Positions 1 to 32,000 of a stretch of DNA of 32,000 nucleotides are shown one piece after another. The stretch comes from Blochmannia endosymbiont of Camponotus modoc. Its GTDB lineage: Bacteria > Pseudomonadota > Gammaproteobacteria > Enterobacterales > Enterobacteriaceae. Within the stretch, counting starts at the first letter, position 1; every line of letters begins with the position of its first letter. A program made the position numbers and the translations under genes. Location of the stretch: the NCBI RefSeq assembly GCF_023585785.1, contig NZ_CP097765.1, positions 600,001 to 632,000 of the forward strand. The letters run 5' to 3'. The notes beneath the pieces were generated by a model. It was not told where the DNA came from. It did not search any database and saw nothing but the letters and a program-made list of their open reading frames with translations.

Positions 1-237
1 AATGAATTTAAACGTTCTTGTATGCTACAAAGAAAAATAGAAATATTAATAAGAGAATTAAGAACTCAGCGAACTAATCACGGTCAAGCGTTATTTTTAT
101 TCGGTATTGGCGCAACATTAGTTACCAGCAGTATTTTCTTATACATACAGGATAAATATTTAAAAATTTTTTCTATTTTTTTATTTGTAATTGGAATTTT
201 TATTTGGACAATAGGTTGGAAACGTATCATACAATAA
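1..237 (+). CDS. ubiB: Probable 3' end of ubiquinone biosynthesis protein UbiB (partial, continues upstream of the window)
   Basis: Frame 1 is open from base 1 with no upstream stop, so the tracked 71-aa ORF (22..237) is probably the tail of a longer gene. It has a charged helix followed by two hydrophobic segments (...LFLFGIGATLVTSSIFL... and ...FVIGIFIWTIGWKR). This matches my recollection of the double-TM C-terminal tail of E. coli UbiB (...FLGIGATLV...WFVGWRK). ubiB lies upstream of ubiD in E. coli (ubiB-tatABCD-rfaH-ubiD). The identification is from memory, not a search. Confidence 0.5.
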   Translation, partial: NEFKRSCMLQRKIEILIRELRTQRTNHGQALFLFGIGATLVTSSIFLYIQDKYLKIFSIFLFVIGIFIWTIGWKRIIQ

Positions 238-445
238 TAATATGTTATTACTGTCCAATTGAATTTTATTTCATAACACAAGTTTATTTGAGCAATTCCA
301 TGAAACATTTTATATTAAATGAATTCTGAAATATGATAATGTTAATTAATTCAATTATAACTTTAAAACTGTACTTCATGACAATTATACGATATTTTGT
401 AACATATATTGAATTATAACAACATTTAATGATTATTAACAGGAT

Positions 446-1909
446 ATGAAATATAAAGATTTACGTGATTTTATAAAAATCTTAGAACATAGGGGAGACT
501 TAAAAAGAATTAAATTTCCCATTAATCCTGATTTGGAAATAACAGAAATTGCTGATCGCACTATTAAATCTGGAGGTCCAGCGCTTTTTTTTGAAAATCC
601 TACAGGATATACAATACCTGTCCTTTGTAATTTATTTGGTACCCCGAATAGAATAGCTTTAGGAATGGGAAAAGAAAACATTTTATCTTTGCGTGATGTT
701 GGAAAATTACTTGCATTTTTAAGAGAACCGGAATTACCGACAGGAGTGCATGATTTTTTTTCTAAAATACCTCATTTTCGTCATATCTTACATATGCCGA
801 TTAAGCGTGTCAGTACAGCTCCGTGCCAAGAAAATGTTTGGTGTAATCAAGATGTAGATATCACACATATGCCAATAATGCGTTGCTGGCCTCAAGACGT
901 ATCTCCTATAATTACTTGGGGTATTACGATAACGCGCGGTCTAAAAAGTAAACGACAAAATCTTGGAATTTATCGTCAACAAGTGCTATCTAAAAATAAA
1001 ATCATTATGAGATGGTTATCTCATCGTGGTGGCGCATTAGATTTTCAAGAATGGCATAAAAATACTTCAGAGAGAAGATTTCCAATTACTGTAGCATTAG
1101 GCGCTGATCCAGCTACTTTAATAGGAGCGGTAGTTCCCATTCCTGATACACTATCCGAATATGCCTTTTCTGGTTTACTAAGAGGTTGTAGAACTGAAGT
1201 AATTAAATGCATTTCATGCGACTTAGACGTTCCAGCTAATTCTGAAATTGTATTGGAAGGATATTTAGAACGAGATGAAACAGCAATAGAAGGACCCTTT
1301 GGAGACCATACAGGATATTACAATACTACCGCTAAATTTCCAGTATGCACTATTACCCATATTACCCAACGGAACAATCCAATTTATCATTCTACGTATA
1401 CTGGTCGTCCACCAGATGAGCCTGCGATTCTTGGAATGGCAATGAATGAAATGTTCATCCCTATCATACAAAAGCAATTCCCAGAAATTACAGATTTTTA
1501 TTTACCTCCTGAAGGTTGCTCATATAGATTGGCTGTTGTAACTATAAAAAAACAATATATTGGACACGCTAAACGTATAATTTTTGGAATATGGTCTTTT
1601 TTGAAACAATTTATGTATACTAAATTTATTATCGTATGTGACGACGATATTAATGCTCGGGATTGGAATGATGTAGTATGGGCGATAACTACACGCCTGG
1701 ACCCTGATCGAGATATCATAATCGTAAAAAATACCCCAATTGATTATCTTGATTTCTCTAGCCCTATTTCTGGTTTAGGCTCTAAAATAGGTATGGATGC
1801 AACAAACAAATGGCCCGGGGAAACTGAAAGAGAATGGGGTATTCCAATTAAAATGCACGACACAGTACGACATTATATTGATAGTATTTGGGAAAAACTA
1901 GACATATAG
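446..1909 (+). CDS. ubiD: 4-hydroxy-3-polyprenylbenzoate decarboxylase (UbiD)
   Basis: 487-aa ORF. The N-terminus [22 protein letters not shown] parallels E. coli UbiD (MKYNDLRDFLTLLEQQGELKRI). Length is close to the roughly 497-aa ortholog and similarity runs throughout. Confidence 0.95.
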
Positions 1910-2166
1910 ACATAATATTTTACAATAAAAAAAATAATACAATTAAGTAAGATACACAAAATTAAACACATAGTAATATGATGGATTTTTTACAATAAAA
2001 ACAAAGGGATACACTGCAATTTATTATAAATAAATCACCGCATACATTATTTCTATATTAAAAAATAAATTTATATAAGATCTCTATTAATAACAACATA
2101 CAATCATTCACAAACGTTTTAAGTATAACGTTATAAACATGTCTGTAATGACATATTGTAACCACG

Positions 2167-2207
2167 AAAAATATCTATCTATATTTTACATATAGATAGA
2201 TATTTTT
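2167..2207 (+). terminator. Candidate stem-loop / intrinsic terminator downstream of ubiD
   Basis: Perfect 18-bp inverted repeat (2167-2184 pairs with 2190-2207) with a 5-nt loop. The right arm ends in TTTTT. The stem is almost all A/T (2 G:C pairs) and sits about 260 nt after the ubiD stop, so function is uncertain. Confidence 0.3.
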
Positions 2208-2528
2208 AATGTAAATTTTTGTAGAAAATAAGCATATTCAATAATACTATATGTTATATAAAAAATATTTTATGACTAACAATGATACTAAATAGATAAA
2301 AATATTTTTTTATTTAATTATTATCTATACCTACTTGATATATCAATCATACACTCTATTAACTTGTAACAATCACACAAGCTCACATGTATATTACACA
2401 ATGTAATATATTACAACTAAAACGAACATCAATAATTAAATTAATTTTAATATTAACTAATTTAGAATAGTATTCTATCATAATATTACAATATTTATAT
2501 TTTTATATGAAATATTTATGTACTTATT

Positions 2529-2537
2529 AGGAGGGGG
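2529..2537 (+). promoter_or_regulatory. Shine-Dalgarno sequence of dsbA
   Basis: AGGAGGGGG ends 1 nt before ATG 2539. It is the strongest purine-rich SD motif in the window and argues for ATG 2539 over the tracked start at 2518. Confidence 0.6.
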
Positions 2538-2538
2538 T

Positions 2539-3168
2539 ATGAAAAAATTGCATCTTATTTGGATAGTAATTTATTTGATATTTTCATGTAAAAGCATTTC
2601 ATCTTCAATTATAGAAGGAAGGCAATACATTCGACTAAATAAACCTATTCATAATGCACCTCAATTACTGGAATTTTTTTCTTTTTATTGTCCACATTGC
2701 TATCAATTTGAAGAAATTTATCATATTTCTAATAATATAGAACAAACATTGCCTAAAAATGTAAATTTTTATAAATATCATGTGAATTTTCTAGGTAATT
2801 TAGGAAAACAATTGACACATGCTTGGGCTGTAGCAATAGCATTAAGAATAGAAGATAGAATCAGTCCTATATTATTTACAGCGATACAAAAACAACAATC
2901 TATTCACACTGTGGAAGATATTCGTGAAATATTCATTAAATCTGGTGTCAATGCAGAAGAATTTGATATTACTTGGGATAGCGTATTAGTGAAATCTTTA
3001 ATTTTAGATCAGGAACAAGCAGCAATAAATTTTCGTTTGAGAGGAGTACCATCAATATTTATCAATGGGAAATATATGATAAAAAACGAGAAGTTAGATA
3101 TATCATCAGTTAACGCTTATATAAAACAATTTTGTGAGTTGCTAAATTTACTTATAGATAAAACGTAA
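2539..3168 (+). CDS. dsbA: Periplasmic thiol:disulfide oxidoreductase DsbA
   Basis: Signal-peptide-like N-terminus MKKLHLIWIVIYLIFSC. The thioredoxin active site LEFFSFYCPHCYQFE (CPHC) and ...YHVNF..., ...RGVPSIFINGKY are collinear with E. coli DsbA (208 aa). The start was moved from 2518 to 2539 because of the SD. Confidence 0.93.
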   Translation: MKKLHLIWIVIYLIFSCKSISSSIIEGRQYIRLNKPIHNAPQLLEFFSFYCPHCYQFEEIYHISNNIEQTLPKNVNFYKYHVNFLGNLGKQLTHAWAVAIALRIEDRISPILFTAIQKQQSIHTVEDIREIFIKSGVNAEEFDITWDSVLVKSLILDQEQAAINFRLRGVPSIFINGKYMIKNEKLDISSVNAYIKQFCELLNLLIDKT

Positions 3169-3362
3169 TCTTTACATATTCATTATATCATCATACTGGC
3201 ATATACAAGTATTTTATTTTTTATTGAAATTATTTTACGAAATGACTTCATTGATTTTATTATTTTGTTGTTTATAATAGCCTTATAGTTAATAGTTTTA
3301 CTAAGCAATAGTCTAATATTCTCTTGTCTTTTCTGTAAGATTAGTCATATATAAATGTCATT

Positions 3363-6173
3363 ATGATTACAATTATAAATAATCCGATAATTTTAGTGGA
3401 TGGATCTTGTTATATACACCGTGCGTATCATGCGTTTCCAGAATTAATCACTAGCGACGGAAAACCGGTGTGGGTAATATATGGAGTAATCAATATGATT
3501 AAAAGTCTATTGATACGATATCAACCTACTCACATGGTGGTTGTTTTTGATGCAATGGGAAAAACCTTTCGTAACAATTTATTTGAAAAATATAAAGCTA
3601 ATCGCATGAAAACCCCCAAGAATTTATATACTCAAATTGATCCATTATGTGAAATAATACAAGCCATGGGGTTACCAATTCTTAAGGTGCCTGACGTAGA
3701 AGCAGATGATGTGATAGGTACATTAGCTATATCTTGTGCGCGATCAGGAAATTCTGTGTTAATTAGTACGGGAGATAAGGATATGGCTCAAATAGTATCA
3801 TCTCAAATAACTCTTATTAATACTATGTCGAATATTATTTTTACTCCTAAAGAAGTAGAAAAACAGTTTGGAGTACCACCAACTCTAATAGCTGATTATT
3901 TAGCATTAATAGGAGATCGTTCTGATAACATTCCTGGAGTGCCTGGAATAGGAAAAAAAACTGCTCAGATTTTATTAAATAAAATAGGTAATTTAAAAGC
4001 ATTATATGATCATTTAGATAAAATTAGTCTATTAAATTTAGATTTACGCGGCGCTAGAGCAATACAAAACACATTACAAGCCAACAAAGAAGTAGCATTT
4101 CTTTCTTATAAACTGACGACTATTAAAACAGATGTATCTTTAAATATATCCGATTATCAACTGTTAATACAACAGATAAATATTAACACTTTGCAATTGT
4201 TATTTACACAGTATGAATTTAAAAATTGGTTAACAGATTTACAGTCAGGAACATGGCTGGATAAATATCACCATTTGAAACATGTACCATCACACCGACG
4301 GTTAAATAATACGCTTTTGTTTCAAAAAAATAATTTATTATCAGATTATTCCAAAGAAAAAAAAATTATCAAAATAATACATAATGTTGAAATGCTTTGT
4401 CATTGGATTGAAAAAATTGACGAATCCAAATTTTTTATATTTAGTATATATACAGATGTATTTAATGTTTCTACAGCCAATATCATAAGTATATGTTTAT
4501 CTATAGATGCTAAAGAAAGTGCGTATATTCCTATAAAAACTGATTCAGTTAATAATCATCAGAATTTTTTATATCTTGAAGAGATATTATCAATTTTGCA
4601 ACCAACTTTAGAAAATGAAAAAATAAAAAAAGTAGGCCAAAATTTAAAATTTAGTTATTCTGTCTTAAAGCGTTATAATATAAACTTAGCTGGCATGGCC
4701 TGTGATGTTATATTAGAATTATATGTACTGTATGGTACCGCTAATTATCATGATATTAAAAATTTTTTAGATAAAGACACATTTAACGCTGTTACGAATT
4801 TTAAAAAAAATTATGATAATTATAATGAAAATAATATAATTTCAGACCTACAAAATATACAATTACAATCTCTACATGCTGCTCAATTTATTAAATCCCT
4901 GTTCAATCTGCATCATACTTTATGGCCAAAGATAGAAGCAAATAATAAACTAAAAAAAATATTTGAAGAAGTAGAAATGCCTCTAATATCTATCCTATCA
5001 CGCATTGAAAGCTATGGCGTATTAATTGATAAAAAACTACTTAATACACATGCGGTAGAATTAGATTATCGGCTTCATGCATTAGAGCTAGAAGCGTATC
5101 AATTAGTAGGCACTCCTTTTAATCTTGCTTCAACTAAACAATTACAAGAAATATTATATAATCAGCAAAAATTGCCAATTTTAAAAAAAACTCCTAAAGG
5201 GGCTCCTTCAACTAATGAAGAGGTATTGAAAAAATTGTCAAAAAAATATTCAATGCCAAAAATCATTTTGCAGTATCGTGCTTTATCTAAATTACAATCT
5301 ACTTATATCAACAAATTAATCGCTATGATTAATAAAAAATCAAATAGGGTGCACACCTCATATAATCAAACTAGAACTTCTACAGGACGTCTTTCTTCTA
5401 CTAGTCCTAATTTGCAAAATATTCCAAATAGAAATTACGATGGAAGGAAAATACGTCAGGCTTTTATTGCTCCCAAAAATTTTTTAATTGTAGCGGCTGA
5501 TTATTCCCAAATAGAATTAAGAATTATGGCGCATCTTTCTCAAGATATCGAATTAATCAATGATTTTCTTTCTGAAAAAGATATTCATACTGCAACAGCT
5601 TCTGAAATCTTTGTTACTGCACTACACTCGGTTACTGATGAACAAAGACAACGAGCTAAAACTATTAATTTTGGATTAATTTATGGAATGAGCGCATTTG
5701 GATTAGCGCGTCAATTATCAGTAACATGTAAGGAAGCTCAAAAATATGTAGATCGTTATTTTAATCGTTATCCTGGTGTTATGAAATATATGCAACATAT
5801 TCGAGAGCATGCTAATAAATATGGTTATGTATCTACACTAGACGGACGAAAGTTATATTTACCAGATATTTACTCTGCTAATATTCTTCAAAAAAAAGGC
5901 GCTGAAAGAGCAGCGATTAATGCTCCTATGCAAGGGAGCGCTGCTGACATTATTAAGAAAGCAATGATATCTATTGATAATTGGTTACAAAAAGATGAAA
6001 TTCCAGCGCGTATCATTATGCAAGTACATGACGAATTAGTATTTGAAGTACACAATGATATTGTAGACCCTGTTGTAAAAAAAATTAAAAAATTAATGGA
6101 AGAATGTTTTATTATGGATGTACCACTAAAAGTAGATGTTGGTATTGGAAAGAATTGGGAGCAAGCACACTAA
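3363..6173 (+). CDS. polA: DNA polymerase I (5'-nuclease and polymerase domains intact; 3'-5' exonuclease motifs degenerate)
   Basis: 936 aa. 5'-nuclease motifs are present (LVDGSCYIHRAYHAF, GDKDMAQ). So are polymerase motif A (ADYSQIELRIMAHLS), motif B (RQRAKTINFGLIYGMSAFGL) and motif C (QVHDELVFEV), and the C-terminus NWEQAH matches E. coli NWDQAH. The Exo I/II/III motifs are not conserved (see findings). Confidence 0.97.
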   Translation: MITIINNPIILVDGSCYIHRAYHAFPELITSDGKPVWVIYGVINMIKSLLIRYQPTHMVVVFDAMGKTFRNNLFEKYKANRMKTPKNLYTQIDPLCEIIQAMGLPILKVPDVEADDVIGTLAISCARSGNSVLISTGDKDMAQIVSSQITLINTMSNIIFTPKEVEKQFGVPPTLIADYLALIGDRSDNIPGVPGIGKKTAQILLNKIGNLKALYDHLDKISLLNLDLRGARAIQNTLQANKEVAFLSYKLTTIKTDVSLNISDYQLLIQQININTLQLLFTQYEFKNWLTDLQSGTWLDKYHHLKHVPSHRRLNNTLLFQKNNLLSDYSKEKKIIKIIHNVEMLCHWIEKIDESKFFIFSIYTDVFNVSTANIISICLSIDAKESAYIPIKTDSVNNHQNFLYLEEILSILQPTLENEKIKKVGQNLKFSYSVLKRYNINLAGMACDVILELYVLYGTANYHDIKNFLDKDTFNAVTNFKKNYDNYNENNIISDLQNIQLQSLHAAQFIKSLFNLHHTLWPKIEANNKLKKIFEEVEMPLISILSRIESYGVLIDKKLLNTHAVELDYRLHALELEAYQLVGTPFNLASTKQLQEILYNQQKLPILKKTPKGAPSTNEEVLKKLSKKYSMPKIILQYRALSKLQSTYINKLIAMINKKSNRVHTSYNQTRTSTGRLSSTSPNLQNIPNRNYDGRKIRQAFIAPKNFLIVAADYSQIELRIMAHLSQDIELINDFLSEKDIHTATASEIFVTALHSVTDEQRQRAKTINFGLIYGMSAFGLARQLSVTCKEAQKYVDRYFNRYPGVMKYMQHIREHANKYGYVSTLDGRKLYLPDIYSANILQKKGAERAAINAPMQGSAADIIKKAMISIDNWLQKDEIPARIIMQVHDELVFEVHNDIVDPVVKKIKKLMEECFIMDVPLKVDVGIGKNWEQAH

Positions 6174-6311
6174 TATATCAATCTATATTAGGTCAATATA
6201 TTAAATATAATAAATACATGATTAATAACAATTGATTAGAATAATGCATTTATATAAATCATATGTTTTGAGATATGATACAGAGAGGACATGATAAATC
6301 GTAAAAATATA

Positions 6312-6911
6312 TTATCTTAACCAATTATCAAGGACTCTTTTTAATGAGTGTATTCCATATTTTTTGACAACAGAAAAAGGTTCGGCTTGTATATGTGTTT
6401 CAAACATCATCTGCATATCGTGCATTATTTTTTTAGATGTAACTTGCAAAATATTTCTAGAAATTTTATCTGATTTGCTCAATAAAGTAAAAATAGGAAC
6501 ATCTACGGAAAGCGCACTTTCAATTGTTTTTTGATCTAAATCCTTTATTGGATGCCTAATATCCATCATTAATATCAATCCTTTTAAATTTTCTCTTTTT
6601 TTTAAATATTCACATATCACGTCATGCCAGTAGTTTTTTCTTTTTTTTGTCTTTTTAGCATAACCATAGCCAGGAAAATCAATCAGACGAATACCCGGAC
6701 TGACCTCAAATAAATTAATAAGTTGTGTACATCCTGGTGTTTTACTTACTTTAGTTAATTTTTTTTGATAAGTTAACGCATTAATAGCACTAGATTTGCC
6801 ACTATTAGAATAACCAACAAAAGCTACTTCCATACCTATTTTTTCATTAGGTAAACAGTAAACTGCAGGTACGCTTATTAAAAAATAAGTAACATGATAA
6901 TCATGTATCAT
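6312..6911 (-). CDS. engB: Ribosome-biogenesis GTPase EngB (YihA)
   Basis: 199 aa. It has the G1 motif GYSNSGKSSAINAL, TPGCTQLINLF, the G3 motif DFPGYGYA and the G4 motif LLSKSDK. It is collinear with E. coli YihA and convergent with polA, as in E. coli. Confidence 0.93.
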   Translation of the reverse strand: MIHDYHVTYFLISVPAVYCLPNEKIGMEVAFVGYSNSGKSSAINALTYQKKLTKVSKTPGCTQLINLFEVSPGIRLIDFPGYGYAKKTKKRKNYWHDVICEYLKKRENLKGLILMMDIRHPIKDLDQKTIESALSVDVPIFTLLSKSDKISRNILQVTSKKIMHDMQMMFETHIQAEPFSVVKKYGIHSLKRVLDNWLR

Positions 6912-7102
6912 AAAATGGTAAATATGAAAATAAGTTTCTAAATTTATATAATTTATTTATTTAAATATTAAATCCTACAATAACTAGTTTTATATGAATA
7001 AAAAACAAATTGTTTTTATTCCTAATAAAAATTTTTGAATTACTATAATCAACAATAATATTGTTATATACGTATTTTTACATATTTTACAAAAAATTAT
7101 TT

Positions 7103-8530
7103 TTAAACACTATAATATAGATCAAATTCTACAGGATGTGGCGTAGTAGATACTAATCTACTGTCTTCTTGACACAATAAAATATATGTATTAATATATT
7201 CCTGGGTAAAGACGTTGCCTCGAGTTAAAAATTCATGATCCTCATATAAAGATTTTAATGCTTCGTCAAGAGATTTAGCCATATGCGGTATGGATAATGC
7301 TTCTTTTTCAGAAATAGCATATAAGTTTTTATCAACCGGATCTCCGGGATGAATTTTATTGATAATGCCGTCTAATCCAGCCATAAGCAATGCAGAAAAC
7401 GCTAGATAAGGATTAGCAGAAGGATCAGGAAAACGAACTTCAACGCGACATGCTACGTCGCCTTTTTGTGATTTTCCTAGAGATGATGGAATGCGAATCG
7501 CACTAGAACGATTACAAGCAGAATAAGTCAACATTACTGGAGCTTCATAATTTGGAACTAAACGTTTATACGAATTAGTAGTTGGATTGGTTATAGCATT
7601 TAATGCTTTAGCGTGACGCAAAATACCACCAATATAAAATAAAGCGATATCAGAAAGATTGCCATATTGAAGACCTGAAAATAAATTAGTATCTTTTTTA
7701 TGTAAGGATATATGGCAATGCATGCCTGACCCATTATCATTCATAATGGGTTTCGGCATAAAAGTTGCAGTTTTCCCAGCATTATGAGCAACATTGTGTA
7801 CTACATATTTATATATTTGTATTTCATCAGCTTTTTTAGTAAGAGTATTAAATCGAGTTGCTATTTCATTTTGACCCGATGTTGCAACTTCATGATGATG
7901 AGCCTCTACGATCAATCCCATTTTTTCCATTGTTAAAGACATAGTAGATCGCAAGTCCTGAGAAGAATCTATTGGAGGCACTGGGGCATATCCACTCTTT
8001 ATTCTAGGACGATGACCTTTATTTCCGTCTTTATAAATTTTACCACTGTTCCATGATGATTCTCGATCGTCAAGGATTACATAAGATCCTGATATTGTTG
8101 TTGCAAAATGAATACTGTCAAATAAAAAAAATTCTGGTTCAGGACCAAACATAACAATATCGGCAATACCAGAATTATACAAAAATATTTCTGATCGTTT
8201 AGCTATAGACCGTGGATCTCTATCATAATTTTTCATAGTACTAGGATCAATGATATCGCAACGAATAATGATTGTAGCATCTTCATAAAATGGATCTATC
8301 ACAAAGCTAGTAAGATCAGGCATTAATATCATGTCTGATTTGCTAACATCTTTCCACCCTTTAATGGAAGACCCATCAAAAATTTTTCCATGATTAAATA
8401 AATGATCATTAACCTGTGTTTTAGGGATAGTAATGTGTTGTTCTTTTCCTTTTGTATCAGTAAAACGTAAATCAACAAATTTTATTTGATTTTCGTTTAT
8501 AATAGAAAAAATTTTTTCAATATTTGTCAT
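7103..8530 (-). CDS. glnA: Glutamine synthetase type I
   Basis: 475 aa. [51 protein letters not shown] and the C-terminal [12 protein letters not shown] match E. coli GlnA almost motif for motif. The NLY segment corresponding to the adenylylation tyrosine is retained. Confidence 0.97.
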
Positions 8531-9277
8531 ATTTATACTCTCAGCTATTATATATCATATGATGATAATATTACTAAATAATGCGCTACAAAATACCATC
8601 TACTAAGGCTCTTGTGATTAACATTTTTCAAAACTTTATTTAATCAACATATTTGCATTGACATAATTACCAATGTTACATATGCATGTAATGCATTGAA
8701 TCAGATCTATTGATCTTTTATTAAAATTTAATTTTTAAAAATAACACTCATATCTTATATTACTATTATTTTAATAAATAATCTAATGTAATAAAAATAA
8801 AAAATACTTGTATGTATAACTATTATTAATCATTTTTTAATTATTTTTAATTCAACATAGAAAAAATGTCAGAAATTTAATTGTGCTAATATTTTTGTAT
8901 TATATACATCATGAATACCATGAGGTGTAATCGCACATACACATTTTTGTATAAATTTAAAAAATTAATAATCTTATACGAGTTATTATTTTGTTGATGT
9001 ATATCATGCAAAATGAACTTACATTACAAGTATCATTAGCCACATTAAAAATAGTTTGAGGACTTATACAATACATTATTTGTGGTAGGCTGTTACTTCT
9101 ATAAACAAGAAATTATACACATTATATCAATACTACAGATTTACATCAAAAGATGCAACAATCTTCAATTTTAATAAATTTTTTAATTTTTATTATTTTA
9201 AAGAGACTGTTGCTCCTGAATATCAATTTCATGGATCAAGCAATACTAATTTTTTTGATTGCATATGTAGTTGGTAT

Positions 9278-9469
9278 TTATTTTTTAGTAATTAAGTCTT
9301 CTTCTATTTCTCTGAGAGCAAGTACGGTATATTTATCATTATTATTTTTTGTAATCAACGTTTCTTTTCCACCAATTTGCATTTGCCGTGCACGTCGCGC
9401 GGCAACTAATATTAAATCAAATATATTACCAACTTTTTCTACAGCATCCTGTACAGTTATACGTGCCAT
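9278..9469 (-). CDS. rpoZ: RNA polymerase omega subunit (short form, 63 aa)
   Basis: [36 protein letters not shown] is near-identical to the E. coli RpoZ N-terminus. It lies directly downstream of gmk, as in the E. coli gmk-rpoZ operon. It lacks the roughly 28-aa acidic C-terminal tail of the 91-aa E. coli protein. Confidence 0.9.
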
Positions 9470-9570
9470 TTTTATTTACCGTGTATGTAGACTGTATTTA
9501 TTAGTTTAATTAAATTTATATTGATCGCAAACACACATACATATTTATGTATTTATATTTAATTTATTAT

Positions 9571-10212
9571 TTATATATCTGGCAATAATAAATGATCGAT
9601 TAATGTTGCGTAGCGTATTTTTTGATGCGCTATTCGCAATTGCTCGGATAACATAATTGACTGTAAATGTATCAAAGCAATATTAAAATTATCATTTATG
9701 ATAACATAATCATATTCTTTAAAATGGCTAATTTCGTCCATCGCTTGGTCCATGCGTGCGGCGATCACTGTTTCTGTATCTTCTCCTCTCAGATACAATC
9801 GATGTGCTAATTCTTTCTTTGATGGAGGCAAAATAAAAATAGTATAGATATTTTTTGATATTTTACTGCGAATTTGTTGCGCTCCTTTCCAGTCAATATT
9901 CAACACAATATGTATGCCAGCGTTTAACATCATTTCAATATTACTTTTTGCGGTACCATAATAATGATTAAAAATAATAGCATATTCAAAAAACATATTT
10001 TTATCGATCATATATTTAAATGCTTTTTCTGAAATAAAATAATAATCTTTTCCGTGTATTTCTCCAGGTCTTTTAGTACGTGTGGTATAAGAAATAGATA
10101 GTTTAGTTGGATAAACAAAGCGATCATATTGTATTACAGTTTGAATTAACGTAGATTTTCCTGTCCCACTAGGAGCGGATATAATACACAATATTCCTGA
10201 ATATTTCATCAT
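9571..10212 (-). CDS. gmk: Guanylate kinase
   Basis: 213 aa. P-loop SAPSGTGKSTL, ...SYTTRTKRPGEIHGKDYYF... and ...LRGEDTE... are typical guanylate kinase motifs. Synteny with rpoZ supports the call. Confidence 0.95.
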   Translation of the reverse strand: MMKYSGILCIISAPSGTGKSTLIQTVIQYDRFVYPTKLSISYTTRTKRPGEIHGKDYYFISEKAFKYMIDKNMFFEYAIIFNHYYGTAKSNIEMMLNAGIHIVLNIDWKGAQQIRSKISKNIYTIFILPPSKKELAHRLYLRGEDTETVIAARMDQAMDEISHFKEYDYVIINDNFNIALIHLQSIMLSEQLRIAHQKIRYATLIDHLLLPDI

Positions 10213-10481
10213 AAAATAATCATATACATATTTGATTGCATAAATGACTAAGATTTATTACGTATGTTTTGAATAACTATATATTTGTCTCTAATTCATG
10301 TTAAACATTATTATTATATATTAAGATTGTTTTAATAGAAGATCCTCAATAAAACATTTTGTAATTTGATTACACTAAAGTATACATTGTTACTATCAAA
10401 TTACTAAAATTGTTAGTTCCACCGAGGACCTTATTTATGTTAATGAAAATCTATAGTGTAGTATGCGTGTATGTCGTATTG

Positions 10482-10922
10482 TTATCTTGCCATATTATTT
10501 TTTTGTTGTATTTCAAGTAAATTGCATACTTCTCTAAAGCTTTTAAGTTGTACATCAGACAAAAGGGAAAATATGCGATCTAAAATGATGTTATGTGTAT
10601 CTTCAGCAATACGTAATTTATCACGTCCTTTTTCTGTAATATAAACGTATTTTACTCTACGATCTGTCAGACTTTGTTGTCGACGTAACATTTCATCTTT
10701 TTCTAATGCATCAAGAACTGTTACAACGGTTCTTGATGAAAACCCCATGTAATTTTTAATGTCTGTTGCGCTGGTTTTTCCGGTAGTAATAAGATGCAAG
10801 ATTTTCATTTTAGACATTGAAAGACCTTCATTAATTAATTGGCCATTTATTTCCTTGCGTAAACGATGATAAATACGAGATAAGGATTCTACCATGTTTG
10901 AAATATCTGTTAATCTATTCAT
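10482..10922 (-). CDS. MarR/SlyA-family winged-helix transcriptional regulator
   Basis: 146 aa. The central segment ...MSKMKILHLITTGKTSATDIKNYMGFSSRTVVTVLDALEKDEMLRRQQSLTDRRVKYVYITEKGRDKL has the MarR layout: an HTH, then a wing carrying the DRR motif, then a helix. I do not recognise a specific ortholog. It occupies the interval where E. coli K-12 has dinD-yicG-ligB. Confidence 0.75.
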   Translation of the reverse strand: MNRLTDISNMVESLSRIYHRLRKEINGQLINEGLSMSKMKILHLITTGKTSATDIKNYMGFSSRTVVTVLDALEKDEMLRRQQSLTDRRVKYVYITEKGRDKLRIAEDTHNIILDRIFSLLSDVQLKSFREVCNLLEIQQKNNMAR

Positions 10923-11920
10923 AATTATTTGTCTCTATATTGAATCAATAACGATAATAAGACTGTATTTGGCAGTATCAGTTAATAATAGTCTAAAAAT
11001 AGTAATTATTATTTTTTGAAGTATTGTTTATTAAGAATAATAACTTTTCAGACAATTGTTTATATCTGATAATTAATTATTTTTTTTAATTAACTATTGC
11101 AGCGTATACCTCCTAATTTATTGTAATTTTACTAAATTAATATTTTGGTTTTATTAAAAAATAGCAGACATTATTAATTCAGAATATATATATTTTAATA
11201 TTTAATTTGTGTTGTTTTACTATTTATATTTTATCGGAGTTTTTTTAAATTTGAAATATGACTATCGGAAAAATAAAACTTCTTATAGTTTTGTTAAAAA
11301 ATAATTTTTTTATATTTTATGATTTATTTTTAATATTAAAATTCTATATATCTGCAAATAAACAGATCCAAATCAAAAATACAACAATTTTATTATAAAA
11401 TATAAAATAATATTTTATATTTTTATGAAAATAAAAATAAAAAATTATATATTTATATTAAAATAATATTTTTTGTTGAATCATATATTCTCGTATACAT
11501 TCACATTTATTTATAAAAAATAATAATATTAAAGGATATATATCAGTTAATTTATAGTAAAATATTAACTATATAAATTTATATAACACTTAAATAAAAC
11601 GGATTTGAGTACAAAAATTATATTAAAAACTTTTTATTAAAAATAATAATATTAAAACCTAATTTTTTAATAAATGAATCTACTTCATATATATGCATGT
11701 ATATAATAGTTATTGTTTATATATGCATATGTCTCTGTAGTTAAAGTTTAAGTGCATTAAATTTCAGTATTCAATATTACGTTTAATTAGATTAGTTGAT
11801 TAAATGAAACATTATTTGATAAGATTATAATATAATTAAGAATTGCAAAAATTATCAGATTATATGACCAATACAGATTTTAAATATGAAAAGATTTTAT
11901 AGGTGGGTACTCTGATTATA

Positions 11921-12802
11921 TCACTCAATATTTTGAGTTTGCTCACGTATCTGTTCAATAAGTATTTTTAAGGAAATTGCTAATTGAGTAATATAAGAAT
12001 TTATAGATTTAGAAGTTAATGTATTAGCTTCTCTATGTAGTTCTTGTATTACAAAATCTAGTTTCCTACCAACAGCTCCGTTCCCATCGAGAATACGATG
12101 CATCTCTTTGATATGAATAATTAGACGATCTACTTCTTCTGAAATATCAATTTTTTGAGCTACTATTAATAATTCTTGTTCCAATCGTATTGGGTCAGAA
12201 TAAATGCAAACATCTTTCATTTGTTCCAAGAGTGTTTTTCGTCTGCGCTCCAATATATTAGGGATATGTTGATGAATTTTGTTCACTTCAGCATACATTA
12301 GATGTAATCGTTCTATAATTTTATTTTTTAAAAAAATACCTTCTCTTTCTCTATCTTGTATCAAATTATGTAATGTTTCTTTAAAACATATTAATAATTC
12401 GGCATGAATATTATTCATATTATTTAAATTATTTTGTTTATACGTTATTACTCCTGGCCAAGATAAAATATCTATCGGATTAATTTCACCTTCATTAGTT
12501 AATGTTTTTACCCATTTTGCGTATAACACAAGATCATGCACCAATTGTTTATTAACAGTAAATGACTCTGTATTATTGTCGCAATTATTATTTATTTTGA
12601 TATGTAAAGTGCATTCTATCTTCCCCCTAATAATAGAATCTTTAATATTTTTACGAATTACCCATGACAAATTACACAGATATTTAGGTAAATCGATATG
12701 AATATCTAAATAACGTTGATTTAAAGAACAAATTTCCCAGATAACATTACCCCATGTATATTTCACTTCATGCCTTGAGAAAGCGGTCATGCTATGAATC
12801 AT
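11921..12802 (-). CDS. yicC: YicC-family protein (stress-induced, UPF0701)
   Basis: From ATG 12802 the product starts MIHSMTAFSRHE, aligning with E. coli YicC MIRSMTAYARRE. The end EQIREQTQNIE matches EQMREQIQNIE. AGGTGA lies 5 nt upstream of ATG 12802. The tracked start at 12811 is a GTG inside that SD. Confidence 0.9.
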   Translation of the reverse strand: MIHSMTAFSRHEVKYTWGNVIWEICSLNQRYLDIHIDLPKYLCNLSWVIRKNIKDSIIRGKIECTLHIKINNNCDNNTESFTVNKQLVHDLVLYAKWVKTLTNEGEINPIDILSWPGVITYKQNNLNNMNNIHAELLICFKETLHNLIQDREREGIFLKNKIIERLHLMYAEVNKIHQHIPNILERRRKTLLEQMKDVCIYSDPIRLEQELLIVAQKIDISEEVDRLIIHIKEMHRILDGNGAVGRKLDFVIQELHREANTLTSKSINSYITQLAISLKILIEQIREQTQNIE

Positions 12803-13512
12803 AACAATCACCTAAATTTTGTTAATATGTACAAAAATAAACTTTAAAGTTGCAATAATTTTATTTTGTCACGCATTCTTTAATTGAAATTGTTATTTCA
12901 TATATTTATATACATCAATTTAATTTTTAAAAAAAATTCAGATTTTTTTAATGCCTATAAAATTTTATTAATTAAATACATAGTAGTATGCACTATACTA
13001 CTATTGATGATTTTTTATCAAAATTATTGTTTATATTGAAAATATAAATCACTACAATAACACGTTCAATTTTATCTATAAAATAATTAATTTATTATTA
13101 TTTAGTAAAATAGCATAATAAAATATACTAAACATAATACGTTTGAAGTGTATAAAATAAAAGTTTTGTATACGACATATACAAATTTTAAACAATTTTT
13201 ATTGTATTTATTTTTAAGATAATTTTTCATTATAAAATAATTTATGAATTTATAGTAGATTTATATTCCTCATATATATCTTATATAACTTATTTGTTAA
13301 TAATTAAATATAATAAAATATTAAAAAATTATTTTAAAAATAAATAATCATTTGAAATTTAAATCAATCAAATTTATAGACCAATGGTCGTTACCATATA
13401 GCGATTAATAATTATTAATATATATACAAACATTAATATATTTAATTTGATCTTATTATCTTAATGAGATATTTATAATAAAATTATATGTATTGATAAA
13501 TTTAAAATACAC

Positions 13513-13534
13513 ATTACACATTATTATGTGTAAT
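13513..13534 (-). terminator. Candidate stem-loop just downstream of dut
   Basis: A 9-bp perfect stem (13513-13521 pairs with 13526-13534) with a 4-nt loop begins about 10 nt after the dut stop. On the transcribed strand it is followed by GTGTATTTTAAATTT. The stem is AT-rich and weak. Confidence 0.3.
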
Positions 13535-13544
13535 TAACAATATT

Positions 13545-13994
13545 TTACATCGAATGCCCAAAACCATGTGACCCACGTTTGGTAGGTATAAATGATTTAA
13601 CTACAGAAAACTTAACTTGAATTATTGGCATAAAAACTAATTGTGCTATTCGTTTCCCAGGATATACAATATACTTTTTTGGCCCACGATTCCATAAAGA
13701 TACTATCAATTCTCCTTGATAATCTGAATCAATTAATCCCACCAAATTTCCTAAAACAATACCATATTTGTGTCCTAAACCTGATCGAGGCAAAATAACA
13801 CCTGCTATTTTTTTATCAGAAATATGTATCGCAATACCGGTAGAAATTAAATGAGTTTTTCCAGGATAAATAGTCAAAGGTTTATCCAAACAAGCTGATA
13901 AATCTAATCCAGCAGATCCTAACGTAGCGTATTTTGGCAAATAAAAATGCTTATAAATACGATTATTAATAATTTTAACATTAATTATTTTCAT
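13545..13994 (-). CDS. dut: dUTP diphosphatase
   Basis: From ATG 13994 the product starts [13 protein letters not shown] (E. coli MMKKIDVKILDPRV). Motifs [33 protein letters not shown] and RGSHGFGHS are present. The start overlaps the coaBC stop by 14 nt. The tracked start at 14015 would add 7 unaligned residues. Confidence 0.93.
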
Positions 13995-15189
13995 TATAAC
14001 GATTAATAATTTCATTAATAAGTTGTTGTGCTAACAATTTTTTTTTTCTTAAAGGCAATATAACACTTCCTTTATTCCAAAATAGATATAAAGCATTATT
14101 ATCACTATTAAATCCTTGGTTCATACGAGAAATATTATTAGCACAAATTAAATCTAAATGTTTACTAATACGTTTATCTTGAGCATATTTTTTTATATTA
14201 TTAGTTTCAGCGGCAAATCCAACGACATAAGGACGATTTTCAATTAACGACCCTACTTCCGCTACGATATCGGGGTTTTTAATCATAATTATTTTTAAAG
14301 TATTTTTATTCTTTTTAATCTTTTCAAGAGAAACATGACAAATACGATAATCTGATACTGCTGCACAACCGATAAAAATTTGTTGATCACTAATGTCTCT
14401 CATAACTGCTTCTTGCATGTCTAACGCGGAAATAACATTAATACGTTGCACTCGAATAGGAGTACGTAAATTTACTGGACCTGCAATTAATGTAACTTTT
14501 GCTCCTTTATCTGCAGCGGCTTGGGCGATAGCAAATCCCATTTTTCCTGAACTATAATTAGTGAAAAAACGAACGGGATCTAAGGCTTCGTGCGTCGGAC
14601 CGGCAGTAATCATGATATTAAGATGACTTAAAGAACTATCATGAGAAAAGTAATGTTTTACGTATTCAGCAAGTACTTTGGGATCCGTCATGCGTCCATA
14701 ACCAATATCATTACAAGCTTGACATCCATAATCTGGTCCCCATATTAAAACCCCTCTTTTTCGTAGAATATCTAAATTTGTTTGAGTTGCAATAGCTTTA
14801 TACATTTGTTGATTCATGGATGGAGCTACAGCAATAGGAGCTGTTGTAGCTAAACATAAACTACATAATAAATCATTAGCTAATCCCACAGATAATCTAG
14901 CTAATAAATTGGCTGTAGCCGGAGCAAGTAAAACTAAATCAGCCCATTTAGCTAACTTTATATGAGGCATTGTAGTTTCTATTTGAGGGGTAAGAAAATT
15001 GTCCAAAACTGGATGACATGATATTGTTTGCAAACTTAAGGGGGTAACGAATTTTTTTGCAGATTTTGTCATGATCACTCTTACTTCTGAACCTTGTTCT
15101 TTTAAACATCGTACAAGATCTATAGTTTTATATGCCGCGATACCACCGCTTACTCCTAATATGATATGTTTATTAATTAATCCCGTCAT
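13981..15189 (-). CDS. coaBC: Bifunctional phosphopantothenoylcysteine decarboxylase / phosphopantothenate-cysteine ligase
   Basis: From ATG 15189 the product starts [21 protein letters not shown] (E. coli [20 protein letters not shown]). Both halves are conserved: PSMNQQMY and [10 protein letters not shown] in Coa[11 protein letters not shown] and CAAVSDYR in CoaB. The tracked start at 15201 is a GTG 4 codons upstream. The coaBC-dut order matches E. coli dfp-dut. Confidence 0.95.
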
Positions 15190-15201
15190 ATTATATTTCA
15201 C

Positions 15202-15292
15202 ATGATATTGAAGATGATTTAATTTTATTTATACTAACAAAAACTAACAGTTTTTGTTAGTATAAATAAAATTAAATCATCTTCAATATCAT
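15202..15292. repeat. Perfect inverted repeat with 44-bp arms and a 3-nt spacer (91-nt palindromic element)
   Basis: I checked it base by base. Positions 15202-15245 are the exact reverse complement of 15249-15292, giving 44/44 pairs with loop AAC at 15246-15248. The element lies in the divergent coaBC / rpmB spacer and starts 13 nt upstream of coaBC ATG 15189. Confidence 0.97.
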
Positions 15293-15652
15293 TGAATTTC
15301 AGAAAATCTGCAATTACATTGTGCGCAGCATAAAAATCTTATATAATATACCTTAGCCCATTATATATAAAGTAAAAATATATGGGAACATATATAAATA
15401 ATAATAAAAACAAAAATTTAACAACTTAAATCTATTATATTTAGACATATTTGGTGCTATATGAATGTTTAAAATTGTTAATTTTCTTGCGTTTAATAGT
15501 GAAAAATAAAACAACAAATAACAATTATAATATTTTTGGAAATCTTATATTAGGTATTTTAAATAATGTCAAATCTCATAGATTAAAAATCGGAATAAAC
15601 AAAAAATTGTTTTTATTGTTTTGATTATAAATAATTATTCAAACAAAAATTA

Positions 15653-15658
15653 GAGGAG
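15653..15658 (+). promoter_or_regulatory. Shine-Dalgarno sequence of rpmB
   Basis: GAGGAG lies 5 nt upstream of ATG 15664. Confidence 0.6.
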
Positions 15659-15663
15659 AACAT

Positions 15664-15894
15664 ATGGCGCGAGTGTGTCAAGTTACCGGAAAACGTCCTA
15701 TGAACGGAAACAAACGTTCTCACGCAATGAACGCAACGAAGCGTTGGTTTTCACCTAATATTCATTCTCATCGTTTCTGGGTAGCAAGTAAGAAACGCTT
15801 CGTTGCGTTACGATTATCTACTAAGGGGATAAAATTAATTGATAAGTTTGGAATTGAATATTTTTTCACAAAAATATATCCTAAAAATAAATAA
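15664..15894 (+). CDS. rpmB: 50S ribosomal protein L28
   Basis: 76 aa. [40 protein letters not shown] aligns with E. coli L28 [40 protein letters not shown]. Confidence 0.97.
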
Positions 15895-15914
15895 TACTCA
15901 TCGAGAATAATGTA

Positions 15915-16082
15915 ATGGCTAAAGAAAAACGAGAAATAATCCGTTTATTTTCTTCTTCTAAGAATGGACATTTTTATAGTACCACAAAAAACAAACGTAT
16001 TGGCTCTGAAAAAATGACATTAAAAAAATTTGATCCGTTTGCACGAAAACATGTAATATATACAGAAAGTAAGAATAGTTAA
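15915..16082 (+). CDS. rpmG: 50S ribosomal protein L33 (55 aa, below the ORF-track cutoff)
   Basis: Hand translation gives [55 protein letters not shown]. This aligns with E. coli L33 [55 protein letters not shown]. It starts 20 nt after rpmB, matching the rpmB-rpmG operon. Confidence 0.93.
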
Positions 16083-16109
16083 ATAAAGAAAAGATGCAAA
16101 TTCAACGGC

Positions 16110-16165
16110 ATACTACATAAGCCCCACAGCTCAATATGCATTGAGCTGTGGGGCTTATGTAGTAT
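16110..16165. terminator. Long perfect hairpin between convergent rpmG and coaD (candidate bidirectional terminator / RNA 3'-end stabiliser)
   Basis: Positions 16110-16135 pair perfectly with 16140-16165: 26 bp, 11 of them G:C, with loop ATGC. The hairpin starts 28 nt after the rpmG stop and ends 137 nt from the coaD stop. No canonical U-tract follows on either strand. Confidence 0.55.
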
Positions 16166-16301
16166 AAATATCTAAAATACTATGCTACTAAGTCTACATT
16201 TAGCAGTTTATGTTCATATGTTTTTATATAGTGTCAACATAAAAAAATTAAGTCTACACGTATAATATAACTCTTCAAATTTTCGAGTTTTGATTTTTTA
16301 G

Positions 16302-16817
16302 TTAGAGAAACGAAATGTTTTTGCTTTTTTTCTCAGTATTGCGCAGTTTTTCAATAACCTTCTCAGCGATAAAATTAGGTATAAAACGATCTATTCTCCC
16401 CCCATATTGAGCAATTTCTTTCACTAATTTAGAAGAAAGGCATGCCCATATATCTGTAGATATCATAAATATAGTCTCTACTTCATTAGAGAAGTAATTA
16501 TTAATTTTTGCAAGTTGTATTTCATATTCAAAGTCTGATCTAGTTCTGAGGCCACGAATTAAAATATTCACTTGTTTTTTTTTCATCACGTTTATAGTGA
16601 GGTCATTAAACCCAAACACTGTTACATGATCTAACGTTGCAGTTGCTTGCTTTGCAAATATTACGCGTTCTTCAAGACTAAACAAAGGATGTTTTTGCGA
16701 ATTTTCAGCTACCGCTAAAAATATTTTATCAAAAATTTTATGTGCTCTAATAATTATATCCAAATGCCCATAAGTTAATGGATCAAAAGTCCCTGGATAC
16801 ATAGCCTGAATTGTCAT
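16302..16817 (-). CDS. coaD: Phosphopantetheine adenylyltransferase
   Basis: 171 aa. YPGTFDPLTYGHLDII carries the nucleotidyltransferase HxGH motif, and RGLRTRSDFEYEIQLA and SSKLVKEIA are collinear with E. coli CoaD (159 aa). There is a roughly 12-aa lysine-rich C-terminal extension. Confidence 0.95.
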   Translation of the reverse strand: MTIQAMYPGTFDPLTYGHLDIIIRAHKIFDKIFLAVAENSQKHPLFSLEERVIFAKQATATLDHVTVFGFNDLTINVMKKKQVNILIRGLRTRSDFEYEIQLAKINNYFSNEVETIFMISTDIWACLSSKLVKEIAQYGGRIDRFIPNFIAEKVIEKLRNTEKKSKNISFL

Positions 16818-17521
16818 GATATTTTTATAAATTTATGTTTTTGTGAAAATAAAAAGACTATAAAATATGTATATATATTTCAAATATGCTAAACTACATT
16901 TTGTTTATATGAAGATATAATTTTCAGTGAAAATATAGAATGCCAACTTATTAAATAAATCGTATTAGAAAGATTGACGCGAACATAAATAAACTATCAA
17001 AACGTTTTATAAATTAAATTATTTCATACTTATATTTCCATACATAAAAATATTTTTCGTTAACATTTAATACAATATTTATATTAATAATAAAAATACG
17101 ACGATTAGTTGCTACAATGCTACTTAAGTAAGCTAAATAACCATTTCCAGTAATACCTATATCTGCAGCATCATAATAAAAATTTTAAGCATTTCGACTA
17201 TCTTCTACATTAATTCAACATTTTTGTAATTATACATCTCTCCCAAAAAATATAAATAACCTTAATGTTAAATATTTGTTTATATATACATTTACAAGAA
17301 TCACGATAAACATTGTTTTGATTATATGAAAAAATTATATTTTCATTAAAATCATTCTGGGATAACAGCCATGTCTCATTCAACATGTTATAATATATTG
17401 TAGTTTTTAGTCTAATTTTAGGTTATAGTTAATTTAATAAAAAGTTATTTATAAATATTTTAATATTTAATAACAACTGTTATATTAATTTCATAACCAT
17501 TATAAAACATCGTATGACAAG

Positions 17522-18805
17522 TTATTTTTGAACTAATAAATAATTATCTAACAAACCCAATAATTGCTTTAGTGCTCCTTGATTATGCTGCAGCACTTTG
17601 ATGGCTCTATGACCATAGTTTATACGACACTGTTGATTTAGCAGCAACATAGCAACAGCCTTGACTAAGGATTCCGTATCAGTTACTGTAATTAATCCAT
17701 TTGAATTACATAATTTAACACAAATATCATTAAAATTAAAAGTATACGGCCCCATAATCAATGGAATAGAATGCGCAGCTGGCTCCAACGGATTATGTCC
17801 TCCATGTTTTACTAAACTACCCCCAACAAATGCTATATCTGAAACACCATACAGTAACATTAATTCTCCTATAGTATCATTAATGATTACTTGCGTTTCT
17901 TTAGATGGAGCAACCCCGTTACTTTTCATGATATAAGAAAATCCAGCTTGTTCGGTAATTTTTTTTACATTAATAAAACGTTCTGGGTGACGTGGAGCCA
18001 GAATCATCAGTAAATTAGGAAACCTTTTCAAGAGACGTTTATGTGCTTGTAGTAATAATATCTCTTCTCCTGCATGAGTACTGCTAGCTATCCATACCTG
18101 TCGTTTTTTAATCCAAGTTTTTTTTAAAAATGAAATTTTATTTAATAAATCCTGGTTCATTTCAATATCACATTTTAAATTACCTGTAATAAATAATTGA
18201 TTTTTTTTTAATCCTAACTTAATAAATCGAGAAGCGTCTTCTTTATTTTGAGCAGCAATTAAAGTAATACGTTTCATAATTAACGAAATAAAATAACTAA
18301 ATCTCTTATATCCAGTAAAAGAATGACATGACAACCGAGCGTTAGCAATAATGAAAGGAATCTCGCGTTGATATAATATATTTATGAGATTTGGCCATAC
18401 TTCAGTTTCCATAACAATAACTAATCGTGGCTTAAATTGATTAATAAATCGTTTCATAGCACCAGGTAAATCGTAAGGTAAATAATTGCAGTGCGTACTA
18501 TGACTAAATTTAGATCGCGCCAACTCTATGCCTGTGGGAGTCATCGCAGTTAATGTGATTGTTATTTTTGGATAACGCTTCTGTAAAGCACGTATCAGGG
18601 GGATAGCTGCTAATGTTTCTCCTAAGGAAACAGCATGTAAAATGATCCCATCAGATTGGATAGATTTTCTATAAAATCCGTAGCGTTCCAACCAACATTT
18701 ACGATATGATGGCGATTGTCTGCTGCGCCATAATAATCGTATCCATATTATAGGTTGAGCAATATACATTATAATATTATATATTGTAATATATAGTATA
18801 AACAT
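17522..18805 (-). CDS. waaA: 3-deoxy-D-manno-octulosonic acid (Kdo) transferase
   Basis: From ATG 18805 the product starts MFILYITIYNIIMYIAQPIIWIRLLWRSR (E. coli MLELLYTALLYLIQPLIWIRLWVRGR). HAVSLGET, METEVWPNLI, ANARLS, GGSLVKHGGHNPLEPAA and GPYTFNFNDIC are conserved. The tracked start at 18817 is a TTG 4 codons upstream. Confidence 0.93.
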   Translation of the reverse strand: MFILYITIYNIIMYIAQPIIWIRLLWRSRQSPSYRKCWLERYGFYRKSIQSDGIILHAVSLGETLAAIPLIRALQKRYPKITITLTAMTPTGIELARSKFSHSTHCNYLPYDLPGAMKRFINQFKPRLVIVMETEVWPNLINILYQREIPFIIANARLSCHSFTGYKRFSYFISLIMKRITLIAAQNKEDASRFIKLGLKKNQLFITGNLKCDIEMNQDLLNKISFLKKTWIKKRQVWIASSTHAGEEILLLQAHKRLLKRFPNLLMILAPRHPERFINVKKITEQAGFSYIMKSNGVAPSKETQVIINDTIGELMLLYGVSDIAFVGGSLVKHGGHNPLEPAAHSIPLIMGPYTFNFNDICVKLCNSNGLITVTDTESLVKAVAMLLLNQQCRINYGHRAIKVLQHNQGALKQLLGLLDNYLLVQK

Positions 18806-19988
18806 ATAATATCCCAAAATAATCAGTTATTACATTCATAATGATTAATTTAATCATTTTACATGCATTTAACTATATATCAATATCGCTATGTTTTATA
18901 TAATATATTTTAATAGTCGATATTTATATAAATTTTAAAAAATAATTTATCTGAAAAATTATCTATGTTTCTGCTATTTTTAACAATTATGCTTATAGAG
19001 TATTTTTTTATTTTAAATTAAAAAATAATGAATTCTCATAAATATCCTTTAAAAATTAAACATTGTATTGTATACGATAAAACCATTAATTACTGATTTA
19101 ACATTTTTTGAATAATTTAAATAAATTGTTAATTATGACAATAATTAATGATTAGACAATACTTATAAAAACGATATTTATAACAAATAAATTATAAAAA
19201 CTATAAAATCTGATTAATTTTTATATAACTAAAAACTTAAATTAATCATCCAAACAAACACACATAATATAAGCATATTATTTTTTACATTAATAATTTA
19301 TATTAAAATTAATTATATTACAATATTCACAAATGTGAAAATCTTATAATTTTGTTGGTATAAATAAAATTTATTTATTCAAACTTATAAAAATATATAA
19401 AAATTTATTTTACAAATATATACATGCATCATGTATATAATTATTTTTAATATTAAATAATAATTTAGATGCACAACATAAATAATATTTTTAAAAATCA
19501 AATAATAAGATTAAATTGGAGTATGTACTGTATTCTTTTAGTTTTATCATAATTTATCTATTTCCACCGTAACGTAATGATAGACAACCGGACTACTCAT
19601 TCAGAATTAAATTATGTTAAAAACGATTTTTATTTCTGTAGCTTTAAATATTTTGAAGAATTTATTTTTTCTATGTTAAATATATTTACATTTCGATTTT
19701 AAATTATAAGAAATAATCTATATTAATATCATATAACTATGTATAATGAAATACATATTTCCAATATTGTTTACTGCATTATATTATACATAGATCTTTT
19801 CTGATGCAGTATAAAAGTATGATTACTACGTGTATAATATTTTTTAGTATTGCTGCATAATTACCAGTTACTATATTAATTTTTTTAGATATTATATATA
19901 AATTACGTGTAAAATAAATGTTAATTACTTTATCGGATTTGATTGCAAATTCATGTTATTATATTTCTAATTATATCTTATTATTTTG

Positions 19989-20016
19989 TTTATGCTGATA
20001 AAATTTTATCAGCATA
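19989..20016. repeat. 28-bp perfect palindrome (14-bp arms, no spacer)
   Basis: TTATGCTGATAAAA / TTTTATCAGCATAA; every position 19989-20002 pairs with 20016-20003. It sits in the 1.8-kb gene-free waaA / waaC spacer. Confidence 0.9.
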
Positions 20017-20619
20017 ATAAAACAGTCAATTTATTCGTAAAAAATGAATTTTTAGTAAAATTTCAACAATAAAATTAACAGTATCATGTATTTTAATTGT
20101 AATTTTTTCAAAAAAATAATAAAAATATATTTTTATTTAATCGAAAAATTAATATTTATTATTATTTGAAAGTTTTAATTTTCCTTAAATAATATTAAAT
20201 AGTTAAAATAACAAATACGCACAATGAAAATGTTCAAAAATTTAATATTTGAGAATTATATTCAAGTTTTATACCGATATAATTGTAAGAATATGCTAAT
20301 ACTAACATGATGAAGAAATTTTGGTGTTGTTTGTAAAACAAGCATTCATTCATTAATTAGATCTAATAATTTGAAGTAGTTTATAATTGAATGTTAAATG
20401 ATATTAATTTAAAAATATTGATATTCATCAATAAACAATATAATTTTTTTAGATATTATTCCTTTTATAAGAATACAATTATTTACTTTTAAACCATATA
20501 AACACTATCGTTCCTAACGGGTAGATATCTTTTTATTTATCAAAAAAAAATATCAATTTATAATTAAAGAATTAAAATTAATATAAGGTTTATATGAACA
20601 AGTTTAAGAAAAATGTTTT

Positions 20620-21594
20620 TTAAATATGTTTTAAATTTAAAATTTTTTGTAATGATTCCCAGACGTGTATAGGAGTTAAGTGTTGCATTTTTTTAGTTGA
20701 AGATCGTAAACCAATTTGGTTTTTTCCATATGTTCCAATTAATTTAGGATTAGTTGGTCCATATAATGTTATATTAGGACAACCGAGCGCTGCTGTCAAA
20801 TGACTAAGTCCAGTATCAACAGAGATTACTGCTGTTGCTCCAGATATTTGGATAGCAATTTCTTGTAGCGTTAATTTTGGTAATATTATTATTTGGTTGC
20901 AATGCAATCTCCTCTCTAACCGATTGGTACGTAATTCTTCACTTTTTGTCCAAAAAGGTAATTTAATACGATATCCTGCATATATAGCATATTGAGCAAT
21001 AATACTCCAATTCAATTCCGTCCAAAGTTTTTCAAATTTAGTAGTAGAATGGAAAAATATTAAATAAGGAGCATGATTTTTTTGAGGTGGAAATAAATGT
21101 TTGATATTATACTTTCCTATATAAGATGGTACAGGATATTTTAAGCTGAGAGAAAAAAGCTGTCGAATGCGTTCTACAGCGTGTTGATTTTTATTAGAAT
21201 GATGTCGTTCATGATAAAAAAAAGAACTCATAGGTTCCCGTACACTTATATAGTCCATACCATGTTTTTTCCCACATGTCATACATGTTACTAACAATGA
21301 TGTCTTCAATAAACCCTGAGCGTCAATAATCACGTCATATTTTTTTTTTAATTGTATGCAACATTCACGATATTTCTTCCATGAAGACAATTTATACCAA
21401 TTTTTTATCCAAGATCTAAGGTTTATAGGGATAATTTGACGTATTCCCGGATGCCATCTAAGAATATCAGAAAAAGTTTCTTCTACAATCCAATCAAATA
21501 ATATATTTGGTACAATATTTGATGCATCAGTAACTGCAGGTAAAGTATGTATAATATCTCCCATAGAAGAAATTTTTATAATTAAAACTTTCAT
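20620..21594 (-). CDS. waaC: ADP-heptose:LPS heptosyltransferase I
   Basis: 324 aa. MKVLIIKISSMGDIIHTLPAVTDA (E. coli MRVLIVKTSSMGDVLHTLPALTDA), QHAVERIRQLF and SVDTGLSHLTAALGCPNITLYGPTNP are conserved. It follows waaF, as in E. coli. Confidence 0.93.
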   Translation of the reverse strand: MKVLIIKISSMGDIIHTLPAVTDASNIVPNILFDWIVEETFSDILRWHPGIRQIIPINLRSWIKNWYKLSSWKKYRECCIQLKKKYDVIIDAQGLLKTSLLVTCMTCGKKHGMDYISVREPMSSFFYHERHHSNKNQHAVERIRQLFSLSLKYPVPSYIGKYNIKHLFPPQKNHAPYLIFFHSTTKFEKLWTELNWSIIAQYAIYAGYRIKLPFWTKSEELRTNRLERRLHCNQIIILPKLTLQEIAIQISGATAVISVDTGLSHLTAALGCPNITLYGPTNPKLIGTYGKNQIGLRSSTKKMQHLTPIHVWESLQKILNLKHI

Positions 21595-21616
21595 GACAAT
21601 TACCTTGTTTGATTGA

Positions 21617-22657
21617 TCAATGTAATAATGTTTTTAATGCTTTTAAAACTTGATCTGGAGTAATATCCATTAAACTGTTATGATAGCCATATAAGCTATC
21701 GCCGTGTCGCATGGTATAATATCCTTCCATACGACGAATCACAACAGATTGAGAAAACAAAGGCGGAGTAAACTTAGGATTACTAGGTCCATACAATCCT
21801 ATTACAGGACGTTTCAATGCGCAAGCTACATGCATTAAACCAGAATCATTACTAACAATGCCTGTGCAGGCTGCTATAATTGCAATAGCTTCTCCTAGGG
21901 ATGTGGTTCCTATAAGATTATTACAATGTTGTTTCATATTTTTGAGAATGCTATGTTGAATAAATCTATTAATTAGTTGATCTTTAGGGGATCCTAATAT
22001 TACTATATGATATCCGTGACGAATTAACCGAATAGCTAGTGTTATGTAATGATAATGAGGCCAACTTTTAGCTAATCCAAATTCCGCGCCCGGGCATAAA
22101 CCAATCAGTGATTTTTTGTGACAATACAAATTAAATTTATATAATACATCTTCAATTTCTTTTTCATTTACACGTAACCGGGGTAACGGCAGCGGACAGG
22201 GTAAATTATAAGAATTTTTTGTAACATTATAATCACATGCCAAAGCGGCATAACGTTGCACCATTAACGGGAATAATTTTTTGTTAAGTATTCTCAAATC
22301 ATTCAATATACCATACCTCATTTCCCCACGCCATCCGGTCCGAATCGGAATACCCGCAAAAAATGGTATTAAAGCAGATTTAAATGAATTAGGTAATATT
22401 ATCGCTTGTTGATATTTCTCATTTTTTAAAAATTTTCCGAGATGGTAACATTTTGATAACTCTAAAACCCCATGTCCGTAAGGAATAAATAATGTTTGAT
22501 TAATTTCAGGCATATGATTGAACAGATCTTTGCACCACATAGGAGTAAGGACGTCAATCTTAATGTTGAAACAATATTTCTTAATCAACAATCGATACAT
22601 ACTATGTGATATCACGGTATCACCAATCCATGAAGGACTAATAACTAATATTTTCAC
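21617..22657 (-). CDS. waaF: ADP-heptose:LPS heptosyltransferase II
   Basis: 346 aa. MKILVISPSWIGDTV, LPNSFKSALIPFFAGIPIRTGWRGEMRYGILND, CPGAEFGLAKSWPHYHY, NDSGLMHVACAL and LYGPSNPKFTPP match E. coli WaaF. Confidence 0.93.
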   Translation of the reverse strand: MKILVISPSWIGDTVISHSMYRLLIKKYCFNIKIDVLTPMWCKDLFNHMPEINQTLFIPYGHGVLELSKCYHLGKFLKNEKYQQAIILPNSFKSALIPFFAGIPIRTGWRGEMRYGILNDLRILNKKLFPLMVQRYAALACDYNVTKNSYNLPCPLPLPRLRVNEKEIEDVLYKFNLYCHKKSLIGLCPGAEFGLAKSWPHYHYITLAIRLIRHGYHIVILGSPKDQLINRFIQHSILKNMKQHCNNLIGTTSLGEAIAIIAACTGIVSNDSGLMHVACALKRPVIGLYGPSNPKFTPPLFSQSVVIRRMEGYYTMRHGDSLYGYHNSLMDITPDQVLKALKTLLH

Positions 22658-22675
22658 AATGAAAATTTTATTTAC

Positions 22676-23638
22676 TTAATTATTATAATGATCAACGTTG
22701 TTGCATGACAACCAATTTAAATAGCGACATATACCTTGATTAAGGTCAATGAATTCCTTACAATAACCTGCCGTTCTTAACTGAGAGATATTTGCCTGAG
22801 TAAATATTTGATAATGATTACGGATTTTTTTTGGCATAGAAACATATTTAATGGTTATATTTTGATTAAAAAAACTTAATACGATATTAGCAACGAACTC
22901 AAACGATTCAGATTTACCTGTTCCACAATCAAAAATTCCAGATATTTTATTATTCCAGGCCCAAAGATTTATATCAACTATATCTTCAATATATATAAAA
23001 TCTCGTTTTAACTGTTTACTTCCAATAAATAGTGTTGGGTGTTTTTTACTGATAATTTGTCGATATAATTGAAATATTATACTAGCCATACTACCTTTAT
23101 GTGTTTCACAGGGACCATAAACATTAAAATATCTTAATCCACAAACCTGAGATGCAACTTTTGGTAATATAGCGCGCACATATTGATCAAATAAAAATTT
23201 GGAATAACTGTATACATTCATGGGTTGTTCATATGCCTGGGAATGCAGAAGCATGCTGGTATCTCTACCATACACTGATGCAGAAGAAGCGTATATAAAA
23301 GGAATTTTGTTTTTAACACAATAAAATAATAGATCTTTAGAATATTGATAATTATTCTCCATCATATACTTACCATCCCATTCAGTAGTGGAAGAGCAAG
23401 CTCCTTCATGAAACACTACATCTATATCCTTAACATAAGAATTAACAGAATTATTCAGTATATTATTGATAAAGCAATTTTTATCTATATAGTCTGAAAT
23501 ATACAAATTTTTTAGATTGTTATATTTTTTTCCATTTTTTAAATTATCCACTACTAAAATATTTTTGTATGCAATTTTATTTAAAGCCTTAATAATATTG
23601 CAACCTATAAACCCTGCTCCACCAGTAACCACAATCAT
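22676..23638 (-). CDS. hldD: ADP-L-glycero-D-manno-heptose 6-epimerase
   Basis: 320 aa. MIVVTGGAGFIGCNI (Rossmann fold), FHEGACSSTTEWDGKYMMENNYQYSK, YSYSKFLFD (YxxxK), RYFNVYGP and HKGSMAS are near-identical to E. coli HldD/RfaD. The hldD-waaF-waaC order matches E. coli. Confidence 0.95.
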   Translation of the reverse strand: MIVVTGGAGFIGCNIIKALNKIAYKNILVVDNLKNGKKYNNLKNLYISDYIDKNCFINNILNNSVNSYVKDIDVVFHEGACSSTTEWDGKYMMENNYQYSKDLLFYCVKNKIPFIYASSASVYGRDTSMLLHSQAYEQPMNVYSYSKFLFDQYVRAILPKVASQVCGLRYFNVYGPCETHKGSMASIIFQLYRQIISKKHPTLFIGSKQLKRDFIYIEDIVDINLWAWNNKISGIFDCGTGKSESFEFVANIVLSFFNQNITIKYVSMPKKIRNHYQIFTQANISQLRTAGYCKEFIDLNQGICRYLNWLSCNNVDHYNN

Positions 23639-23764
23639 ACGTTCTCACATAATTATATGTATACCCAAATACAATTAATACAATAATTTGAATTATTTTA
23701 TATAACACAACACCATGAAATATAGCGTTTTAATATTTAATAAAAAAGTATATTACTTTAAATT

Positions 23765-23795
23765 ATTTACTATATGCAGTATGCATATAGTAAAT
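23765..23795. repeat. 14-bp perfect inverted repeat with a 3-nt loop
   Basis: Positions 23765-23778 (ATTTACTATATGCA) pair with 23782-23795 (TGCATATAGTAAAT). It lies in the divergent hldD / yibN spacer, about 130 nt upstream of the hldD start. Confidence 0.85.
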
Positions 23796-24205
23796 CCACA
23801 ATTTTCGATTATATTATTTCTAGAATCATTACAGAAAACACAATTTAAAAATTATTTGTTATTGTCTGATGTATAAATTACTCAGGATGAAATATATCAT
23901 AAATAACATTTAATTTATTGATATTATTCACAAAAATGTACTAGTTTTCTATTTCAACATAGAATATAATGATCTTATGATGTGTTTGTGATATATAATC
24001 ATACATATGTGTATTTATACTCATTCATGATGTTTATATTTTAATTTGATACTATATCATCAAGTATAAAATATATTTATTATAACGGTGATATCGTAAT
24101 GATTCATAATTTTTCCATCTTTATTAAAAAACTATATGATACTCCATGATATAAATAAATTTTAGTATATTATATAGAGTTGTTTTTCAAATAAGTTTAC
24201 AATCT

Positions 24206-24643
24206 ATGTATATTCAGGAGATAATAGCATTTTTACAACGCCATATAATACTGAGTATTATATGGGTACTTTTGTTAATTGCAGTGTTGTACACTACAAT
24301 TAACAGTTGGTTATTCGGGTCTTCTGAAATATTACGTGATCAAGCAATTTATCTAATAAATAAAAAAAATGCAATAGTAATAGATATTCGTAGTCAAGAT
24401 GATTATCACGCAGGACACATAACAAATAGCATTAATGTTTCAATAGAAGAAATTAAAAACAATAATATTTGTAAATTAAAAAGGTTTAAACAGTATCCAT
24501 TGATTATTGTACACGATAATAATGTGCTGGCGCATTCAATTAAACGACATTTATACAAATTAAAATTTGAAGAAATATATGTACTATATGGCGGGATAGT
24601 TGGCTGGAAATCTGATAATTTTCCTCTTCTATTAAAAAAATAA
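24206..24643 (+). CDS. yibN: Membrane-anchored rhodanese-domain protein YibN
   Basis: 145 aa. MYIQEIIAFLQRHIILSIIWVLLLIAVLYTT aligns with E. coli YibN [29 protein letters not shown], followed by a rhodanese-like domain (...VIDIRSQDDYHAGHITNSINV...). It sits upstream of grxC-secB-gpsA, as in E. coli. Confidence 0.85.
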   Translation: MYIQEIIAFLQRHIILSIIWVLLLIAVLYTTINSWLFGSSEILRDQAIYLINKKNAIVIDIRSQDDYHAGHITNSINVSIEEIKNNNICKLKRFKQYPLIIVHDNNVLAHSIKRHLYKLKFEEIYVLYGGIVGWKSDNFPLLLKK

Positions 24644-24668
24644 AGTATGAAATAATGAGAACAAAAAA

Positions 24669-24944
24669 ATGGCTTATATTGAAATTTATACAAAAAAAAA
24701 TTGTCCTTACTGTGAGCGAGCTAAAGCATTATTGACAAAAAAATCTTTAGATTTTAGAGAAATTTCTGTAGATTGTAACAACCTATCAGATTCTATAAGT
24801 ATAGAAATGAGACAACGCTCTGGTGGTCGCACTACATTTCCGCAGATTTTTATAGATGGTCTACATATTGGGGGATCAGATGATTTAGTACTTTTAAATG
24901 CCCAGGGAAAATTAGATCTAATCTTAATAAATACAAACAGTTAA
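24669..24944 (+). CDS. grxC: Glutaredoxin 3
   Basis: 91 aa. IEIYTKKNCPYCERAKALL carries the CPYC active site, and TFPQIFIDGLHIGGSDDL matches E. coli GrxC TVPQIFIDAQHIGGYDDL. Confidence 0.93.
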   Translation: MAYIEIYTKKNCPYCERAKALLTKKSLDFREISVDCNNLSDSISIEMRQRSGGRTTFPQIFIDGLHIGGSDDLVLLNAQGKLDLILINTNS

Positions 24945-24992
24945 TAAATTATGATTACTTATTAAATTTTATGATGTACTAGGGGTGTTTTT

Positions 24993-25448
24993 GTGTTAGG
25001 AAGCAACAATAATAATGTTTTATTTCGTATACAAAGAATCTATATCAAAGATATTTCATTTGAAGCTCCGAACACTCCTGGAGTGTTTCAAATAAATTGG
25101 AATCCAAAAATTAAGGTAGATTTAAATAGTGATGTTAAGAATATTCACATTGATATATACGAAGTGGTGTTACGTGTTACTGTTACTGCAAAAATTGAGG
25201 AAGATACAGCTTTTTTATGTCAAGTAAAACAAGCTGGAATTTTTAATGTTTCAGGACTAAACAAAACACAAATGATGCGTTGTCTTAACGCGCATTGCCC
25301 GAGTATTTTATTCCCCTATGCTAGCGAATGCATCAGCAACCAAGTGTCTAGAGGCACTTTCCCTCAACTTAACTTAGATCCAATTAATTTCGATATTTTA
25401 TTTATTCAATCTTTACAAAAGAAATATAATGATACACTTAAAATTTAA
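24993..25448 (+). CDS. secB: Protein-export chaperone SecB
   Basis: 151 aa with a GTG start preceded by [45 protein letters not shown] and [33 protein letters not shown] are collinear with E. coli SecB. Confidence 0.93.
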
Positions 25449-25476
25449 TATTTTAAAATAGTTAGTTTAAATTATT

Positions 25477-26502
25477 GTGTCTATTAAATATCCTAATATA
25501 ACCATCATTGGAGCAGGTTCCTATGGAACAGCCATAGCTATTGCGTTATCTAGAAATGGTCATTCCGTATTGTTATGGGGACATAATGCAAATCATGTTC
25601 AAAAGCTCCAAATTAATCGATGCAATCAAGCCTATTTACCCGGCATCTCTTTTCCGCCATCATTGTATTTAGAGAAATCGTTGTCTATAGCTTTATCTAC
25701 TTGTCGAAATTTATTGATTGCGGTTCCAAGTCGTGTATTTGGTCATGTTTTGACGCGATTGAAACTAAATTTAAGGAGTAATACTCGTATTATCATAGCA
25801 TCTAAAGGTTTAGAAGCAAAAACTGGACGTTTATTACAAGATGTAGCATATGATATTTTAGGAAAAAATATTCCTATTGCGATTATATCTGGCCCAACTT
25901 TCGCTAGAGAACTCGCTATGGGATTACCCACGGCAATAACTCTAGCTTCTAATGATACTATATTAAGTTGTGATCTACAGAATACATTACATTGTAGTAA
26001 AAATTTCAGAATATACAGCAACACAGATACTATTGGTATTCAAATAGCTGGAGTAGTAAAAAACATTATTGCTATTGGAGCAGGTATTTCTGATGGAATA
26101 GGGTTTGGATCCAATGCACGGACCGCATTAATTACGCGGGGTTTAGTAGAAATGTCTCGACTCGGTATAGCAATTGGAGCGATACCAGACACTTTTATGG
26201 GATTAGCTGGATTAGGAGATTTGATATTAACTTGCACTGACAATCAATCACGTAATCGTCGTTTTGGAATATTATTGGGACAGGGTTTCGAGATACATCA
26301 TGCTCAAAGAAATGTTGGGAAAATAATAGAAGGATTCTATAACATAAAAGAAGTATATATGTTATCCATTAAACATAAAGTAGATATGCCCATTACCGAA
26401 CAAATATATCAGATACTATATCAAAATAAAAATGTTCATGATGCAGCTCACTCTTTATTGGAACGTACGCAAAAAGAAGAAAAAATTAACAGTTTAAAAT
26501 AA
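25477..26502 (+). CDS. gpsA: NAD(P)H-dependent glycerol-3-phosphate dehydrogenase
   Basis: 341 aa with a GTG start. [20 protein letters not shown] (NAD-binding), [40 protein letters not shown] and [13 protein letters not shown] match E. coli GpsA. Confidence 0.95.
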
Positions 26503-26552
26503 TTAATAATAGATTTGAATTATCATTCATACTATGACGATCAGGTAAATGT

Positions 26553-27302
26553 ATGACTTTAAATATATTAGAAATAGTTTGGAGTAACATTAAAATTGAA
26601 GCAAGATTGCTAATTGATTCTGAACCTATATTGACTAGTTTCATATATACGACCCTATTAATGCACACAAACTTTAAAGATGCATTAATTTACATATTAT
26701 CTAAAAAATTAACTAATACAGATATACCTACAATTGCTGTCATTAAAATATTAGAAGATATATGCGGAGCCGATGACAATATCATTACTTCTGCTGCACA
26801 AGATATTTATGCAATACGTTTTAACGATCCATCTGTCACTAAGTATTTTACTCCTTTTTTATATTCAAAAGGATTCCATGCATTACAAGCGCATCGTATT
26901 TCTCATTGGTTATGGAAGCATAACCGTAAAGAATTAGCTATGTATTTTTATAATCATATTTCTACTATTTTTAATGTGGACATTCATCCTGCGGCAAGTA
27001 TCGGATATGGTGTTATGATAGATCATGCAACTGGCGTAGTGATCGGAGAGACATCAGTTATAGAAAATAATGTATCTATAATGCAATCCGTGACCTTAGG
27101 TGGAACTGGCAAAATAAGTGGTGATCGTCATCCTAAAATTAGGCAAAAAGTAATGATTGGAGCTGGTTCTATTATTTTAGGTAATATTGAAGTAGGATAT
27201 GGGGCTAAAATTGGAGCTGGTTCTGTTGTACTACACTCTGTACCGCCTCATGCTACAGTCGCAGGAAAACCCGCTAGACTTATAAGACAAATCAATAAAT
27301 AA
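26553..27302 (+). CDS. cysE: Serine O-acetyltransferase (C-terminally short, 249 aa)
   Basis: LEIVWSNIKIEARLL (E. coli LEIVWNNIKAEARTL), KGFHALQAHRISHWLW, DIHPAASIG, LGGTGKISGDRHPKI and left-handed beta-helix hexapeptide repeats are present. It ends about 24 residues before the E. coli C-terminus. Confidence 0.93.
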   Translation: MTLNILEIVWSNIKIEARLLIDSEPILTSFIYTTLLMHTNFKDALIYILSKKLTNTDIPTIAVIKILEDICGADDNIITSAAQDIYAIRFNDPSVTKYFTPFLYSKGFHALQAHRISHWLWKHNRKELAMYFYNHISTIFNVDIHPAASIGYGVMIDHATGVVIGETSVIENNVSIMQSVTLGGTGKISGDRHPKIRQKVMIGAGSIILGNIEVGYGAKIGAGSVVLHSVPPHATVAGKPARLIRQINK

Positions 27303-28034
27303 CAATAACTTAATAAGCCTTACTATATATAAAATATACATATAGTATTTATGTACACTACTGCTAATAAACATAATCTAAAATACCGCCACACATATCA
27401 AGTATTTAAAAGTTAGTATATTTATGTAATAATTAATATATGAAAAATATTCAATATTTTTTATTAAAAAAATTGATAATGTACCTGGAGAACGCAGATG
27501 TATTATGCTTAATATGTAATTTTAATTGCACATAATATATCAATATAATTTATGCATTGTATATAAAGTTAAAAATAATCGTATATTCGATATATCAATT
27601 ATATTGATTAAATATGTTTTCTTTTCATATTTCAATACCTTGTAAGATAATCCTCGTGATATAATTCATATAATTGAAATCGTTTGCTAATATGATCGTA
27701 TATTAATATCAGTATTATATCATAAATGTACAAAATTAATATACTTCACTACAAGTAAATACATGCATATTGTTATCATAATAAATAATTAAAATAAATA
27801 ATACTTCCAATATTCAATATTTAGAAAACATATAAGATAAATTTTTTAATTTAATTAAAATACTAATAAATTAAAAATTAACAATAATTTCACATATAAT
27901 TGTTATATATGTATTTGATACAGCCTTTTATTTTTGTATATTCATATAATAATTATATTTTTATTGTCATTTATTTTGTATAACAACATGATTATAGTCT
28001 GCTGCGCATAACAACATAATAGAGTTCTGTGTTT

Positions 28035-28997
28035 ATGATAAAAAGAATAGGAGTATTAACAAGCGGCGGGGATTCTCCAGGAATGAATGCTGCCATTCGA
28101 GGCGTAGTACGGGCAGGTCTTTCTGAAGGACTAGAAGTATATGGAATACATGACGGTTATTTAGGATTATTTCAAGATCGAATGATACAATTGAGTCGTC
28201 GTAGTGTTTCAGATATAATAAATCGTGGAGGAACTTTTCTTGGTTCTGCCCGTTTTCCTGAATTTAAAGAAGATGCTACTAGAACAATAGTTATCAATAA
28301 TATTAATCAACGTAGTCTCGATGCTCTCATAATAATTGGAGGAGATGGATCTTATTTAGGTGCTAAGAGATTGAGTGATATAGGATTTCCTTGCATCGGA
28401 TTGCCTGGGACGATTGATAACGATGTTGCTGGAACTGATTACACCATCGGTTATTTTACAGCTTTAGAAACAATTGTTGATGCAATTGATAGGTTGCGCG
28501 ACACATCTTCTTCGCATCAACGTATTTCTATTGTAGAGGTAATGGGACGTTGTTGCGGTGATTTGACTATGGCAGCAGCGATAGCTGGAGGTTGTGAATT
28601 TATTGTAGTCCCTGAAGTAGAATTTAACCCACAAGATCTAGTACACGAGATTAAATCTGGCATTTCTAAAGGAAAAAAACATGCAATAGTAGCTATTACA
28701 GAACGTATTTGTAATGTATTCTATTTAGCGCGATACATTGAAGAAAAAACCGGTAGAGAGACTCGCGCTACCGTTTTAGGATACATCCAACGCGGAGGTA
28801 AGCCTGTTGCATATGATCGTATTCTAGCGTCTCGGATGGGAGCATATTCTATTGATTTGCTATTAAAGGGTTATGTAGGACGCTGTATTGGTGTACAAAA
28901 TGAAAAATTGGTACATCATGATATTAACGATGCTATACAACATATGCAACGTCCATTCCGTCGAGATTTATTGAAAACAGCCAAAAAACTATTTTAA
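28035..28997 (+). CDS. pfkA: ATP-dependent 6-phosphofructokinase
   Basis: From ATG 28035 the product starts [26 protein letters not shown] (E. coli [26 protein letters not shown]). [25 protein letters not shown] and LGYIQRGG are conserved. The tracked start at 28029 is a GTG 2 codons upstream. Confidence 0.96.
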
Positions 28998-29158
28998 GTT
29001 GTTTAAAATCATCATAAATAACTTGTTTTTTAAATAATATTATCGTTTACATAATCTGATTATGTATGGCTTATACAAATATCACGTATCTAGCATTTTA
29101 AACTGTTAATATCGTTACATCAATAATATACTATATTATTGCATATTCCTGCATATTA

Positions 29159-29935
29159 TTAATCAGGATGTGATTTGTTATGTTTTTCAGCAGTTTGTAC
29201 AATCATAGAAAAACTATTCGCGTTTAAAGAAGCGGCTCCTACTAATACACCATCAATATCTTTTTGATCAAACAATTGAGTAACATTTTCTGGTGTGACA
29301 GAACCTCCATACTGAATTGTTATTTTATCAGCTATAGATGTATCATAACTTGCAATATAATCCCGGATTGATTTATGAACTAATTGCACATTTTCTGGAG
29401 ATGCGCTAGCACCACTTCCTATAGCCCATATAGGCTCATAAGCAATAACTGAATTCTTAAATGCTTCTATACCAAGTAATTTAATGACTGTATTAATTTG
29501 ATTAATACATACTGACTGTGTGTATCCAGAATCGTATTCTCTTTTATTTTCCCCTATACATAAAATAGGAATTAATCCAACTTTTTTTAAGATAAAAAAT
29601 TTTTTAGCAATATATGCATCATTTTCTTTATGATGTATTCTCCGTTCAGAATGACCTATCAGAACATATCGTACGTTAAGATCCTGTAACATTTCTGCTG
29701 AAATATCGCCGGTAAACGCTCCAGATAAATGAATATCAACATTTTGAGCACATAACTGAATATGACTGTTCAATAAATAACGCTTAATTATATCTAAATA
29801 CATCACAGGAGGAGCTATAGCTACACTACATTTAGAAATATTATGAAATGTATTAACTAACGCAATAATTAGATTAGTTATGGTATTTTTATTGCCATTT
29901 AATTTCCAGTTTCCTATTATCAATAGACGCCTCAC
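29159..29935 (-). CDS. tpiA: Triosephosphate isomerase
   Basis: 258 aa with a GTG start and GGGAGAG 6 nt upstream. The catalytic motifs GNWKLNG (Lys), IGHSERR (His) and AYEPIWAIGSG (Glu) are present. It is convergent with pfkA, consistent with E. coli pfkA ... tpiA. Confidence 0.95.
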   Translation of the reverse strand: MRRLLIIGNWKLNGNKNTITNLIIALVNTFHNISKCSVAIAPPVMYLDIIKRYLLNSHIQLCAQNVDIHLSGAFTGDISAEMLQDLNVRYVLIGHSERRIHHKENDAYIAKKFFILKKVGLIPILCIGENKREYDSGYTQSVCINQINTVIKLLGIEAFKNSVIAYEPIWAIGSGASASPENVQLVHKSIRDYIASYDTSIADKITIQYGGSVTPENVTQLFDQKDIDGVLVGAASLNANSFSMIVQTAEKHNKSHPD

Positions 29936-30161
29936 ATCATCTCTCCCACAGAAATTATTTCATAACAATAATTGTGATACAGCAATCAATGCTAATTAAT
30001 ATTAAGCAAAATAATGCTATGTATTACACGATTAGAATGTATGTACTTAAAAGATACGCAATTGTGCATTGCAACATGCTGATATTATAAAGATGTACAA
30101 TAATAAATAATTTTGTAAAACACTGTCAGTTATAGTTAACCGTACATTATAGCCATTTATG

Positions 30162-30911
30162 TTACCAATAACGTTCTTGAGTAACATGACCTGGTTTACA
30201 TCGCAAATGATCTTGCATTCCGTATTTTTTATTCAATATTTCCTTAGTATCTTGTATCATTTGCGGATTTCCACATAACATCACGTGACTATTGTTAATA
30301 TCCAATTGTAATCCTATTTTTTTTTCTAAAGAGTCATTTTCTATCAAATTAGGTATACGCCCAAAAAGTGAACCAGAAGATTCTTCTTGACTTATAATTG
30401 TTTGCACATGTAATTTACCATTATAAAATTTTTGTAATTTTCTTATTTGAGATAAATAATTTAAATTTTTAGAAAACCTCACCGCATGTACTAATACAAT
30501 ATTTGAAAATTGACACAATCTTTTATCATGATCTTCAAGTATTGATAAATATGGACCAATCCCTGTCCCGCTAGCCAACATCCATAAATTTTTACAATTT
30601 GGAATTTCATTGAGTATAAAACGTCCGTATGCTTTTTTAGTAAGCATAAGAGGATCACCGGGACGTAAGGTACATAATAATGGGGTACATTTCCCTTCTA
30701 GTACAGTAGCTATGTAAAATTCTAGATTTGGATTATGCGGAGCATTAAGATATGAATAAGCACGTTGCACGATTATATTATTTATTTTTATCCTTATTTT
30801 AGTAAATTGACCAGCAATAAATGTATTTACTGGAGCTCGTACAATAAGACTAAACAACTGATCTGTCCAATTTTTTATATTAATAATTTTTCCGGTGACC
30901 CATGTAGACAT
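30162..30911 (-). CDS. fpr: Ferredoxin/flavodoxin-NADP+ reductase
   Basis: 249 aa. WVTGKIINIKNWTDQLFSL (E. coli WVTGKVTKVQNWTDALFSL), the FAD motif RAYSY, MLASGTGIGPYLSIL, HVMLCGNPQM and the C-terminal RYW (E. coli HYW) are conserved. Confidence 0.93.
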   Translation of the reverse strand: MSTWVTGKIINIKNWTDQLFSLIVRAPVNTFIAGQFTKIRIKINNIIVQRAYSYLNAPHNPNLEFYIATVLEGKCTPLLCTLRPGDPLMLTKKAYGRFILNEIPNCKNLWMLASGTGIGPYLSILEDHDKRLCQFSNIVLVHAVRFSKNLNYLSQIRKLQKFYNGKLHVQTIISQEESSGSLFGRIPNLIENDSLEKKIGLQLDINNSHVMLCGNPQMIQDTKEILNKKYGMQDHLRCKPGHVTQERYW

Positions 30912-32000
30912 AAAATTTACCCGTATTCAGTTATATTCAAATATTTCATCTTATTAAGTAACTTCATTGGTATGATCAGAATCAATATTGAAATTTGTAC
31001 TTATTATTATCTACCCCTTAAAATTTAACACAATATTCCGGTATAAAAATTTTTATCTAAAAAAATCAACATAAAATACTGTAATTATTGCCTATTCGAT
31101 TGAACGTAATTTTATGATATTAAAACAATAGTACATTTAATCAGATATTTTAATATTATAATTTTTTCATGAAATCGTTCTATGTAAAAGATCTTTTATT
31201 TATAAAATCAAACACTACAAATAATGTAGTGACTACTTTAGCGCCCTACTTATATAGTAGTAATATTTTGTGATTACATTCGTACACAACATGTATGAAC
31301 TGATCTATAGTAATTTAAAATTTAAATTATCCAAATCAATGTTACTTTAATGATTCGATTATTTTTAGAAAATATATTTTCATTATATATATAATTTTTA
31401 ATTATAATTTTTGTAAGTTTTACCGTCGTAAAGATCGTACATTACTATTTTATAGTAATAAATACACAACATTTATGTTAGTGTTAATGAAACTTACGGT
31501 CATAAATAAAAATACGCACTCTGGCCACCTTAAACACAAGTATGTTGCATACTTGTTATAAATTTAGTTATATTAAATATAATAATTTATTTTCAGTGGT
31601 TATAAATACTTTGAATACCTCATACAACTCATTGCTGTAATTATATAATCAACTATATGCTTCTCGAAAACACGTAAGTCTGTGTATTGATTGGATAAAA
31701 ATATCTACTATTATACAATTGCATATGTTGTGTTTATGAAAAAGAATGCAATTGCAAGTGTTGTATATTTTATTTAGTACATTTATTTATGCGTATAAAT
31801 GGTTATTTGTTGGTATCCTATATTCAATCTTAAAAATTAAATAATTATCATTTTATCAAAAATTATTACATAAAGTAAATATTTATATTATTTGATGGAA
31901 TTAGGGTGTTGAACGTTTGTGAGTATAAGTATATCCACTCATGTGGTTGCATATATTAATATCAATAGATTATTATGTAGTTATAAACATTATAAAAATA

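Follow-up and report, generated by a model that had tools for sequence, protein, structure and literature searches.

Replacement of the 3'-5' exonuclease site in DNA polymerase I of the Blochmannia endosymbiont of Camponotus modoc, with probable loss of proofreading

The polA gene of the Blochmannia endosymbiont of Camponotus modoc is located in the window analysed here, a stretch of 32,000 nucleotides (contig NZ_CP097765.1, positions 600,001 to 632,000). It encodes a full-length DNA polymerase I and lies in the order dsbA-polA-yihA/engB-glnA, the orthologous Enterobacterales context, which four other Blochmannia genomes share (Table 1). The protein matches all four of the Pfam families PF02739, PF01367, PF01612 and PF00476, and phmmer aligns it with the Klenow-fragment chains 1d8y and 1kln (E 1e-195, about 50% identity to E. 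coli Klenow). The features that define family A PolA1 (FEN-like 5'-3' nuclease domain, polymerase domain and orthologous context) are all present. Window-wide scans found no tRNA or Rfam features. A polA pseudogene, or substitutions arising from sequencing or assembly errors, has a negligible probability and is ruled out: the 936-codon frame is unbroken, an identical protein is in GenBank, all three domains are under purifying selection, and the pattern recurs in multiple independently sequenced genomes, whose agreement already refutes an artefact.

Table 1. Features of polA and of two intergenic spacers, numbered from the first nucleotide of the window
Feature	Position	Strand	Evidence or remark
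polA, full-length DNA polymerase I	3363..6173	+	Uninterrupted ORF, 936 aa plus stop; protein identical to URJ26197.1 (exact sequence match)
5'-3' nuclease (FEN-like) domain, aa 9-272	3387..4178	+	PF02739 177.6 bits, PF01367 96.6 bits
Inter-domain linker, aa 301-335	4263..4367	+	Amino-acid identity 54-94% among close relatives; dN/dS (see text)
3'-5' exonuclease (DEDDy/DnaQ-like) domain, probably vestigial, aa 336-525	4368..4937	+	Weak PF01612, dN/dS, AF2 model
Exo I remnant FIFSIYTDVFN (E. coli FAFDTETDSLD)	4434..4466	+	phmmer, MAFFT
S361 for E. coli D355	4443-4445, codon AGT	+	Exo I remnant
Y363 for E. coli E357	4449-4451, codon TAT	+	Exo I remnant
Exo II remnant QNLKFS (E. coli QNLKYD)	4638..4655	+	phmmer, MAFFT
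S431 for E. coli D424	4653-4655, codon AGT	+	Exo II remnant
Exo III remnant HAAQFIKSLFNLH (E. coli YAAEDADVTLQLH)	4875..4913	+	phmmer, MAFFT
H505 for catalytic Tyr, E. coli Y497	4875-4877, codon CAT	+	Exo III remnant
F509 for E. coli D501	4887-4889, codon TTT	+	Exo III remnant
Polymerase domain, aa 526-936	4938..6170	+	PF00476 510.7 bits; dN/dS (see text)
coaBC-rpmB spacer, site of radC/yicR in E. coli	15202..15663	.	19% GC, full of stop codons
rpmG-coaD spacer, site of mutM in E. coli	16083..16301	.	About 220 bp

The catalytic acids of the 5'-nuclease (D13, D63, E113, D115, D116, D138, D140, D185 and D188) are kept in 28/28 Blochmannia sequences and in five free-living ones. In the polymerase domain, D713 and E718 of motif A, K766, F770 and Y774 of motif B, and H889, D890 and E891 of motif C are kept in the same 28 and unchanged in the free-living relatives compared. 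An earlier, sequence-only reading of this DNA had described the 5'-nuclease motifs and polymerase motifs A, B and C as intact, and the invariance of these residues bears it out.

Between the 5'-nuclease and the polymerase lies an exonuclease-like domain with substituted DEDDy ligands, the arrangement of the Taq, Bst and Helicobacter pylori enzymes. No Asp or Glu occupies any of the four metal-ligand columns, which hold S361, Y363, S431 and F509. The Q and N of the Exo II remnant (E. coli Q419 and N420) are still present. Phmmer against the Klenow chains, a 36-sequence MAFFT alignment and hmmalign all give the same motif register, and a shifted register is rejected on this concordance. The four metal-binding carboxylates and the catalytic Tyr of an active DEDDy enzyme are absent in all three alignments; the RNase H-like fold is predicted to be present. 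The substitutions and motif registers had first been proposed from an ungapped alignment by eye. Both hold, except that the Exo I peptide starts at nucleotide 4434 rather than 4437 and the alignment is not strictly ungapped, as HMMER introduces gaps of one residue from motif to motif.

All four carboxylates are missing in 27 of 28 PolA sequences of the Blochmannia clade (63-96% identity to the C. modoc symbiont protein); the remaining sequence, P0010, has a single Asp, at the E357 column. The loss is therefore older than the sampled Blochmannia radiation, the deeper members of which are mostly represented by assembly contigs. Across Blochmannia, variation at four of the five columns that once held catalytic residues reaches or exceeds the exonuclease-domain median, with 5-7 residue types each (seven at the Y497 column) and entropies in the 54th-81st percentile of the domain, whereas the D501 column has only L or F (28th percentile). 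Between strains more than 95% identical, former catalytic positions switch Y/H and S/C. DEDYD is present in 78/78 complete exonuclease domains from 80 Gamma- and Betaproteobacterial genome loci, an arbitrary set of free-living proteobacteria retrieved through universal PolA motifs; against this baseline, the change of all five positions in Blochmannia is far from chance.

Proofreading could in principle persist if the register were shifted or if other acidic residues had taken over. The domain does have conserved acids (D365, equivalent to E. coli D359, and D448/E452), and the Asp of P0010 would point the same way. However, D365 and D448/E452 are not substitutes, because they are also conserved in enzymes with the normal DEDD set. 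The single register obtained by three methods and the invariance of the five columns in the proteobacterial sequences also speak against retained activity, and in Klenow a single mutation of D355, D424 or D501 abolishes it. We consider retained proofreading extremely improbable.

The exonuclease domain scores 32.7 bits with PF01612 (cut-off 23.6), as compared to 136-144 bits in free-living relatives. An AF2 model of residues 330-936 has an overall mean pLDDT of 84.9, with means of 10-residue blocks mostly 81-95 over the exonuclease domain. The best structural matches of this model in Foldseek are the Klenow fragment (TM 0.82-0.84), AlphaFold models made from a homologue alignment being biased towards the family fold. 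The PF01612 score and the Klenow match of the predicted model support the earlier suggestion that the fold is retained. Values of dN/dS are 0.14-0.31 in the exonuclease domain, 0.02-0.14 in the polymerase domain and 0.34-1.13 in the linker; they come from short domain segments and are approximate, being pairwise Nei-Gojobori estimates at a genomic GC3 of about 18%. The linker evolves almost neutrally. The exonuclease domain, like the polymerase domain below 1, is still under purifying selection, and neutral decay of the whole domain is rejected because its dN/dS is well below 1. The ratio of exonuclease to polymerase amino-acid divergence is 2.0-2.6 in pairs that include Blochmannia, as compared to 1.2-1.35 in pairs of free-living relatives; scaled to the polymerase domain, the exonuclease domain evolves at about 1.7 times the rate seen in free-living relatives.

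Such constraint might mean that the domain now serves as a non-catalytic module, binding single-stranded DNA or a partner protein, and is retained for this new function. Besides the low dN/dS, 17 columns of the domain are invariant across Blochmannia, three of them (L412, N418 and Y457) fixed to residues unlike those of free-living relatives. The Q and N of the QNLKF motif, substrate contacts in Klenow, are largely retained across the clade. The 17 columns, however, make up only 9% of the domain, as against 45% invariant columns in the polymerase domain, and 13 of them agree in residue with the free-living relatives used for comparison; neither a partner nor a new motif was identified. A binding module is in our view improbable, if somewhat less so than retained proofreading.

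The reading that we favour, with a probability of roughly 0.8, is a Pol I of the Taq, Bst and H. pylori type, whose exonuclease domain is vestigial and catalytically dead, its activity lost under relaxed selection. With S, Y, S and F in place of the carboxylate ligands and H in place of the catalytic Tyr, no two-metal site can assemble. Two of the three Pol I activities, 5' flap or primer removal and gap-filling synthesis, would still work, and mismatched 3' ends would be extended or abandoned instead of excised, as in Taq, Bst and H. pylori Pol I. The site would have been lost before the sampled Blochmannia lineages split, most likely by relaxed selection and drift under AT-biased mutation. 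Purifying selection would keep the domain as a structural part of the Klenow-like module. The sequence-only reading had predicted a Taq-like Pol I devoid of proofreading, a natural inference from the abolished DEDDy site and the retained domain, for which H. pylori Pol I is the precedent.

The Taq and Bst large fragments share with Blochmannia PolA a vestigial exonuclease domain with replaced metal ligands, kept in a Klenow-like fold that does not proofread; Bst fragments match the AF2 model at TM 0.73-0.81. Blochmannia PolA is nevertheless nearer to E. coli Klenow, in sequence and as the best structural match. In the Taq and Bst lineages the loss is ancient and phylum-wide, and the Taq exonuclease domain is shortened; the Blochmannia loss is a recent departure within an order whose free-living members keep DEDDy. 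The engineered exonuclease-minus Klenow fragments (D355A/E357A in 1d8y, D355A in 1kln) are the best sequence and structure matches and share the fold and the altered positions. They are laboratory point mutants that keep the remainder of the site, whereas in Blochmannia natural divergence has affected all catalytic positions and a large part of the cleft. Mycobacterial Pol1 also lacks proofreading, and its structure 6vdd is among the structural matches of the model. One paper describes it as a FEN/EXO plus POL enzyme and uses the word 'vestigial' 20 times (PMC7102940). It differs in being actinobacterial, from a class that is inactive phylum-wide according to a survey (PMC12926913), and in having no link to symbiosis.

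The closest biochemical precedent is H. pylori Pol I (HP1470), which is full-length, comes from a small genome, preserves the exonuclease fold and is missing the equivalents of D355, D424 and D501; it shows no 3'-5' exonuclease in vitro, its 5'-nuclease is essential and its polymerase is active (PMC3121766). H. pylori is a pathogen of another class, capable of free living, and its deficiency and lesion bypass were established biochemically, whereas the Blochmannia enzyme is known from sequence. The replacement in Blochmannia extends to all five DEDDy positions, E357 and Y497 included.

Outside Blochmannia, DEDYD is kept in 82 of 93 close matches. The other 11 are Sodalis-allied symbionts, metagenome-assembled genomes labelled Sodalis sp., or further contigs. 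An exhaustive search of representative sequences added altered sites in Aschnera chinzeii, Dasytiphilus stammeri, Pantoea sp. Edef and the Buchnera of Hormaphis cornu, the last with a longer polA and F/E/N at the first three DEDD positions. A word-indexed homologue search with the exonuclease-domain profile gave only four fragments. The substitutions in other symbionts are often D-to-N, and the early-step changes in the younger symbionts, D-to-N and E-to-K, are G-to-A. These hits are independent of one another, with decay begun or complete in several insect symbionts of the Enterobacterales. Among the enterobacterial relatives sampled, a modest and non-systematic set, site replacement appears only in insect symbionts. 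Across bacteria, the survey finds no relation between genome size and inactivation of the Pol I exonuclease (PMC12926913), and the association with symbiosis is therefore confined to this order. Buchnera aphidicola, also an enterobacterial insect endosymbiont with reduced Pol I function, has gone further: functions beyond the 5'-nuclease are dispensable, and the whole Klenow portion is deleted in 16 of 18 Buchnera studied (PMC6403173). Unlike most Buchnera, Blochmannia keeps a conserved polymerase domain and, as predicted, a folded exonuclease-like domain.

The same distribution can be read as adaptive loss, in which the exonuclease-dead Pol I serves as a lesion-bypass, mismatch-extending polymerase in a genome putatively without specialised translesion polymerases, as has been suggested for the H. 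pylori enzyme. That enzyme is without the same carboxylates, bypasses lesions and adds to mutagenesis (PMC3121766), and the survey suggests that inactivation may serve error-prone repair (PMC12926913). The clade-wide fixation in Blochmannia and the independent loss in several symbiont lineages would also fit. Against this, the former catalytic positions drift freely and do not converge on particular residues, the first changes are those expected from G-to-A mutation pressure, and many Buchnera later drop the whole Klenow part (PMC6403173), which dispensability fits better than a new role. Adaptive loss is thus unlikely, although it is the strongest competitor of loss under relaxed selection.

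For the Enterobacterales as a whole we offer, tentatively, the possibility that the Pol I proofreading site is knocked out early and repeatedly when symbiont genomes decay, and that this decay proceeds in stages. The series may start from an intact DEDDy site and may pass through a single D-to-N or E-to-K change, as in the Sodalis-allied symbionts, to a site that is fully erased while its shell is maintained, the state seen in Blochmannia, Aschnera and Dasytiphilus. In a fourth stage the entire Klenow part may disappear, as most Buchnera show, and in a fifth polA may be absent altogether. The exonuclease-dead Pol I might be the only lesion-tolerant polymerase of such symbiont cells.

The sequence-only reading had joined the missing proofreading to the absence of mutM and radC at their ancestral positions, as erosion of repair with an AT mutational bias. 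The two absences are confirmed. No radC remnant is recognisable in the coaBC-rpmB spacer, the location of radC/yicR in E. coli, and mutM cannot fit the rpmG-coaD spacer because of its length. As radC is no longer counted as a genuine repair gene, its absence says little. The absence of mutM, with retention of mutY, has already been published for Camponotus Blochmannia (PMC4389277). An AT bias arising from the loss of proofreading is not supported: because the first symbiont changes are G-to-A, they suggest AT-biased mutation with relaxed selection as the cause, and AT pressure more probably led to the site loss than followed from it. In E. coli the mutator effect of lost Pol I proofreading is modest. 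Strains with inactive Pol I proofreading are lagging-strand mutators, Pol I making an estimated 1-2% of the lagging strand (cited in PMC3121766); this effect is not evidence for a compositional bias.

Our literature search found no paper that notes the loss of the exonuclease site in Blochmannia PolA. The 2026 polymerase survey takes in Blochmannia genomes and gives a disrupted DEDDy motif for about half of bacterial Pol I orthologues (PMC12926913). As loss of the site is common in bacteria, the present result is unsurprising, but it usefully refines the annotation and the evolutionary history. Gene tables that list polA as 'present' overstate the replication and repair capacity of Blochmannia, as one of three activities is, judged at the residue level, probably gone. 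Together with other insect symbionts, Blochmannia would form a natural series of graded steps in the decay of Pol I. Such a series could be used to gauge the share of Pol I editing in lagging-strand fidelity, to refine models of the raised mutation rate of endosymbionts, and to test lesion bypass by exonuclease-dead Pol I in genomes without specialised polymerases. If stepwise decay within the Enterobacterales is true, it would qualify the published conclusion that exonuclease inactivation bears no relation to genome size.

The window (G+C about 27%) carries, in order, ubiD, dsbA, polA, yihA/engB, glnA, rpoZ, gmk, a MarR-like gene, yicC, dut, coaBC, rpmB, rpmG, coaD, waaA, waaC, waaF, hldD, a rhodanese gene, grxC, secB, gpsA, cysE, pfkA, tpiA and fpr. 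PolA from the window matches URJ26197.1 exactly ('DNA polymerase I', Blochmannia endosymbiont of Camponotus modoc; genome of 790,674 bp). It shares 96% identity with its B. camponoti counterpart and 63–90% with 26 further proteins of the Blochmannia clade; Sodalis and Pectobacterium come next, at about 55%. By its domains, its catalytic motifs and its genomic neighbourhood alike, the protein is a Pol I ortholog. rpoZ is short, and the ORF on the opposite strand is probably its antisense shadow, not a gene. The MarR-family ORF may merit attention as a transcription factor kept despite the very reduced genome. The interval between waaA and waaC is, going by the gene order of E. coli, possibly a remnant of deleted LPS core genes.

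Coordinates of polA and of other features in the window
Feature	Position	Strand	Remarks
polA	3363..6173	+	uninterrupted ORF, 936 codons
Linker, 5′ nuclease to exonuclease-like domain	4263–4367		aa 301–335
rpoZ	9278–9469	−	63 aa; TIGR00690, 86 bits
ORF opposite rpoZ	9153–9509	+	118 aa; no family match
MarR-family ORF	10482–10922	−	146 aa; SlyA, MprA and FabT models match only far under their cut-offs
coaBC–rpmB spacer	15202–15663		462 bp, 19% G+C, stop-codon-rich, upstream of rpmB–rpmG
waaA–waaC interval	18818–20619		1.8 kb, no ORF of at least 70 aa

Pfam locates two 5′-nuclease domains (177.6 and 96.6 bits) and a family A polymerase domain (510.7 bits) in PolA, with a weak match to the 3′–5′ exonuclease family PF01612 (32.7 bits, cut-off 23.6). 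This family reaches 144 bits in Pectobacterium and 136 in free-living Sodalis; it drops to 85 bits in Sodalis sp. Ffu, a reduced symbiont, and to 24 in B. floridanus. In a phmmer comparison with Klenow-fragment chains (E 1e-195), FIFSIYTDVFN lies opposite FAFDTETDSLD, QNLKFS opposite QNLKYD and, in Exo III, HAAQFIKSLFNLH opposite YAAEDADVTLQLH. S361, Y363, S431, H505 and F509 (codons AGT, TAT, AGT, CAT and TTT) thereby stand at D355, E357, D424, Y497 and D501 (DEDYD) of E. coli Klenow, numbered on the chain of 1d8y, a D355A/E357A mutant. The register is the same in a MAFFT alignment of 36 PolA sequences and in hmmalign runs, and no alignment restored Asp or Glu at the metal positions. The sequence-only reading, that all four carboxylates and the tyrosine are substituted, is borne out; its codon positions were right, but the first nucleotide of its Exo I peptide is 4434 instead of 4437. 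It had also held the 5′-nuclease and polymerase motifs to be intact, and in all 28 Blochmannia sequences and the free-living relatives compared, nine acidic residues of the 5′ nuclease and polymerase residues D713, E718, K766, F770, Y774, H889, D890, E891, R676, N853 and Q857 are invariant.

The exonuclease fold is predicted to be retained, as had been claimed: the PF01612 match is above its cut-off, and an AlphaFold2 model of residues 330–936 (mean pLDDT 84.9; 10-residue block means in the exonuclease domain mostly 81–95) has as its best structural matches the Klenow fragment (TM 0.82–0.84) and then the Bst large fragment. As a model built from homologs tends to the family fold, this is supporting evidence rather than proof. 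PolA is predicted to keep the fold, but the catalytic hallmarks of an active DEDDy exonuclease are missing.

A pattern scan of species-representative genomes gave 80 polA loci from Gamma- and Betaproteobacteria, an arbitrary selection; DEDYD is present in all 78 that have a complete exonuclease domain. Among the best 120 matches, 82 of the 93 non-Blochmannia proteins keep it, including all named free-living relatives; the window PolA keeps none of the five positions. All four carboxylates are missing in 27 of 28 Blochmannia-clade proteins, the exception being that of B. ocreatus (P0010), with Asp at the E357 column. Judged from these residues, the loss is shared by all of the clade sampled.

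The former catalytic columns are drifting, since they vary between strains with over 95% identity (C. modoc symbionts read SYSHF, B. pennsylvanicus and B. chromaiodes SHSYF, and B. camponoti CHSHF), but the domain as a whole is not. Within Blochmannia, four of these columns hold five to seven residue types, at the 54th–81st percentile of within-domain column entropy; the D501 column is limited to L or F. The dN/dS comparison proposed with the sequence-only reading (pairwise Nei–Gojobori, window versus four other Blochmannia genomes) gave 0.14–0.31 for the exonuclease segment versus 0.02–0.14 for the polymerase, with 0.12–0.19 for the 5′ nuclease and 0.34–1.13 for the linker. The linker is near-neutral among close Blochmannia, with just 6–11% identity to deep Blochmannia and free-living relatives. 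Protein divergence of the exonuclease relative to the polymerase is 2.0–2.6-fold in pairs involving Blochmannia, 1.5–1.8-fold in pairs with single-hit Sodalis symbionts and 1.2–1.35-fold between free-living relatives. Invariant columns across Blochmannia number 17 of 190 in the exonuclease (13 of them common to free-living relatives) and 187 of 411 in the polymerase. An adaptive loss, with unedited Pol I acting as a lesion-bypass enzyme in a genome presumed to be without specialised polymerases, is raised in general terms in a recent polymerase survey (PMC12926913); it is unlikely here, as the former catalytic positions wander instead of converging.

In Klenow, the two catalytic metals are held by D355, E357, D424 and D501, and Y497 orients the water that attacks; a single substitution at these positions abolishes exonuclease activity. 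Because all five residues are replaced, the 3′–5′ exonuclease activity of Blochmannia Pol I would be lost, and RNA primer removal and gap filling should persist, as the sites for these two activities are intact and highly conserved. The closest assayed analogue is H. pylori Pol I, which is without D355, D424 and D501 but keeps the domain; in vitro it shows no editing, extends mismatches and bypasses lesions (PMC3121766). B. subtilis Pol I is also without proofreading (PMC3121766). E. coli with Pol I editing inactivated is a lagging-strand-biased mutator, Pol I making 1–2% of that strand (PMC3121766), so the fidelity cost in Blochmannia is probably real but modest. Replicase editing would be expected to remain, as dnaQ is described as kept in nearly all symbionts (PMC3673631).

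The motif is damaged in 11 of the close matches (patterns include NEDYD, DENYD, NENYN and DADYD), six of them from MAGs labelled Sodalis sp., Sodalis sp. Ffu and the Sodalis-like symbiont of Philaenus spumarius. PolA homologues from Sodalis-allied symbionts or MAGs (P0030, P0032, P0035, P0039, P0041, P0042, P0043, P0050, P0053 and P0055) carry one to four DEDD substitutions, mostly D-to-N, E-to-K or E-to-A; the site is unaltered in free-living Sodalis, Acerihabitans and Pectobacterium. These substitutions look like early stages of the Blochmannia-type decay. An exhaustive search of 1.84 billion cluster representatives with a Blochmannia exonuclease profile found about 25 further representatives with substituted carboxylates, including Candidatus Aschnera chinzeii (DKIYD), Candidatus Dasytiphilus stammeri (NHSL-), Pantoea sp. 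Edef (HEQ), Buchnera aphidicola of Hormaphis cornu (FEN) and, as a non-symbiont case, a Fibrobacter MAG. The Aschnera (P0214, 612 aa) and Dasytiphilus (P0224, 601 aa) proteins seem to be missing the 5′-nuclease domain as well, since the profile match begins at residue 6–8. In the Hormaphis cornu Buchnera (P0132, P0279, P0281), polA is annotated as partial pieces of 681 and 231 aa, with a 912-aa version in another assembly; it may be an intermediate between full-length polA and the 5′-nuclease-only state. In published clustering, 16 of 18 Buchnera retain the 5′-nuclease part alone, and 29 of 81 endosymbionts are without identifiable polA (PMC6403173). The set, an opportunistic rather than systematic sample, suggests a graded decay series. 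As a rule, D-to-N and E-to-K come first among the substitutions, each a single G-to-A change.

Relaxed selection and drift under AT-biased mutation is the favoured cause of the loss, because the former catalytic positions show no convergence, the first steps are those predicted by mutation pressure, and related lineages later delete the whole Klenow part. The sequence-only reading had tied loss of Pol I editing to AT bias; none of our results shows such a contribution, and AT bias is more plausibly the cause of editing loss than its result. Its statement that mutM and radC are missing from their ancestral positions held: neither was found at its E. coli position, which for radC is the coaBC–rpmB spacer and for mutM the gap between rpmG and coaD, here only about 220 bp. 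A role of radC in repair is not known to have been validated. Earlier work had reported that Camponotus Blochmannia have lost mutM and kept mutY (PMC4389277).

With its catalytic features lost and its fold predicted to be kept, Blochmannia PolA belongs, by sequence, with the naturally proofreading-deficient Pol I enzymes of Taq, Bst, H. pylori and mycobacteria (Pol1). According to a 2026 survey covering over 3000 genomes, Blochmannia among them, the DEDDy motif is disrupted in about half of Pol I orthologs; this inactivation is described as largely phylum-specific (Firmicutes, Tenericutes, Actinobacteria), with no relation to genome size (PMC12926913). We found no mention of the Blochmannia loss in the literature searched. 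An exonuclease-dead Pol I is a well-known kind of feature, and the interest of this loss is modest. What appears to be new is a clear case within the Enterobacterales, whose free-living members keep the site, an exonuclease shell kept up by selection, and the independent, stepwise loss in several insect symbionts.

Follow-up and report, generated by a model that had tools for sequence, protein, structure and literature searches.

MarR-family proteins are homodimers that act on palindromic or pseudopalindromic operators, usually within their own promoter region, and the Asp-Arg-Arg motif of the MarR wing contacts the minor groove. MarR-family genes commonly control the genes next to them. Obligate insect symbionts lose most of their transcription factors, and the gene regulation that remains to them is an open question; dedicated transcription factors are generally scarce in genomes as small as 0.2 Mb. 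In endosymbionts, Wigglesworthia included, slyA has been described as conserved and constrained (PMC6401476). The constrained Wigglesworthia "slyA" of that study and of PMC5437351 may or may not be an ortholog of the gene described here. In Sodalis glossinidius, SlyA_2/SG1443 is discussed in PMC7067036 and PMC13588514. We found no functional study of orthologs of our gene in the literature. Expression changes of its Baumannia and Wigglesworthia orthologs are on record (PMC5592932, PMC4233935, PMC12508126): the Baumannia ortholog was reported to be differentially expressed and was described as a "marR-like" repressor without a known role (PMC5592932), and the Wigglesworthia ortholog, WIGMOR_0357, was reported to be down-regulated in trypanosome-stimulated flies (PMC4233935).

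The gene lies in a 32,000-nucleotide stretch of a Blochmannia genome, called the window throughout, whose GC content is ~27%. It is already annotated as a MarR-family regulator and is an uncharacterised member of that family; we refer to it as marR. The gene and its surroundings are as follows.

10482..10922, minus strand: marR-family CDS of 146 aa, intact, assigned to the MarR ortholog specific to the Sodalis clade
10213-10481: spacer between marR and gmk, 269 nt
9571..10212, minus strand: gmk (guanylate kinase), downstream neighbour of marR, invariant where gmk is present
9278..9469, minus strand: rpoZ (RNA polymerase omega, here a shortened form of 63 aa), second conserved downstream neighbour
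10923-11920: spacer between marR and yicC, 998 nt
11921..12811, minus strand: yicC, upstream neighbour of marR

The marR ORF starts with ATG and contains zero internal stops over its 146 codons. A preliminary description of this DNA had reported an intact 146-aa MarR-type ORF between gmk and yicC; ORF and translation agree with that report, and the spacer lengths it gave were reproduced from the coordinates of the flanking genes. It had also described the rest of the window as housekeeping. This holds for every remaining ORF of 90 aa or more: ubiD, dsbA, polA, engB, glnA, dut, coaBC, coaD, waaA, two heptosyltransferase genes, hldD, a rhodanese gene, grxC, secB, gpsA, cysE, pfkA, tpiA, and fpr. 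The gene order in E. coli is yicC-dinD-yicG-ligB-gmk-rpoZ-spoT-trmH-recG, and we verified that dinD-yicG-ligB lies there between yicC and gmk, as had been stated.

A profile search for the MarR fold had been named as a check on the family assignment, and profiles and structure prediction agreed in supporting it. The protein scored 38 bits with the Pfam MarR model PF01047 (gathering cut-off, 24.6) and was likewise above threshold with the HTH_27 and Sar/Rot models. When a profile of the orthologs was compared with the PDB, it matched MarR proteins over residues 1-139, the best being BldR (3f3x) and FabT (6jbx) with E values of ~1e-10. An AlphaFold2 model built from a 91-sequence family alignment had a mean pLDDT of 94.5 and the canonical MarR order H-H-H-H-E-E-H-H. 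The predicted helices span residues 3-32, 36-45, 52-59, and 63-75, the last being the recognition helix FSSRTVVTVLDALEK; they are followed by a beta-wing at 79-95 (strands 79-83 and 91-95), which bears the motif DRRVKYV, and by C-terminal helices at 97-118 and 123-145. Foldseek searches of the PDB with this model returned MarR proteins exclusively, with ST1710, BldR, MexR, MftR, and SlyA at TM scores of 0.81-0.85 and identities of 12-24%. The wing residues D87-R88-R89 are invariant in 22/22 orthologs and at least 90% conserved in the 91-sequence alignment. Residues 11-99 are near-invariant among the orthologs, including helices that usually vary in MarR proteins. The sole cysteine of the protein, C133, lies near the C terminus, and H43 varies among orthologs. 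The ORF encodes a functional-looking MarR-family winged-helix protein, which by analogy with the family would be a homodimeric DNA-binding regulator.

None of the NCBIfam equivalog cut-offs was reached with the models for SlyA, MprA/EmrR, HpaR, OhrR, AdcR, FabT, and TcaR; the earlier failure to assign the protein to SlyA, MarR, or EmrR was therefore correct. For MprA/EmrR, the score was 32 bits against a cut-off of 157 (NF008122), and the gene neighbours are gmk and yicC, without emrAB. E. coli MarR was rejected at 12% identity to the 5h3r structure, with neither marA nor marB nearby. The OhrR model gave 26 bits against 200, and the N-terminal reactive cysteine (around position 15) is absent; because the only cysteine is C133, the protein is not an OhrR-type sensor. 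The candidate ligand H43 of an AdcR/ZitR-type protein is not conserved, and the corresponding model gave 23.9 bits against 175 (NF038251). FabT was rejected at 38 bits against a cut-off of 200. In E. coli, we found neither a DNA nor a protein ortholog of marR.

A search of 5.8e9 proteins yielded 79 homologs, in Blochmannia, in Sodalis and allied symbionts, and in the free-living Biostraticola and Acerihabitans. One further homolog record is labelled Martelella alba. Orthologs, at 58-95% identity, are carried by Acerihabitans, Biostraticola, Sodalis, Baumannia, Wigglesworthia, Blochmannia, Doolittlea, Gullanella, Steffania, and Nardonella. Identity to the window protein is 74-95% in Blochmannia spp., 82-87% in Sodalis spp., 83-85% in Wigglesworthia, 81-84% in Baumannia, 82% in Steffania, 80% in Doolittlea, 77% each in Gullanella and the Heteropsylla symbiont, 70-75% in Biostraticola, Acerihabitans, and the "Martelella alba" record, and 59% in two Nardonella genomes of ~0.22 Mb. 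We defined the orthologous group by at least 58% identity, the near-invariant motif SATDIKNYMGFSSRT[VI]VTVLD, and a position just 5' of gmk in the same orientation. The window gene is 84% identical to its counterpart in S. praecaptivus, carries the motif, and has gmk 269 nt downstream. When 1.84e9 cluster representatives were searched exhaustively with an HMM, the whole family fell into one 50%-identity cluster, which scored 269 bits; behind it came a fragment from Sodalis ligni (101 bits) and then an accessory MarR of Serratia and Enterobacter (100 bits). Plasmid-borne relatives were set aside at no more than 34% identity, their IS-flanked context being uninformative. By these sequence comparisons, marR belongs to an isolated orthologous group that is specific to the Sodalis/Acerihabitans/Biostraticola clade, including the insect endosymbionts derived from it, and is vertically inherited. 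The preliminary description had asked for a free-living ortholog and its neighbours; free-living S. praecaptivus has one, with gmk-rpoZ adjoining. Copies are intact in 6/6 Blochmannia, two Wigglesworthia, several Baumannia, two Nardonella, and other genomes. In the Sodalis symbiont of Henestaris many stops interrupt the copy, S. ligni retains no more than a fragment, and Acerihabitans KWT182 has one frameshift that is possibly a sequencing error; searches did not turn up an ortholog in other Sodalis-allied mealybug symbionts. Since copies are broken in a few lineages, the gene is not universally essential and is dispensable in some backgrounds.

The preliminary description had placed marR at a non-ancestral position, and this did not stand. 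The order marR-gmk-rpoZ, on one strand, is found in S. praecaptivus and Biostraticola, which are free-living, as well as in S. glossinidius, Baumannia, Wigglesworthia, and 6/6 Blochmannia examined, and spoT and recG come next where they survive. Therefore, the location was inherited from a Sodalis-like ancestor. The ancestor of the clade already carried marR immediately 5' of gmk-rpoZ-spoT. On the other side the neighbour differs: Sodalis has a glyoxalase gene and an ABC transporter there, Wigglesworthia has fabB, Baumannia has an SDF transporter, and Blochmannia has yicC. In Nardonella, marR lies between a 5'-3' exonuclease gene and tilS, and gmk is not adjacent. The position of marR in Blochmannia is non-ancestral just in relation to E. 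coli, where the ortholog is absent.

A long gene-free stretch of 0.57-1.5 kb lies 5' of marR in all genomes examined. When free-living relatives were aligned, a block of ~105 bp located 220-360 nt 5' of the ATG was conserved far above its surroundings. An HMM of this block found syntenic matches in 23 further loci, including Doolittlea and the window, where the nhmmer match had an E value of 1.9e-5 overall and 5e-7 among upstream regions. The features upstream of marR in the window are given below.

11230-11274, minus strand: conserved non-coding block (nhmmer match), candidate promoter/operator module of marR
11256-11251 and 11233-11228, minus strand: promoter-like pair, TTTCAA and TAAAAT with a 17-nt spacer, also listed as TTCAAA-16-TAAAAT
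10923..11227, minus strand: putative AT-rich leader of ~300 nt, following from the promoter assignment
10932..10936, minus strand: Shine-Dalgarno-like AGAGA, 9 nt before the ATG

The S. praecaptivus 33-mer GTCATATTTCAAATTTAAAAAAACTTCGATAAA matches the window at 11230-11262 on the minus strand in 32/33 positions, with no such match expected by chance. This 33-nt element sits in a spacer of 16% GC. The earlier search for an operator had covered the proximal 150 nt and found nothing; the conserved non-coding element lies instead ~310-340 nt upstream of marR. The pattern TTT[CA]AA-N17-TAnAnT occurs 220-360 nt 5' of marR in Acerihabitans, Biostraticola, Sodalis, Doolittlea, and 4/6 Blochmannia, and the Blochmannia spacer variant is of the Sodalis type, not of the Acerihabitans/Biostraticola type. 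Neither pair nor block was detected in Wigglesworthia, Baumannia, or Nardonella. By our estimate, the pattern alone would give ~0.1 chance matches per 700 nt of AT-rich DNA, and it is therefore the extended sequence match that supports the promoter assignment. In the free-living taxa, an inverted repeat, ATATCAC-N4-GTGATAT, is located ~35 nt further 5' than the pair, and its variants partly keep the dyad. It was not recognisable in the Blochmannia upstream regions, and a search for ATATNAN-N4-NTNATAT across related loci gave just the syntenic site and chance matches in AT-rich genomes. Within the 32-kb window, the block motifs AAACTYCGATAR and TCCGATA did not recur above chance; thus, pleiotropy is unsupported by site data. 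We found no counterpart to the upstream region in E. coli.

The block does not look like a gene. RNAalifold gave it an energy of ~0 on either strand with no consensus fold, Rfam had no match in the window or in five related loci, and there was no tRNA in the long upstream spacer. On these nulls we rejected an RNA gene in the spacer, and the lack of a consensus fold and of an Rfam match favours an element that acts at the DNA level. A small ORF opposite to the block was also rejected: frames beginning ATGAC end after 3-8 codons and are not conserved. The Shine-Dalgarno-like motif is kept as (T)AGAGA in 6/6 Blochmannia and as AGAGAGA in free-living relatives. The leader is poorly conserved between genera and contains the motif TTAGGAGG, which is common to three Camponotus Blochmannia. 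Judged from sequence conservation, the block would be the marR promoter together with candidate regulator-binding sites, which would imply a leader of ~300 nt.

On the other side of the gene, the marR-gmk spacer contains a further feature.

10339..10432, minus strand: long imperfect hairpin, ~-31 kcal/mol, z -3.0

Most of the small genomes have a strong hairpin between marR and gmk, and the sequences are unrelated in other Blochmannia and Baumannia; in B. vafer it is a 25-bp G+C-rich stem. The hairpin is probably a terminator or a transcript-stabilising stem, and these hairpins suggest that marR is transcribed separately. Sodalis and Biostraticola have a conserved extended -10-like element, TGTATAAT, before gmk, and comparison of the marR and gmk upstream regions revealed no convincing shared motif. 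In Blochmannia, marR may thus form its own transcription unit: it would begin with a conserved sigma-70-like promoter block ~300 nt 5' of the gene, continue through an AT-rich leader and the CDS, and close with a hairpin ahead of gmk.

We then compared the conservation of marR with that of its neighbours. Between the window and S. praecaptivus, identity is 84% for MarR, 50% for Gmk, and 73% for RpoZ. Between the window and Wigglesworthia, it is 83% for MarR, 41% for Gmk, 67% for RpoZ, 56% for L28, 62% for L33, 56% for CoaBC, and 52% for Dut. Two Wigglesworthia species share 94% for MarR, 81% for L28, and 76% for L33. Thus, in the Wigglesworthia comparisons MarR has changed less than L28 and L33, two ribosomal proteins encoded nearby. 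When the free-living Sodalis, Acerihabitans, and Biostraticola are compared with one another, MarR (82-86%) is about as conserved as Gmk (85-86%), and RpoZ evolves more slowly (96-98%). Along the endosymbiont branches, identity to S. praecaptivus remains at 76-92% for MarR, whereas it drops to 37-63% for Gmk. The mean dN across six Blochmannia (Nei-Gojobori) was 0.150 for marR, 0.338 for gmk, 0.307 for dut, 0.411 for rpoZ, and 0.431 for yicC, so within Blochmannia marR lies 2-3x below its neighbours. The value of pS was ~0.6 and alike for marR and its neighbours; since synonymous sites show no unusual conservation, it is the protein that is constrained rather than a nucleic-acid element embedded in the gene. 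As dS is saturated, the omega of marR, 0.06-0.15, is approximate. The preliminary description had suggested that an intact gene still regulates something. Purifying selection at this omega agrees with a functional gene, and the conservation had been understated.

Two rival readings can be set against these data. It could be a decaying relic that happens to remain intact, for which pseudogenisation or a dN/dS near 1 had been named as the signs. We observed neither in Blochmannia, where all six copies are intact and omega is ~0.1. The gene is lost or broken in the Henestaris Sodalis symbiont and in S. ligni and has a frameshift in Acerihabitans KWT182, as a relic might be; against this stand the intact copies given above for Blochmannia and other symbionts, a dN 2-3x under that of the neighbours, and 84% identity to Sodalis. 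The identity and rate comparisons refute the relic reading, to which we assign a negligible probability. Alternatively, marR could be the SlyA/RovA ortholog of the symbionts, acting as an H-NS countersilencer. This would agree with the reported constraint on endosymbiont slyA and with the place of SlyA among the Foldseek matches (TM 0.81). However, the SlyA equivalog model NF002926 gave 30.1 bits against a cut-off of 120, and identity to SlyA structures is ~22%. Moreover, E. coli has slyA, yet no ortholog of marR. In S. glossinidius the ortholog of marR is at ~3.864 Mb beside gmk and SlyA_2/SG1443 is at ~2.41 Mb; these two positions make them distinct loci. SlyA orthology is effectively excluded, and a countersilencing role on that basis is very improbable.

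What, then, does marR regulate? We favour a functional MarR-type regulator with conserved specificity that is probably autoregulated from its upstream module and whose control probably extends past its neighbours, and we put the probability of this reading at roughly 60%. Purifying selection, the near-invariant recognition helix and wing, and retention through many independent genome reductions indicate a conserved DNA-binding specificity. Control beyond the neighbours is suggested because the gene is kept without gmk linkage in Nardonella, a hairpin precedes gmk, and constraint exceeds that on ribosomal proteins. The protein would act on its own conserved upstream module and control more than one core target, pleiotropically and not as a repressor of drug efflux. 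That the gene is intact, MarR-folded, orthologous within the clade, ancestrally placed, under selection, and accompanied by a conserved cis-block is shown here, whereas DNA binding as a dimer, autoregulation, pleiotropic action, and a response to any ligand are inferred. A narrower role, in which marR is retained solely as a local regulator of gmk-rpoZ(-spoT) that couples guanine-nucleotide or stringent-response expression to some signal, would account for a same-strand marR-gmk-rpoZ adjacency that outlasts every rearrangement seen while the upstream neighbour varies, and it is what MarR-family genes commonly do. We consider it unlikely, since the Nardonella gene, between its exonuclease gene and tilS, does without an adjoining gmk, a strong hairpin separates the two genes in most small genomes, gmk in Sodalis and Biostraticola is preceded by its own TGTATAAT element, and the marR block has no motif in common with the gmk upstream region. 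One housekeeping operon would also hardly account for conservation above that of ribosomal proteins. The near-invariance of residues 11-99, usually variable helices included, together with persistence in a 0.2-Mb genome and a position adjoining rpoZ, might instead point to an architectural, nucleoid-associated, or non-classical protein, for example a partner of RNA polymerase or RNA, whose whole surface is constrained by several interactions. We think this improbable: the fold is that of an ordinary MarR protein and includes the DRR motif of the wing, neither an additional domain nor an unusual charge feature was seen, and the sequence-conserved cis-block beside the gene suggests specific recognition.

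A conserved-specificity regulator of more than its neighbours thus remains our preferred reading, and a more ambitious form of it can be put forward tentatively. Here, marR would be a clade-defining master regulator, among the last or even the last of the dedicated transcription factors in obligate symbionts, that senses a host- or nucleotide-derived ligand and sets growth or core expression through a conserved operator. This is doubtful; if it is true, the 33-nt element of Sodalis and Blochmannia is one copy of that operator.

What goes beyond the preliminary description is the restriction of the gene to one clade, its ancestral linkage to gmk, its resistance to the symbiont-wide acceleration of rates, its persistence in 0.2-Mb genomes, and the near-identical 33-nt non-coding element. 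An uncharacterised regulator has outlived many independent genome reductions from Sodalis-like ancestors, during which its neighbours lost half their residues. Because S. praecaptivus is culturable and genetically tractable and has the same gene and element, the function is directly testable, and results from it would be transferable to symbionts that cannot be cultured, namely Blochmannia, Wigglesworthia, Baumannia, and Nardonella. Together with its promoter variant, the gene would also make a rare genomic marker, independent of artefacts of base composition, that links these long-branch symbionts to an ancestor of the Sodalis type. As a clade-specific marker, the gene bears on their disputed ancestry.

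The nearest full-length relative outside the group is the accessory MarR of Serratia marcescens and Enterobacter (the WP_046899117 cluster), which is 35% identical over 134 aa and has the same architecture. However, it is sporadic in occurrence, and the fall from 269 to 100 bits marks a separate family. The SlyA/RovA/Hor/Rap lineage of Enterobacterales resembles marR in its small MarR fold and in its wide, constrained retention across a clade that includes symbionts, and also in plausible pleiotropy and a long upstream regulatory region; marR differs in being non-orthologous, in being limited to the Sodalis clade, and in being linked to gmk rather than to ydhIJK. Other regulators retained by symbionts, such as MetR of Buchnera, MetJ of Baumannia, and ArgR and CRP of Donaciinae symbionts, have likewise survived extreme genome reduction. 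Those proteins have E. coli orthologs with known regulons, whereas marR has no characterised ortholog. Within the MarR family at large, the protein shares with ST1710/BldR, P. aeruginosa MexR, and S. pneumoniae FabT a length of ~140-150 aa, six helices with a beta-wing, and the DRR motif; it has full-length profile matches (E 1e-10) and TM scores of 0.83-0.85 to solved structures, and yet it is just 17-24% identical to any solved or named member. Its gene has no efflux-pump, aromatic-catabolism, or fatty-acid genes beside it. Compared with typical MarR paralogs, the protein is far more tightly conserved, and it has been kept in obligate endosymbionts.

The region upstream of marR, the gene for the MarR-family protein, holds the following non-coding features:

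Window 11230-11262, minus strand: 33-nt conserved sequence, in a wider block that reaches 11274.
Window ~11109-11116, minus strand: TTAGGAGG motif, ~190 nt upstream of marR, with equivalent sites in L007 and L038 (B. vafer).

We found that the 33-nt element is identical at 32 of 33 positions to its counterpart in free-living Sodalis praecaptivus, a match of which none is expected by chance. The spacer that holds it is 16% GC, and the element's conservation is far above that of the neighbouring proteins. The TTAGGAGG motif, common to three Camponotus Blochmannia (the window, L007, and L038), lies within the presumed marR leader, and no obvious ORF was seen after it.

On the other side of marR, we observed the following structures:

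Window 10339-10432, minus strand: strong hairpin in the marR-gmk spacer.
L007 5552-5603, L038 4568-4622, L041 4632-4671, and L005 6595-6618: strong hairpins in the same spacer of related loci.
L001 (S. praecaptivus) 8462-8592 and L023 (Biostraticola) 5473-5602: long-range inverted repeat, (C/T)AGTAAAAAA ... TTTTTTACT(G/A).

The spacer hairpins of several Blochmannia and Baumannia are unrelated in sequence, with the structure kept, and are probably terminators or stabilising stems. The inverted repeat common to S. praecaptivus and Biostraticola encloses ~100 nt immediately past the marR stop, possibly as a structured element at the 3' end.

Beyond gmk, the ancestral operon has been reduced. Other regions of the window are listed with rpoZ:

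Window 9278-9469, minus strand: rpoZ, 63 aa.
Window 13981-14015: coaBC/dut overlap, 35 nt.
Window 18818-20619: ORF-poor stretch of 1.8 kb between waaA and the heptosyltransferase genes.

The rpoZ product is shortened (63 aa versus 91 aa in Sodalis) and its divergence among Blochmannia is erratic, with the B. floridanus and window copies only 44% identical; in the Polyrhachis symbiont locus, none of the ORFs of 45 aa or longer matched rpoZ. In the window, glnA comes straight after rpoZ (7103-9469). Thus, spoT, trmH, and recG are gone. In B. vafer and the Colobopsis symbiont, polA takes the place of glnA. The reading-frame overlap of coaBC and dut is also present in Wigglesworthia and the Colobopsis symbiont, at about 20-35 nt. 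The ORF-poor stretch is ~16% GC, contains no ORF of at least 42 aa, and probably represents eroded leftovers of lost LPS-core genes.

Broken or fragmentary marR copies were found in the Sodalis symbiont of Henestaris (L035), Acerihabitans KWT182 (L034), and S. ligni (P0079). Therefore, marR is lost in some lineages despite its general conservation. We compared MarR identities among L001, L005, L016, L023, L026, and the window. Identity to S. praecaptivus was 92% for Baumannia, 88% for Wigglesworthia, 84% for Blochmannia, and 82-83% for Acerihabitans or Biostraticola. Together with the promoter-block variant, these values put Baumannia, Wigglesworthia, and Blochmannia nearer to S. praecaptivus than Acerihabitans and Biostraticola are. 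The clade-specific marR and its upstream element may be usable as a marker of Sodalis-like origin, which possibly extends to Nardonella.

Follow-up and report, generated by a model that had tools for sequence, protein, structure and literature searches.

A perfect 91-nt palindrome upstream of coaBC in Blochmannia, probably grown in place from an older quasi-palindrome and kept perfect by template switching

The 32-kb stretch of Blochmannia DNA analyzed here (the window) contains a palindrome of 91 nt just upstream of coaBC, which is restricted to one young clade and is dispensable. We consider it probable that this palindrome grew in place from an imperfect quasi-palindrome and that its arms have been kept perfect by RecA-independent template switching, with no required function. 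The arms' perfection is more plausibly the outcome of a mutation process than the mark of a required function. As far as can be judged from sequence comparison, this suggests a clear natural example of a known process and not a new kind of element.

Table 1. Window coordinates of the palindrome, its neighboring genes, and the promoter-like sites around it
Feature	Position	Strand	Sequence or remark	Basis
Distal arm (upstream in coaBC sense)	15249-15292		minus-strand reading ATGATATTGAAGATGATTTAATTTTATTTATACTAACAAAAACT	direct reading, repeat search
Loop, 3 nt	15246-15248		AAC on plus strand, GTT in coaBC sense	direct reading, repeat search
Proximal arm	15202-15245		last base 12 nt from coaBC start codon	direct reading, repeat search
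Stem extension, distal half	15293-15296		TGAA on plus strand; pairs with 15197-15200	folds
Stem extension, proximal half	15197-15201		TTCA (15197-15200) plus bulged base 15201	folds
coaBC start codon (15189-15187) and 12-nt AU-rich leader	15187-15201	-	leader GTGAAATATAAT
coaBC (phosphopantothenoylcysteine decarboxylase / phosphopantothenate-cysteine ligase)	13981-15189	-		NCBIfam TIGR00521, 481 bits
rpmB	15664-15894	+	rpmG alongside; divergent from coaBC
Sigma-70-like hexamers in distal arm, toward coaBC	15259-15286	-	TTGAAG-N16-TATACT	9/12 matches
Mirrored hexamers in proximal arm, toward rpmB	15208-15235	+	follow necessarily from symmetry, no independent support
Candidate coaBC -10	15313-15318	-	TGTAAT; upstream of palindrome	alignments and promoter scan
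Promoter-like element toward rpmB	15319-15347	+	TTGTGC-N17-TATAAT	homologous position in 9/11 genomes
Second perfect hairpin	16110-16165		0.9 kb from palindrome, between convergent genes

An inverted-repeat search and direct reading of the sequence both gave 44 of 44 paired arm positions around the 3-nt AAC loop (Table 1), the same arms as in a preliminary description made from the letters alone. That description had put the per-position chance of complementarity at about 0.3 and the run of pairs far beyond chance for 32 kb; window composition gives 0.30 and, over all centers and loop sizes, a chance of ~1e-17 for 44 consecutive pairs (~1e-15 when the composition of the spacer is used). No other perfect inverted repeat in the window comes near the palindrome in length, and its arms are ~18% G+C. 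Its fold is exceptionally stable both as RNA (-59.7 kcal/mol, z = -13.3) and as DNA (-45.3 kcal/mol, z = -16.5), with 0 of 200 shuffles as stable in either case. In both folds the stem extends outward by four further pairs across a 1-nt bulge at 15201, and the distal 12-mer TTCAATGATATT can be obtained by reverse-complementing the proximal 13-mer AATATCATGTGAA and dropping one base. The absence of coding capacity from the element, noted earlier, was upheld.

The palindrome lies, as first described, in the spacer between the divergent coaBC and rpmB genes, which in the free-living Izhakiella locus (L001) holds yicR/radC. The coaBC product is identical to URJ26203.1, and dut comes after the gene, placing a coaBC-dut operon downstream of the palindrome. 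The coaBC leader has no Shine-Dalgarno motif within its 12 nt and shows no variation in five genomes of the clade and nearly none in all eight aligned genomes. An alternative GTG start at 15199-15201, proposed in the preliminary description, is not conserved: an indel puts it out of frame in the vicinus-clade genomes, and the CoaBC proteins of the clade in the database are all 402 aa long and begin at the ATG.

The palindrome is probably transcribed as part of the coaBC leader or promoter region, since a semi-conserved -10 lies upstream of it and is kept in L056, a lineage that has lost the element (see below). This candidate is weak in the window, with a G at position 2; its counterparts in relatives are CATAAT or TATAAT. 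Use of this -10 would place the entire palindrome in the coaBC 5' UTR, ~10-15 nt from the 5' end. Back to back with it stands the promoter-like element in the rpmB sense, which corresponds to the conserved block in the alignments. We rejected this block as the coaBC promoter, a promoter-like site in the rpmB sense being the better explanation, and this re-reading weakens the inference on where the coaBC transcript starts.

Relatives were gathered through CoaBC protein clusters and the contigs encoding those proteins; CoaBC searches of genome contigs (best match 61% identical) and of metagenome contigs (nothing closer than 58%) gave no close relative. The source genome belongs to the pennsylvanica/chromaiodes clade of Candidatus Blochmanniella, and coaBC nucleotide identity yields the tree (((window, L069), L051), (BPEN, chromaiodes)), L056, vicinus, L054, in which the window and L069 are 99.75% identical in coaBC. 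Perfect arms of 36-37 nt occupy the same locus in B. pennsylvanica (CP000016), B. chromaiodes (CP003903), and a JGI metagenome contig. The 44-nt form is also present in three further genomes from 2022, among them L051, which has a single arm mismatch. A significant hairpin is confined to the clade of at least 96% identity (RNA z of -12 to -15); at the homologous region z is ~0 for L053, L071, L054, and L070, and L072 has a perfect inner stem of 15 bp only (z = -3.3). A quasi-palindrome homologous to the element is nonetheless found in L053, L071, and L072. It has decayed in the first two (vicinus), where each half is ~75% identical to the window's arm. An ancient conserved perfect palindrome in L053 and L054 was rejected, as self-complementarity there is not significant, and two outgroup lineages have no palindrome at the locus. 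The homologous, diverged sequence at the same place in distant lineages indicates that the region was inherited vertically.

In L056, a deletion of ~87 nt removes the element and leaves coaBC intact (402 aa); its state is a deletion because L056 is nested inside lineages that have the region. The element is dispensable, since L056 deleted it with coaBC intact and vicinus let it decay. The preliminary description had counted relatives lacking the repeat, or carrying decayed arms, against any lasting importance of the element; the close clade keeps perfect arms, while more distant lineages do not.

Within this sample the arms change together, a point on which the preliminary description had left the sister lineages to decide. 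B. chromaiodes has gained a T in one arm and an A in the other, as seen in two independent assemblies. The outer 12/13-nt segment is inverted in the window's subclade relative to B. pennsylvanica and B. chromaiodes, giving arms of 44 and 36 nt, respectively, and the outer 8 nt of the distal arm are complementary to the other arm only in the subclade of the window, L069, and L051. At that place BPEN has a 13-mer whose reverse complement is the window's outer distal 12-mer, so that a direct repeat in BPEN corresponds to eight extra stem pairs here; either state may be the older. The inner stem of L072 is perfect, yet differs from that of the window by compensated changes on both sides. The window's arm also appears, by sequence, to mix material from both ancestral halves: its outer 19 nt match the vicinus proximal half at 14-15 positions and the distal half at 11, while its inner 25 nt match the vicinus distal half at 22-23 positions and the other half at 19. 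Overall, eight pairs are changed on both sides, compared with 4.3 ± 1.4 in shuffles (5 of 500 shuffles reach 8), and covariation scores 0.103, with slid registers reaching 0.054 at most. G-U intermediates are almost absent, with one G-U cell in the covariation table. The paired indel, the arm extension, the chimeric arms, and the compensated differences together favor the ongoing intrastrand correction that had been suggested at the outset.

The arms are also conserved in sequence. Among five genomes of the clade, 4 of 74 columns of the core arms are variable compared with 83 of 379 in the remaining spacer (p = 0.0006 with columns taken singly, p = 0.055 with columns taken as pairs), and the proximal arm with the 12-nt leader is the least variable part of the spacer. 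Unbiased copy-correction by itself would not slow the divergence of lineages from one another, so some purifying selection acts on at least one arm, and its target could be the hairpin itself. Compensated changes are likewise expected from selection for pairing, so that the pattern alone cannot separate the mechanism from selection. A 15-nt block of the distal half, TTAATTTTATTTATA, is unchanged in all eight aligned genomes; its invariance argues for a sequence-specific role there, for example as a promoter element.

The mechanism that we propose starts from the older, imperfect quasi-palindrome that other Blochmanniella lineages still have, with no insertion. Its arms would have been perfected and lengthened stepwise, from 15 bp to 36 and then to 44 plus 4, as the replication polymerase briefly copied one arm from the other, so that a change in one arm would be either erased or transferred. 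The coaBC-proximal half and the 12-nt leader would be constrained as the 5' region of coaBC, and the other half would follow by copy-correction. Transcription would most likely begin at a promoter just upstream, so that the coaBC mRNA would carry a highly stable hairpin close to its 5' end. Template switching is known to homogenize arms, invert loops, and extend arms (PMC8794818, PMC5941160, PMC8604942). In Blochmannia, recA was lost ancestrally and mutS was lost in the Camponotus lineages (PMC4389277); a bacterium without RecA and mismatch repair points to a replication-based, RecA-independent mechanism, and the lack of recA makes RecA-independent template switching the best explanation of the perfection. 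The presumption of the preliminary description that a palindrome of this size is strongly unstable was not supported; the experimental SbcCD lethality that we found in the literature concerns palindromes of 246-460 bp.

The same behavior of arms appears to be general, as the second perfect hairpin in the window changes likewise. It carries two fully compensated substitutions between genomes that are 99.75% identical in coaBC, and in chromaiodes and L056 its arms are perfect too but differ in sequence. In L051 the loop stands as its exact reverse complement (ATGC versus GCAT), a difference resolvable at k >= 29.

The loop of the coaBC-side palindrome is a different matter. It reads GTT in the window and AAC in L069, with the rest of 212 nt identical, and for k <= 45 the k-mer sets of the two orientations are the same. 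A short-read MinYS/Minia de Bruijn pipeline, which used coverage to merge multiple graph paths, produced the source genome series. Since de Bruijn assemblies of this type with k <= 45 cannot orient the loop, we do not trust the flip, and a recent inversion between the window and L069 was withdrawn. The orientation of the loop of a perfect palindrome is arbitrary in short-read de Bruijn assemblies and is unfit as a character.

A selected RNA hairpin in the coaBC 5' UTR, acting as an mRNA stabilizer, in the control of translation initiation, or as an RNase III site, is a possible but unlikely alternative. It would account for the very stable fold in the coaBC sense, for arms conserved above the spacer, and for covariation above the controls. 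The element is probably inside the transcript if the upstream -10, kept in L056, is any guide, and 12 nt separate the stem from an AUG that lacks a Shine-Dalgarno motif. L056, having lost the element, also bears another hairpin, of 17 bp and farther upstream, whose two arm differences form G-U pairs when read in the coaBC sense. However, the hairpin is deleted in L056 and its z is ~0 in the vicinus clade, with coaBC intact, and G-U intermediates are nearly absent although selection at the RNA level would tolerate them. The upstream -10 on which transcription of the element depends is weak in the window (TGTAAT). No known RNA family was matched: Rfam 15 gave no match at the gathering thresholds, the hits below threshold being eukaryotic miRNA-precursor models only, as is typical of any long hairpin, and relaxing the search to E <= 1 added nothing meaningful.

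We regard as doubtful a selected DNA element, whether face-to-face sigma-70 promoters that would both fire through the center, a cruciform, or a site for a dimeric protein. In a genome poor in regulators, such an element would tie the expression of coaBC-dut and of rpmBG to supercoiling. Sigma-70-like hexamers are indeed present on both strands, matching 9 of 12 positions in the window and 10 of 12 in L051, where the -10 is a perfect TATAAT; the start predicted from the distal-arm copy falls near the loop. All eight genomes conserve TATAnn and the 15-nt block that immediately precedes it, GTGAAG becomes TTGAAG through the arm extension of the window's subclade, and a MarR-family regulator ORF (10482-10922) lies 4.3 kb away. 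Yet promoter-like matches are no commoner than in shuffled sequence (8 found, 10.8 expected), the -35 is not conserved, L072 has TATACC and so is without the key final T, and the whole motif is deleted in L056 with coaBC intact. The mirrored promoter is a by-product of symmetry, the rpmB-sense site, which is better conserved, falls beyond the palindrome, no operator motif emerged, and a dyad of 91 bp is far longer than usual operators.

Rather improbable, too, is a selected structural switch that would adjust the expression of coaBC-dut, and perhaps of rpmBG, in an endosymbiont left with hardly any transcription factors. The switch would be either a cruciform extruded under negative supercoiling or a hairpin of the 5' UTR cut by RNase III, and selection would rely on template switching to maintain its perfection. 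Both loop orientations might possibly coexist in one host as a flip-flop polymorphism. Any role in coaBC expression, as an operator, or as the putative barrier to antisense read-through raised in the preliminary description would be a dispensable one, given the loss of the element in L056 and its decay in vicinus.

That the palindrome is a one-off scar of a radC/yicR deletion, an origin raised in the preliminary description, seems very unlikely: yicR lies between rpmB and coaBC in the free-living relative and is absent here, but it is absent from all 11 Blochmannia lineages examined while the perfect palindrome occurs in one young clade only, searches for yicR and mutM remnants in two spacers returned none (all E > 1), the quasi-palindrome predates the perfect form, and the element records several successive events, not one.

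Insertion of a palindromic MITE-like unit or other foreign DNA upstream of coaBC is extremely improbable. In B. pennsylvanica, a direct repeat of 13 nt, AATATCATGTGAA, stands on either side of the 75-bp core and looks superficially like a target-site duplication, and the element is absent from L056. Against this, L056 is nested among lineages that have the region, hence a deletion; in distant lineages the site is not empty but occupied by a homologous, diverged sequence of equal length; and the extremely stable gene order of obligate endosymbionts of the Blochmannia kind (PMC4389277) speaks against insertion. The element is single-copy, with no other copies elsewhere in the 32-kb window or in any fetched relative locus, where the preliminary description had thought they might exist; the window has no target-site duplication, in agreement with that description; phage matches were none; and plasmid matches were only short, AT-rich, and attributable to chance.

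Hardly any credence is due to the suggestion, also made earlier, of an assembly or fold-back artifact with one real arm only, which the coverage-merging short-read pipeline and the unorientable loop might seem to favor: CP000016 (2005, Sanger), CP003903 (2013), and the JGI metagenome contig come from independent technologies and groups and share the palindrome at the same place, the same pipeline resolves the arm mismatch in L051, and flank-spanning sequence anchors the 44-nt form in three genomes.

Two further roles were rejected. A scan for intrinsic terminators found none at the palindrome, whose tails GUGAAAUAUAAU and UGAAUUUCAGAA are not U-tracts, whose arms are poor in G+C, and which lies between divergent genes. 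Nor does it mark a replication origin or terminus, as the GC skew of the window has no switch at 15.2 kb and the predicted origin is elsewhere, adjoining mnmG (PMC4389277). Separately, an intrinsic-terminator role suits the second hairpin better than it does the coaBC palindrome.

If template switching is the correct reading, this locus is an unusually long and clean natural case of how perfect hairpins can arise and persist without selection awaiting matched point mutations, as the sister genomes keep the intermediates: a decayed quasi-palindrome, perfect stems of 15, 36, and 44 bp, and one deletion. For endosymbiont genomics, the lesson is that compensated changes in a hairpin are by themselves no proof of a functional RNA structure. 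Should the hairpin in fact affect coaBC-dut expression, it would be a rare instance of cis-regulation in a genome stripped of most regulators.

Among known elements, the palindrome resembles REP/ERIC elements and MITEs in being palindromic, non-coding, and intergenic, but it is single-copy, without a target-site duplication in the window, and has diverged vertical homologs in outgroups. Like rho-independent terminators it is an intergenic stem-loop; unlike them it has no G+C-rich stem and no U-tract on either strand, and it lies upstream of a start codon. The 5'-UTR stabilizer hairpins, such as that of the ompA leader, have short stems within a few nucleotides of the 5' end. Use of the upstream promoter would similarly give the coaBC mRNA a very stable stem ~10-15 nt from its 5' end, whereas the palindrome is dispensable in sister lineages and any effect on mRNA half-life is putative.

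Hairpin-associated small inversions were reportedly described in chloroplast non-coding DNA by Kelchner and Wendel in 1996. Here, too, loops of perfect hairpins look reverse-complemented when close relatives are compared, and the genome is AT-rich, reduced, and polyploid; the difference is that the usable loop case is confined to the second hairpin, the loop of the palindrome not being reliably assembled. The cases of Monttinen and Loytynoja 2022 (PMC8794818) share with this locus a paired indel, multi-base compensated differences, and stem extension by copying of the flank, and their loop inversion has a secure counterpart in the neighboring hairpin only. Those cases concern rRNA and RNA genes of known functional structure, whereas the palindrome lies in an mRNA leader or promoter with a putative role.

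The closest parallel may be the perfect inverted repeats corrected by template switching in Proteobacteria, following the model of Ripley 1982 and documented by Lavi et al. 2018 (PMC5941160). As in those cases, an orthologous imperfect repeat has been perfected in some lineages, the arms are homogenized, RecA is not needed, and the perfection is conserved beyond neutral expectation. Their arms are mostly short, ~5-15 bp, and come from E. coli and relatives, while the arms here reach 44 nt (48 with one bulge), in an extremely AT-rich palindrome of an obligate endosymbiont deficient in recA and mutS; here, moreover, the stepwise growth from 15 to 36 to 44 is legible from the sister genomes.

The arms of the palindrome in the divergent coaBC/rpmB spacer, 44 nt each, are 100% complementary across a 3-nt loop; the inverted-repeat search and direct reading agree on this, bearing out the preliminary description. 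The 91-bp element is by a wide margin the longest perfect inverted repeat of the 32-kb window. Window base composition gives a per-pair complementarity of 0.30, matching the earlier rough estimate of about 0.3, and at that value the chance of 44 consecutive pairs is ~1e-17 over all centres and loop sizes. Four further pairs (15197-15200 with 15293-15296) lengthen the stem beyond a one-base bulge at 15201, and the gap between the palindrome and the coaBC ATG (15189) is 12 nt. Folding, a check proposed at the outset, gave a highly stable structure both for RNA in the coaBC sense (-59.7 kcal/mol, z = -13.3) and for DNA (-45.3 kcal/mol, z = -16.5). The element matches no known RNA family in Rfam, and we rejected an intrinsic terminator, as the stem is not G+C-rich, a U-tract is absent and the position is wrong.

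Features of the window and of related loci (window coordinates unless a locus is named)
Feature	Position	Strand	Remarks
dut, coaBC		minus	one flank of the palindrome spacer
rpmB, rpmG		plus	other flank, followed by coaD and waaA
91-bp palindrome, proximal (coaBC-side) / distal arm	15202-15245 / 15249-15292		
Candidate coaBC -10, (T/C)(G/A)TAAT	15318-15313		just upstream of palindrome; semi-conserved, kept in L056
Candidate promoter, TTGAAG-N16-TATACT			within distal arm; predicted start near loop
TTGTGC-N17-TATAAT	15319-15347	plus	towards rpmB, ~316 nt upstream of its ATG
Second perfect palindrome	16110-16135 / 16140-16165		26-nt arms, 4-nt loop ATGC, G+C-richer; between convergent rpmG and coaD
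Sub-threshold GcvB match	16022-16163	minus	overlaps rpmG 3' end and second palindrome
rpmG-coaD spacer	16083-16301		219 nt
MarR/SlyA-family regulator ORF	10482-10922	minus	146 aa, intact; 4.3 kb from palindrome
~16% G+C 1-kb stretches	11000-12000; 19000-20000		many imperfect AT-rich inverted repeats
13-nt direct repeat, AATATCATGTGAA	L057 (CP000016) ~2896-2908 and 2981-2993		flanks 75-bp palindrome core
Other hairpin, ATATATCTTAGCTGTTA/TAATAGTTAAGATATAT	L056 ~2893-2930		17-bp arms; 70-108 nt upstream of coaBC
Split coaD	L056 (CP097764) 1472-2004		two ORFs

The window CoaBC is identical to URJ26203.1, encoded on a 790,674-bp chromosome, and falls in one 90% cluster with Candidatus Blochmanniella pennsylvanica and B. 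chromaiodes; the URJ accessions are among the 17 genomes CP097749-CP097765 (Manthey et al. 2022, PMC9251289). We ranked relatives, given by locus number, by coaBC nucleotide identity to the window: L069 (CP097758), 99.75%; L051 (CP097750), 97.6%; B. pennsylvanica (L057) and B. chromaiodes (L058), 96%; L056 (CP097764), 91%; L053 and L071 (the vicinus clade), 88-89%; L072 (CP046534), 88%; L054 (CP097762), 83%; and L070 (a Logan contig), 81.5%. B. pennsylvanica CP000016, B. chromaiodes CP003903, a JGI metagenome contig and three other 2022 genomes all carry this palindrome at the corresponding position, and the assembly or fold-back artefact raised earlier is therefore rejected. Loop orientation calls for more care, the 2022 series having been assembled by a Minia-based short-read pipeline: over 212 nt the sole difference between the window and L069 is a loop of GTT versus AAC (coaBC sense), an exact reverse complement, and both orientations of the palindrome yield identical canonical k-mer sets at every k <= 45. 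We therefore left this difference, which may be an arbitrary graph-path choice, out as evidence.

In the 120-nt coaBC leader, the hairpin is significant solely in the clade at least 96% identical in coaBC (z of -12 to -15). The vicinus-clade genomes carry a homologous stretch of equal length, each half ~75% identical to the window arm, in which the halves have diverged and pairing is lost (z ~0). L072 pairs perfectly over 15 bp at the homologous centre (TTATACCATAAAAAT-CGATA-ATTTTTATGGTATAA, z = -3.3), this stem differing from the window inner stem on both sides; L054 aligns weakly to the region, and nothing comparable was found at the L070 locus. The sister lineage L056 has a spacer of 387 nt versus 474-478 nt, a clean deletion of ~87 nt having taken most of both arms and the centre. 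This distribution, with the perfect hairpin in one clade and homologous imperfect versions elsewhere, shows an old, quasi-palindromic region whose long perfect form is young. L056 has a different hairpin in its coaBC leader (leader fold z = -3.5); both arm differences are G-U in the coaBC sense and C-A mismatches in the opposite sense. Another Logan contig, SRR21069170_33645 (L055), ends 94 nt upstream of coaBC; its sequence matches L056, which lacks the palindrome, and the contig end thus has nothing to do with that element.

Among the explanations offered in the preliminary description, ongoing intrastrand correction is the best supported, by a paired indel, both-sided changes, mosaic arms and arm extension. 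In two independent assemblies of B. chromaiodes, an additional T in the distal arm is accompanied by an additional A where the proximal arm mirrors it. In the eight-genome alignment, both-sided changes occur in 8 of 44 pairs versus 4.3 ± 1.4 in shuffles (5 of 500 reach 8), the covariation score is 0.103 versus at most 0.054 in slid registers, and a one-sided G-U change is found in only one cell. The window arm is mosaic: over its outer 19 nt it agrees with the vicinus proximal half at 14-15 positions versus 11 for the distal half, and over its inner 25 nt with the distal half at 22-23 versus 19 for the proximal, which implies that each half has at some time been copied from the other. Perfect arms measure 36-37 nt in B. 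pennsylvanica and B. chromaiodes, and outside the distal arm their 13-mer AATATCATGTGAA directly repeats the proximal flank (58 of 20,000 shuffles contain such a repeat). At that place the window, L069 and L051 have TTCAATGATATT, the reverse complement of the 13-mer minus one base, by which the stem gains 8 (plus 4) pairs. Short segments inverted in place are typical of template switching, and the repeat is more plausibly this outer-stem segment in its uninverted state than a target-site duplication. Two changes in L051 are uncompensated: a distal-arm C to A, and a T to C beside the loop.

Homologous recombination between the arms is unlikely, since recA was lost ancestrally in Blochmannia; mutS is also absent from Camponotus-associated lineages (PMC4389277). 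Template switching during replication is known to correct quasi-palindromes to perfect ones and also yields multi-base compensated changes, loop inversions and arm extension (PMC5941160, PMC8794818, PMC8604942, PMC13100816); a recent survey describes symmetric indels that preserve inverted repeats, and perfect repeats enriched near prokaryotic transcription starts and ends (PMC13155455). The arm pattern fits this process in all respects tested, and we infer from sequence that replication-time template switching would make the arms perfect, keep them so and couple the two halves. The spacer is indeed the position of radC, as yicR (radC) occupies it in free-living Izhakiella (L001); a scar of its deletion is rejected, as the window spacer retains no trace of yicR and the gene is already gone in all lineages, including those without a perfect palindrome. 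A mobile element is dismissed by a single copy in the window and in each relative's locus, vertical homology and the lack of phage or plasmid relatives.

Variable columns in the five clade genomes number 4 of 74 in the core arms and 83 of 379 over the remaining spacer (p = 0.0006 by column; p = 0.055 if the arms are counted as 37 pairs), and the proximal arm with the 12-nt leader is the least variable part; in the distal half, a 15-nt block is the same in each of the eight genomes aligned. Under unbiased copy-correction, lineages diverge no more slowly, and some constraint must therefore act; read most simply, this is the coaBC promoter/5' region, with the halves coupled by correction. The upstream GTG suggested as an alternative coaBC start is not conserved as such: the CoaBC proteins of the clade are all 402 aa from the ATG and the GTG is out of frame in the vicinus clade. 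Use of the candidate upstream -10, weak in the window, would place the entire hairpin ~10-15 nt from the mRNA 5' end; with the distal-arm motif, which is mirrored by symmetry to point at rpmB too and is deleted in L056, only one arm would be transcribed. Promoter-like matches are no commoner than in shuffles. Whatever its role, the hairpin is dispensable, because it was deleted in L056 and has decayed in the vicinus clade, with coaBC intact in both; any regulatory role is putative and non-essential.

Elsewhere in the spacer, TTGTGC-N17-TATAAT is conserved at the corresponding site in 9 of 11 Blochmanniella genomes and accounts for the sole strongly conserved mid-spacer block; it may once have been the yicR promoter and now serve rpmBG. 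The window also keeps, in a reduced genome, a MarR/SlyA-family regulator. Its two ~16% G+C stretches contain no ORF of at least 60 aa and are probably eroded former genes.

The second palindrome, ~0.9 kb away, behaves likewise. Between the window and L069 it has two substitutions, each mirrored in the opposite arm; its loop in L051 is the exact reverse complement (ATGC to GCAT), an orientation resolvable at k >= 29; and B. chromaiodes and L056 have perfect arms of other sequence. It is probably a bidirectional terminator-like hairpin, with no canonical U-tract on either side. At 31.4 bits (gathering score 42; E = 9e-5), the GcvB match there most likely reflects the terminator-like stem and is not a real GcvB. 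L056, which deleted the 91-bp palindrome, also has a frameshifted coaD, through loss of 1 nt from a poly(A) tract (A9-C-AAG to a longer A run); the split gene could be a genuine pseudogene, a gene rescued by slippage, as is known for poly(A) tracts of endosymbionts, or an assembly error in the homopolymer. Izhakiella has mutM between rpmG and coaD; no mutM remnant is detectable in the window's spacer, in agreement with its published absence from Camponotus-associated Blochmannia.

The palindrome is of moderate interest for how endosymbiont genomes evolve, and it warns of pitfalls in structure inference and in the short-read assembly of palindromes. It is a new, unusually long and well-documented case, probably of a known kind, the inverted repeats kept perfect by template switching.

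Follow-up and report, generated by a model that had tools for sequence, protein, structure and literature searches.

Two long perfect inverted repeats, IR1 and IR2, lie on either side of the ribosomal protein operon rpmB-rpmG in the Blochmannia endosymbiont of Camponotus modoc. Judged by comparison with related genomes, they are two unrelated elements, neither of which is tied to the loss of radC or mutM. Our main reading, to which we assign a probability of roughly 55%, is that IR2 is the terminator of rpmBG and that IR1 is a selected palindrome whose arms are copied by template switching and which would form a hairpin in the leader of coaBC-dut. Throughout, the window is the whole 32-kb stretch of DNA that was analyzed; its source genome belongs to the pennsylvanica/chromaiodes group of Blochmannia.

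Two long perfect inverted repeats at the rpmB-rpmG locus

An inverted-repeat search of the window returned the perfect 44-bp and 26-bp arms of the original prediction as they had been described (Table 1). IR1 is separated by 371 nt from the start codon of rpmB, and IR2 starts 27 nt past the stop codon of rpmG, between the convergent rpmG and coaD, in agreement with the 372 and 28 nt given previously. The next longest perfect arms in the window measured 18 nt (2167–2207) and 14 nt (19990–20017 and 23765–23795), which bears out the statement that no comparable repeat occurs there. In 200 first-order Markov sequences of 32 kb, with loops of up to 12 nt, the longest perfect arm was 9–15 nt at the composition of the whole window and 10–17 nt at a spacer-like composition of 16% G+C; arms of 44 and 26 nt are thus beyond chance. 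RNA folding yielded −61.8 kcal/mol for IR1 (z = −13.7) and −46.5 kcal/mol for IR2 (z = −9.1). The repeats also occur in B. pennsylvanica CP000016, B. chromaiodes CP003903, a JGI metagenome contig, and several CP0977xx genomes, and this recurrence in independently sequenced genomes rules out an assembly artefact.

Table 1. Features of the coaBC-rpmB-rpmG-coaD region (window coordinates)
Feature	Position	Strand	Remarks
dut	13545–14015		overlaps coaBC
coaBC	13981–15189	−	TIGR00521, 2.5e-144; 402 aa; ATG at 15189; overlaps dut
ATTTCA direct repeats flanking IR1 (TGAAAT on the coaBC strand)	15195–15200 and 15296–15301		read from sequence
IR1, coaBC-proximal arm	15202–15245		44 nt; perfect complement of 15249–15292
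IR1, loop	15246–15248		3 nt; AAC on the plus strand, GTT in coaBC orientation
IR1, distal arm	15249–15292		44 nt; 100% complementary to the proximal arm
Mirror-image promoter-like sites TTGAAG-16-TATACT, one per IR1 arm, facing	15208–15235; 15286–15259	+; −	consensus matches only
Candidate rpmBG promoter TTGTGC-17-TATAAT	15319–15347	+	read from sequence
Candidate coaBC promoter TTCCCA-17-TATAAT	15360–15388	−	10/12 match, best in the spacer
Spacer segment missing in CP097754	~15398–15634		between 10-nt direct repeats ATTATTTATA; approximate coordinates
rpmB (L28)	15664–15894	+	TIGR00009, 4e-25; ATG at 15664
rpmG (L33)	15915–16082	+	TIGR01023, 2e-19; stop codon at 16082
IR2	16110–16165	+	arms 16110–16135 and 16140–16165; 26 nt, 100% complementary; 4-nt loop
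Former IR2 T-tract	16154–16165	+	now CTTATGTAGTAT, complement of 16110–16121 (ATACTACATAAG)
coaD	16302–16817	−	TIGR01510, 5.9e-54; convergent with rpmG

No Rfam 15 family was found in the window at the gathering threshold. Matches below threshold were to generic long hairpins (plant miRNA precursors), reflecting nothing but the presence of a long hairpin, and to GcvB (31.4 bits compared to a threshold of 42), the latter overlapping rpmG in antisense.

The deduced CoaBC protein was identical to URJ26203.1 and shared 99% identity with other Blochmannia proteins; the identities of the neighboring waaA, yicC, and dut were also confirmed at the locus. In Salmonella, the gene order of which was taken from a contig profile search with a CoaBC alignment, the locus is of the E. 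coli type, with mutM-rpmG-rpmB-radC located between coaD and coaBC. By this order both repeats occupy the spacers corresponding to radC and mutM, as had been proposed. In E. coli, radC-rpmB-rpmG-mutM forms a single co-transcribed unit that runs on into mutM, whereas the operon ends at rpmG in the Blochmannia window. A candidate rpmBG promoter downstream of IR1 falls below the 4-of-6 rule of our promoter scan for the −35 hexamer and was therefore not listed by the scan, and a TTGnnn-17/18-TA(T/C)AAT arrangement is also readable in CP097762, the vicinus-like genome, and CP097764. The coaBC-rpmB spacer has a length of 241 nt in CP097754 (locus L093) compared to about 478 nt elsewhere. This deletion of 237 nt indicates that the radC-sized spacer can for the most part be dispensed with; the candidate rpmBG promoter is kept in CP097754 despite the loss of the sequence between promoter and rpmB.

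The loss of radC and mutM predates both repeats

According to the original prediction, the position of the repeats might reflect hairpin-mediated or template-switch deletion of radC and mutM, and for a pair of repeats located in exactly the two spacers where Salmonella and E. coli carry these genes, a role as scars or agents of deletion is tempting. We compared loci of about 13 kb from 11 related Blochmannia genomes, chosen as members of the same CoaBC cluster. Gene calls showed radC and mutM to be absent from the locus in all 11. IR2 was present in 8 genomes and not in 4 outgroups, while 7 genomes had a perfect IR1 and 2 outgroups a degenerate one, with no IR1 in 3 lineages. Both repeats are absent from CP097762 and SRR32934492, the two deeper lineages; CP046534 and the vicinus-like genome are without IR2 and carry IR1 in degenerate form only; CP097764 has IR2 and no IR1. 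As the genes are gone from all 11 relatives and the repeats are confined to sub-clades on the tree, the losses are older than the repeats, and the two did not arise together; by the criterion of the original prediction itself, a role as deletion scars is thereby refuted. The gene table of Williams & Wernegreen 2010 (BMC Genomics 11:687; PMC3017870) lists the order kdtA-(coaD)-rpmG-rpmB-(dfp)-dut for B. floridanus, B. vafer, and B. pennsylvanicus, and in that table B. floridanus and B. vafer are likewise devoid of radC and mutM. The same paper describes long palindromes as a genome-wide feature of Blochmannia spacers, known since 2010. No remnants of radC or mutM were detectable in the spacers by tblastn using Salmonella RadC and MutM (E ≥ 1, strands inconsistent). 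Furthermore, IR1 is located at the coaBC end of its spacer, of which 237 nt can be deleted independently. Taken together, a causal connection between the repeats and the two deletions is highly improbable, and an attractive yet mistaken association of palindromes with gene loss in reduced genomes is thereby removed. Since IR1 lies only 12 nt from the coaBC start codon on the minus strand, we assign it to coaBC; the apparent bracketing of rpmB-rpmG is a coincidence.

IR2 is predicted to terminate rpmBG transcription

Judged by its sequence and that of its homologues, IR2 is predicted to be a Rho-independent (intrinsic) terminator of the rpmB-rpmG operon. The stem has a G+C content of 42% with a G+C-rich core, GCCCCACAGC, in a window of 27% G+C. 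CP097750, B. pennsylvanica, B. chromaiodes, and CP097764 carry homologous hairpins that are rich in G+C and run into ATTTATTTT, ATTTAGTTT, or TAGTTT, while CP097761 has a shorter hairpin with a weaker ATGTATTTAGGTT tail. A terminator scan flagged the IR2 homologue in loci L086 and L001, with 0.2–0.4 hits expected by chance. The stems remain paired though their sequences differ by strain (CCCCACAGCTCAAT, CCACACAGCTCAAT, CCCTCCTACAGCTCAAT, CCCTGCACAGCCTCAA), with mirrored insertions of T/A in CP097761 and C/G in CP097764. Across the 8 genomes, perfect or near-perfect stems of varied sequence occur with many mirrored (compensatory) changes. Pair counts obtained by MAFFT/RNAalifold under-count this compensation because mirrored indels are misaligned, and the hairpins of the individual genomes were used instead. 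The origin of IR2 would lie in an ancestor shared by the pennsylvanica clade and CP097764, and the stem appears to have been kept G+C-rich since, against a genomic G+C content of 27%.

In the window itself, IR2 was not flagged by the terminator scan, and no canonical U-tract directly follows the full 26-bp stem. Termination in this strain presumably relies on an inner stem of 17 bp followed by CUUAUGU. At the position of the former T-tract (Table 1), CP097750 has TTTATTTATTTT, and the upstream flank, ATACTACA-AAA, is common to CP097750 and the window. The T-tract was rewritten at 4–5 clustered positions, with every substitution creating pairing with the upstream flank, and the palindrome was lengthened from 17 to 26 bp through the overwritten tract. 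CP097754 carries the same extension and two further mirrored substitutions compared to the window. The earlier suggestion that the repeats insulate the ribosomal protein operon from its oppositely oriented neighbors holds for IR2 insofar as it separates the convergent rpmG and coaD, but merely in the ordinary sense of a terminator.

The arms of IR1 change together

IR1 appears to descend from an older imperfect palindrome that is still seen in two outgroups: in CP046534 perfect pairing is limited to the inner 15 bp, and the homologue in the vicinus-like genome is degenerate, with a hairpin z-score of 0.06. Perfect complementarity would date from the ancestor of the pennsylvanica/chromaiodes clade, and since then both arms would have changed in concert. 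Arms of 37–45 nt are present in six other genomes or contigs of this clade, with 37–39 nt in the pennsylvanica/chromaiodes pair and 44–45 nt in CP097761 and the window group. B. chromaiodes has an additional T in one arm and an additional A in the other; in CP097761, each arm has a 1-nt deletion, and C>T in one arm is mirrored by G>A in the other. The window group differs from pennsylvanica/chromaiodes in the outermost 8 nt of the distal arm, which were rewritten so as to pair with the invariant flank on the proximal side. Read in the orientation of coaBC, the loop is GTT in the window as well as in CP097754 and CP097750, whereas B. pennsylvanica has AAC, B. chromaiodes AAT, and CP097761 ACC; as GTT is the reverse complement of AAC, the loop has been flipped. 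The only unmirrored changes in the clade are two substitutions in the distal arm of CP097750.

Mirrored indels and substitutions, clustered flank-to-arm changes, and the flipped loop would be most readily explained if intrastrand template switching occurred during replication, so that one arm served the nascent strand as template for the other (quasipalindrome 'correction'), and if selection retained the product; we infer this from the pattern of changes. Stepwise compensatory mutation under selection could also give rise to mirrored changes. Precursors suited to template switching exist at both sites, namely the imperfect IR1 of CP046534 and the vicinus-like genome and a 17-bp IR2 with an A-rich 5' and a T-rich 3' flank in CP097750. 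A new palindrome with 16-nt arms was observed in CP097761, one half of which became complementary to the other through about 8 clustered changes, and further perfect palindromes with arms of 37 nt (L088), 31 nt (L091), and 28 nt (L089) occur in the same 13 kb of relatives. Of the earlier proposal, template switching is retained as a process that seems to build and perfect palindromes, but not as one that deleted genes. A 'master-slave' model, with a constrained proximal arm and a passively copied distal one, was dropped, as overwriting has gone in different directions: the proximal arm was apparently rewritten in the ancestor of the clade and the outer end of the distal arm later, and the new palindrome of CP097761 was again formed in the opposite direction.

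In the available and possibly incomplete text of the gene table of PMC3017870, a keyword search for sbcC, recA, and xseA/B returned nothing for the three sequenced Blochmannia, while rnc, rho, and sbcB are listed. A more far-reaching and rather doubtful proposal would be that palindromes in these genomes, which are reported to lack recA and sbcCD, correct themselves under selection, that copying templated by the hairpin at replication holds their arms identical and forms, lengthens, and re-perfects structured elements at a pace beyond that of point mutation, and that IR1 is a young regulatory hairpin (RNA or cruciform) of coaBC-dut in one clade. If true, this would amount to concerted evolution of palindrome arms without recombination.

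In CP097764, about 85–90 nt between the direct repeats flanking IR1 are missing and a single TTTTGAAATGTAATATG is kept, although the exact end-points are ambiguous. This arrangement is compatible with slippage excision between the repeats. Short direct repeats and an 'empty site' in a sister lineage would also be expected of a mobile or repetitive palindromic element (MITE-, REP-, or ERIC-like) with TGAAAT as target-site duplication. However, the arm sequence occurs nowhere else in the 32-kb window with up to 3 mismatches, no palindrome built from IR1 arms exists elsewhere in the related 13-kb loci, and no Rfam family reaches its gathering score. No related copies were identified in metagenome contigs either, two exact 24-mer matches being chance single arms in unrelated A+T-rich DNA. 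As outgroups carry a homologous degenerate IR1 at the same position, the 'empty' site in CP097764 represents a loss, and we regard a mobile origin of IR1 as most improbable.

IR1 is conserved and may act in the leader of coaBC-dut

Comparison of the window with B. pennsylvanica revealed 0 differences at 72 positions of the IR1 core arms and 50 at 370 positions (13.5%) of the remaining spacer (p = 1.4e-4). Among 6 genomes, 4 of 70 columns in the arms were variable, compared to 29% in the spacer and 18% at third codon positions of coaBC (p = 8e-6). In the proximal arm, 1 of 55 substitution columns was variable among these 6 genomes. Together with the 12-nt leader, this arm contained 2 variable columns, as opposed to a median of 14 per non-coding 50-nt window, which places it among the most conserved such windows in the 13 kb. 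Conservation to a degree far above that of the surrounding spacer indicates that selection acts on IR1. At the same time, the long hairpin is limited to one clade and was lost without visible harm in the sister lineage CP097764, where coaBC is intact; IR1 is thus not essential, and any function must be young and dispensable.

An unlikely alternative is that IR1 has no function at all and represents a by-product of quasipalindromes that, without SbcCD and RecA, are repeatedly perfected until slippage deletes them, so that only the sequence immediately upstream of coaBC is functional. The full life cycle is indeed visible, from degenerate (CP046534, vicinus-like genome) through perfect (pennsylvanica clade) to absent (CP097764), TGAAAT direct repeats lie on either side of IR1 in the window, coaBC remained intact after the loss, and other lineages have formed their own perfect palindromes in the same 13 kb (L088, L091, L089). 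Neutral copying from arm to arm, however, leaves the substitution rate unlowered, whereas both arms are 3–5 times less variable than the spacer and also less variable than synonymous sites; this applies even to the distal arm alone (3 of 35 columns compared to 29% in the spacer). The coexistence of two unmirrored changes in CP097750 further indicates that copying is too infrequent for homogenization alone to account for the conservation.

We therefore favor a selected IR1, which would be transcribed within the 5' leader of coaBC-dut as a long RNA hairpin. If the candidate coaBC promoter at 15388–15360 is used, the whole of IR1 is inside the coaBC leader; transcription from an alternative promoter-like site within the distal arm would leave just one arm in the leader. 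In the region, 8 promoter-like sites were counted compared to 9.3 in shuffled sequences, i.e., no excess. As an RNA hairpin, IR1 might act, for example, as a 5' stabilizer or as an RNase III target; rnc is listed for B. pennsylvanicus in the gene table of PMC3017870.

The conservation of IR1 sequence is stronger than expected from selection on an RNA stem alone, and hints at a sequence-specific role at the DNA level; by comparison, the sequence of IR2, a structure-only element, turns over quickly. Such a role might be exerted by facing sigma-70 promoters or by a symmetric site, bound by a protein or forming a cruciform, that controls the divergent promoters of coaBC and rpmBG. Promoter-like sites are mirrored in both arms, one directed towards coaBC and the other towards rpmB, and their hexamers are kept, with variation restricted to the loop (the would-be start-site region), to positions beyond the −35 hexamer, and to ±1 nt in the promoter spacer. 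Moreover, the conservation extends beyond pairing, and a single arm-breaking change in CP097750 converts TATACT into the consensus TATAAT on the side directed towards coaBC. Yet promoter-like matches occur at chance frequency in A+T-rich DNA, the spacing is 15 to 17 depending on the strain, the −35 hexamer directed towards coaBC is just GTGAAG in B. pennsylvanica and B. chromaiodes, and a promoter has no need of 44 nt of perfect complementarity. Facing promoters about 10 nt apart would also be mutually exclusive, with no obvious benefit, and CP097764 presumably expresses the same genes without the element. Taken as a whole, we consider action through the DNA sequence quite unlikely and retain the leader hairpin as the preferred role of IR1.

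Comparison with known systems

The practical impact of these results is modest. IR1 is a natural example of a long palindrome with co-evolving arms, mirrored indels, and a flipped loop that is conserved beyond synonymous sites, and IR2 is one of a predicted terminator with a U-tract overwritten by extension of the palindrome.

Like intrinsic terminators of ribosomal protein operons and bidirectional ones between convergent genes, IR2 is a G+C-rich stem-loop located just past the last stop codon, in most strains with a T-rich tail, an A-rich upstream flank, and compensatory pairing. IR2 of the window differs in that the T-tract has become part of a 26-bp stem with no U run following it.

Leader hairpins with a function in mRNA decay or processing include the 5' stem-loops of the ompA type and the RNase III sites in the pnp and rnc leaders. 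IR1 would resemble these as a long stem just upstream of the first start codon of an operon, in an organism that encodes RNase III. Its perfect, A+U-rich stem of 44 bp is, however, much longer, has no sequence similarity to them, and is only presumed to be transcribed.

Plastid inverted repeats and the palindromes of Y chromosomes undergo concerted evolution through arm-to-arm conversion. The arms of IR1 are likewise identical within a lineage and diverge between lineages. The former comprise kilobases and depend on recombinational gene conversion, whereas IR1 has arms of 44 nt that were probably copied by template switching during replication, in a genome reported to lack recA.

Quasipalindromes of E. 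coli mutate towards perfection via template switching, as described by Ripley and the Lovett laboratory (PMC7202029), and the templated multi-base changes, clustered substitutions, and mirrored indels reported there have their counterparts in Blochmannia. The E. coli events are rare mutations in reporter genes; those in Blochmannia are presumed to be fixed events in natural spacers and involve palindromes several times longer.

Within Blochmannia, PMC3017870 reports 6 palindromes in B. pennsylvanicus (62–78 bp), 20 in B. floridanus, and 10 in B. vafer, and argues that they would decay without selection, proposing a role in transcription or mRNA stability. Its treatment of palindromes is confined to counts, and a table of their positions, a strain comparison, concerted evolution of arms, or template switching was not found in it. 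The persistence of long palindromes rich in A+T in genomes that evolve fast and are prone to deletions has been left as an open remark in the Blochmannia literature; our data suggest templated self-correction combined with selection. By the definition of PMC3017870 (intergenic, arms of at least 30 bp, gap of at most 20, no more than 3 mismatches), IR1 is one of these long palindromes, with 44-nt arms, a 3-nt gap, and 0 mismatches in the coaBC-rpmB spacer. IR1 of B. pennsylvanica (37+3+37 = 77 bp) is probably among the six counted there, and at 91 bp, IR1 of the window is longer than any reported in that paper for B. pennsylvanicus.

Two long inverted repeats beside rpmB-rpmG

The two perfect inverted repeats that the original prediction placed on either side of rpmB-rpmG, IR1 next to coaBC and IR2 after rpmG, were present exactly as claimed, and the runners-up were recovered at the same lengths (18 nt, then 14 nt). 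Markov simulations (200 × 32 kb) gave maximum perfect-arm lengths of 9–15 nt at window composition and 10–17 nt at a spacer-like 16% G+C. Predicted folding energies were −61.8 kcal/mol for IR1 (z-score −13.7) and −46.5 kcal/mol for IR2 (z-score −9.1). IR1 is separated from rpmB by 371 nt but from the coaBC ATG (15189, minus strand) by just 12 nt; IR2 starts 27 nt past the rpmG stop codon. The third-longest repeat occupies a spacer approximately 260 nt downstream of ORF 446-1909, beyond the region covered by related loci. The repeat within rpmB is kept in relatives, and one copy was flagged as terminator-like by the scan.

Features of the window and of related loci (L001 and L089, further relatives; L086, chromaiodes; L088, CP097764; L090, CP097761; L091, CP046534; L093, CP097754)
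Feature	Position	Strand	Description
IR1	arms 15202-15245 and 15249-15292		44 nt, perfect, 3-nt loop
IR2	arms 16110-16135 and 16140-16165		26 nt, perfect, 4-nt loop
Candidate promoter TTGTGC-17-TATAAT	block 15319-15388	rpmB strand	conserved in all lineages by reading of sequences
Candidate promoter TTCCCA-17-TATAAT	block 15319-15388	coaBC strand	best match in spacer
Third-longest perfect repeat, AAAAATATCTATCTATAT	2167-2207		18-nt arms
rpmB-internal repeat, AACGCAACGAAGCGTT / AACGCTTCGTTGCGTT	~15730-15809; L001:5377-5456		16 nt, 48 nt apart
waaA-rfaC palindrome, TTATGCTGATAAAA/TTTTATCAGCATAA	19990-20017		28 bp, 14-nt arms, perfect, loop-less; 1.8-kb spacer
chromaiodes counterpart, TTTATACTGTCAATAA	L086:1050-1083		re-perfected, 16-nt arms, different sequence
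CP097761-specific palindrome	L090:5811-5847 (window ~15345-15380)		perfect, 16-nt arms
CP097754 deletion	~15398-15634; L093:5759-6000		237 nt of rpmB-coaBC spacer
Spacer between yicC and MarR-family gene (10482-10922)	~11000-11700		~700 nt, very A+T-rich, many imperfect inverted repeats
Rfam GcvB match	16022-16163	minus	31.4 bits, sub-threshold (gathering score 42)

The repeats are not scars of radC and mutM loss

HMM searches gave the gene order yicC, dut, coaBC (minus), rpmB, rpmG (plus), coaD, waaA (minus). The window CoaBC is identical to URJ26203.1 and 98–99% identical to the B. pennsylvanica and B. chromaiodes proteins, which places the window in Blochmannia (Blochmanniella). As the order in Salmonella is coaD / mutM-rpmG-rpmB-radC / coaBC, the two spacers do correspond to the mutM and radC positions of free-living relatives. 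We compared the 13-kb counterpart of this region in 11 relatives (genomes or contigs) and built a neighbour-joining tree on coaBC, dut and waaA. The window grouped with CP097754 and then CP097750, alongside B. pennsylvanica with B. chromaiodes, and CP097761 (with a further contig, the pennsylvanica clade). CP097764 was sister to this group, followed outward by CP046534, a vicinus-like genome, CP097762 and SRR32934492.

Neither radC nor mutM was found at the locus in any of the 11 relatives, and tblastn detected no remnants. The genes are absent whether or not the repeats are present, IR2 being missing from four outgroups and IR1 from CP097764, which refutes the proposal that the repeats are deletion scars. 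In the gene table of the PMC3017870 supplement, B. floridanus and B. vafer also lack radC and mutM here, as well as coaD and coaBC (dfp), both of which B. pennsylvanicus retains; thus, parts of the genus are losing even the CoA genes next to rpmBG. Gene calling in CP097764 split coaD into two overlapping ORFs of 82 and 95 aa (L088:4472-5004), suggesting a frameshift or pseudogenisation in a lineage that also lacks IR1.

IR2 is a probable rpmBG terminator

A hairpin homologous to IR2 occurred in CP097764 and throughout the pennsylvanica clade. Its G+C-rich stem is followed by ATTTATTTT, ATTTAGTTT or TAGTTT in CP097750, B. pennsylvanica, chromaiodes and CP097764, and CP097761 has a perfect stem of only 13 bp and a weaker tail (ATGTATTTAGGTT). 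A consensus scan flagged IR2 as terminator-like in L086 and L001 (chance expectation 0.2–0.4). Because the G+C-rich stem persists in a genome of 27% G+C, at an operon end and between convergent genes, we read IR2 as a probable intrinsic terminator of the ordinary kind. Bracketing of rpmBG is a coincidence of two unrelated elements, and the suggested insulation of the operon holds only in so far as a terminator separates convergent genes.

IR2 stems were widely divergent between strains with pairing kept, and insertions were mirrored (T/A in CP097761, C/G in CP097764). The window strain and CP097754 have had their T-tract replaced: the tail site reads TTTATTTATTTT in CP097750 versus CTTATGTAGTAT in the window, the latter fully complementary to the upstream flank ATACTACATAAG, which is itself largely ancestral. 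With this replacement, the perfect stem grew from 17 bp to 26 bp, and to 30 bp in CP097754, whose IR2 is two substitutions away from that of the window, each mirrored in both arms. IR2 sequence thus turns over quickly while pairing is retained, in contrast to the conserved IR1. The GcvB match takes IR2 as its hairpin, overlaps the rpmG 3' end in antisense and is probably spurious.

IR1 is conserved and its arms change together

Each of the seven pennsylvanica-clade genomes or contigs carries IR1 in perfect or near-perfect form (arms of 37–45 nt). Between the window and B. pennsylvanica, its core arms showed 0/72 differences, compared to 50/370 (13.5%) in the remaining spacer (p = 1.4e-4). Across six genomes, 4/70 arm columns were variable; the corresponding fractions were 29% for the spacer and 18% for third codon positions of coaBC (p = 8e-6). 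The proximal arm (coaBC side) and leader, with 2 variable columns versus a median of 14, rank among the most conserved non-coding 50-nt windows of the 13 kb. As arm-to-arm copying alone would not affect the substitution rate, this pattern of variation indicates that IR1 is under purifying selection in the clade.

The differences that do occur are mostly paired. Chromaiodes has an extra T in one arm and an extra A in its partner; in CP097761, both arms have lost 1 nt, and a mirrored C>T/G>A stands beside the loop. The loop read on the coaBC strand is GTT for the window group and AAC, AAT or ACC for the others. At the outer end of the distal arm, the window group has the 8 nt ATGATATT, which complement the invariant proximal flank; the sequence in B. 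pennsylvanica and chromaiodes is ATATCATGT. Only two changes were unmirrored, both substitutions in the CP097750 distal arm.

CP046534 and the vicinus-like genome carry a degenerate homologue at the same position, with the distal arm still ~85% alignable and the proximal arm reading TATAACACATAAAAC... in place of TATAAATAAAATTAAATC. In CP046534, pairing is limited to the inner 15 bp, and the vicinus-like position gave no significant fold. CP097764 lacks approximately 85–90 nt at the site and retains a single TTTTGAAATGTAATATG; in the window, TGAAAT stands on both sides of IR1. Given these outgroup forms, flanks and the single copy, the most economical history would be a quasipalindrome, perfected in the clade ancestor and excised in CP097764.

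Intrastrand template switching at quasipalindromes (mechanism summarised in PMC7202029) would yield such perfection, with mirrored single-base indels, clusters of pairing-creating substitutions, loop inversion and new palindromes as expected products. Mirrored indels, pairing-creating clusters, loop inversion and the de novo CP097761 palindrome make it, judging from the pattern, the best explanation; sequential compensatory mutation, which could also give mirrored changes, is a formal alternative. The CP097761 palindrome lies inside the conserved promoter block, where about eight clustered changes rendered one half complementary to the other. The waaA-rfaC palindrome, imperfect in B. pennsylvanica, evolves in the concerted way seen for IR1 and IR2. 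A keyword search of the available, perhaps truncated, text of the gene table for three sequenced Blochmannia (PMC3017870 supplement) returned sbcB, rnc and rho and no occurrence of recA, sbcC or xseA/B; absence of these genes would explain why long palindromes are tolerated.

A putative leader hairpin of coaBC-dut

The conserved block next to IR1 contains two candidate promoters. The rpmB-strand candidate is kept in CP097754 despite the deletion between it and rpmB. That deletion, in a strain near-identical to the window strain, runs between two copies of ATTATTTATA, a textbook slippage deletion, and leaves only the promoter block and IR1 upstream of rpmB. If the coaBC-strand candidate is used, the whole of IR1 would lie within the coaBC-dut 5' leader as an RNA hairpin of 44 bp, with 12 nt between it and the AUG, where it could stabilise the 5' end or be a target of RNase III. 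In the other reading, the arms each bear a mirror-image TTGAAG-16-TATACT candidate promoter facing the loop, which would produce a one-arm leader. Because promoter-like matches occur at chance frequency in this A+T-rich DNA, both readings are tentative. We favour the leader hairpin, since CP097764, without the palindrome, must transcribe coaBC from upstream of the site, and since selection on perfect pairing accounts for both arms being conserved. Such unusually strong conservation of sequence would also support a sequence-specific role at the DNA level, which we retain as a rival.

Relation to known Blochmannia palindromes

Long palindromes, almost all intergenic, are known from B. pennsylvanicus (6, of 62–78 bp), B. 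floridanus (20) and B. vafer (10), and it was argued that selection must maintain them (Williams & Wernegreen 2010, PMC3017870). At 77 bp, IR1 of B. pennsylvanica was probably counted among the six from B. pennsylvanicus. Elsewhere in the 13 kb, other lineages have perfect palindromes of their own, with arms of 37 nt (L088), 31 nt (L091) and 28 nt (L089). The yicC-MarR spacer is unusually conserved in the pennsylvanica clade (several 50-nt windows with 1–5 variable columns versus a median of 14), and its counterparts have perfect 37-nt arms in CP097764 (L088:9558-9640) and 31-nt arms in CP046534 (L091:9539-9604). Taken together with the waaA-rfaC palindrome and its re-perfected chromaiodes counterpart, the published counts and these lineage-specific examples show that long perfect palindromes are a general property of these genomes and not of deletion junctions. 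What our comparison modestly adds to the earlier work is comparative evidence that templated copying perfects and extends these palindromes, on which selection also acts.

Follow-up and report, generated by a model that had tools for sequence, protein, structure and literature searches.

The perfect 26-bp hairpin that lies between rpmG and coaD in this Blochmannia genome appears, on balance, to be the terminator of the rpmBG operon, ancestrally bidirectional, which would have been kept after the loss of mutM and then lengthened, and held perfect, by template switching. Every component of this history has a precedent, and its main value lies in showing cleanly, at the strain level, that mutation and not selection can account for covariation, flipped loops and growing stems in an endosymbiont. 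Throughout, the window is the whole stretch of 32,000 nucleotides that was analysed, and coordinates refer to it unless another strain is named. The hairpin has the following parts:

16110..16135, no strand: left arm of the 26-bp perfect palindrome, sequence ATACTACATAAGCCCCACAGCTCAAT
16136..16139: loop of 4 nt, ATGC
16140..16165: right arm, exact reverse complement of 16110-16135
16121..16154: core stem-loop of 15 bp, the counterpart of a 13-17 bp stem common to all five strains that carry the hairpin, and presumed to be the original terminator stem
16155..16165, + strand: segment TTATGTAGTAT, once a T-rich tail (TTATTTATTTT in strains L002 and L003), which pairs with 16110-16120

The original prediction had described a 26-bp perfect pairing of 16110-16135 with 16140-16165 around a 4-nt loop, a GC island in the stem and the lack of a U-tract on either side, and all three descriptions were borne out. 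The arms are exact reverse complements, and the stem far exceeds what chance would give: across 100 first-order Markov shuffles of the window, no perfect stem was longer than 15 bp, and the longest one per shuffle had a median of 10 bp. Folding gave -46.5 kcal/mol (z = -10.9) for the + strand and -47.4 kcal/mol for the - strand, a very stable structure in either case. The GC content of the arms is 42% against 29% for the spacer; nine of the 15 core pairs are GC pairs, and the 12-nt core GCCCCACAGCTC is 9/12 GC in the window, where the closest relative has ACCACACAGCTC. Because the stem changes with respect to that relative (strain L001) are derived in the window and run from AT to GC, the GC island is, in part, a very recent and strain-specific state. 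A T-tract is absent after the full 26-bp stem on both strands, the sequence 3’ of the stem being AAATATCT, and a consensus terminator scan gave no flag at the window site; the sequence 3’ of the core, TTATGTAG, has 4 T in 8 nt and falls under the threshold of the scan. Variants of the hairpin are present in four other independently deposited assemblies, which rules out an assembly artefact.

The genes around the hairpin are as follows:

15664..15894, + strand: rpmB (ribosomal protein L28), an ORF in E. coli-like order, first gene of the rpmBG unit ahead of the hairpin; the L001 ortholog matches Pfam Ribosomal_L28
15915..16082, + strand: rpmG (ribosomal protein L33), an ORF with its stop codon at 16080-16082; the ortholog matches Pfam Ribosomal_L33
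16302..16817, - strand: coaD (pantetheine-phosphate adenylyltransferase), an ORF convergent with rpmG

The whole rpmG-coaD spacer measures 219 nt, as first reported, and the ORF ends set the hairpin 27 nt past the rpmG stop and 136 nt from the coaD stop, correcting the gaps of 28 and 137 nt given at that time. The CoaD protein is identical to that of CP097758.1, but the window DNA differs from that genome at 0.69% and so belongs to another strain; for the L28 protein of the window there is no record. Among named proteins, the closest to CoaD are those of Candidatus Blochmanniella camponoti and of further Blochmannia from Camponotus ants. In E. coli K-12 the gene order is waaA-coaD> <mutM-rpmG-rpmB-yicR dfp-dut>, and the window retains this order minus mutM and yicR, so that the synteny argument for an absent mutM had been right. 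A tblastn search of the window with the E. coli MutM and YicR proteins returned nothing below E = 0.4, no remnant of either was found in the two spacers, and the only ORFs in the rpmG-coaD spacer, of 20 and 27 aa, lack support. The absence of mutM adds nothing new in itself, as its loss from all Camponotus-associated Blochmannia, with mutY kept, is already published (PMC4389277). In all ten further Blochmannia loci compared, rpmG is directly convergent with coaD.

With regard to the features of an intrinsic terminator, the hairpin presents a stable GC-containing stem-loop and adjoins the last gene of its unit. A U-tract directly 3’ of the stem is lacking in the window and in L001, and is found in L002 and L004 (both strands). 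As for a bidirectional terminator, the flanking genes converge, with rpmG on the + strand and coaD on the - strand, and the hairpin folds on either strand. In E. coli, a hairpin (AACAAAAAACCUCGC-uccg-GCGGGGUUUUUUGUU) lies ~13 nt past the rpmG stop and is terminator-like by the same scan, an assignment that stands on fold and scan only. It shares with the Blochmannia element its position directly downstream of rpmG, facing coaD, and with the L002 and L004 variants the A-rich 5’ flank, the GC-containing stem and the T-rich 3’ flank. In contrast to the window, where mutM is missing, the stem has 26 bp and the U-tract is absorbed into it, the E. coli hairpin has a 17-bp stem and a U6 tract and is followed by mutM; the correspondence between the two is positional only, with no demonstrable sequence homology. 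Ju and colleagues reportedly described, in 2019, bidirectional terminators between convergent genes in E. coli. These have in common with the window a convergent pair, a hairpin encoded on both strands and a tolerated non-canonical look; they are, however, defined by mapped, overlapping 3’ ends, whereas the window hairpin is known from sequence alone, and coaD here has a small hairpin of its own before the large one. In Buchnera, most conserved terminators occupy positions orthologous to E. coli terminators, and a retained ancestral terminator thus has a precedent (PMC3164680). Between convergent genes of E. coli, polymerase collisions allow even hairpins unlike intrinsic terminators to position termination (bioRxiv 10.1101/2022.10.23.513370).

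Distances over about 6.5 kb gave the tree ((window, L001 at 0.6%), (L002, L003 at 0.5%) at 5.6%), with L004 at ~10% and all other Blochmannia compared at ~24%. The hairpin is confined to these five strains, in which it takes the following forms:

Window: 26-bp stem, loop ATGC, no T-tract, no scan flag
L001: 27-bp stem, loop ATGC, no T-tract, no scan flag
L002 and L003: 17-bp stem (AAACCACACAGCTCAAT, with 7 GC pairs in L002), loop ATGC in L002 and GCAT in L003, tail ATTTATTTTA; L002 flagged by the scan on the rpmG strand
L004: 13-bp stem (ACACAGTCTCAAT), loop ATAC, T-rich tails GATGTATTTA and CGTTTTGTAA; flagged by the scan on both strands

Alignment with L002 revealed that, on the branch leading to the window and L001, TTATTTATTTT in the right flank was replaced by TTATGTAGTAT, and one T was added to the left arm. 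Each of the stem-flank changes on this branch adds complementarity, and together they carry the stem from 17 to 26-27 bp, the extension expected of template switching. The over-long stem and the missing U-tract are thus a single derived event, in which the palindrome grew through its own U-tract, and the window and L001 go unflagged because the extension absorbed the former T-tract. The two departures from a standard terminator that had been noted at the outset are real, but they are better explained by this lineage-specific extension than as anomalies. Similarly, the bidirectional terminator or 3’-end stem proposed in the original prediction remains the best reading, with scan flags on the rpmG strand of L002 and on both strands of L004, although the window itself is not flagged.

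The sequence of events that we favour would begin with a bidirectional intrinsic terminator ending the rpmBG ribosomal-protein operon and facing coaD. Erosion of mutM in the Camponotus-associated Blochmannia would have left this terminator between the convergent rpmG and coaD, and in the lineage of the window its partly complementary A/T-rich flanks would then have turned into a perfect stem, which grew from ~13-17 to 26-27 bp and swallowed the U-tract. The GC-rich 15-bp core, with UUAUGUAGUAU after it on both strands, probably still pauses or terminates RNA polymerase, possibly helped by Rho or by convergent polymerases meeting head-on. We infer that 3’ ends form at the hairpin, so that the rpmBG mRNA would end in a stem of great stability. 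In RNA, a perfect duplex of 26 bp would be a substrate for RNase III, if the organism has this enzyme, and such sensitivity would argue against a simple protection of the 3’ end. For annotation, the locus adds a plausible terminator for rpmBG to a genome in which scans for consensus terminators return next to nothing; scans miss terminators of this kind when the U-tract is hidden in an over-extended stem.

Beyond the five strains, the rpmG-coaD spacer has no hairpin at all in L006, L008, L009, L019 and L020. In L007 (Ca. Blochmannia vicinus) the same spacer contains an unrelated perfect hairpin near coaD, with a 26-bp stem and an 8-nt loop (positions 3515-3574 of L007), and in L005 an unrelated perfect 13-bp hairpin is found near the coaD end (positions 3536-3563 of L005). 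These two cases point to a recurrent, independent formation of palindromes in this spacer. Alignment with the more distant Blochmannia spacers is too poor at ~24% divergence to judge homology with the hairpin. Since the element is limited to five strains, and other Blochmannia have either no hairpin or an unrelated one, a hairpin of this particular sequence is dispensable in the genus.

On the coaD side, folds of the window contained a second, smaller element:

16185..16206, - strand: 7-bp hairpin (CUGCUAA / UUAGUAG) followed by the U-rich CAUAGUAUUUUAGAUAUUU

It lies 17-19 nt from the large hairpin and contains a G.U pair on the coaD strand only, and the homologous site in L002 carries a terminator-like flag on the coaD strand. 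We regard it as a candidate terminator for coaD itself; because this small hairpin with its U-rich tail precedes the large one, coaD transcripts may end before reaching the latter. The homolog in L002 has its wobble at a different position of the stem, a shift that hints at constraint at the RNA level in this small hairpin.

The arms of the large hairpin change together. The window and L001 differ at 142 positions in 20.5 kb (0.69%), and four of these differences fall within the 52 stem nucleotides, where they form two exactly compensated pairs (16121 G/A with 16154 C/T, and 16124 C/A with 16151 G/T). The Poisson probability of at least four differences in 52 nt is 5e-4, and that of four changes forming two compensated pairs is 1.3e-4. 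All four changes, together with one at the neighbouring position 16109, are derived in the window and AT-to-GC. Seen over 6.5 kb, five of the 16 derived substitutions of the window lineage are located at 16109-16154, in or beside the hairpin, all in the AT-to-GC direction, which is opposite to the usual AT mutational bias of endosymbionts; this cluster may be a single complex event copied to the other arm. Elsewhere in the clade, the two arms of L004 have each gained one nucleotide at mirrored places (CAGCTC to CAGTCTC on one side, GAGCTG to GAGACTG on the other), and the loops of L002 and L003, strains only 0.5% apart overall, read ATGC and GCAT, four adjacent changes that amount to an exact reverse complement. 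No G.U or mismatched pair was seen among the ~100 stem pairs of the five strains. Taken together, the palindromes of the window make up 0.8% of the compared sequence, yet they hold 8 of the 142 differences from L001 (P = 3.5e-5).

Template switching is known to create, extend and repair perfect hairpins and to invert their loops (PMC8794818; PMC5941160). All four of its diagnostic footprints, namely multiple compensated changes on one short branch, stem extension, insertion in a stem half and loop inversion, are common to this hairpin, as compared across its five strains, and to the hairpins analysed by Monttinen & Loytynoja (2022, PMC8794818) and Lavi et al. (2018, PMC5941160). The substrates in those studies were rRNA, other RNA genes and short inverted repeats of free-living proteobacteria, whereas here we are dealing with a terminator and spacer palindromes, compared at the strain level in an endosymbiont without recA (PMC4389277). 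The agent that these footprints suggest would be an intramolecular switch of template during DNA replication, in which one arm of a quasi-palindrome is copied onto the other, so that a mutation passes from arm to arm and the loop is sometimes flipped. The stem would then be perfectly Watson-Crick because arm-to-arm copying carries mutations across, and its perfection, with concerted arms and flipped loops, is probably for the most part a phenomenon of the DNA. A comparable case is reportedly provided by the minute inversions associated with hairpins in chloroplast spacers, described by Kelchner and Wendel in 1996. There, as here, loops flip between close relatives and the stem stays intact; the chloroplast differs in being an organelle genome, though one that is comparably reduced, AT-rich and asexual.

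Compensated substitutions are, at the same time, the classical signature of a selected RNA helix, and with a fold this stable on both strands one could suppose that independent compensatory mutations, under selection for RNA pairing alone (as a block to 3’ exonucleases or an RNase III site), have kept the stem perfect, in line with the argument of Williams and Wernegreen that the palindromes of Blochmannia need selection for their maintenance (PMC3017870). We consider this quite improbable. Two fully compensated pairs have accumulated on a branch of ~0.3-0.7%, with no G.U or mismatched intermediate anywhere in the stems; the symmetric 1-nt insertion and the exact loop inversions are single DNA events that selection acting base by base does not lead one to expect; and with drift as strong as it is in these endosymbionts, it seems implausible that selection would act on every one of 26 or 44 AT-rich pairs. 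The locus is accordingly of interest as a clean strain-level example, in an endosymbiont without recA, of loops that flip between near-identical strains and of perfect palindromes that can grow. It also shows that a DNA copying mechanism can yield substitutions of the 'compensatory' kind that usually count as proof of selection on an RNA helix, and it calls for caution: in such genomes, perfect stems and covariation are not proof of RNA function.

Perfect hairpins with stems of 12 bp or more number seven in the window, where 0.17 would be expected; they are unrelated in sequence, and most of them are AT-only. Besides the one at 16110-16165, these are:

2167-2207: perfect AT-rich intergenic palindrome, 18-bp stem
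11397-11423: perfect AT-rich intergenic palindrome, 13-bp stem
15202..15292: perfect palindrome of 91 bp with 44-nt arms, loop AAC, 16% GC, in the former yicR/radC position; the longest of the seven
19990-20017: perfect AT-rich intergenic palindrome, 14-bp stem
23765-23795: perfect AT-rich intergenic palindrome, 14-bp stem
24241-24265: perfect 12-bp stem closed by a 1-nt loop, in the 5’ portion of a rhodanese-domain ORF (24206-24643)

The longest palindrome, 15202-15292, ends ~13 nt upstream of the annotated start of coaBC, that is, in a 5’ or promoter region and not at the 3’ end of a gene. Its loop, AAC in the window, is the exactly inverted GTT in L001; in L004 it shows a mirrored 1-nt deletion, a mirrored substitution and a 45-bp stem, and in L003 it has two one-arm changes that are still uncorrected. 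The single loop nucleotide of the hairpin at 24241-24265, G in the window, is C in L001, a difference that fits either the flip of a 1-nt loop or a simple transversion.

Most of these other palindromes are not at gene 3’ ends; palindromes clearly arise in the DNA of the window without a terminator role. This observation speaks against the terminator reading, as does the degraded T-tract after the core, and it raises the question of whether the hairpin at 16110-16165 is itself a functionless DNA palindrome, a by-product of template switching in the neutral spacer left by the decay of mutM. The excess of unrelated perfect hairpins in the window would fit such an origin, and so would the placement of the longest of them where yicR used to be, directly upstream of coaBC, the absence of the hairpin from other Blochmannia, a stem extension that destroyed the T-tract, the absence of recA (PMC4389277) and the long palindromes already reported for Blochmannia spacers (PMC3017870). 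Against it, the position is exactly that of the E. coli rpmG terminator, the stem and T-tail have terminator geometry in L002 and L004 (in L004 on both strands), and the core has been kept over ~10% divergence with symmetric changes only. The hairpin is moreover set apart from the other palindromes of the window by its GC-rich core, the only one among them, by its place after a stop codon and by its terminator-shaped relatives. We judge a functionless palindrome unlikely, and a terminator reshaped by template switching remains the preferred reading.

Long intergenic palindromes were described in three Blochmannia genomes by Williams & Wernegreen (2010, PMC3017870), who proposed that they are maintained by selection, with roles in transcription control or mRNA stability. 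Their definition called for an intergenic inverted repeat of at least 30 bp with a gap of at most 20 and at most 3 mismatches, and the palindromes they reported measure at least 62 bp in total. With its 44-bp arms, the palindrome at 15202-15292 falls within this definition, whereas the hairpin at 16110-16165 falls outside it, its arms being 26 bp and the next four outward positions mismatched. The palindromes of that study resemble those of the window in genus, intergenic location, near-perfect pairing and unrelated sequences; the difference is that their maintenance was ascribed to selection and that no loop inversions or symmetric changes were reported (PMC3017870). In B. vafer, three unlinked variants occur inside one long palindrome (PMC3268670), and one might speculate that they could be the flip of a 3-nt loop.

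A broader and more tentative possibility is that the perfect palindromes of Blochmannia are self-perpetuating and growing structures. In a genome that lacks recA, and perhaps also the nucleases that process hairpins, template switching would then keep making quasi-palindromes symmetric, extending them and inverting them. If this were so, palindromes could spread over functional signals, here the U-tract of a terminator, they could arise preferentially in the DNA of dead genes such as the mutM and yicR positions, and mixed flip-flop orientations of a loop could exist within a single host. Template switching, and not the selection for RNA structure proposed in 2010, would then be a major and so far undescribed force on endosymbiont intergenic DNA.

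The perfect dyad symmetry of the hairpin, and the presence of palindromes in promoter-containing spacers as well, could also suggest a protein-binding site or a cruciform with a function at the DNA level, such as an operator or an element of recombination or replication. The probability of this seems slight. The sequence is not conserved beyond one small clade, the core has been free to change while its symmetry was kept, and no conserved half-site motif common to the palindromes of the window was seen. We take the hairpin to bear no resemblance to dif, and genomes of this type have very few regulators, both of which argue against a site of this nature.

Even less credence can be given to membership in a dispersed family of REP-like or MITE-like palindromic repeats, a relationship for which the original prediction had suggested looking for further copies. 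The hairpin shares with REP/BIME elements the general character of an extragenic palindrome in a 3’ UTR between convergent genes, but it differs from them in being single-copy, without a family in the searches made. The 12-nt core has no second copy in the 32-kb window beyond the two arms, allowing up to 2 mismatches, and the other palindromes of the window are unrelated to it in sequence. A gapped hairpin pattern with the exact core, run against 185,579 species genomes, matched only eight times, each time in an unrelated taxon (Flavobacterium, Clostridia and others); this negative is weakened, though not voided, by the fact that no Blochmannia was among the matches, possibly because the own stretch was masked or because the species representatives do not include the strain. 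Against 5,426 E. coli genomes, blastn with the element gave no match, and Rfam returned none for the whole window at the gathering threshold. The REP-like reading is thereby largely refuted.

Among the sub-threshold Rfam results, the sRNA GcvB fell short of its gathering threshold of 42, at 31.4 bits, with a match that is antisense to rpmG and driven by the hairpin, and was rejected, as were miRNA precursors, which appeared only below threshold in a permissive scan of 15150-16350 and reflect long hairpins in general. The window yielded no tRNA or tmRNA genes.

Some further features of the locus are worth recording. A 10-nt direct repeat, TAAGTCTACA, occurs at 16189-16198 and 16249-16258 in the rpmG-coaD spacer, 60 nt apart, and neither copy is altered in any of the five strains, L004 at ~10% divergence among them, in the midst of sequence that varies. 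Two gene-free spacers, 16818-17521 (~0.7 kb, between coaD and waaA, which are adjacent in E. coli) and 18818-20619 (~1.8 kb, from waaA to a heptosyltransferase gene), presumably represent eroded genes. Finally, the rpmB coding sequence contains a perfect 16-nt inverted repeat, AACGCAACGAAGCGTT, at 15730-15745 and 15794-15809 with a gap of 48 nt, part of which was flagged as terminator-like on the antisense strand.

Follow-up and report, generated by a model that had tools for sequence, protein, structure and literature searches.

In E. coli, waaA adjoins coaD directly. In the Blochmannia endosymbiont of Camponotus modoc, the same two genes are separated by 704 nt of noncoding DNA, and the locus raises the question of what this interval is and how it came to be there. 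We studied it in the context of a stretch of 32,000 nt (contig NZ_CP097765.1, positions 600,001 to 632,000), referred to as the window throughout; all coordinates count from its first nucleotide. An earlier note on this DNA, made from the letters of the sequence, had suggested that the gap splits a gene pair that is normally contiguous and may hold a decayed glycosyltransferase gene. We read the interval as a nonfunctional intergenic scar of a gene that disappeared in the common ancestor of Blochmannia, most likely waaE (kdtX), and assign to this reading a probability of roughly 65%.

The interval and its counterparts in Enterobacterales

The window shows a GC content of 16–38% and carries ubiD, dsbA, polA, engB, glnA, gmk, yicC, dut, coaBC, rpmB, rpmG, coaD, waaA, waaC, waaF, hldD, secB, gpsA and cysE. 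This is the gene order of the 81–82 min region of E. coli, with many genes absent. Both neighbors of the interval are encoded on the minus strand and intact. The Kdo transferase gene waaA occupies positions 17522–18817 (NCBIfam NF004385, E = 1.6e-193, 643 bits at a cutoff of 590); in the record CP097758.1, waaA is annotated with 427 aa and a start 12 nt inside this open reading frame. The phosphopantetheine adenylyltransferase gene coaD, with a product of 171 aa, maps to 16302–16817 (TIGR01510, E = 5.9e-54), and an identical CoaD protein is encoded in GCA_023586245.1 (CP097758.1). The coaBC gene of the window is intact as well. With both flanking reading frames identified by protein profiles, the 704-nt gap (16818–17521, GC 0.199) is real and does split waaA from coaD, as the earlier note had it. 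Elsewhere in the window, a 118-aa ORF at 9153–9509 (plus strand) falls into none of the NCBIfam families at E ≤ 1e-10, and a 146-aa ORF at 10482–10922 (minus strand) resembles MarR/SlyA-like regulators by weak matches, every one of them under its cutoff. A transcription factor kept in a genome this reduced would be unusual.

The proteins nearest to the WaaA of the window all derive from bacteria named "Blochmannia endosymbiont of Camponotus..." (83–94% identity), while the nearest WaaA proteins outside Blochmannia belong to Sodalis and Biostraticola (61–62% identity). A WaaA scan of one genome per species yielded outgroups exclusively, at no more than 61% identity; the Blochmannia relatives were reached by a protein search and by exact-protein matches. 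Six of the ten outgroup loci (L001, L003, L004, L007, L008 and L009) contain an intact waaE of 258–260 aa that separates waaA from coaD, lies on their strand and usually overlaps the coaD start. Its hosts are Yersinia massiliensis, Pantoea, Budvicia, two metagenome-assembled genomes and the symbiont Erwinia haradaeae, whose GC content is 28%. The intervening ORF of Yersinia belongs to glycosyltransferase family 2 (PF00535, E = 4e-22). In line with the earlier note, a gene of this family occupies this position in many Enterobacterales. Overall, the arrangement waaA-waaE-coaD is found in Yersinia, Serratia, Pantoea/Erwinia, Budvicia and Sodalis-type bacteria. For Y. pestis, a waaAE-coaD operon has been published, and WaaE places a substituent on an inner-core heptose (PMC4782182).

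Two further outgroup loci show waaE in decay. In Sodalis sp. MAG C21_1 (L002) and Serratia symbiotica SCifornacula (L006), waaA and coaD are separated by 801 nt and 774 nt, respectively, without an ORF. Both gaps are frameshifted waaE pseudogenes, in which a nearly full-length WaaE match is spread over two or three frames (WaaE profile: E = 3.4e-27, 81.5 bits for L002; E = 7.3e-17, 47.6 bits for L006), and both served as positive controls in our WaaE searches. In Symbiopectobacterium (L005) and in L021, on the other hand, coaD begins 7 nt after waaA with no waaE in between. As these two loci and E. coli share direct adjacency of waaA and coaD, the ancestral arrangement in Blochmannia is uncertain. 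L021 is peculiar in its own right: the WaaA called at L021:2404-4164 (GCA_026008635.1) has 586 aa, about 160 residues over the usual length, and mutM, rpmG, rpmB and radC are all present there.

Compared with the operon known from Yersinia pestis, Serratia and Klebsiella, which encodes the GT2 inner-core glucosyltransferase WaaE/KdtX, the Blochmannia spacer shares flanks, strand and position, and its 704 nt come near the length of waaE (777–783 nt). It differs in that it lacks both an ORF and any detectable similarity to WaaE or PF00535 and has a GC content of 20%; any capacity to encode the enzyme is gone. With the pseudogenes of L002 and L006 it has in common a host-restricted member of the Enterobacterales, a waaA-coaD gap of about 0.8 kb and the absence of an intact gene. 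Those gaps are still WaaE-like nearly throughout, whereas the Blochmannia spacer, in which no match is left, would represent a far later stage of decay.

Similarity searches and the MRHGCYP segment

All direct searches for WaaE in the spacer were negative. A WaaE profile built from six sequences was run with hmmsearch on all six frames; its best score in the spacer was −1.8 bits, and the sense strand scored no better than the antisense strand. The same profile found no match in the six-frame translations of some ten to eleven Blochmannia sequences downstream of waaA (one of them, L022, reaching 127 nt to the contig end). When the six WaaE proteins were compared with the whole window by tblastn (word size 2, composition correction off, E ≤ 100), the spacer stayed empty and noise appeared elsewhere. 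A DNA-level nhmmer profile, which took in the low-GC waaE of Erwinia haradaeae and both symbiont pseudogenes, had no match in ten Blochmannia spacers. Finally, Pfam and NCBIfam searches at E ≤ 10 with the six spacer frames and a frameshift-corrected peptide returned no family except the irrelevant ANAPC8 (E = 0.027). Measured by the refuting outcome named in the earlier note, the absence of a significant blastx hit to a glycosyltransferase, the claim from sequence fails: profile HMM, tblastn, nhmmer, Pfam and NCBIfam yielded no significant glycosyltransferase match. Since ten Blochmannia spacers are devoid of statistically sound WaaE similarity, it is synteny that names the lost gene. Of the suggested decayed glycosyltransferase gene, the part drawn from synteny stands and gains from the symbiont pseudogenes, while the part drawn from sequence similarity does not.

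The coding appearance of the spacer is that of random sequence. Its six frames contain 16–27 stops each, compared with 22.6 ± 4.5 in shuffled sequences, where the frame with the fewest stops has 16.9 on average; stop density is hence at chance level. The longest open run (70 codons) stays under the 95th percentile of the shuffles (74 codons). The minus-strand translation from position 17379, which had been described as a protein-like stretch, was reproduced without a single difference and contains 4 stops within 94 codons. Its protein-like character does not exceed chance, as stop counts and open-run length lie within the range of the shuffles and no family matches.

Within this translation, the motif MRHGCYP had been likened to a motif of GT2 core glycosyltransferases. 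The likeness can be extended to a colinear match of 28 codons (17297–17379, minus strand) to residues 123–150 of WaaE, interrupted by one −1 frameshift: MRH-GCYP-RMILM, the frameshift, and then ENIIFSYNQNNVY. Residues 123–150 cover the most conserved motif of WaaE (MRHSGWYPD...YNDNLVHES). We scored the match by a custom frameshift-tolerant local alignment (BLOSUM62, gap penalty 7 per residue, frameshift 9, stop −6). Under this scheme the control pseudogenes reached 375 (L002) and 212 (L006) and their shuffles about 38; the spacer reached 49 on the sense and 36 on the antisense strand, with shuffles at 36.4 ± 4.7. A score of 49 was attained by 5 of 250 mononucleotide shuffles and equally by 5 of 250 Markov-2 simulations (p ~0.02, uncorrected), while none of 22 tiles taken from other spacers of the window scored above 46. 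Given about 10 spacers with two strands each, i.e., about 20 tests, the match is not significant after correction.

Two further observations bear on this segment. It is misplaced: 142 nt separate it from waaA, compared with the 366 nt expected, and on the coaD side 479 nt remain instead of about 327 nt, which disfavors its interpretation as a relic. Moreover, the same spacer DNA read in another frame aligns to WaaE 198–247 (score 40). The corresponding stretch of L013, the sister genome, aligns to WaaE 175–224 with an even higher score of 51. AT-rich translations typically yield such alignments by chance. No part of the alignment with L013 is less conserved than this segment (58–60% identity, indels of 1 nt and 7 nt), and the motif is only partly kept in L013. 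The likeness noted earlier extends further than described, to 28 residues of WaaE, and at the same time proves borderline, misplaced and partly lost in the sister genome. The resemblance to WaaE is probably a coincidence.

Age, divergence and further contents of the spacer

A spacer between waaA and coaD was found in every Blochmannia locus that we retrieved, and the gap thus dates back as far as the genus itself. It measures 704 nt in the window, 719 nt in L013, 446 nt in L014, 697 nt in B. vicinus (L015), 640 nt in L016, 555 nt in B. ocreatus (L017), 407 nt in L018, 381 nt in L020 and 438 nt in L023. In L019 coaD is absent, and 1032 nt separate waaA from rpmG; apart from this coaD-less locus, all Blochmannia spacers are shorter than a waaE gene. 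Reduced endosymbiont genomes are subject to a deletion bias. In L023:4423-4860, located on a Blochmannia-like Logan contig (SRR32934263), the GC content of the spacer falls to 8.4%, an extreme end-point of AT-biased decay.

The spacer of the window and that of L013, whose WaaA is 94% identical, agree at 82.4% of 695 aligned nt. At four-fold degenerate sites, identity is 81.7% for waaA and 78.8% for coaD; the spacer of 1.8 kb between waaC and waaA likewise shows 82.4%. As the divergence from L013 equals both the four-fold-site rate and the rate of the waaC-waaA spacer, the interval evolves neutrally. Among the five closest genomes, the spacers can be aligned only in patches, and across nine genomes they can hardly be aligned at all. 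Since the spacers of distant Blochmannia members are unalignable, neutral sites are saturated within the genus, and a readable relic that predates the genus is therefore not expected.

The state of coaD itself varies among these genomes. In L014:4722-5254 and L020:4669-5162 it is broken into two short ORFs (82 + 95 aa and 82 + 47 aa, respectively), and in L019:4282-5313, where coaD is missing, coaBC is apparently gone too. This is in keeping with the finding that Blochmannia lineages lost the CoA pathway (coaADE, dfp) in parallel (PMC4389277).

The spacer was also inspected for contents other than waaE. Its sole ORF of at least 30 aa, encoding 58 aa (17210–17386, minus strand), is not a gene; as a small-protein candidate it was rejected, being broken by indels in L013 without a counterpart there. 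A nested ORF of 27 aa (17230–17313) is open in L013 as well. It differs at 13 nt, 10 of them nonsynonymous and 3 synonymous by hand reading, which indicates no purifying selection, and it was dismissed likewise. An Rfam scan of the spacer at E ≤ 1 gave no match, no terminator-like site was found in it, and a search for repeats or traces of mobile elements produced nothing notable. Sigma-70-like sites are fewer than expected by chance (4 compared with 9.9 ± 2.9 in shuffles). Among them, the consensus scan points to a candidate promoter for coaD, TTGGCA-18 nt-AATTAT (16917–16946, minus strand; 9 of 12 positions), about 100 nt upstream of the coaD ATG. Its TATAT-like −10 box recurs in loose form among the five closest Blochmannia genomes, though not across all nine. 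The suggestion of the earlier note that coaD may now depend on a promoter of its own is reasonable, and this site is the one weak candidate.

The block of about 100 nt directly after the waaA stop (17422–17521, minus strand) is 92–94% identical to L013, compared with 82% for the spacer as a whole, and can form a hairpin of A and U only (−16.4 kcal/mol, z = −1.8; 9 of 200 shuffles fold equally well). It is deleted in L014 and unalignable in L015 and L016. The block may be a weak terminator, an element of the 3' UTR or sampling noise, and its significance is doubtful. A small RNA or a terminator in the spacer was rejected as a candidate in view of the empty Rfam scan, the lack of a terminator and the weak fold z-score. 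As the first 100 nt are conserved somewhat above the neutral level, a small functional element may still lie here.

The interval is part of a pattern that extends over the window. Short spacers lie between hldD and waaF (18 nt), waaF and waaC (22 nt) and rpmB and rpmG (20 nt), and coaBC and dut overlap; these pairs are adjacent in relatives, too. Long spacers (219–1802 nt) fall only where relatives hold additional genes. The largest, between waaC and waaA (18818–20619, 1802 nt, ~16–20% GC), corresponds to the position of the outer-core genes and waaL in E. coli and relatives. The spacers coaD-rpmG (219 nt), rpmB-coaBC (462 nt) and dut-yicC (733 nt) correspond to mutM, radC and slmA-pyrE-rph, respectively. 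This rule was deduced from the coordinates of the window; the order of mutM and radC was observed in relatives, and the remainder follows the textbook order of E. coli, in which the outer-core genes and slmA-pyrE-rph occupy the positions of the respective long spacers. The waaC-waaA spacer is presumably a scar of lost LPS genes as well, much bigger than the one between waaA and coaD.

Two of these neighboring spacers were used as controls for the detection of relics. For RadC, nothing was found in the rpmB-coaBC spacer, the score being attained by 24 of 100 shuffles. For MutM, residues 52–106 align to 16083–16260 (plus strand) in the coaD-rpmG spacer on the expected strand with a score of 42 (shuffles 29.6 ± 3.6; 1 of 100 attains 42), which is borderline; this match may represent either a faint relic or a product of chance. 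As the known ancient losses of mutM and radC leave equally faint traces at most, the failure to detect waaE is no argument against its former presence.

Competing explanations and the proposed loss of waaE

Could the segment at 17379–17297 nevertheless be what is left of a true waaE pseudogene? In that case the stretch from MRHGCYP to YNQNNV would descend from WaaE 123–150, with deletions upstream and an insertion or expansion downstream. Strand, syntenic site, the choice of the most conserved WaaE motif, the need for a single frameshift and a score above that of all tiles from other spacers speak in favor, and the similarly faint same-strand signal of mutM next to rpmG suggests that faint relics can last. 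We nevertheless consider this unlikely. The p-value precedes correction for the number of spacer-strand tests, the profile scores are negative, and the alternative alignments of the same DNA and of L013 look like chance. Saturation of neutral sites within Blochmannia means that a relic older than its divergence should be gone, and the geometry demands a net insertion of about 150 nt on the downstream side. The Blochmannia radiation dates back about 40 My. A broader claim, that the WaaE and MutM blocks are both genuine relics of genes lost before that radiation and have survived in the spacers, draws on their each lying on the expected strand with p ~0.01–0.02, and appears quite improbable to us. 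If it held true, parts of the spacers would change at a slower pace than assumed, or the losses of waaE and mutM would have come later and in parallel in different Blochmannia lineages.

It is similarly improbable that no gene was lost at all, i.e., that waaA and coaD were adjacent in the ancestor and the spacer arose by AT-rich insertion or expansion or from another gene or a mobile element. The 7-nt spacers of L005 and L021 would fit such a history, as would the undetectable homology of the spacer to any family. It runs against the deletion bias of reduced endosymbiont genomes (general knowledge; see also the Buchnera spacers, PMC3164680), against the absence of repeats and mobile-element traces, against the match of all other long spacers of the region with known lost genes, and against the presence of waaE or a waaE pseudogene in Sodalis-type relatives. 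Retention of the spacer for the sake of a functional element, be it a promoter or 5' leader of coaD, a terminator of waaA, a small RNA or a micro-protein, is very unlikely. The promoter-like site upstream of coaD with its loosely conserved TATAT box, the well-conserved block with its A/U hairpin and the 27-codon ORF open in both genomes can be cited for it. Against these stand an overall divergence equal to the synonymous rate, the scarcity of promoter-like sites relative to shuffles, the negative terminator and Rfam searches together with the fold z-score, and the excess of nonsynonymous differences in the small ORF. In addition, the spacers differ two-fold in length and cannot be aligned across the genus, and about 50 nt would suffice for a promoter where 704 nt are present.

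The loss of waaE is, in our view, the best account of the interval. Synteny and the pseudogene intermediates of other symbionts make waaE the likely victim; its role as the origin of the spacer is plausible but unproven. According to this model, waaE would have been inactivated in the ancestor of Blochmannia, and AT-biased mutation together with small deletions would then have wiped out all reliable similarity to it. The residue would be a spacer of 381–719 nt with 8–20% GC that drifts at the neutral rate. Transcription of coaD would proceed by read-through from waaA, which we propose in view of the lack of a detectable terminator, or from a weak promoter newly formed within the AT-rich spacer. 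How coaD is transcribed is a minor question, given that several Blochmannia lineages lost coaD along with the entire CoA pathway.

This account is in good agreement with what has been described for other symbiont genomes. Degnan, Ochman and Moran (2011) characterized Buchnera spacers as AT-rich, neutral and variable in length, located at the sites of lost genes (PMC3164680), and the waaA-coaD spacer has the same properties. It also fits the class treated in the Blochmannia pseudogene surveys of Williams and Wernegreen (2015) and falls below the BLASTX threshold (E < 1e-5) for calling pseudogenes (PMC4389277); the searched parts of that paper make no mention of a loss of waaE. In reduced endosymbiont genomes, dispensable genes ordinarily end in this way (PMC3164680, PMC4389277).

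The finding adds one further gene-loss scar to those of reduced endosymbiont genomes and is of little wider importance. For annotation, it implies that such scars can be named by synteny with relatives and not by similarity searches. As regards the biology of the symbiont, it suggests that the lipopolysaccharide of Blochmannia is devoid of the WaaE-dependent glucose branch on the first inner-core heptose, in line with the loss of the entire outer-core region at the adjoining 1.8-kb waaC-waaA spacer.

Follow-up and report, generated by a model that had tools for sequence, protein, structure and literature searches.

The 1814-nt spacer between waaC and waaA in the Blochmannia endosymbiont of Camponotus modoc (positions 18806-20619 of the 32,000-nt stretch analyzed here, hereafter the window) is most probably a WaaG/WabG-family GT4 gene, together with its flanks, that has decayed completely and drifts neutrally. 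It is synteny and length that would tie the spacer to this gene: in the Polyrhachis symbiont B. turneri, the identical position is occupied by an interval of 1525 nt with an intact 380-aa GT4 gene inside, so the C. modoc spacer matches the gene plus flanking DNA. In sequence, the spacer is not a recognizable pseudogene, as it has no residual similarity to an intact homologue. It diverges at the neutral rate and contains no conserved ORF.

The waaC-waaA interval and its neighbours

The genes around the spacer all lie on the minus strand, and identification with NCBIfam bore out the earlier note, which had described hldD, waaF, waaC, waaA and coaD as intact. hldD (ADP-heptose 6-epimerase, 22676-23638), waaF (heptosyltransferase II, 21617-22657) and waaC (heptosyltransferase I, 20620-21594) were also recovered by tblastn; WaaF has an exact GenBank protein match and WaaC is identical to URJ26208.1 from the C. 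modoc symbiont. The gaps of 18 nt and 22 nt reported within hldD-waaF-waaC are exact. The Kdo transferase gene waaA (17522-18805; NF004385, 643 bits) encodes 427 aa from the ATG at 18805, with an ORF that reaches upstream to a TTG at 18817; its product is 56% identical to E. coli WaaA and the BPEN orthologue is likewise 427 aa long. coaD (16302-16817; NCBIfam, tblastn and outgroup synteny) closes the ancestral waa cluster and is followed on the opposite strand by rpmG and rpmB.

The ORF-free interval described in the earlier note is real: the longest ORF in any frame of the spacer has 41 aa. At 16% GC this is the chance expectation, and the lack of long ORFs marks the stretch as non-coding, no more. 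The GC content of the spacer (13-18%, 0.164 overall, no strand assigned) contrasts with 31.5% for coding DNA, which makes up about two thirds of the window, and falls within the range of 0.13-0.21 found for the intergenic regions of the window. Among these 23 regions the spacer is the longest, and nine more measure 460-1000 nt each at equal GC. The spacer thus sits at the upper end of a familiar class and does not stand alone. Its length is roughly tenfold the median intergenic length of B. pennsylvanicus, 172 bp according to Williams and Wernegreen (2010; PMC3017870).

A second scar, missed by the earlier note, lies between waaA and coaD (16818-17521, 704 nt, AT-rich, no strand assigned). In B. 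turneri, B. obliquus and all outgroups, a GT2 gene, waaE/kdtX, sits at this position. No residual protein similarity was detected in the 704-nt gap by tblastn, and its identity between the C. modoc symbiont and BPEN (0.888) equals neutral divergence. By synteny, a further gap of 219 nt (16083-16301, no strand assigned) falls at the mutM position between coaD and rpmG, where only B. obliquus and the outgroups retain an intact mutM.

Gene order in relatives and the search for remnants

Outgroup loci were located with a GT4 alignment and their genes were then mapped. In Sodalis RH21, Biostraticola, Rahnella, Pantoea and Acerihabitans the whole waa cluster lies on one strand in the order hldD-waaF-waaC-[~5-6 kb]-GT4-waaA-GT2(waaE)-coaD, after which mutM, rpmG and rpmB follow on the opposite strand. 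The ~5-6 kb block holds a waaJ-like GT8 gene, waaL, a waaZ-like gene and waaQ, and the GT4 gene is found directly upstream of waaA. The surviving order in the window (hldD, waaF, waaC, waaA, coaD, then the mutM-rpmG-rpmB segment) is identical to that of the Klebsiella/Serratia/Sodalis waa cluster (gene roles in PMC5485987), and the two scars fall exactly at the positions of its wabG-like GT4 and waaE genes. Unlike in this type of cluster, the outer-core, ligase and HepI-branch genes are all gone and only lipid A-Kdo2-Hep2 is encoded.

In B. turneri, the ~5-6 kb block of the outgroups is already down to the 264-nt gap between waaC and the GT4 gene (118 nt follow the gene on its other side), which indicates that most outer-core and ligase genes had gone by the time the symbionts of Polyrhachis and Camponotus separated. 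The B. turneri GT4 (BTURN675_610) is ~50% identical to proteins of Sodalis, Rahnella and Pantoea that are named UDP-glucose:(heptosyl)LPS alpha-1,3-glucosyltransferase or RfaG in the sources, and only 24% identical to E. coli WaaG. Identity to the gene of the Klebsiella/Sodalis type is 46-53% (46-47% for Klebsiella and Raoultella), and the Klebsiella/Raoultella counterpart corresponds to wabG by position, directly after waaQ. The wabG product is reported to act on heptose as a UDP-galacturonic acid transferase (PMC5485987). From these similarities we call the B. turneri protein a putative outer-core-initiating GT4 of the WaaG/WabG family, with no donor sugar assigned. In B. turneri and B. obliquus, waaA is directly followed by a GT2 gene whose homologues are named (heptosyl)LPS beta-1,4-glucosyltransferase or KdtX, i.e. 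WaaE. An amino-acid composition screen gave no Blochmannia-like GT4 gene beyond that of B. turneri among the first 57 of 120 homologues listed.

These differences in gene content are already tabulated. In Table S3 of Williams and Wernegreen (2015; PMC4389277), BTURN675_610 is listed for B. turneri alone, between rfaC and waaA, BOBLI757_621/BTURN675_612 come after waaA, and galU and ugd are missing from Camponotus Blochmannia. For genes unique to B. turneri, the same study invokes independent loss in B. obliquus and in Camponotus Blochmannia (PMC4389277).

The earlier note had proposed that the scar replaces the whole outer-core/O-antigen-ligase block, with the E. coli arrangement (waaL and a divergent waaQ operon) as baseline and the less AT-rich islands as possible last gene remnants. 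Its statement on E. coli K-12 was confirmed, as waaL and the waaU-waaQ block do sit between waaC and waaA, and a gene-loss scar does lie where relatives carry outer-core genes. With 5-6 kb of outer-core and ligase genes in the outgroups at this place, the block is indeed missing in a loose positional sense. Yet the 1.8 kb are very unlikely to be the collapsed residue of an entire E. coli-type waaL plus waaQ-waaU block: the outgroup cluster is co-directional, of the Klebsiella/Sodalis type with GT4 adjoining waaA, and contains no divergent operon, and in B. turneri nothing of the block remained except one GT4 gene and a 264-nt gap. In addition, Waa proteins of K-12 and Sodalis gave no signal, and the GC-richer islands do not stand out: they have no Waa similarity, their identity between the C. 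modoc symbiont and BPEN (0.92 and 0.84) lies within that of 60-nt windows over the spacer (0.78-0.95), and they fold like shuffled sequences (z between -0.5 and 0.5).

The search for residual gene sequence was equally blank for the GT4 gene that we favor as the source of the spacer. With all E. coli K-12 Waa proteins as tblastn queries against the window, strong matches were obtained for hldD, waaF, waaC, waaA, coaD, rpmG and rpmB, and no match in the gap; the remnants of WaaL, WaaQ, WaaG or WaaP that the earlier note had thought worth looking for were not detected in the interval. When B. turneri GT4 and GT2, B. obliquus GT2 and MutM, and Sodalis (SOPE) proteins (WaaZ-like, WaaL, GT4 and GT2) were run by tblastn against 17 spacers of 10 lineages, the output was noise on inconsistent strands, and on the C. 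modoc spacer K-12, Sodalis and B. turneri proteins all remained at E>0.05. A profile HMM of 61 WaaG/WabG-family proteins scored at most 3 bits on six-frame translations of the spacers, equal to the controls (20 shuffles per spacer), while the B. turneri interval used as positive control reached 577 bits. Majority and GC-favoring ancestral consensus sequences of four aligned spacers likewise stayed at shuffle level, with no GT4 signal. The 1252-nt gap at the site of the missing waaF in B. vafra is just as blank to tblastn, which indicates that genes of this group usually erode completely while their length is kept.

Length and divergence of the spacer across Blochmannia

The orthologous locus was taken from eleven other Blochmannia lineages via exact-protein look-ups. 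In the 11 lineages without the GT4 gene, the C. modoc symbiont included, the distance between waaC and waaA ranges from 160 to 1891 nt: 160 nt in Logan assembly L012, 193 nt in B. obliquus, 306 nt in B. floridana, 429 nt in B. vafra, 774 nt in the symbiont of Camponotus sp. (P0026), 951 nt in Logan assembly L013, 1148 nt in B. ocreatus, 1750 nt in the C. nipponensis symbiont, 1757 nt in C-003, 1814 nt in the C. modoc symbiont and 1891 nt in B. pennsylvanica. The four longest spacers exceed the whole B. turneri interval by 225-366 nt, and this extra length is either added ancestral DNA (e.g. a waaQ remnant) or the outcome of net insertions. In a rough NJ tree of HldD, WaaC and GpsA, B. obliquus and B. 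turneri are basal, with B. turneri between B. obliquus and the Camponotus clade; short spacers group in the floridana/vafra clade, and the modoc clade has the long ones. The P0026 lineage, nested in the pennsylvanica clade, has ~1 kb of the spacer gone. The C. modoc spacer can be aligned end to end with those of B. pennsylvanica, C-003 and the C. nipponensis symbiont, indicating that it was inherited. The earlier note had called the spacer large for a genome under deletion bias. Its size has an explanation in the literature, where long Blochmannia spacers are linked to gene losses and faster deletion is inferred for the vafer and floridanus lineages than for pennsylvanicus (PMC3017870).

The comparison among sister strains, which the earlier note had suggested as a check, showed an interior at neutral divergence in addition to the wide range of lengths. 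Identity between the C. modoc symbiont and BPEN is 0.882 for the spacer, 0.81-0.92 for other intergenic regions, 0.90-0.94 for third codon positions and 0.93-0.97 for whole genes. The alignment of the two spacers contains ~117 gap columns, with one indel of ~90 nt. Identity of the spacer is 0.67 to C-003 and 0.52 to the C. nipponensis symbiont, comparable to other intergenic regions. The spacer contains four small ORFs, all of which are broken in BPEN. An Rfam search of the spacer gave no match at gathering thresholds nor at E<=1, and scans for tRNAs and terminators found none.

We consider it very unlikely that the spacer or its interior is functional non-coding DNA under selection, be it a small RNA, a long waaA leader or a structural or spacing element. 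Such a role would fit the near-constant length of 1750-1891 nt in lineages whose intergenic DNA is only ~52-67% identical, and a strong hairpin at 19985-20022. The interior, however, diverges like other intergenic DNA and third codon positions, the P0026 lineage lost ~1 kb of it and other lineages keep just 160-430 nt, and neither an Rfam match nor a conserved ORF is present. The hairpin, a near-perfect palindrome with a 12-bp stem (no strand assigned; folding z of -3.7 and -4.2), is specific to the C. modoc symbiont, as the stem is broken in BPEN and C-003; no T-run follows it, and it is probably without function.

The only block of the spacer conserved across lineages of the pennsylvanica clade lies next to waaA (18828-18897, minus strand); its four-way identity is 0.77, compared with 0.38 on average over the spacer (sd 0.18). 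Five lineages retain it, among them the P0026 symbiont despite the loss of ~1 kb of spacer. Within it, a sigma-70-like match, TTGATA-N16-TAAAAT (18856-18883, minus strand), agrees with the consensus at 10 of 12 positions and is likewise retained in the five lineages; the end of the -10 hexamer lies 51 nt upstream of the ATG of waaA. Sigma-70-like matches in the region number 35, compared to 30.7 expected from shuffles, and it is thus only conservation that singles out this one. The block is presumed to be the promoter and 5' leader of waaA.

Spacer length raises two further points. The four lineages with a spacer of 1.75-1.9 kb carry neutral DNA near substitution saturation, and it is conceivable, though very unlikely in our view, that their near-constant length is not passive, either because there is no net deletion bias in the pennsylvanica clade or because the interior is kept for an unrecognized role (small RNA, long-range control of waaA or chromosome organization); if true, this would run counter to the usual view that obligate endosymbionts lose DNA steadily. 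Secondary growth from a short spacer like that of B. obliquus or B. floridana, by duplication, slippage or foreign/mobile insertion, is highly improbable: the short cases that branch earliest (193 nt; 160-430 nt) could be read as ancestral, and the spacers of the C. modoc symbiont and BPEN do differ by the ~117 gap columns with the ~90-nt indel, but B. turneri, branching off between B. obliquus and the Camponotus clade, carries the full gene, the spacer has tiny tandem repeats and no large internal ones, no similarity to plasmids was found for it, its length fits a gene plus flanks, and to our knowledge Blochmannia genomes contain no mobile elements.

Decay of a GT4 gene would account for the locus as follows, and we infer the order of losses from the comparison of relatives. 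A Sodalis-like ancestor would have carried a co-directional cluster, hldD-waaF-waaC-[GT8, waaL, waaQ, others]-GT4-waaA-waaE-coaD, and most of the outer-core/ligase block would have been deleted before the symbionts of Polyrhachis and Camponotus diverged, leaving a single GT4 gene of the BTURN675_610 type adjoining waaA. In Camponotus symbionts the GT4 gene would then have been inactivated, once or several times, and waaE, galU and ugd lost along with it. In the slowly deleting pennsylvanica/modoc clade the dead DNA may have stayed at about gene length, and accumulating substitutions would have taken it to the intergenic AT equilibrium and wiped out protein similarity. The spacer would now be functionless except for its last ~70-90 nt, which may serve as promoter and leader and allow transcription of waaA independent of waaC. 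The cell would be left with lipid A-Kdo2-HepI-HepII, unable to attach an outer core or O-antigen.

The predicted glycolipid and its place among known gene losses

The LPS gene list used here is the published pan-Camponotus Blochmannia list, compiled from four sister-species genomes and not from the C. modoc symbiont itself, in which a few genes with a locus tag only remain uncharacterized. It contains lpxA, lpxB, lpxC, lpxD, lpxH, lpxK and htrB for lipid A, kdsA, kdsB and gutQ for Kdo, gmhA, gmhB, hldE and hldD for heptose, rfaC, rfaF and waaA for the core, and msbA and lptA-G for transport; no other waa gene is listed, nor lpxM or galU, and ugd is found in B. turneri only (PMC4389277). The inner-core genes of the window are under purifying selection, with identities between the C. 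modoc symbiont and BPEN of ~95% over the whole gene versus ~90% at third positions. From gene content, the LPS of the C. modoc symbiont is likely lipid A-Kdo2-HepI-HepII with no outer core or O-antigen attachment. Since galU is the source of UDP-glucose, the loss of transferases together with the loss of sugar-nucleotide supply is coherent and supports a glycolipid that ends at HepII. The deep-rough, two-heptose LPS put forward in the earlier note is a reasonable prediction in view of the intact inner core and a sister-species gene list that lacks outer-core genes, ligase and galU.

The waaG mutants of E. coli and Salmonella are deep-rough and of the Rd1 chemotype. Like theirs, the predicted glycolipid of the symbiont would stop after HepII, lacking outer core and O-antigen. 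Unlike in these laboratory mutants, the state in the symbiont would be natural and fixed, waaP, waaY, waaQ and lpxM are also missing from the published Blochmannia list, and the GT4 that was lost (judged by the B. turneri copy) differs from E. coli WaaG as strongly as stated above.

That long spacers mark gene losses in Blochmannia was described by Williams and Wernegreen in BMC Genomics; their paper gives median spacer lengths of 114-172 bp and reads spacers of 663-942 bp as severely eroded gene remnants (PMC3017870). The waaC-waaA spacer resembles these cases in being far above the median, in having a syntenic gene site in a relative, in the disappearance of similarity and in being longer in pennsylvanicus than in floridanus and vafer. 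It differs in size from the example at the yggS site (942 bp) by extending over ~1.8 kb, and the waaC-waaA locus is not discussed in the available part of that paper (PMC3017870). The main text of PMC4389277 never uses the terms 'glycosyltransferase', 'LPS' or 'waa'; the genes are thus not named there as LPS-core transferases and the consequence for LPS is not discussed. In the literature searched, we found no paper that mentions rfaG together with Blochmannia. The spacer is a clear instance of a known pattern with an ordinary explanation, and current understanding is unchanged, as both the phenomenon and the gene-content differences were already published. New here are the assignment of the lost genes to the LPS-core transferases, the gene arrangement in the outgroups, the series of spacer lengths and the tests for neutrality.

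Dead genes of the pennsylvanica clade keep their length long past any memory of their sequence, which makes them useful for the calibration of deletion rates, and for annotators a gene-sized AT-rich gap is a flag for gene loss. For the biology of these symbionts, the locus provides a worked example of the stepwise trimming of a surface glycolipid: the first losses would have been the ligase and much of the outer core, followed by the one remaining outer-core GT4, the GT2 of the HepI branch (waaE) and the supply of UDP-sugars (galU, ugd). In some lineages the inner core is decaying as well, with waaF absent in B. vafra and L012 and split in the C. nipponensis symbiont and L013, and with waaA split in L012, so that waaF and even waaA are breaking down now.

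Probable gene losses near waaA and possible ones elsewhere in the window

The AT-rich gap of 704 nt between waaA and coaD (16818-17521) is a second gene-sized ghost. Exactly this position is occupied in B. turneri, B. obliquus and each of the outgroups (Sodalis, Biostraticola, Rahnella, Pantoea and Acerihabitans) by a GT2 gene of roughly 750 nt, namely WaaE/KdtX, the heptosyl-LPS beta-1,4-glucosyltransferase; residual similarity to this gene was absent from the gap. Two shorter gaps mark further losses in the same neighbourhood: 16083-16301 at the position of mutM, intact copies of which are confined to B. obliquus and the outgroups, and 15202-15663, where E. coli carries yicR/radC. Coding sequence makes up only about two-thirds of the window, and five other long intergenic regions of 608-998 nt with a GC content of 0.15-0.21 (10923-11920, 12812-13544, 27303-28028, 8531-9152 and 1910-2517) may be relics of lost genes as well.

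The waaA start and a palindrome in the waaC-waaA spacer

The waaA ORF extends beyond the ATG at 18805 to a TTG at 18817. The ATG is the likelier start, since it yields 427 aa, matching the B. pennsylvanica orthologue, and is preceded a few bases upstream by GGGA. In the C. nipponensis symbiont the equivalent ATG is now ATA and the called start lies downstream. Within the spacer, the near-perfect palindrome TTATGCTGATAA-AATT-TTATCAGCATAA (19985-20022; folding z about -4) has probably arisen by chance or only recently, because it is disrupted in B. pennsylvanica and in the Blochmannia lineage C-003 and has no T-run.

Inner-core decay in other Blochmannia

The inner-core pathway itself is eroding in other Blochmannia. 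At the orthologous loci, waaF is absent from B. vafra, where a blank gap of 1252 nt remains (L009 6749-8000). The C. nipponensis symbiont (L006 6938-7977) and one Logan assembly (L013 4938-5983) have a split waaF; in a second Logan assembly (L012 5972-8436) waaF is absent and waaA is split into pieces of 230 aa and 161 aa. WaaC measures 236 aa in one B. pennsylvanica strain (P0005). In C-003, coaD is split (L008 12439-12971).

The retained GT4 gene and UDP-sugar supply

The GT4 gene retained by B. turneri (L010 9249-10391) shares only 24% identity with E. coli WaaG, whereas its identity is 46-53% to the gene that follows waaQ, at the wabG position, in clusters of the Klebsiella and Sodalis type. 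According to a published gene-order table (Williams & Wernegreen 2015, Table S3, PMC4389277), ugd is listed for B. turneri alone among Blochmannia, and only B. turneri and B. obliquus retain galU. This distribution suggests that loss of the transferases was accompanied by loss of the UDP-sugar supply.
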